Source of the DNA: Hormiphora californensis
Lineage: Eukaryota > Animalia > Ctenophora
Direction: 5' to 3'
DNA length: 64,000 nt
NCBI GenBank assembly: GCA_020137815.1
Contig: CM035362.1
Location: forward strand, 682,001-746,000
A program made the translations under genes and the position numbers. This document shows, piece by piece, positions 1 to 64,000 of the stretch (the first letter of the stretch is position 1; each line of letters opens with the position of its first letter). The notes under the pieces are model-generated. The model saw only the letters and a program-made list of their open reading frames with translations. It made no database searches and was not told the origin of the DNA.

Positions 1-576
1 CCACTCATCTGTCCGGTGTAGAGCTCTTACTTTACATGGTCTGACATTTATACCTGCTCCTGGGTGAACAAGATCTCATCATTGATATGGGTGAAGAGTG
101 ATACAACTAACATTGTGATATTCTGGATCGGGGAGAAATATATTGAGCAAGAGCCAGGAATGAGAGCAATATTATGACTCTCTCTCTCTCTAACACTCGA
201 AAGGTGAGGTTATTAGCTCAATATAAAACAGAAGGTGGTTTATACTTTGTAAGAAACACATCGATGTATTATTATTGATAGAAACTAAAATCCAAATCAT
301 AAACCATTTTATGATTAGAAATTTGATGGTCTTTCTAAGAAATCTAACTGTATCATTATCTGTCAGAGCAATGGCCTGACAGATTATTATTGTAACTGTA
401 TTATAAACATAAACCAAACAGTCACATCATTCTCTGCAACCCTGCCTCATAAAACGATCACCGACAAAAACTAGGTCTAACTAGAACTGAAGTAATTCGG
501 TATATATTTGCACAATTTGTCTCTCTCGATGTCTACTCCAATCACAGTTTAATTGTTCCTCCCCTACTCTACCCTC

Positions 577-1654
577 TCAGTTCCTCAGCTGAGCGAGACG
601 TCTTGTTAAGGCATCCTCCTGTTCATTGCTCACACTGGTGGACGGCCCCTGCGATGGCACCCGTAGGGGCTGACTCTGCACCAGCCATCATAGTCACCCA
701 TTTCCAAGCCGTGCTCCTCCGCAACTTGAGATATGAGAGCATCCACCTGTGTGTGATAGGCACTGATTAGATGGCATGGCTTTGGGGGCAATGTATGTAA
801 ATCGTGGAGTTCAAGAAAGACGGAGACGTGTTAGGATTTAGGAACCACGCTGAAATTTTGGGATCCTTCACAATGAAATACTGAGTAAGGAAAAAGTAAC
901 AAACCTGGTCTGCAGGTGTTGTAAGGGTGGTTGAAGCTCCCATACTTTGATCCATTGCACTTGACTGGACGTCCAGGTTCTCTGATTGAGCCTCAAACTT
1001 ATCCATTATTTGCTGGACCTTTTCCAGGTCCATACTGGCCATTGCCTTATCAAGTCCCTTCACAACTGAGCCCATGTCTTTAGTGACCTAGATTTAGGAA
1101 GTTACTACATATAACGTATTCTGTAATTGCTAAATCATCAGTCGTGAACTACAGTATTATGATTATTACAATTCCAAACCTCGATTCACCGGACTCCTCG
1201 GGGGAAATTTATCTGTACAGTAAATAGAGATTGGAGGCCCGGTAAAAGGAGGGTTGTTTACCTGTTTCATAGCAAGTGCAGATTTAACCCTACTGGAGAC
1301 ACCATCTATCCTAGCAGCCATGCGCAGGAAGTTTAGTGATTCATTTCTCTTTCGAATAGCATTTTCACTGTAGATCTTAGCTCCTGAAAATACCAATGGT
1401 CAAGAACTCTGTTTATGAAAGATTGTGAACTCTGTACAACCTTGTATAGCTCATTGTCATTTTATTCTGTGTACAACTTACAGAATTCAGTCATATCATC
1501 TTGAATACAGCATACCTTCTACATTTCCCTGTTGTAGAGCCTTCTTAATTTTCGCCTTGTTCAAGTTGTGTTCCTTCTCGCATCTTTTAGATTCTCGTTC
1601 CAGTTGTTTTGAACAGAATTTCAGCTGGAAAAGTGTATCTTCCATGGAAGGCAT
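577..1654 (-). CDS. CHMP1A: ESCRT-III subunit CHMP1A-like (4 coding exons)
   Basis: Exons 1654-1516, 1383-1262, 1087-905, 746-577 with GT-AG, phase-compatible junctions. Translation [28 protein letters not shown]...[32 protein letters not shown]...TTLTTPADQ|[16 protein letters not shown]...[15 protein letters not shown] matches the CHMP1/Did2 family including the C-terminal MIM1. The last exon needs two single-base deletions in homopolymer runs (697-699, 646-649) to stay in frame. Confidence 0.93.
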
Positions 1655-1936
1655 TGCTGCCCAAGTGCCGCCCAGATTCAGCGGATTACCACCCTCTTTC
1701 CTTTGAAGCTAACAATGATATATCGACTTAACGCCTTGAATTCTGATAAAACACATACAGTGAGCAGGAAAACATTCGATTTACGATCTTCAAAAGCAGG
1801 TAAACAAAAAAGGCGTCTCACAAGGCGTCTCGTATGCGACAGGGCGTGGGATTCGATGCGATTACTTTACACGTTAAAGCAGATTTTGAACTGCACGGCA
1901 TGCTGATGAAATTTAACCAGTACCCAGTGTTGAAAT

Positions 1937-2598
1937 TAGGTCCAGCGTGTCCATGACACTCTCTTCGTTGCGGAAAAAGAGAGAAGATTGATATTTTGTT
2001 CGAAAAATGAAAATTTTGGCGATTCTTGACCTTTTTCCAGACGCAATTTTACGGGAGAATTTTGCTCGCACGAATTTAAGTTAACGTAACGCGCGAACAC
2101 AAATGTTTAAAGCGCCGCCAAAAATGTATTTTCTTAAGCCGCGCGGTGAAAATTTGTCGTGATGACATGACGATTTTTTGGCCAGCGTTAAAATCTGGGT
2201 GTTTGGAGAGTGCTGACAAACGGTTTTTTAGGGTTAGGGCTAAATTGGGGTAAGGGTTAGGGCTGGGGTTTGGGTTGGGGTTAGGCCTTGACATTTCCTA
2301 CCAGATAAACTTTGAATTAGCCAAAACGGTTGAGTGGTTTGGCGGTTAGAGCCATTTTAGTGAATCAACTTTTTTGGCAGCGCGCACCTGTAAACAAGCC
2401 ACCAAACACCCAGATCGTATACGGCGCCCCGATTTTTTATCGTGGATCGCCCAAACTTTTGAAAAGCGCTGCCTTATCCCGCGCTGCGGGGGCCAGCAAC
2501 GTTTGCCAACCCAAACTTTCACTTTTTTAACTGCTTTCTCTCTTTTCTCGCAACGAAAAGTGTGTCATGCCGTCATAGACACACTGGACACAGCCTAG
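1937..2598. mobile_element. Degenerate MITE-like element with internal telomere-like (GGGTTA) tract
   Basis: Left end TAGGTCCAGCGTGTCCATGACAC...TTCGTTGCGGAAAAAGAGAG is an imperfect inverted copy of the right end CTCTTTTCTCGCAACGAAAAGTGTGTCATG...ACACACTGGACACAGCCTAG. Degenerate GGGTTA repeats at ~2229-2285. Confidence 0.55.
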
Positions 2599-3116
2599 GT
2601 TCGCTGAAAAAAAGAATTGACGTTTGCCAGTGGGCGGACAGTTTAAAAAAGACTTAAAAGTGATGCGACACTAGGGTGCGCAAAAAGATGCCTGCCACAC
2701 ACACGTTAACTGTAACACACATCCTCCTGCTGTTGTTAGTCGACGAAAATTGGGGGGGGGGGGGCAATATCGGCCTTAAAATAAAATATATAATAAATTG
2801 TCAAACAAAAATATACGAGCTTTCCAGTTGGCACCACTTGCTTTTTTTCTTTTTCTGTGTTCTCGGACCTTTTGCCGTATAAGTTATAACTTTAAACTTT
2901 CCGTTGCACTGAATAAAGATTTAAAATATCTCTGATTTCTTTGGTGGGTGCTACCCGAATCACGTCAATAACCCCTCTCTGAACTCTGAATGTAATGAAA
3001 GATAATCCTCTGTACGTATTATGATACCTGCTGTCCTGTATTAGGTTTCTAATGTAACATTCTTATATAGGATGTGAGGAATTGAGTTGCCTGTGTGTGA
3101 GGAAGAACAATCTGAC

Positions 3117-34143
<31,027 letters not shown>

Positions 34144-34909
34144 AGCACTGCACAATGACGATATAATATAGATCTGAACCTTCCGATATGATCATAGACC
34201 CTTTCTTCAGCAAGACATCTTTTTCTCGAGTTATATAGAGAGACACTAATGACACATGATACAGACTATCTTTTTTTCTGGGTTTTGATACTACTCTTAT
34301 TTTTAACCGAAAGACAATGATCTCGAGTGTGCCGCTCTGTTTAGCTGTACCCTTCAGAGAGTTCTAGAATCAGGAAGGACTTGATAAAGTATGTTGGTCC
34401 GTATCTAGATATGTGTGTGATATTGAATCTGCTGAAGTTATGACGTATAAAACTACTCCTAGTGATATAACTCGAAATGGGACAATAAGCCTTGTATAAT
34501 GTGTGAATACTTTCCTCAGATTTCCTTGTAGGTTATACAGTTGTAGTATTTGTTGGACCTTGAGGCCTAAACTGTGAGATATCTCGAGATATTGGGTATT
34601 TTTAAAATATCTTTAATCGTAGCCTCCATGATTATATTTACCTTTTTGGTAAGGCCGATTCTTTATCATTTTGTGGGTTTTGTCCCCCTGCCCAGTGTGT
34701 AATAAATGATCTGAGCGAGAACTGAGGAGGAAAAGGAGTAGTGTTTTAAAAGTGGCGTCACGCCAGGGCAATCGTTACTGACGTAGTAAAGAAAGGGGAT
34801 TATTTTGGAAGTCCTAAATGCTCTGATAGTGACTTTAGTTGCTATATCGGCTGAGTTAGCGTGAAGGATTTAGTGTTGTCTATACAATTATTCTGCCAAA
34901 ATCTTTATG

Positions 34910-35780
34910 TCAGCATGCCGAACCCGATAGTGCACTCAGATCGGGTTGTGGCGCTGCCATAGCCCATAGCCAGACCAACATTTTCTTTTTAATCAACCGC
35001 TCGAGAGTTATATTGTCTTGTGGTAATGAGAAGCTGAGACTATGTTTTGACTGAAGAGAGTGTTTCCCATTCTGTCAGTTTGTAAAATTTTATTTCTACT
35101 AAAACCAAAATCTTCTGTGTTTCCGTTTGAATATATGTTCACCCCTGACCAATCGTCACGTTCTGTTATCGGTTTTGATGCAGACCCCGTTTTGATTCTC
35201 ATATTGAGAGGGTCTGCGCCGCCAGAAAGGATGCAATCAGCAATGGAATCGATCGCAACTGTCGTCCACTTCGTACTTGGGGTACCAAACGAAGTGGACT
35301 CATCACACAGAATGTACTGATGATGGTCAGGGGTGAAACTGTATCACGAAGTGCTGGTGGTGGTGGTTTCACCAATGGCGGCGCCAGACCCCGTTTTGAT
35401 CGGGTCGGCGCCGCCAGTCAGATGGCGGCGCCGGACGCGGTAGTGTCCCGGAAAAGCTTTGACTCTGATCATGTTAGCATGGCCATGATGATGGTATAGA
35501 GTTGAATCAGCACGGACCGCTTGATCAATGGAGTGGCTGGTTAGCTTGACACGTTAGAGGGAAGGCTAGGGCCGGGGACCATGTAGGCTACTAAGGGGAT
35601 TCCCCTAACCGTACTGTTAATATCAGTGTTATGTTGCTTAAATTCAGAAGAGCGGAGCAAGAATATTGGCATCTTGATTCGTGCTGACAGTCAGATTGTG
35701 AATGTGAAATATATTGACTTTTGGCAGTGCCGACCCGATCTGAGCACACTGAGAATCAAAACGGGGTCTGGCGGCGCCAA
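34910..35780. repeat. Inverted-repeat/MITE-like remnant
   Basis: TGGCGGCGCCAGACCCCGTTTTGAT (~35376) is inverted at ATCAAAACGGGGTCTGGCGGCGCCA (~35754). A further copy CAGACCCCGTTTTGATTCTCA lies at ~35181. CTCAGATCGGGT (~34935) is inverted at ACCCGATCTGAG (~35732). Confidence 0.55.
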
Positions 35781-36113
35781 AGAGTTTGATGGAAGTGAAA
35801 ACTGAAACAGACAAACAATTATCCATCATAGATTTGAGAAAAGTTTTGCATAAAATAATAAACACACTTTTACTCTGCAGTCACCCTTTCTAGTCTCCGA
35901 CTACTACTGAAAATGTCACCCAGCTGTCAGAGCATCATGATTCATGCCCTGACAGTCACCCAGTCATCTCGCTATCTAGCACGACAGCCTGTGTAACTGG
36001 GGGTATCAAAATCTCTATATAAACAAGGTTAAACTTTATCAAATCGTCTCATAACTTTCTCATTCTGAAAACCCAGCTACGAGTCCAATATATATCACAG
36101 TATCCGTTATCCG

Positions 36114-37313
36114 TTAAGAATCAGATGGGACAGGGTGGGCACATAGATGCACTTTGAAACACTCCAGTGGTGCTAAAAACTCCTCTCTCTTCTGGTACTC
36201 AGTGAAAAAGAAAGCATTTACGCTATCCTGACTGAAATAATAAAACATACTCCGGATCCTCTGAGCCGTCTTCTCCCCAAAGAATGGCTTTATCGCTGTC
36301 AAAATATCTCGCTCTAGTGGAGAGTAGAGCTCCATCAGCTCCGCAAGGCCTGTGCACCTGCTGTCATCCCTTGCGACTGCAACGAAACACGAAATGAACT
36401 GGCACACACTACCGTACAGTTCAGTAAACAGGAGGGATTGGTCCTCTGTTAGCTCACCAGGGTTCAGGGTGAGAAAAGCATCAAATTTGTGGTTTAGAGT
36501 GAGGAAGTGAGAGCAGATCTTCCAAGCCTTCTCTTTATCTCCACTCTCGGTCACAATGAAATCATTCAGTGCGGTGATGATGGACAGATCTTGTTCACTC
36601 AGCTCGTTCTGTGTGAAGGGGTCAGCCAGGGCAGCCGGTTGGTTGAACTTCTTAGCCATCTTATCAAATTGTACAACCCTCGCTTTATCAGACTCAGCAC
36701 GGAGCTTTGTTGATTTCTTTAGAGTCCCCATAAATTCCAGATTGAGAGCGAGGACCCTCCTAGAAACTTCCAGCCTCCTCATTAGGTACTGGACTAGTTC
36801 CTCACCTCTCCGTTCTCTTAGTTTGGAAAGAAAGTTGTTGTCAGGATCCAGCATAATGGTGATCACTTGTTCAAGTCGGGCGTTGGTTTTGGCACTGTAA
36901 GCCCCTCCAAAGTAATCCCGGAGATGTTTCTTGAGCAACTCAAGGGGCTCCCCCAGAGCAAGTGACGCCTGTTCAGACCCCAAATCCGCCTCCATAACGG
37001 TGGCAATTGCCCCGAATACCTCCTCCTCGGACCTCATAATGGCCTCCAACTGCTCTATTTCCTGTTCACTCACTGCTCTGAGATACACCTTGAAGCCCAC
37101 CTTCAGCATCAACCTCACCAGATTATCAACCGTCTCCTTGGCAACATCAGCACCCACCTCCGTCTCCAGGAAACCTTGGATCTTGTCCAGGAACTCGATA
37201 CTGTCCGAGTGGATGATCTCGTTTGGGTGGTCGGTAGATCTGGCGTGTTTGATCCATTTCTGGGTGGCCTTCACTGCAACAGCAGCACTGATCGCCTTGA
37301 TGTTGTTGGGCAT
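36114..37313 (-). CDS. Intronless 399-aa protein with two tandem TNFAIP8/TIPE-like helical domains
   Basis: Long clean ORF. Repeat 1 (AVAVKATQKWIK...SIEFLDKIQGFLETEVGADVAKETVDNLVRLMLKVG...YSAKTNARLEQVITIMLDPDNNFLSKL) parallels the TIPE consensus (LAVQAQKKIL...SSEVLDELY...AEKIIKNLIK...LTAKSHGRVNNVFDHFSD.EFL). Repeat 2 (TESGDKEKAWKICSHFLTL...FGEKTAQRIRSMFYYFS) shows the same pattern. Family assigned by eye. Confidence 0.65.
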   Translation of the reverse strand: MPNNIKAISAAVAVKATQKWIKHARSTDHPNEIIHSDSIEFLDKIQGFLETEVGADVAKETVDNLVRLMLKVGFKVYLRAVSEQEIEQLEAIMRSEEEVFGAIATVMEADLGSEQASLALGEPLELLKKHLRDYFGGAYSAKTNARLEQVITIMLDPDNNFLSKLRERRGEELVQYLMRRLEVSRRVLALNLEFMGTLKKSTKLRAESDKARVVQFDKMAKKFNQPAALADPFTQNELSEQDLSIITALNDFIVTESGDKEKAWKICSHFLTLNHKFDAFLTLNPGELTEDQSLLFTELYGSVCQFISCFVAVARDDSRCTGLAELMELYSPLERDILTAIKPFFGEKTAQRIRSMFYYFSQDSVNAFFFTEYQKREEFLAPLECFKVHLCAHPVPSDS

Positions 37314-38608
37314 GGTAGCTGGAGGAGGAGTTAGGGGTTTAGATTAGATTTTGAACTGTTTGTTTTAATAATATAAAATAATCGGAGCATGATAAATCAA
37401 CAAGTGCATGAAAAAAACAATGTATCAGTTTTGCTGGAAAGTGAAAAACATGCCACACATGATGGTTTGAGCTTGGACCAAAAATAGTAATGTGGATTGT
37501 TATGACTGTGGCTAAAATTACACCGCGCCACGACCCCCGTGTTAAAGAAAACAATGGCTGGGAGCCAACGATAACATTTTCAGCTCATGTCAACTGTTGA
37601 GTGGTAGGGGAATAGAAAGCAAATAATGAATTAATGAATGAAATTTATTATGGGAAATGTATTTATTCGACCAGACCGATCTGAATTCAACCATTGTCTA
37701 TTGATTACCGTTTCAGATTCAATCCAGCATCTCAGCTCCAATAGTATATTATGGTTATGTGGGATGTGGGTGGATTCCACCGTGGAAGAGCCAGGCCATT
37801 TTGGCGTAGATTTCTAATAATGAACCCCTCGGGTCTCGATATGATACACATTTTCGGGTTGCCCTTCTCTCATTCCCTCAGCTGTCCACCCCTTGTACAA
37901 CACCACAACAAGCATGCGATGTTCGAGGATTTCCCGCCACGTCACTAATTCTCGTGGGAATTTCCCAGATCAGAAGATTTCCCAAAATGACAGTTACAAT
38001 GCTGTTATCTGATCTCTCTCTCTCTCTCTGCCTCTCTCTATAATCGCACCATGACATATTGGTCGTTATTTCTTATCTGTTTCTTGCCAGTTTTTTCTTG
38101 TGACCTGCACTTTGCTTTCACTTCCCTTTCTCACGATCAGAACTCTCAAATAAACTTTCTCCCTCTCTCTTGTAGTGCAAGTTTCACTATCTGTATATCT
38201 CCCACTCTCTCTGTCTAATTACTGCTCCCTCCCCCCTTGGCTCTCTGTTTCTCTTGTTCATTCTCCCCTTCTGCTCAGTCTTCATGCTTATCAGTTAAAC
38301 TAAACGAGCTTCCTATTTTGTTCACTGTCAGACTGCCACGTTGTTGCTGCTTGTAGTATGCTAGTTGAGATGACAGCTGTTATACTGAGCTGTTCAGAAA
38401 CCAGTACTCAATAGCTTCCATTCTTACCCAAACTGGTGGTGCTTTGCCAGACAGGTGATCGTTGCATATTTCCCAGCTCCCAAATAATGACGTGTTGCAA
38501 CAAGTCAGCTTGAAGTTGAACAAAAAAAAAGTGTTTTGGTGTCACTGCAGACTCCTAACACCCCTCCCAACTGTGTTTTAGCCGGTGCTATATCACCACA
38601 TTAATATC

Positions 38609-41053
38609 ATGGGTGTAACAGACATGTGTGTCCATGCCTTCATTGATGTGCCCACGCAACAGTGGATCTGCAGTGATAACACCTGGTCTCAGGTCCGCTG
38701 TCAGGTACCTACATGATTATTGATTATTAAATATTAACTGCTGATCTGAATTCTCTCAGATTGACTGATTGAGAATCTGATTGAGAATCCTCCATTTATT
38801 CTGATTTCTGAGACTCAAATTGAGTGGAAGGTCGGGTGCCAACTAGACAGTCTATACTGCTTAACAAGCTGTGATCGAGAGAATCAGTTATTTGATTGAG
38901 AGAAATCGGGATATTTTTGACAGGTTCAATCGATCAATCTGTCTCTCCGATCAGAGCAAAACTGTCAAAAATATCTTGACCGTATTCATTTATTTATCAG
39001 CCTGATTTCTTGCAACTATAGTAACCCTCCTCCTATTTCCCTGCAGCACCTTCCTATAAAAGAAGAGATCACGGCAGTGTTGGAAGGAGCGGAGCTCTGG
39101 ACTCAACTGAAGCAGTTCCAAAATGAGATGGTAGTCGGCCCTCAGGGAAGGTAACTGTTGTTAGTCATTAATTATTAATCATCTCTGTCCCAAAAAGTCC
39201 CATTTCTAGTATTTCTACTAGTACCACCTGCTGAACCGCAGTCTGGCAGATTCCCTTCCCCATTAATGGGGAAGGGAATCTGCCATTTCCTGATTCCTAA
39301 TCAATTCCCTTCCCGCAGGCGAATGTTTCCTAATTTCAATGTGCGTCTCTCGGGACTATCTCCGACCCGGTACTATCACGTGTTCATTGAGGCAAGGAGC
39401 ATCAACGAGAACAAGTTCTCCTTTGATTTCAACAGTAACTGCTGGGGAGTCACTGGACCTGCTGAGCCTGAGAGTATGAAAAGGATCTATTATCACCCTG
39501 AAACTCCTCTACAAGGTTAGTACAGCTGCAGTAGGACTTGGCTCCATTGCAACCTATTCTCGCTCCGCGAAGAATAGGCTCCCGGCCTGTGGACAGCAAG
39601 AACTCACGTGCGCGCGATGTAAAGCACGTTTTCAGCAGTGGGACTATCAAATCGCGCGCGAGATACTGTTTTAGCAGGCATTTTTAGCCGACATAGCACT
39701 ACCAAAACCCCAATTACCGCCTCAATTGGCACTTTGATGTATCGGCGGGTATTTTCCCATACTCACAAGGCCATGACGATTCACCCAGTACCCGCAGATT
39801 GTCCCAGGACCGAGTAGGAGCTTGCAGCCAGGTCTTTAAAGAATTGCTCATGTTTAGCGTCAATTTTGACCCACTATTCCTCAAATGCTGATATTCGCGG
39901 GTATTTTCCGTAAAACTAGAGACAATTATCTGCCAGGAGCAACAAACGAGATGCAAATCGGTTCAGTAGTTCCTTGCAGCCAGGTCTTTGAAAAAGTTTG
40001 CTCTAAAATCAATAACGCGCCGGAGGCCTAGATGTGAGATCGATCTCGGTCGCTGCGCGACCTCGATCTCACTCAGGCATCAATGTGGCCAACAGTAGGA
40101 CCCCAGTACCAATTTAGGGATGCAGTTTAGGTTTTAGATTTATTGAAGATCGTTGTTTTGAAGCTAGTAAAGTTCAAACTATGATATTATCTCCCTATAA
40201 TACCAATGTACTCCTCATCATCTCATTCTCCCACTTAGGATCTGGCTGGATGAGGAAGCCGGTTTCTTTCAAAACTCCCAAGTTTACTACTGGACAGAGG
40301 GATGGTAACATGGTAAGTTTAACATGTTTCAACACATTCTTCTCTCTTGATCTAACATGTTTCAACACATTCTTCTCCTTATATCTAACATGTTTTATTA
40401 CACAGTCTTCTCCCTAGATCTAACATGTTTCAAACATTCTTCTCCCTCGATCTAACTTGTTTCAAACATTCTTCTCCCTAGATCTAACATGTTTCAACAC
40501 ATTTTAACACATTTTAACACATCCCTCATGCAGATTGAGATAAGGAAAGGTCAGAAGTACGTGCTGGTACTACATGTTGTGGAACTATCTGATAACCGTC
40601 ACCTTCCCAACCGCTGCCAGGAGATTATCTTTGAGGAAACGGAGTTTGTAACCGTTAGCTCTCATCAAAATCAGGTGAGAACTGTCACTGTCAGACCTTC
40701 GTCCTTCAAGATCTCTCAGAGAAGAGATCAATGATCATAGATCAGGCCTGATGTATCTCTTCTCTGATCAGGGAGCCTCATTTTCTCTGATCAGGGAGAC
40801 TCATTTTATGTTTCCTAAGTAAGACACCACCAATTAACTATAGGAAGGTGTCAGACCTGTAACTTCCCGATTAGATGAGATAGAAAGCAAATTCTGATTG
40901 CGTTGTAATCGTCTCAAAAATCTTATTCAGAGAAGCTCTGCATGTTCGTCATGCTCTGCGTAACCCACTACTGATAATATGTTTCCCCAGGTTGTTGCGG
41001 CTACTAAACTAAACCGGAACGGACGATTAACCAGTATGGGACAATGTCATTAG
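38609..41053 (+). CDS. Divergent T-box transcription factor
   Basis: Exons 38609-38704 (tentative), 39047-39150 (LEGAELWTQLKQFQNEMVVGPQGR), 39319-39515 (RMFPNFNVRLSGLSPTRYY...RIYYHPETPLQG), 40239-40312 (SGWMRKPVSFKTPKFTT), 40534-40674 (GQKYVLVLHVVE...FEETEFVTVSSHQNQ), 40991-41053 (VVAATKLNRNGRLTSMGQCH*). Typical T-box motifs and intron positions (GR|RMFP, QN-x|). Confidence 0.9.
40318..40520 (+). repeat. ~32-33 bp minisatellite filling a T-box intron
   Basis: About 6 copies of TCTAACATGTTTCAACACATTCTTCTCCCTAGA-like units. Confidence 0.9.
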
Positions 41054-42002
41054 AGATCTGGAATGTGCAACTAGCTCGATACCTGTTGCCAGTACGGGAA
41101 TGCAGGGTAACCATGGTAACGACATAGTTACCACATGGTAACCACATGGTAACCATGCAGCTGCAGTTGTCCAACTCACCATTCTAGGTCTAGCTATTTA
41201 AAATACTAGGTAATATATATCATGGACTTATTACAAACTGTGTTAATTATCAATTGGTAAGCAGTATGACCGTCATAATGACGTCATATTATGACGTCAT
41301 AGCTCTACGGAGTTTGGCGGCCATGCTCTGCCAATAAGTTAGGAGTGTTTATCATAATCGCTTCCAATTTATCATTGTAGATTATTTACATAACTTTATT
41401 TAGAGTCGGATTTATTAATTAAAGAGGTTGTATGAAAAGGGTGTGTTTGATGTACTTTTCAAGCCAATAATTTTGAATGTGATTGATGTGTCATCTTAGG
41501 TGATCTTCCAGGCGATTATATATTTTGGGCATGTTTTATAATTAAATATAATTAATATAGGTGTTTGAAGCTTTAATTTTAAAGCGTTTTTTTGTCTTTT
41601 GACAATTTTTTGAGTTTGATTCTAATCAAAAAAGGTACTTTTTTCAAGAATGATTTGATCAAGCTGGTTTATAATGTGTTCGGGTGTAAATCTAATTTCT
41701 AAAGTCTGTAAAGAAAATGTTTTTTGTGTTGCCATGGAAACAAAAAAACAAATAACTCAGAATAAAACAAATATAATTAAAATATATGTTATATAGATTC
41801 ACTACCAATTTCAGTTCGGGTCAATATAACAGACATGAAATGCACAGCAACAAATGTCATATCATTTAATTAATTACTTAATTAAAATAACAATCATAGC
41901 ACAGCTCCACTATTCAACAAATCATTTCAAATAACACACTGAATCCAGGAACCGACCGAATCAGGAAATACTGGTCCCTGATTGGTTGTTTCCTGACTGA
42001 AT

Positions 42003-42839
42003 CTATTCCATATCATAGTGGCACACTGTACGGTAGTTTCCTCTTTCGTTCCTGTGTACCGCACACCCCGTCTTTCCTCCACTATAGTTGATCACCTTCT
42101 TCCAGTTCTTCTTAAAGAATCTCTCGCACATTCCCGCTGACTGAAACAGAAACACAGTTAGGAATAATTGGCCATTTGTTTGGAAACCAAATGTCATGTC
42201 TTGTTAAGTAAGGGGCACTGTCTGTCTGTTATAGTGTAATGTGGTCCCGGGGCGCTTGCAAGCGCTCTGATGAGGCCATTTGAAAAGCTTTTATGTAACA
42301 ATTACCGCCTGATCCTTACCCATATTTCCTTGCTACGAGTACGTGGTGCATCAAGTTCTCCGACAGCTATGCTGGCATCTCGCCCTGTTATATCTCTCTT
42401 GGCCTTGGCTTCCCATTGATCATCTTTAGCGTCAATTCTTAGGGAGGTGTCCCATGCAATGTTATAGTAGATCCTGATATGGGGAAAGGGTTGGTGACAT
42501 AGACATCTGGCGCGGCTCAATCTCGGTCGCGCCAGGTGTCTATGTCACCAAGGGAAAGGGTTTTAAGTCTTGCGTCGGTCTCTCGCCACAGTCTAACTCA
42601 GATTTACCGGGATGCTCAGAGGAAAGGATTTTGCCCGGTAAATCGGTTACGGGGAAATAGTTTTAAATGGGGAAATAGTTTTAGATCTCGAGGTCACGAT
42701 CATTCAATACACACCTGTGCGAGTTCTTGAGGCACTCAACTTCTCTATCAATATCACTAGCAGATGCTGCAACCATGGCAGCAGATACAACTGTCCCAAA
42801 AACCATGGTAACCACCAAAAACACGCTCCCTGATGACAT
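42003..42839 (-). CDS. Small secreted divergent CAP/SCP-like protein (138 aa, 3 coding exons)
   Basis: Exons 42839-42715, 42473-42320, 42140-42003, phase-compatible. Hydrophobic signal peptide MSSGSVFLVVTMVFGTVVSA. Motifs ECLKNSHR, IAWDTSL and GCAVHRNERGNYRTVCHY parallel CAP (HN..R, L.WD..L, GCA...VC.Y). Confidence 0.65.
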
Positions 42840-43708
42840 ATCCTTTATAGCACTACAGCTGCAGAAAGTGGTAAAATTAGTTTTTGGAAATATTAGGATT
42901 AATCTATAAGCTGCCTGTATGCATTGCATCGTATGCTGACCACTTCTCACGCGATCTGGTTAACCGGAGCGTATAGGAGAGTGGTCAGGCGAATTGTGCT
43001 GAAAACTCGGAAAGTGCTGAGATCAGGATTTAAGAGAAACTCCGGAAGAACTATTCGACTGGCGAGGCTGATAGCTTATAACTCTTTCATCTCAAACATG
43101 ATGCATTATTAAATAATGTATAAGCGTATACAGATTAATTAAAAGCAGCAAGAACAACGTGTTTGTAGTCTTCGCAATCGCACAAAAAAAACAATCATAG
43201 TGTTCAGTTATAAGTTCAACATACCCTACGGCTAGAAGTTTAACCTGCAAAGTGTTAATCAAAGTCCTGATCTCGCTTTTACATGTGATGCAAAAAACAA
43301 CTATCACGTGGTAAACTATTTTACTACTATAGCTGATCGTCATCTCATGGCACAAACAGACCGTGGTTATGAATATGAACTCTTGGAAAAAGAAGGGGGG
43401 CAGAGAGAGAGGTCGCTGCAGAGAGAGAGAGCGAAAGATAGAGAAAATAGCTAAATCTGTTATAGATCTAACTTAGAGGTTCAACTTCCGCCACCACTTC
43501 AACAAAACTAGATAACACCCTCTCGCGTATCAGCTTGTCATTTCTCTCTCTATCTCTCTCTATTCCTCTCATCTCTCTCGTCCACGACTCTCTCGTCGAT
43601 CGTCACTCCTCTCCTCTATTCTCTCTCTCTGCTCTCTCTCGTACTACTCTCTCTCTCTCTCCGATCTCGTCTCTTCTCGTCTTCGTCTCGGTCTCCTCTC
43701 TCTCTCTA

Positions 43709-43740
<32 letters not shown>

Positions 43741-43812
43741 CCCTCTCTCTCTCTATCTCTCTCTCTCTCTCATCTCTCTCTTCTCTCTATCTCTCCTCTC
43801 TCTCTCTCTCTC

Positions 43813-43888
<76 letters not shown>

Positions 43889-45904
43889 GGAATTGTAGCT
43901 TAAGAGACAGTCTCGGTGATATTGCAATATTGATCCACCATTAACTACCATTGACCAATCGGTATTTAAATACTTCAAATCAACTTGAGTGATATTATCA
44001 AGAGACAAGAAGTTAATCTATTATAGTCGAAGTGGTTATTAGCGGTTATCATGATTGTCTCTGATAATAACCATTAATATCATTTCAAAGAAGCTTTTAT
44101 TCCGTTTTCCGAAAACTTATAATTGATTAATTATTGCCGTCTCGTCGATTGCATTTAGTGCTCTTGAAACCTACCAGCAATAAGTTGATATTGGATTTGG
44201 TGGGTTTCAGGATCACTGAAGGCAGCTAAAAGGAATTTATGTCCTAATACTATCATGCTAATGGAGGAGGGTTCCAATATACCAAATGCAGGCCACCTCG
44301 GATTGACTAGCCACTCTGGTTTTTACGGAAATTTTTTAATCTCGTGGGGAACTCCAGTAAACATGTGATATTTCCAAATTATAAAGATGTTTAGTTATAA
44401 TTGCACAATACCGGTAGGTTTATAATCTATTGAACTACACACAAGGTTACGAAGTCACCCTATTATTGAAGGAGCTTGTGCGGAGGGGTAATTTCATTAC
44501 CAAAGCACACATTTCCCATAAATGACAAGTTACCAATCGGGAACAGAGGGGCATGTCGCATGAATGGAATCCATTACACGAGAGAGGAGCCTGCATAAAC
44601 CTACAAAGCGCACTCTCCAAAGTCAAAAGGTGGTTACACACATAACATAATACGCTGTACTGCACAGTGCACTAGCTCGAGAAGGAAGTTGACTATGACA
44701 TCATCATTCAAAAACATTGCACATGTATAATAATGAACAAGTGCATACTGCATGTGTTGCCACGTTCCCTGTATTTTTATAGCGTTATTTTGGTCTCACA
44801 GATGTGTTGGAAAGTCCAAAGAACTTGTAATAATATTGTAATAAATATTATTATTTCGTAACGTGCGACATAATATGTGTGTGGTATAGGTAAACTATAA
44901 GCGATCATTAGTTGGGGCGCTAATTTAGAGCGTGTCAGTGCAGTAGCAATTATAACACAAAATTACCTTCTAATAAATTGGCGGCCACTTTCCCGATCCT
45001 TTGAAGATTTTAACTGATCTCTCTATTACAAATCGATTAAACCGTTGGCACCCCACAAAGATAATACCGAAATTGCAGATCGGTTGTGGCGTGATCGTCA
45101 TTTTAACAATATCAACAGAGCCCTCCCCTACAAAACAGGGACCATGATCTACCATGTTGCAACACATCCTGAGCTGCTCTCTCATGCGGCTGCATTTAGG
45201 GCCACAAGGGAAGCTAGGGTGGTATAGCACCTGTATATGATCACTCAGTTGTGACAGATGCAATAAATGATAAAGCACGTGCCATCTAGTAATAACGGCC
45301 CTGTAGATCACGCAGGGAGATATCATATAGGGCGGGAGAGATTAGGGCGGGGGAGAGAGATTAGGGCGGGAGAGATTAGGGCATGAGTGAGATATGTGGC
45401 AATTATGGTTGGGGAGAGGGGTATCGAAAAGAGACAAAGCCATGGCCTGCTATGAAATTATTAGGAGGAGAAAAAACTATTACAAACAGGTGACACGGAG
45501 ATGGATCGCGAGAGAAATTGAGAGAACGATACAGAAGGGAGATGGAGAGATAGAGGGAAGGAGAGAAAGAGAGATTGAAGAATATCCCTGATGCAATCAT
45601 ATAATTTGTCAATGTCAAACTTTTCAAACATTATAAAATTGAAACATTTACAGCAGAAACAAATCAACTGTTATAATAAAAATAATAAGAGTATTTCATA
45701 ATTTAACAGACTCTTCAAAGCTCATACTTTGAAGTGGAGCTGCGTACGTTTAATCAACTGGTATGACTAACATCACACTTCACAGCAGCTAGACCACTGC
45801 AGCTGCTAAGCTGTTATGAGTTATAATAGCTGTGTGTCGTGATATAACAAACACGAGTCAACTAATGATCAATGCGATGTGTTACCCATGTGCTACATGT
45901 TTCA

Positions 45905-46366
45905 TCCTGTATGGATGTCAAAACTGGACGCTTACAAAGGATTCGGAACGGAGTCTCAATGGTACCTACACTAGAATGCTGAGGATGGCATTTAAATAAG
46001 AACCAGTACCTCCTCCAGATGAACAACGCCACATTGTATGGTATCGGGAAACTCCCTATTCTCAGCACCAAGACCACTGAAAGGAGACTACGACTCGCCC
46101 ACCATGCTGCACGTCATCCGGAAATGACGCTTAAAAAAGTGTTACTTTGGGAGCCTGATCTCCACGGAATCTCCAGAAGAGGGCGACCAAAGCAGACCTT
46201 TGTGGATGTACTGCAGCGTGACGTACGGGACTCAAAAGTCAGGGAAGCCTCTAAAATGCAATGACCTCTTTGACGGCCGATCGTAGAGTGGAGAAATGTT
46301 ATTTATGCAGAGTTCGGAGATACCACATGTGGAATCCGCCCCTAAGTCCAGTAAGTCAAGTCAAGT
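45905..46366 (+). mobile_element. 5'-truncated, degenerate RTE-clade LINE 3' end
   Basis: LYGCQNWTLTK at ~45908 and RRLRLAHHAARHPEMTLKKVLLWEPDLHGISRRGRPKQTFVDVLQRD are typical of the RTE ORF C-terminus. The 3' tail is TAAGTCCAGTAAGTCAAGTCAAGT. Confidence 0.85.
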
Positions 46367-47022
46367 TACATTTTTTAAAGTTCTTCAATTATGTATTTTT
46401 GAAAGATAAAAGATGATAAATTGGTTCACAAGCTGCAGAAAGATATATCAGCTTGTGGATATGATATCTGCAACAATTGGTGAATGTTGAAGAATGATAG
46501 AATTAGGATCTGAGTAGAATTGCCTGATCTGGTCAGCCCGTGCAATATATATTGTATAGACAGATACCCTCTTATTACATTTGCATCTTTCAAGGTATCA
46601 ATCTGGCAATAGAAAATTCCCCTCTCTCTCGCTCTGAGAAAATAATGGTCCCACATGAAGCTAAGCTAGGTAGAATGATGTGTCTACTAGACAGTGCTAA
46701 CGGTTACGAAACTATTCTCCTCCTCCAGTAACTATATTTCGTAAAGAGGGGGTAGTTTTTACCCATTGCCATTAGGAAATGACCCCGACCGTGAGGTGCA
46801 CATGTTCAATGTGTGACGCCATGTATAAAATGTTGTAACCTAGGCAATAGCAAATTTGAAACTTGTGAAAAGTTACATGTGGCATAAAATGCATTAGTCT
46901 GCAGGTTTTTATGTTTTTGGCTTTGCTGCATGTGGTATATGCCGTTCAGAATACATTAGCAACTTTTTAAAGGGACGAGAAAAAGGGTACGAGACCGAGG
47001 AGTTAGATTTTAGAAATTTGGG

Positions 47023-47147
47023 ACCAAACCAAACCAAACCAAACCAAACCAAACCAAACCAAACCAAACCAAACCAAACCAAACCAAACCAAACCAAACC
47101 AAACCAAACCAAACCAAACCAAACCAAACCAAACCAAACCAAACCAA
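47023..47147. repeat. (AAACC)n pentanucleotide microsatellite
   Basis: Direct observation. Confidence 0.98.
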
Positions 47148-49204
47148 ATGGATAAAATCAAGAACTGTATGCAACTTCTTAGATATCTCTGCATATCTGA
47201 TATGAATTCGAAACAAGCTGCATGCAGGTACGAATGGTGCGAAGCTGAACTTTATTGAGACTTCAACGACCAACGTGCCACACCTTTACAAATTAACCCT
47301 CCTCGACGACTTGTACTGTTAAAACGCATAGTCAAGATTCAAAATAAAATTTAAAGAGTTGGAATGAGGTGATGGTGCTGGTTTTTTAATTTTTCGAAGA
47401 GTTCGCAGAGTGAGCCCTATTATAAAAGGTGTGCTTCATAAAGTTTAGAAGACTGCTGCTGCTCCTGCATGATCAGAGAGGAAGATCATCTGAGACTCTG
47501 AGAGCAACTAGCTATAAATTACAACCAGCTGCACTCTGCATGGCAGGAGAGAGAGAGAGACACGTACTGCCAGAACTCTAACTTCAAACTATATTTTGTC
47601 AACATATATCACACCTGTCATTACCCCAACCTAATAGATTATCTATAAACAGGTTGGATAATTTATAGGTTCTACGATTTTAATAAAATTGTCCAGCGGA
47701 GGACTTGAAAATTACAAAAAGCCGGAGTAACAAATCAAATAGATTATGTGAGACTGATAACATATCATCTCGTAGGTTTTTCTTTGTCCCTCTTGACCCA
47801 GCCGGAAGGATAGTTGGATAATTCAGGTCCTTATGTTAAGCAATAACTAACAGAGGTAAAGTACCGAGATGGGTATCGGTTTACTAAGAGATGTAGACAA
47901 AAACAAAAGAAACTGTTGAAGAGACACCTGTTGTAAAACATAACAAGGGGTGGGATCCATGTCTCTCACCCCTTGCTCAACATGAACCGTTGAGTGCTTT
48001 ATAGTAGCAGCGATCTTCCCACGAAGGGAACCACCCTACGTCATGTATAGAAGGATTCTTCTGGTACTGCATTATAGTAGTCTGCAGTAGCTAAATTGCA
48101 ATACCAAAAGTAGTCCGTCCTAATGGAAAAAGGAAATCTCCTACAAAGTTCTAGAACCTTATCGTATGCATTCACATTCATATTAGGAACGTTAGGAACA
48201 GCTTTTAACATTACTTAGCGGTTAAAGAATCGTGAATTTAATAAACTAACACTTGCGTAATACTACCCGCTGGTCAAAGCGAGAACTGAATAATTCCAAC
48301 TTTTGGCCGGCTGGTGAGAAATTTTTTATGACACGTTCAAAGAATTATCCAATTTTCTAAGAAACTGAGTTTTCAGATAATAGTTTCCCAGCTAATCACT
48401 TAGTGGTTGTTGTTTTTAACTTGAAACAACCATGCTTGGTTAAGTTTCAAGTTCCTTTTCCCGGCCTGGAAGTTCCGCTTCTAAATCGTATAACTCTGAA
48501 TAGTGAACTACTCTCCCATCTGGGCGGCCCATATTGCAAGTTCACTCGAGAAAGGAGGACAAATTAAGTATAGATTGCTATTACTGCATACTGGAATGGA
48601 AAAGGTTGAAATCTGTTCCATTGGACAAATCGCGTAACCAGCTGAATGCGGAAAACCACTAGGTACTATAGACCTTTCATATTTTAGTAAATGGTTTTTC
48701 AATCACTTCTCCTCGTTTTACGGAAATTTGTCTCTTTTTTTCCTCTACCATCTCATTCTGCCTGTCCTTTCTACTTAACTTTCTCAATTTTACCTGGACA
48801 GGTGTCCCTGAAAGACAGGTGCCCCTGTCACCTAGGTGGCGGGTAGTTAGCATATTATGCAACTACAGAAATGCTACTAGATGATCTAAAGAAGATAATC
48901 TAGTAGGTTCTTTGGCCTTATCCTAAAACTAAAGTACAAGATCATTGGCCTAAATATATTATGTTTCTAATAATCTGGTGTTACTCAGCATGTCAGCTCA
49001 ACTACTTACCAAGTGCAGCGCGACCCAGTTGACCAGCTCTAAGACAGCTGCTATTAGATCGTTCTCAGAGAGAGAGAGTGAGAGAGTGAGAACTGGGGAA
49101 ATGTGATAGTAGTTAGGACCAAGATTTGGGATTTTAAGAGATTGATGCTGTGCTGCATGATAGTTATACCGTCAGCTAAGCTCTTTAACCAGCTGAACCC
49201 ACCG

Positions 49205-49324
<120 letters not shown>

Positions 49325-49890
49325 GGGAAGGAATTATAGGTCTCTACTAGGACTACAACCTGGCGGTTGGTGAACGGAATTCGGCGGAAAAAGCGTTTTA
49401 ACAGATGACCCTCTGATGGTAGCAGGTATAGACTTGTAGTTAAAGTAACGATCTTGCATCATGACAAGGAAAGATGAGGATTTTATTGGATTCTCTGAAA
49501 ATGAAAATCTGATTTTTGGGGAGTTGAAAGGAGTTAAATTCCTTAAAAATATAAATTGTATAAATTGTACAAAAATGGAATCTATATGTGTAGAAAGTCA
49601 GTTAATAAGGTCTGCTTGGATTAAAACTAATTCATTCTAAAATTCCCATGTCATAACTACAGATAACTACAGATAAGTAGATATTGTCGCGACATGTCGT
49701 AATAATACGTAGGAGTCAGATATGTACCCTGCTAGTAATATAGTTTGTAGGTAAAACTGTATTCTTATTAAAGCGACCATACGCTGATCATTTCAAGTTT
49801 CTAAATGAGTCAAATTGAATGCTAGTTATAAGAACTAATTATTGAATTAGATCTAATTATAATTATTATCGCTAATTATTGTCCCGCACT

Positions 49891-51123
49891 TCATTTTCTC
49901 CTCCGACCACTGCGGTGGGATGCACGTGCACACACAACACATCGGCCCATAACAGGTTCAGAAGACAGGGCTGCCTCGGTTGAGGAGGATGGGGTTGATC
50001 CCTTTACGATGGAGCAGTTTCCAGCCCGACCTGCAGGGAGCAATGTTAGTTAGAGATAATGATTAATTAGGGTAAACTAATCGCAATAAAGCAATGCAGG
50101 ATGTATCATCATATTCTTACGTACCATCACATGCGACGAAAGAAGGTGAAGATTGGGTTTCCCGACATGTCGCTGGGGATGTCATGGGAATGCCGGGCCG
50201 TTGTCCTTCCTCATTTTCATCATTGTACCAGTCTAGTAGGTTGCTAAACCTGAACAAGATAGTGTCAGACAGACAGACAGATAATCTCAGGGTGGGGAAC
50301 GTCTGTAGCTACCATCCCTGATCCATCTCAACCCCTTTCGGGGCCGGGGCCTCGACGAAGAAGACAGACAGACAGATGACCTACGTAAAGGAGGGTTACA
50401 ACATAACAAACAGAAAGACAGACATACTCCCTCGACGACAGACAGACAGACAACCTACCCGGTCCACATGACATTGAATCCAGGGGAGCAAGAAGGAGCC
50501 TCATCACCCCAACTATGCTTAGTTTCCAGTCTGCTGGGTCCCATACACACGTTACACCGACTAACATACCGCTGGATCTCAGACAGGTCCGAGATGGGGG
50601 TATCCGGGGCATCACTGAGAAAGGAGAAAGGAGAAAACTAGCATATCTTTGTAGTGAAAATTGATTCATTTAAAAAACTTTCAAGTTTGGTTTATACAGA
50701 CGCTAAATGGGTTCAAAGTACTGGACCACATGTGACCCAATCTAAAGGGTTAACAAGTTTCAAAATTACTTAGACTCGGTTGCCAGCCAGATTGTCTTAT
50801 CTGACACAAAGTCCCTGCTACACTCATCGTTCCTGTAATGTGATGAAATTTAGTCAATTGGAATGGGGAGATCAAAATTAGGTTTTTTGATAAAATCATA
50901 GGAAAATTTCTTGAGTGACATTAAATTTAATCCTAATTTAACAGTTCACACCCGTGCCATGACACTCTAATATCAATCCTAATCTCTAATATCAATCATG
51001 ATCACTTACTCATTACAAGTTAGAATTGGTGTTGGTTGGAAGTATTCCAAACAACTTCCCATCTTAGCAGGGTCCTGGACCTGGGACTTAGAATCGGTGT
51101 TCGCCACCGCGAAGAAGGAATAC
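49891..51123 (-). CDS. Collagen IV NC1-domain exons (single 'constant' set)
   Basis: Exons 51123-51010 (GYSFFAVANTDSKSQVQDPAKMGSCLEYFQPTPILTCN), 50832-50770 (ENDECSRDFVSDKTIWLATES), 50614-50459 (EIQRYVSRCNVCMGPSRLETKHSWGDEAPSCSPGFNVMWTG), 50249-50125 (FSNLL...MTSPATCRETQSSPSFVACD), 50030-49891 (GRAGNCS...MGRCVVCARASHRSGRRRK*). GT-AG and in frame. With the upstream CPxxW this gives the 12-Cys two-repeat NC1 pattern. Confidence 0.93.
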
Positions 51124-51396
51124 CTGGGAGAAACACGTGATATCAAACAAGATATTTTCGTCAAGTTGTTTTACTTTTGTCAAGTCGAGTATTGTTTCGT
51201 CGCAATTGATCTTGTATGTTTACTTGCTGTGATTCAGTTATGAGCCTGTCATCATTAGCTTAAAATGAAACGTATCATCATAATGTCTGTCTGTGGCTTG
51301 AAGGGTTAAATATATGAACGGAGCGGAGTAAACTTATAACATGACGCACTATTCTGTTAGAGCTGGAATGAACCTTAATATCATGATCACACTCAC

Positions 51397-54300
51397 CCCT
51401 TCCAAAGAGAAGTCCACCCGGTTGGACAGCTCACCTCTCCCTCCCCATGAAGTGTTACAAGATGCCTGTCACACGAACACCCCTTCTTACTCCCAGTTGC
51501 CATGCCTGATTTACACGCCTTGGAACAACCACCAGCCTCTCCCTCAGGCCCTTTAACCCCTGTCCCTCCACTCTCACCCTGAGATCCTTCATCTCCTGTT
51601 GTACCTGTGTCTCCCCTCTTTCCTCTGGATCCCCTGGTTCCAGGAACCCCAGGCTGGCCTTGAGTTCCAGGAATCCCAAGCTCACCCCATACCCCAGGAA
51701 TACCCGCCAGACCTTGGAGTCCAGGAATACCAGAAACACCCTCACTACCAGACTTGCCTGGCCTACCAGGGAGCCCTATAGCACCATCACGACCTGTAGA
51801 ACCGAGCCTGCCTTCCCGGCCAGGTACACCCTGATCTCCTACACCTCCATCAGGGACAACTTTTGAAGTGCTAATAAAGTTAGCCATGGATTTCGACCAA
51901 ACCTCGTTACCAGGTTTCAGTCCGCTCAGTGAAGAGTAGAAATCACTAATTACCCCTGCCTGACCTGGCTTACCTTGACGTCCGGCCTCTCCTTCATCTC
52001 CTGTTAACCCCTGATCTCCCTCCAAGCCACTGGCTCCTTCCCTTCCTCTATCACCAGGGTAACCGATAGTCCCAACTATCCCCTCCATTCCAATCTGTCC
52101 TTTCATCCCAACATCACCATCATCACCAGGTAGTCCCTGTGCCCCGATAGGACCAGGGTATCCTTGTCTTCCAGGAATTCCCATCAGCCCCCCAATCCCC
52201 TCCACTCCTTGATCTCCCTGGGATCCTCGGACACCCTTCAGACCTTGCCGACCCCGTGGGCCTCGTCTTGAAGCGCCTGGGTGTCCTTTACTGCCCGTCC
52301 TGCCAGTAGGTCCGATGGCCCCCTTGGCTCCTTGAGCCCCCTCAGCACCATCACTTCCCTTCTTTCCAACAATACCTAAATCTCCATCATACCCTATTTC
52401 TCCTTGCTCTCCCTTCTGGCCTCTGGCACCTTTCTTACCAATACCTCCTTTTCGCCCCGTATCCCCAGGATACCCGACCTCACCTCGAGACCCTCGCTTC
52501 CCTCGGGGTCCACGATCATCAAAGAGAACTGCCAGTTCGTGATCGTCACCGGGTTGGCCTTTTTTACCATCTGGTCCTGGGTAGCCTGGATCACCTCGGA
52601 CTCCCTTGACTCCTCCCGGGCCATCCTTACCCACTCCTCCTCTAGCCCCAGCACCACCTCGCCGTCCTTTGGTCCCCTCACATCCCTCAATACCTTTAGC
52701 GCCCTGAGGTCCGGGTATACCGGCCATGCCCCTATCTCCCCTCCCTCCTTGACGTCCTTTGTACCCGATCTCACCCTTGATACCAGGGTCCTCCAGGTAT
52801 CCCTGGGAATCCATCGTCTCCAGGGAAACCAAGGTACCCAAGAATTCCCTCATCTCCAACATCACCATCAAGACCATCCAAGTCCTTGTTGACCCATCTC
52901 TTCCTGGGAGTCCAGGAGCACCAGGCTCTCCAGGCCTGCCCCTGATCTGGTGTTAGGAGTGTCACCTTCGGGTCCTTTCTTACCTCGAGCCCCTGGAACA
53001 CCCTTCCGTCCAGTATCTCCAACTACGACCTTTGTCTCCCGTTACTCCCTTGTCCACCAAAGTCACCAAGTGGTCCATCGGGTCCCTGGTCTCCTGGCTC
53101 CCCTGTCCTACCCTGGAAACCAGAATTACCAGAATCACCTGGTAAACCATCAAAACCGGGCACTCCAACCTCTCCTTTCATACCCTCAAATCCAATATCA
53201 CCTTTCCGTCCTACACCACCTTCATTTCCAACTTCTCCAGAGGTTCCTCTGGATCCAGTTTCACCCTTGGGACCTTTGCCTCCTTGGTTACCAAGACCTC
53301 CCTTGGACACCCAGGGATCCCTTCTTGCCCATTCGACCTTCGTAGCCAGGTAACCCGTTTGATCCATCCGACCCCATCCAACCGCGGTATCCCTGCTCAC
53401 CTTGGGCTCCCTCCGCCCCAACTGGACCCTGCATCACCTTGTGGACCTGGTTGCCCCTTTCCACCCCTCATTCCTTTTCCACCCGGCCCTCCGACAACAC
53501 CCTTGATGCCCTTACTACCTTTAGTTCCAGTGGACCCCCTGACACTTGCACCAGGGTCACCCCTCTCTCCCTTCTTTCCCGGTTCACCCTTTACAAATAA
53601 GGATCGGTCGAAATCCTCTGGATTCCCTGGTAACCCTGGGAGACCGCGGACACCTTGTTCACCTGTTGGTCCACGGCGTCCAAGATACCCGTTTCTGCCC
53701 ATGTCACCTCTGTCTCCAGTCCGTCCGGGCGTGCCAGCTCCACCATTCTTTCCAGAAATACCTTGAGCACCGGGAAGTCCAAACTCACCGACGACACCCC
53801 TCCTGCCCTTGGACCCTTGTTCTCCCTTGGTTCCTTGTGGACCATCCGGACCTTGGAACCCTTTGTTTCCATGGTAACCATACAACCCGGGATGCCCATT
53901 CAACCCAGGGAGACCCTCTAGTCCGTCCAATCCGGGGAACCCAGTAGCGCCTCTCCTTCCAGTCCTGCCAACATCACCTACCTCTCCGGTTACACCCTTT
54001 CTACCCTTATCACCGGGAAGACCATCAATAGCGGGCATACCGGGTACCCCCGTGACACCAAAATCACCAGGATTACCAGCCCGACCCACGGGTCCTGTCT
54101 CACCAGGTATGCCAGGGACTCCCTTGACACCGTGTTTCCCGGGGTAACCAGGGTAACCATTGATACCAGGTAACCCAGCAACGTTACTGCTCCCTTGACG
54201 ACCCTTTGGTCCGGCATCTCCATCCCTTCCCTTGGGTCCAGGACCACCTAGTCCTCCAACAGCACCATCAACACCGGGTATTCCCTCAATTCCAGGAATT

Positions 54301-56510
54301 CCTGCCTCACCCTCAAAACCCTTGACACCGGGTGCACCCATCTGGCCATCGGGACCTCGCTCTCCCTTGGGGCCAACATCTCCCTTCTCTCCCCCATCAC
54401 CTTCAGCACCTTCCTTTCCCACAGTTCCGTTCCTTCCCGGACGGCCGTTAACACCCATCCTGCCAGGTAGTCCAGCCCGACCAGGAACTCCATTATCACC
54501 GACAACTCCGAAATATCCCTCCTCACCTGGCTCTCCATTCTCTCCGAGGCGCCCGGGGAATCCACGTATTCCCTTCTGTCCTTGCTCTCCAACCTCACCC
54601 TTATCTCCAATGAGACCGACCTTACCAGGTTGCCCAATGAGCCCATACGCTCCATGCCTTCCCGAACTGCCCGTAGCACCAGTTGGTCCAGGTTCGCCCT
54701 TATATCCGGGATCACCATCGTAACCTGGGACACCAAGTGTTCCTGTCGCTCCTTTTTCTCCGGCTCTACCTTTCGCACCTCGAACTCCCTTGATACCTCT
54801 AGGTCCACGAGGTCCATCGGGTCCCAACTGTCCTTTGTACCCTTCGATACCTTTATACCCAACTAGGCCAATCTGTCCTTTCTGGGCAGGCAGCGGGTTA
54901 CCTTTTACACCTTTTACACCCTCGGGACCGGTGAGACCTTTGAAGCCTTTCTCACCCATCGGACCTTCATCCCCGAATGTAGTGTTTCCTTGGTTACCCC
55001 TCTCTCCCCTCACACCCCTCCGTCCTTTGAACCCTTTCACGCCTTCTTCACCCCGGGGTCCCTGCCTACCTCCCCATCCAATATCGCCCATCCTTCCTGG
55101 TTGACCCTGTTCCCCGTAAGGACCTTGGTCTCCCTTATCACCCACAGTTCCCTTTCCTCCTCCCTCTCCATCCATCCCGGGTATACCAGGGATGGCAGGA
55201 TCACCCTTCACACCCTTCCTCCCCTGCCAACCCTCACTTCCATTAACTCCCTTCAGTCCGACAACACCTGTAGATCCCTTGTCCCCGGGGGTTCCTTGGA
55301 AATCTGGGATCCACTCCACACACTCTCCCTTTTGGCCAGTTAGTCCTGAGAGTCCAGGTAGTCCGCTGTAACCAGGTCTACCGGGAATCCCATGAGGTCC
55401 TTGCCTGCCCTTGTCACCTGTCTCTCCAACCTCAGCGGGAACTCCGACAGGTCCAAACTTGCCCTTAGGTCCAGCTGGTCCAAGGGTGCCCTTTTGGCCC
55501 TTTTTACCCTCCCTACCTTGCTCTCCTTGGGCTCCTTGGTTTGGATTCTGTGGTCCAGTTTCACCCTTTTGTCCCACTGCACCCTCTTGACCAGGGAATC
55601 CGATCCATCCAAAACTACCTCGTTCTCCCTGTTGACCCTTTACTCCTTTCCCTCCTTTCTCTCCCTTCACCATCTCCCCCGTCACTCCCTTCTCTCCTTT
55701 GAATCCTATCTCTCCATCAACTCCATCTGTTCCATTGAGGCCATCAGTTCCGTCGACAGCGGGAACACCCGGTTCCCCAATAACACCTTTCAGTCCCTGC
55801 AGACCCCGGTCACCTTTATTACCCTTTTCTCCATCGGGTGCATCCTCACCCTGAGGACCCATTTCTCCCTTAGCTCCGGAGTCCCCTGTTTGGCCTTGCT
55901 CACCCGAGAATCCTTTGAAACCGGGCAAACCAATTGGTCCAATTTCTCCTTTTTGACCCTTCAGAACCAATCCAACGGGTCCTGTGTCACCCTTGAGTCC
56001 TTCAGTTCCGTTCAATCCGGCTGCTCCTGGGAAACCCTTCAACCCATCAGCTCCCTTTTCTCCTCGTGCCCCATTCTTTCCATCAGTTCCATTGGCACCA
56101 TTAATACCATCAAACCCAGGTGTACCAGTGAGTCCATCAGAACCGGGCTGACCGGCGATTCCCATAGAACCAGTCCTTCCTTTGTACCCCTTGTCACCCT
56201 GAGGTCCAATATCACCCGGCAGCCCGATGGGTCCTGGTGTGCCTCTATACCCATTCCTTCCGTTCCTCCCAGGGAGTCCAACCTCCCCCTTAGGTCCATC
56301 CTCCCCAACAGGTCCTATCTCCCCCGGCCGGCCTGCTTGACCCCTGACGAATCTGACGGGAGCAGAGCAACAAGTCTCAACCGAGTCATCGGTAGGAGTC
56401 TCCGAGATGAGATCCGGAAGTAGGTTGCTACTGAAATCCTCCTGGGATAGGAGGGTGGAGGGAAGGGAAGAAAGGGAAAAAAGAAGGTACAACACAGTTG
56501 ATGTCATCAT
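51397..56510 (-). CDS. Collagen IV chain 'B': one ~5.1 kb exon (signal peptide, CCS-containing 7S-like region, interrupted Gly-X-Y, Cys-rich segment, NC1 start)
   Basis: ORFs 53397-56510, 53023-53421 and 51393-52877, with Gly-X-Y continuing in shifted frames across 53430-52770. Signal peptide MMTSTVLYLLFSLSSLPSTLLS. Ends CSKACKSG...KGCSCDRHLVTLHGEGEVSCPTGWTSLWK-GG|GTGAGT (phase 2), joining 51123. Confidence 0.9.
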
Positions 56511-56548
56511 GCTTTATACAGTGTCTCTCTTTTTTACATGACAAAAAC

Positions 56549-56789
56549 CTGAAAATGAGAAGGGGACTAGCATTTCCTTTTTTGGGTAAAAAAGTAGCGA
56601 AATAACAACTGTAGTTGCATGATCGACCTTACCTTTGAGACTTCCCGCCTAACTCAGAGAGATGGTGATTGGTGAATTGTGAAATGAAGTGACAAAATGA
56701 AATGATTACGTAATCATTGTACAATGAGTGAGATTGTCGGTCAGTCAGAATGTTACAACAAGCTTCACGTGTAATAACACGTGTAATAA
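56549..56789 (-). promoter_or_regulatory. Compact putative promoter/5'UTR region of collagen chain B
   Basis: UTR intron with donor AAAG|GTAAGG (56632) and acceptor CTCATTTTCAG (56549). Perfect palindromes AATGATTACGTAATCATT (56701-18) and TCATTGTACAATGA (56714-27). Tandem CACGTGTAATAA x2 (56766-89). Confidence 0.45.
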
Positions 56790-56806
56790 TATCATTAGTA
56801 TCTCAC

Positions 56807-59800
56807 CCTTTCCAGAGAGATGTCCACCTTTCAGGACACTGGGCCGCTTCATCCGAGTAACTGTGAACTGTAATGAGATGTCTATCACAGTGACACCCCT
56901 TCGTTTCTTTAACTGTGCAGTCCTTCCTACATGTCCCTTCCTCCCCCTTCTCACCCTCTCGACCTTGGATTCCGGAATCACCATAGTCACCATCATCACC
57001 ATCCTCACCGTCATCACCATAGCTACCCTTTCGACCTCTAATGCCTGGCCGTGCTGGGGTCCCTTGGACACCCCTGTACCCCTGGTCACCACGGGGACCA
57101 TATGATCCTGGCGCACCGGGAACACCTGGAACTCCATTGGACTTACTAACCCCATGACGACCCTTGGAACCTGGCCGACCAGGTATCCCATCATCTCCCT
57201 GAGCACCAGGCATACCAACCAGGCCCCTCTCCCCGAAATCTCCATCCTCAGCAGTCAGCAGCTCCATTCCCACCCTAACAATAGAGGTCTTGACGACATC
57301 GGCCACGTAGCTAGCATCAGGTGTTGAGTAGTCAAGGCCTGTCTGTGCACTGTAAACAGTCCGGATATCAAATTGTTTTCCCTGAGGACCACGGAGTCCC
57401 TGGGATCCTCTACCACCTCTATCTCCTTTGGAGCCTGGGAATCCAATGGTTCCTGGATCTCCCTTATCTCCAGGGATACCACGACCTCCTCTCCGACCCC
57501 TCGGTCCAACAGGCCCTTCACCACCAATACCACCTCGCACACCCTTCTCTCCTCTGCCACCGTTGGGCCCAGGGTTGCCAGGGTAACCAATTTCACCTTT
57601 ACCACCGGACCCTCCTCTAACTCCCATGGAGCCCTTGGAGCCGCGTCGTCCACGGAGACCTGGCATGCCCCGCCGACCTCGCAGATTCTTACCAGGGTGC
57701 CCCTTTTGTCCAGTATGTCCCTTGGTACCCATGCCTCCTTTAGCCCCTTGAGGTCCCCGTGCTCCAATCTCACCGGGAACACCGACAGGTCCATAATCAC
57801 CGTCATAACCAATGTACCCTGCCTCTCCTTTCTTACCCGGTAGACCCCTATCACCCCTCGGTCCCCTGTCTCCATCATCACCGGGCCAGCCGATCTTTCC
57901 TGGTCTTCCCCGCACACCGGGGTCTCCCTTTCCATCTGCCCACACGACATTATCAAATCCTGGAGCCATGTCACCGGAGAAGCCCTTGCGTCCTTTTTCA
58001 CCACGGTACCCCTTATCACCAAGGATACCTTTCTTTCCTCCCGGCCCTGTTGGTCCCCGGTTACCACGGTTACCTTGTTTACCCCAGTATCCTTCCCGTC
58101 CCTCGCACCCTTGCATCCCTTCTACTCCTTGGGGTCCGGGCCTGCCCCAATCTCCCCTGTCACCCCGGGTTCCATTCGATCCTTTGTGTCCTACTTCTCC
58201 CTTTATACCCCCTAGTCCAGGGTAACCAGGGTAACCAGGAGTCCCTGTTTCACCTTTAGTACCAGAGAATCCAATGTCTCCCCTCTCTCCACGTGCTCCA
58301 GGGAAACCTTTACGACCTGGTAACCCGGGGTAACCAGGTGATCCTAACTCACCGGTGATACCTGGAACTCCAACCACCCTTTCACCTCGCTGTCCTTTGT
58401 TTCCTATCGGTCCATAGCCTCCCTGTCTACCCCTGATCCCTCTCTCACCACGCTCTCCTCGTTTCCCCATTTGCCCGTAGGTACCTCGTTTACCCTTTCT
58501 ACCAGGTACACCAGGCTCTCCCTTGGAAAGGGGTGTTCCCTTCCTTCCCTTGGGTCCAATACCACCTTTGTACCCCACCACACCAACTTCCCCTTTGTCA
58601 CCTCGGCCTCCCTGGGCACCCTGTCGACCAGTCGGACCAGGATCACCTAGAACACCCTTGTGTCCATCACCACCGGACACACCCTTAGTTCCCTTGACAC
58701 CCGCTGCCCCATCTCGTCCCCTTTGGCCCGGTCTACCCCACTCTCCCCGGAATCCGGTCTGTCCCTGTTCACCGGGGTAAGCATCTCGTCCTAGTTGTCC
58801 TGGTGGTCCGGCATCCCCAGCTGGGCCCATCTTACCAGGTGGACCCCTGGAACCGTCTCTACCGGGATTACCAGGGATCCCAGGCTGTCCCTTTCGGCCC
58901 CTTCTACCGATGAATCCCTGCCAACCAGGGAATCCCTGATTACCGTCCTCCCCATGGATTTGCCGTCCCTGCTCTCCCCTCCCTCCCTTCAATCCCTGCT
59001 CTCCAGCGGGTCCTCTCTGCCCAACACCTCCACCTCCACCAATGTAACCCTTCTCCCCAGACTGACCCCTTCTACCATCCAGACCTTTCTCTCCAATGTG
59101 ACCAGTGATTCCTTGTTCGCCAGGGGCTCCGTTCTCACCATGGAAGCCAGCCTGACCCGGGATCCCATGACGACCAACCTCTCCCTTCAACCCTTTTGGT
59201 CCCCGCTCTCCATCCACACCAATCATACCCTTTCTACCGGTCCGTCCCAGAACTCCCGGTTTCCCATGATTTCCATTCTCACCGGGTGGTCCTGGTAGTC
59301 CGTTGAGTCCAGTTATCCCTGGGACACCAATGTCGCCAGTTTCACCCACTTCTCCGTCGGCTCCAGGGGGTCCTCTCTCACCGGTCTCAGCCTGGTCGGC
59401 CCTTGGATCCAACACGTCCATCACTGGCACCTGAGACCTTGATTTCCCATTACTCCTTTAACTCCCTCTCCTCCTGGGGTTCCATGGGGCACCCTGCTCT
59501 CCTGTAGCCCCTTTAGGCCCGGTGTACCCGTCCCAACCATTAACTCCTGGAACACCATTCCGACCATTAGCACCATCATCACCATGCATCACCTCTATCA
59601 CCTTTACTCCCCTCCAAACCATCCAACCCGGGCTCCCCGCTCCTCCCTCTCAGACCCTTGGCACCCTTGTGTCCCTTAGCACCGATATCACCTTTCCGAC
59701 CCTCAGGACCAAGTTCTCCAGGCCACCCTTGCATACCATGCCAACCATCATCTCCTCTGGATCCCTTCTCACCTTTGTCTCCCCGGACACCTGCTGTACC

Positions 59801-62035
59801 GGTGGGACCATCAGCACCATCAGTTCCATCTCGGCCAGTCCTGCCGGTGTATCCTGGGATACCAGGAATCCCTGCCACTCCATGAATACCATTTACACCA
59901 AACAATCCCTTGGAACCTGGTTCACCAGGTTCTCCATCAGGTGCATTTTCCCCGTAGTTTCCAAACTCACCCTGCTCTCCCTGATCTCCGACCAGACCTT
60001 TATCACCCTGGAGTCCAGGGTTTCCTGGAGTACCATGGATACCAGGCATGCCATCAAGTCCTACAAATCCGGGTTCCCCAGGGGCACCCACCTGACCCTT
60101 ATATCCTGGCTCTCCCCGCTCTCCCCTGGCTCCACGACGTTTAGACTTTCCAGGTTCTCCATCGCGGCCGGGTTTTCCCTTGTCACCGAAATAGCCCTTC
60201 CGTCCAACGGCACCCTTGTCACCTTCGGTACCTTTCTCTCCGACAATTCCTCGCTTCCCGGCAAGCCCGAACTCGCCCCAATCTCCAATAACGGCCTGAC
60301 CCTTAGCACCTTTTGGACCCTTTGGACCTGGTTCTCCCTTGACTCCCCGTCGACCGGGCCAGCCTGGTTCTCCAATGGTTGTGTTTCCTTGGGCTCCCTG
60401 TGGTCCCATTGGGCCTTCCACTCCCTTCTGGCCCTTGGGTCCAACAATGCCTTTGATTCCAATGATACCTTCCTCACCTTCATCACCGGGCTTTCCAGAA
60501 ATTCCAGGAACACCTTCAGGTCCCATTTCACCCTTCTCTCCCTGAGGTCCATCATCGCCATCCATACCGGGTATTCCAGGCATGCCTGATTCACCCCGGT
60601 CCCCATCTGCTCCCTTCTCAGATCTCGGACTGTGGTCACCTTGACGACCCTTTCGGCCCTTGACACCCGTTGAGCCCTTCTCGCCTGGGTTATTGTAGTC
60701 AATCGTTGTCAGATCTAGGGTCCATTCAGTGACACCCTTTTGTCCAATAATCCCATCTACACCGTGACGTCCATCAAGACCGGGCACGCCAGGTCGACCT
60801 TCGAGGCCCATTGGTCCCTTATCTCCCTTTTCACCTGTAGATCCTGTTGATCCATTAAAACCCATTTCTCCCTTGATTCCCCTTCGTCCAGGGAAGCCCT
60901 TTTCACCCTCTCTTCCAGTTATTCCTGGCTGCCCAACTGAGCCCTGTGGACCTCTGAGTCCCACTGCACCGGTCGATCCATTCCGGCCTTTGAGCCCTTC
61001 CCAGCCCTTATCTCCCTTATTTCCATCGAAACCGGGAATTCCAACAACTCCCTTCACTCCCTTGTCACCGATTGTAACCGTTCCCTTCCATCCTTTAGCT
61101 CCTTTTTGTCCCTGTTGCCCCTTTTCACCATCATACCCATCAATACCAGGAATTCCATCAAGAGCTTGTCTTCCTTTCTCTCCCAACTCACCCTTTTGTC
61201 CAAGTCGACCAAGTCGACCCGTTTCTCCCTTGTCCCCTGTGATCCCAGTCGGACCGTACCCACCATGGGCACCGTCTCTAGCTATGTTACCCTTCTCTCC
61301 CTTGCCACCCCGAACTCCCTTCGCGCCGAGACTTCCAAAGTTGGGAGCGGGTTCACCAGGTACTCCTTTCAGAACTATCCCAACAGGACCTGTCTGACCT
61401 TTCTCACCAATCTCACCCTTCGGACCTTCCACTCCCTCCTCCCCTTTATCTCCTCTAACTCCCTTGTCTCCAACTGCCCCGGGGATTCCATTAGTACCAT
61501 TAGCCCCATTGATACCATCCCACCCATTCACACCAGGCAAACCAGAGATACCGTCAATACCAGGCTCCCCAGTTAATCCAGGAACACCCTTGTACCCTTT
61601 ATCTCCAAATATACCAGGAACACCAGGCATGCCATCGGATCCAGGCTCACCGTAGACCCCCGGCCAGCCCCTTCGTCCCCTCATCCCCTTTTCTCCCATT
61701 GGTCCTAGTTCCCCTGGTGGTCCTCTCTCTCCCGGCATGCCAGTGTCACCCCGGACACTTTTCTGGGGGACGGAACAGCAGTCCTTCAGTTCGTCAGTAT
61801 CAGACAGGGTCGAGGATCTCAAGAATGCTCGGTTGAATGGAGTTTGATCACGGTTAGAGTTGGAGATGGTGGATTCTCGGTGGTTGTCGATTTTATCCAG
61901 CGAATTTCCCCTGTTCCTGCCTCTGTTCCTGCCCCTGTTTCGCCGTCGTGCCTCAGCCTCAGCGTCTGCGTCGGGTGATCCCAAACAGCCGGGACCAAGA
62001 AGAATCAATAAAAGGAAAATTGAAGATCTAGCCAT
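56807..62035 (-). CDS. Collagen IV chain 'A': one ~5.2 kb exon paralogous to chain B, with no NC1 exons of its own
   Basis: ATG 62035 with signal peptide MARSSIFLLLILLGPGCLG, then DCCSVPQKSVRG. ORFs 59579-62071 and 56803-59430 are linked by frame-shifted Gly-X-Y at 59590-59385. Ends CRKDCTVKETKGCHCDRHLITVHSYSDEAAQCPERWTSLWK-GG|GTGAGA (phase 2). Confidence 0.9.
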
Positions 62036-62272
62036 GATGCTGGTAAGGACTCGGTAGCTTCGTAGTTTCAAGTTCGCATGATCCTCGAGGCTATACTATA
62101 TTGATTTTCAAAGTTTGGGTCAGTCAACAATTTAGAAATATATTGAGAGAGAGGGGGGAATAATTGGGGGTTCAAAACCGAAATAAATTCCCCAAGACAT
62201 CACAGAGAGAAATATATTCATTGCATGCATTATTGTCATGTTTTATAACATTGTCTTGTCGTTGTCAGGCTG

Positions 62273-62580
62273 TGATAGGGTTTGAGGGCGGCCTAGATGG
62301 GGGGCGGGAAGCCTCGAAAGTAGAGAGAGATCTGCACTACTAGACTTGATAGGGCATGACTTGGAGCGTATCTTTCTTTAAAAAGTAGAGCTTTCACACC
62401 TACTCACTAGTTTCATACTTGACCTACAATTTGTCTTGCGTTTTAGAGATCAGATCTGACTGCTGCTCAATCACATTTCACACTCAGTACTCACACAGCA
62501 TTGGTCATGATTGAGAGTTATTGTAGAGAGAGAGTTCCAAATTTAGGGGGGCTGCATTCTCCCTCAAACCCTATCAAGTC
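62273..62580. repeat. Inverted repeat/MITE-like element upstream of collagen A
   Basis: TGATAGGGTTTGAGGG (~62273) is inverted at CCCTCAAACCCTATCA (~62561). AGACTTGATAGGG (~62342) also mirrors CCCTATCAAGTCT. Confidence 0.5.
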
Positions 62581-63298
62581 TAACACCACGATATTTTCAA
62601 GTAAAACAAATGCAATATTATGCAAAAACATGCAAACATTATGCAACCATTATGCAAAACAATGCAAATAACGTTTTGAGGCTGAAACAAACACAAAAAG
62701 GCTAAAATTACAAAGGGATAGAGTAAAATGAAGTGAGAGAGAGAATAGCGAAGGGTAAAGACTAAAGAGAGAAAAAGTGAATGATTGAGAGATAAATATT
62801 TAGGTTTATACCATGACAGACAGTATTACAAAGCTACCCAGCTAGTCAGGGACCCCCAGCTAGTAGTAACTCAACTTGTTGCTTGCTAGGAACTAATGGT
62901 AAATTAATGGGGTCCTCCCCATATACCCATCAGTGTGGTTTTTGAGACATTCAAAGCAGCGCCGCGACCCTGATCTATCTACATTTCAGTGTGGGAGGGG
63001 ACAGGCAAACTTCAAATTTACAGGCAAACTAGAAATATGGTAAAACATCTACCAAGACCTAAAATAAGAAACATTGCAAAAGCCAAAAGGGTTGGGTTAG
63101 AGAAAGACATGGGCTAGGTGAATTACCAGTTCTAAGGGCTGGATGTATATTGTATAATCAAGCATATTTATTAATGAAAAGCATGGAGAGATAGAGAGAT
63201 ATAGAGTGGAGTTAAATCAGAGGGTGAACATAATGAAGTAGACTAGAAGTGAGAAATTGGTGAAAATAATATGAAATAGAGATGAAAAAACTGGGGGG

Positions 63299-63344
<46 letters not shown>

Positions 63345-64000
63345 TAGAGAAATAGATAGAGAGATAGTTGGATCAGATTTAATGAGAAGCCGAAGGGTAA
63401 AATGAGCCATGAACTTTAGTAGTTGCACATGCATGACTTCGCATGCGGTCAATTTCATGCAGCCCCTTCATACTAACAACCCCGTATCTCCCCGACCCAT
63501 TGTCCATAATTCCCCTGCTCTTTCTCTGATCTATCTCTCTCTATCTCTCTGCTCTTTACTCACTCTGTTTCTTACTCCTCTTTTCTCCAGGTCGATTGGA
63601 GGAAGTAACCGCAAAACCAAATCAGTTTGAACTATTGCACGAGCCTGTCTACGCGTGACAGAGCAGCAAAATCGGAATTATAATCACTGATCAATGATCA
63701 TTGATCAGTCTGATGCTACCTGCGGCTGCAGCAATGCCTCGATCTTTGTTGAGTAAGGGGTAACAACTGAAATGCCTGGATTCTGGGTTTAGTCCGCTGC
63801 AGACACGAGCTGTAATTACCCAGGCGCTATACTGTCTAGGGTTCGCGTGCCAAAGACCCGGCCACTGCTGCTGTCGACTAACTTACAGCACCAACTGCAA
63901 GCAGTATAAAGTAGTAGTTGGGATTTGGGAAACGAAGTTTGGAGAGATAGTCCCTAGCATTTCACAACATTATAGCTCTCACTATCCTCCTTTTCTCTCC

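Follow-up and report, generated by a model that had tools for sequence, protein, structure and literature searches.

A collagen IV chain is normally the product of one gene with one helix and one NC1 domain, and the NC1 domain decides which chains assemble. A locus of the ctenophore Hormiphora californensis raises the question of whether two helices can be served by a single NC1. The window, by which we mean the whole 64-kb stretch of DNA that was analyzed (eukaryotic, 43.7% G+C, with 0 N), contains two giant tandem exons, A and B, that encode collagen helices, followed by a set of five NC1 exons, and the initial annotation had proposed that both are spliced to this one set. We consider it probable that the locus is one group II collagen IV gene in which ancient duplicate 5-kb helix exons are alternatively spliced onto a single five-exon NC1 set.

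Table 1. Features of the collagen IV locus and of its surroundings, in window positions
Feature	Positions	Strand	Details
Candidate 3' splice sites ahead of A's ATG	62036..62095	-	AG ending 62091 or 62040
Variable exon A	56807..62035	-	ATG 62035; phase-2 donor after 56807; signal-like start, Cys-Cys NC3/7S-like start, helix, 43-aa NC2, cysteine loop, first 25 NC1 residues
Frameshifts in A	59587-59389	-	four, all +1, within 200 nt
A-B gap	56511..56806	-	296 nt, no N; A's donor, acceptor ending 56549, 38-nt leader of B
Variable exon B	51397..56510	-	ATG 56510; phase-2 donor after 51397; parts as in A: signal-like start, helix, 33-aa NC2, cysteine loop, 25-residue NC1 start
Frameshifts in B	53423-52788	-	8-9, nearly all +1, within 640 nt
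Constant NC1 exon 1	51123-51010	-	114 nt; Pfam C4 match
Constant NC1 exon 2	50832-50770	-	63 nt
Constant NC1 exon 3	50614-50459	-	156 nt; first C4 repeat ends, second begins
Constant NC1 exon 4	50249-50125	-	125 nt
Constant NC1 exon 5	50030-49891	-	137 nt coding + TGA; AATAAA at 49487
T-box gene (Pfam)	39179-39517	+
TNFAIP8-like gene (Pfam)	36117-37343	-
Open frame	20438-21943	+	502 codons; low-complexity Pfam matches only
Dzip1/Iguana-like gene (Pfam)	6168-6506	+

The coordinates, the donors of A and B and the acceptor at 51123 all proved to be as first annotated (Table 1). Both exons begin with a hydrophobic N-terminus and carry Cys-Cys ahead of the helix (judged by eye), both encode the long interrupted Gly-X-Y domain expected of collagen IV (493 triplets in A and 498 in B, each with 20 interruptions, frameshifts being read as X), both have four Cys in the cysteine loop, and both end in W-K-G at a common phase-2 donor, GG/GTGAG. 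From the acceptor at 51123 the frame runs on into Y-S-F-F; the introns around the five NC1 exons are all GT-AG, and those of the gene, the A-B gap aside, measure 94-273 nt. Splicing from either donor is predicted to give a two-repeat NC1 with 12 Cys, the collagen IV form, in agreement with Pfam and with alignment to full NC1s. Pfam C4 matches fall on three of the six NC1 pieces (A's end, model positions 2-24; exon 1, 26-61; exon 3, 95-109), and there was no match to B's end, exon 4, or exon 5 when these were searched singly. Neither blastn nor tblastx with the five exons detected a second NC1 set in the 64 kb, nor was there one among the matches listed for tblastn with five NC1 proteins. The 1965 nt upstream of A contain no end of a third variable exon, and no high-identity repeats were found at the locus. 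A alone has an arginine-rich R-N-R-G repeat after its signal-like start (window 61960-61905), possibly a processing or binding site, which B is without.

The initial annotation had measured this locus against canonical COL4 genes, but the proper baseline is ctenophore group II collagen IV, for which the available text of PMC5395295 already gives both tandem order and a 4.8-kb helix exon. That source describes group II by an NC2 insert of about 38-44 residues, a cysteine loop proposed as a ctenophore cross-link, and a tandem or single arrangement. In the window, NC2 has 43 aa in A and 33 aa in B, the latter under the published range, and the four-Cys loop of each chain sits in the variable exon, with the remainder of NC1 constant. 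The giant exon of Mnemiopsis leidyi ML18175a is given as 4762 bp, ending in W-V-G at a phase-2 donor (PMC5395295, supplementary file 1), with NC1 exons of 111, 63, 156, 143, and 179 bp; in the published table this is the sole giant-exon gene, the exons of the others being at most 1122 bp. The window resembles it in the giant exon, the W-x-G end, the phase-2 donor, and the five NC1 exons (here 114/63/156/125/140). It differs in that ML18175a has been described as a single, ordinary gene that carries its own NC1, and the available parts of PMC5395295 describe neither a second giant exon nor a shared NC1. By sequence we assign the locus as the ML18175a orthologue, a ctenophore group II collagen IV; the giant helix exon is already known, and a second one on a common NC1 was not found in print.

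Among 1.84 billion proteins, the best of 25 matches to exon 3 was P0001, which, like P0043, carries the residues published at the exon ends of ML18175a. A metagenome scan returned six loci from 74 stretches, of which L001 is transcript-like and of the window's type and L002-L006 represent further paralogs of ctenophore type. A tree of 18 NC1 rows places the window's NC1, on a long branch (3.26), in a clade of seven rows supported at 100/100 with P0043, P0042, P0044, L001, P0029, and P0030; single chains of solved NC1 structures are matched by the NC1 of the relative P0042 at E 1e-28 to 1e-33. The variable ends of the relatives could not be sorted into A and B types; the NC2 of L001 has A's length but scores against both A and B (36 and 5 of 2000 shuffles). 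No protein pair in the two nearest clusters (4 + 4 members) joins an identical NC1 to different helices. Both results count against a shared NC1. Many of the relatives' proteins start just past the junction, for which a contig break at the branch was considered, and start-codon choice explains these starts equally well. Atlas matches were to collagen IV clusters only, and four open reading frames of the window were absent from the protein collection searched. A word-based protein search with exon 3 gave two candidates, neither of which scored, and one with P0042 among longer proteins gave 389, none at E 1e-20. A scan of a viral collection (38 stretches) yielded a single locus, whose terminase match is attributable to chance, and AlphaFold on alignment A1 produced a failed model (pLDDT 28.5).

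Two observations concern collagen-related sequences elsewhere. P0002, P0012, and P0016 have no Gly-X-Y helix, and Pfam detects two strong C4 repeats in each (E 1e-49 to 1e-61); the cluster of P0002 lies on metagenome contigs of 23-38 kb. The N-termini of P0002 and P0012 may resemble proteins of CPR bacteria, which would place NC1-like domains in prokaryotes. In L006 (2580-2963), a spliced collagen IV NC1 is followed, after a non-coding stretch of 1.5 kb, by further intron-separated Gly-X-Y exons on the same strand, which could be a tandem collagen, precursor RNA, or a chimeric contig.

How old the two exons are, and whether A is still maintained, can be judged from their divergence. A and B share 46.7% identity across 1657 aligned residues (24.7% without the shared glycines), which rules out uncollapsed haplotypes, and 141 of 412 silent third positions are identical (34% versus about 29% expected from composition). 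Because silent sites are near saturation, the duplication is ancient, and A has nevertheless retained its 493 triplets, its NC2, and its loop. Against a profile of NC1 starts from 10 related ctenophore-type heads, A scores 44.3 bits and B 27.5, values reached by none of 500 shuffles; A retains 9 and B 8 of the 11 invariant columns, and the H-S of the HSQ motif is kept in A and lost in B. The final W-T-S-L-W-K, a string present in none of the 10 related heads, is identical in A and B, with three silent and no replacement changes. On the basis of NC1 structure, we assume that the NC1 end of the variable exon and its C-P cysteine pack and bond with parts from the constant exons; the homologous stretch was found in solved NC1.

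A's end thus behaves like part of a complete NC1, which argues against two readings in which A has none. In the first, A is a working chain that stops at the TGA of a former donor, and B is a separate, operon-like downstream gene. An in-frame TGA does lie past W-K-G, but it belongs to the donor itself, is identical in B, and has a counterpart in the TAA that the ML18175a donor gives. A 25-residue NC1 fragment would, moreover, have no core to pack on, yet A's is better kept than B's, and none of eight types of poly(A) hexamer occurs in the 258 nt between A's donor and B's acceptor (weak evidence, since AATAAA follows the stop in only three of six transcripts). We regard this reading as improbable.

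We give the same low standing to the second, in which A is a young pseudogene that recently lost its own NC1 exons through a real deletion. The four frameshifts in A are what speaks for it. The initial annotation described two giant single exons, a layout that stands, although neither frame is unbroken: one-base frameshifts occur in both. Their clustering is improbable under neutral decay (chance of about 2e-4 in A and 5e-7 in B), and the Gly-X-Y pattern picks up after every one of them along a path without a stop codon. They are likely local consensus errors of the long-read type, i.e., sequencing errors. B, the exon adjoining the NC1 set, carries more of them than A, so they do not mark A as defunct; those of A are all +1 inside 200 nt, elsewhere A has no stops and no decay of its glycines, and a collagen neighbor in Mnemiopsis (see below) hints that the arrangement is old.

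The assembly, then, has local errors, as the frameshift clusters show, and these are present in both exons. A further account builds on this, namely, that A's own NC1 exons were dropped from the assembly between A's donor and B, leaving A and B as ordinary tandem group II genes, and complete tandem genes are indeed usual for group II in the available text of PMC5395295. The preserved NC1 start of A fits such a gap and a shared NC1 alike and cannot tell them apart. The sequence between A's donor and B's ATG was said at the outset to contain no NC1 coding sequence, and this was upheld: none of its 15 AG sites opens an NC1. The junction is free of N, of high-identity repeats, and of error clusters, and the gap is similar to the introns of this gene in length (296 versus 273 nt) and G+C (36% versus 37%), with donor and acceptor intact. 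The published Mnemiopsis set also contains just one giant-exon gene with this NC1 plan, with an unlisted collagen next in number. A lost set of NC1 exons is thus unlikely, though it is the alternative to which we give the most weight.

The unlisted Mnemiopsis collagen is ML18176a. It and ML18175a have consecutive numbers, are both labeled COL4A6, and co-vary in regeneration in the available text of PMC10876535; ML18176a is missing from the 11 full-length genes and four supplements of PMC5395295 and does not appear in the searched supplements of PMC10876535, PMC13749725, PMC6278862, and PMC12549020. Known from its gene number and label alone, ML18176a has the look of an NC1-less model of exon A, which we treat as a hint.

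A's NC1 exons might also lie outside the window, with B and its NC1 nested as a gene inside A's first intron. The available text of PMC8527503 describes parallel nested genes as common in the genome of a ctenophore. Here, however, such an intron would have to be more than 56 kb long and to contain the T-box, TNFAIP8-like, and Dzip1-like genes, whereas the gene's other introns are 94-273 nt, and we consider nesting the most improbable of the alternatives. The same three neighbors can be used for synteny with Mnemiopsis.

The reading that we favor, a single NC1 set used by both exons, draws on selection on A's NC1 start, on the single NC1 set, and on the Mnemiopsis collagen neighbor, but no junction read was obtained. 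Sequencing run X1 matched the locus in seven short pieces of <95% identity in each of two comparisons, and an 849-nt contig has 34 nt in common with NC1 exon 3 but breaks off 172 nt beyond them; as the expected junction lies about 45 nt further, the contig speaks neither for nor against it. The acceptor of B also counts against sharing, in that it is the nearest cis partner of A's donor, and a route by which it is avoided would be needed. It is strong and pyrimidine-rich, lies 258 nt past A's donor and 38 nt ahead of B's ATG, and has an ATGCTAG-pyrimidine pattern in common with the acceptor of NC1 intron 2 (four occurrences on the minus strand). A cis splice from A to this acceptor would meet a stop after 39 codons, and its product would probably be degraded; a weak AG just ahead of B's ATG, which would join A and B in frame, is probably unused. 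No intron-intron RNA pairing of the docking type emerged, 25 of 40 shuffles doing as well.

Several motifs recur in these introns. The A-B gap has a tandem 12-nt repeat that includes two CACGTG boxes (window 56789-56766), and another CACGTG lies just ahead of the NC1 acceptor (51134-51139); these are 3 of the window's 15 and possibly promoter or splicing elements. The motif TGATATTA occurs shortly past the donor in three introns, those that follow A, B, and NC1 exon 1 (56806-56780, 51396-51370, and 51009-50985).

If both exons use the one NC1 set, the mRNA for chain B would arise by removal of the 273-nt intron, as in ML18175a, and that for chain A by skipping of B within a 5683-nt intron. The two chains would then differ in their helices and cysteine loops and have an identical NC1 core. 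We take the chain-selecting core of NC1 to lie in the constant exons, and A and B would therefore be interchangeable in trimers that differ in helix and cross-linking loop.

A more speculative point is the origin of the 5' ends, each of which probably comes from spliced-leader trans-splicing at an acceptor ahead of the chain's ATG. Chain B would result when a leader is joined to B's acceptor, and chain A when A's donor bypasses the 5-kb B exon. The acceptor ahead of B points to leader trans-splicing and not only to promoter choice, and the sites ahead of A's ATG (Table 1) are possibly a spliced-leader acceptor as well. In one ctenophore, 56% of the long reads carried a trans-spliced leader, according to the available text of PMC8527503, and the group II paralog transcript L003, the only one of six transcript-like loci that reaches the start codon, has a leader ending in AATTTGAG, 24 nt ahead of its ATG. 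No leader-like motif was found in the window. Leader trans-splicing at B versus skipping of B would be the likely switch between the chains. The fullest version of this scheme, in which an ancient, phylum-wide gene swaps a whole 1700-residue helix through competition between leader splicing and B skipping, with free A/B trimers, a tunable basement-membrane network, and ML18176a as exon A annotated as an orphan, is tentative, and we think it may well not hold in full.

No report of collagen IV helices on common NC1 exons was found in full-text searches of the openly available literature. The string "splic" does not occur in the main text of PMC5395295 or of PMC12141075, and the available parts of PMC12549020 and of bioRxiv 10.64898/2026.02.02.702917 have nothing on collagen IV helices with a common NC1. 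A curated ctenophore annotation may already hold the A and B isoforms without comment.

Were the shared NC1 real, two helices diverged to saturation on one NC1 would separate recognition from mechanics and show, in a natural setting, whether chain choice and register depend on NC1 alone. The number of collagen IV chains in ctenophores would need revision, since tallies based on NC1 would miss one, and gene models described as lacking an NC1 might be misread exons. A structural matrix protein from an animal lineage that branched early would also join the proteins built on the variable/constant exon design.

The known isoforms of collagen IV differ in short stretches only, e.g., through the alternative promoters of COL4A6 (PMC2120565, available text). 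COL4A1 and COL4A2 resemble the window in having a signal peptide (signal-like here), a cysteine-bearing N-terminus, an interrupted Gly-X-Y domain, and a two-C4 NC1 with 12 cysteines, but they are arranged head-to-head, have dozens of exons, and carry an NC1 in each gene. Variable first exons on constant exons are the design of the clustered protocadherins, UGT1A, and the chelicerate sDscam genes. As in these systems, treated in the abstracts of PMC3325998, PMC4835542, and PMC9258826, the window has the makeup of a variable-first-exon cluster, i.e., tandem paralogous large 5' exons with equivalent donors and one constant set, and to this extent the analogy to protocadherins and UGT1A drawn in the initial annotation is apt. 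It breaks down at the strong 3' splice site that precedes B, 38 nt ahead of its ATG, and the window differs further in that two variable exons are seen, the protein is secreted and structural, and the constant part is the assembly domain.
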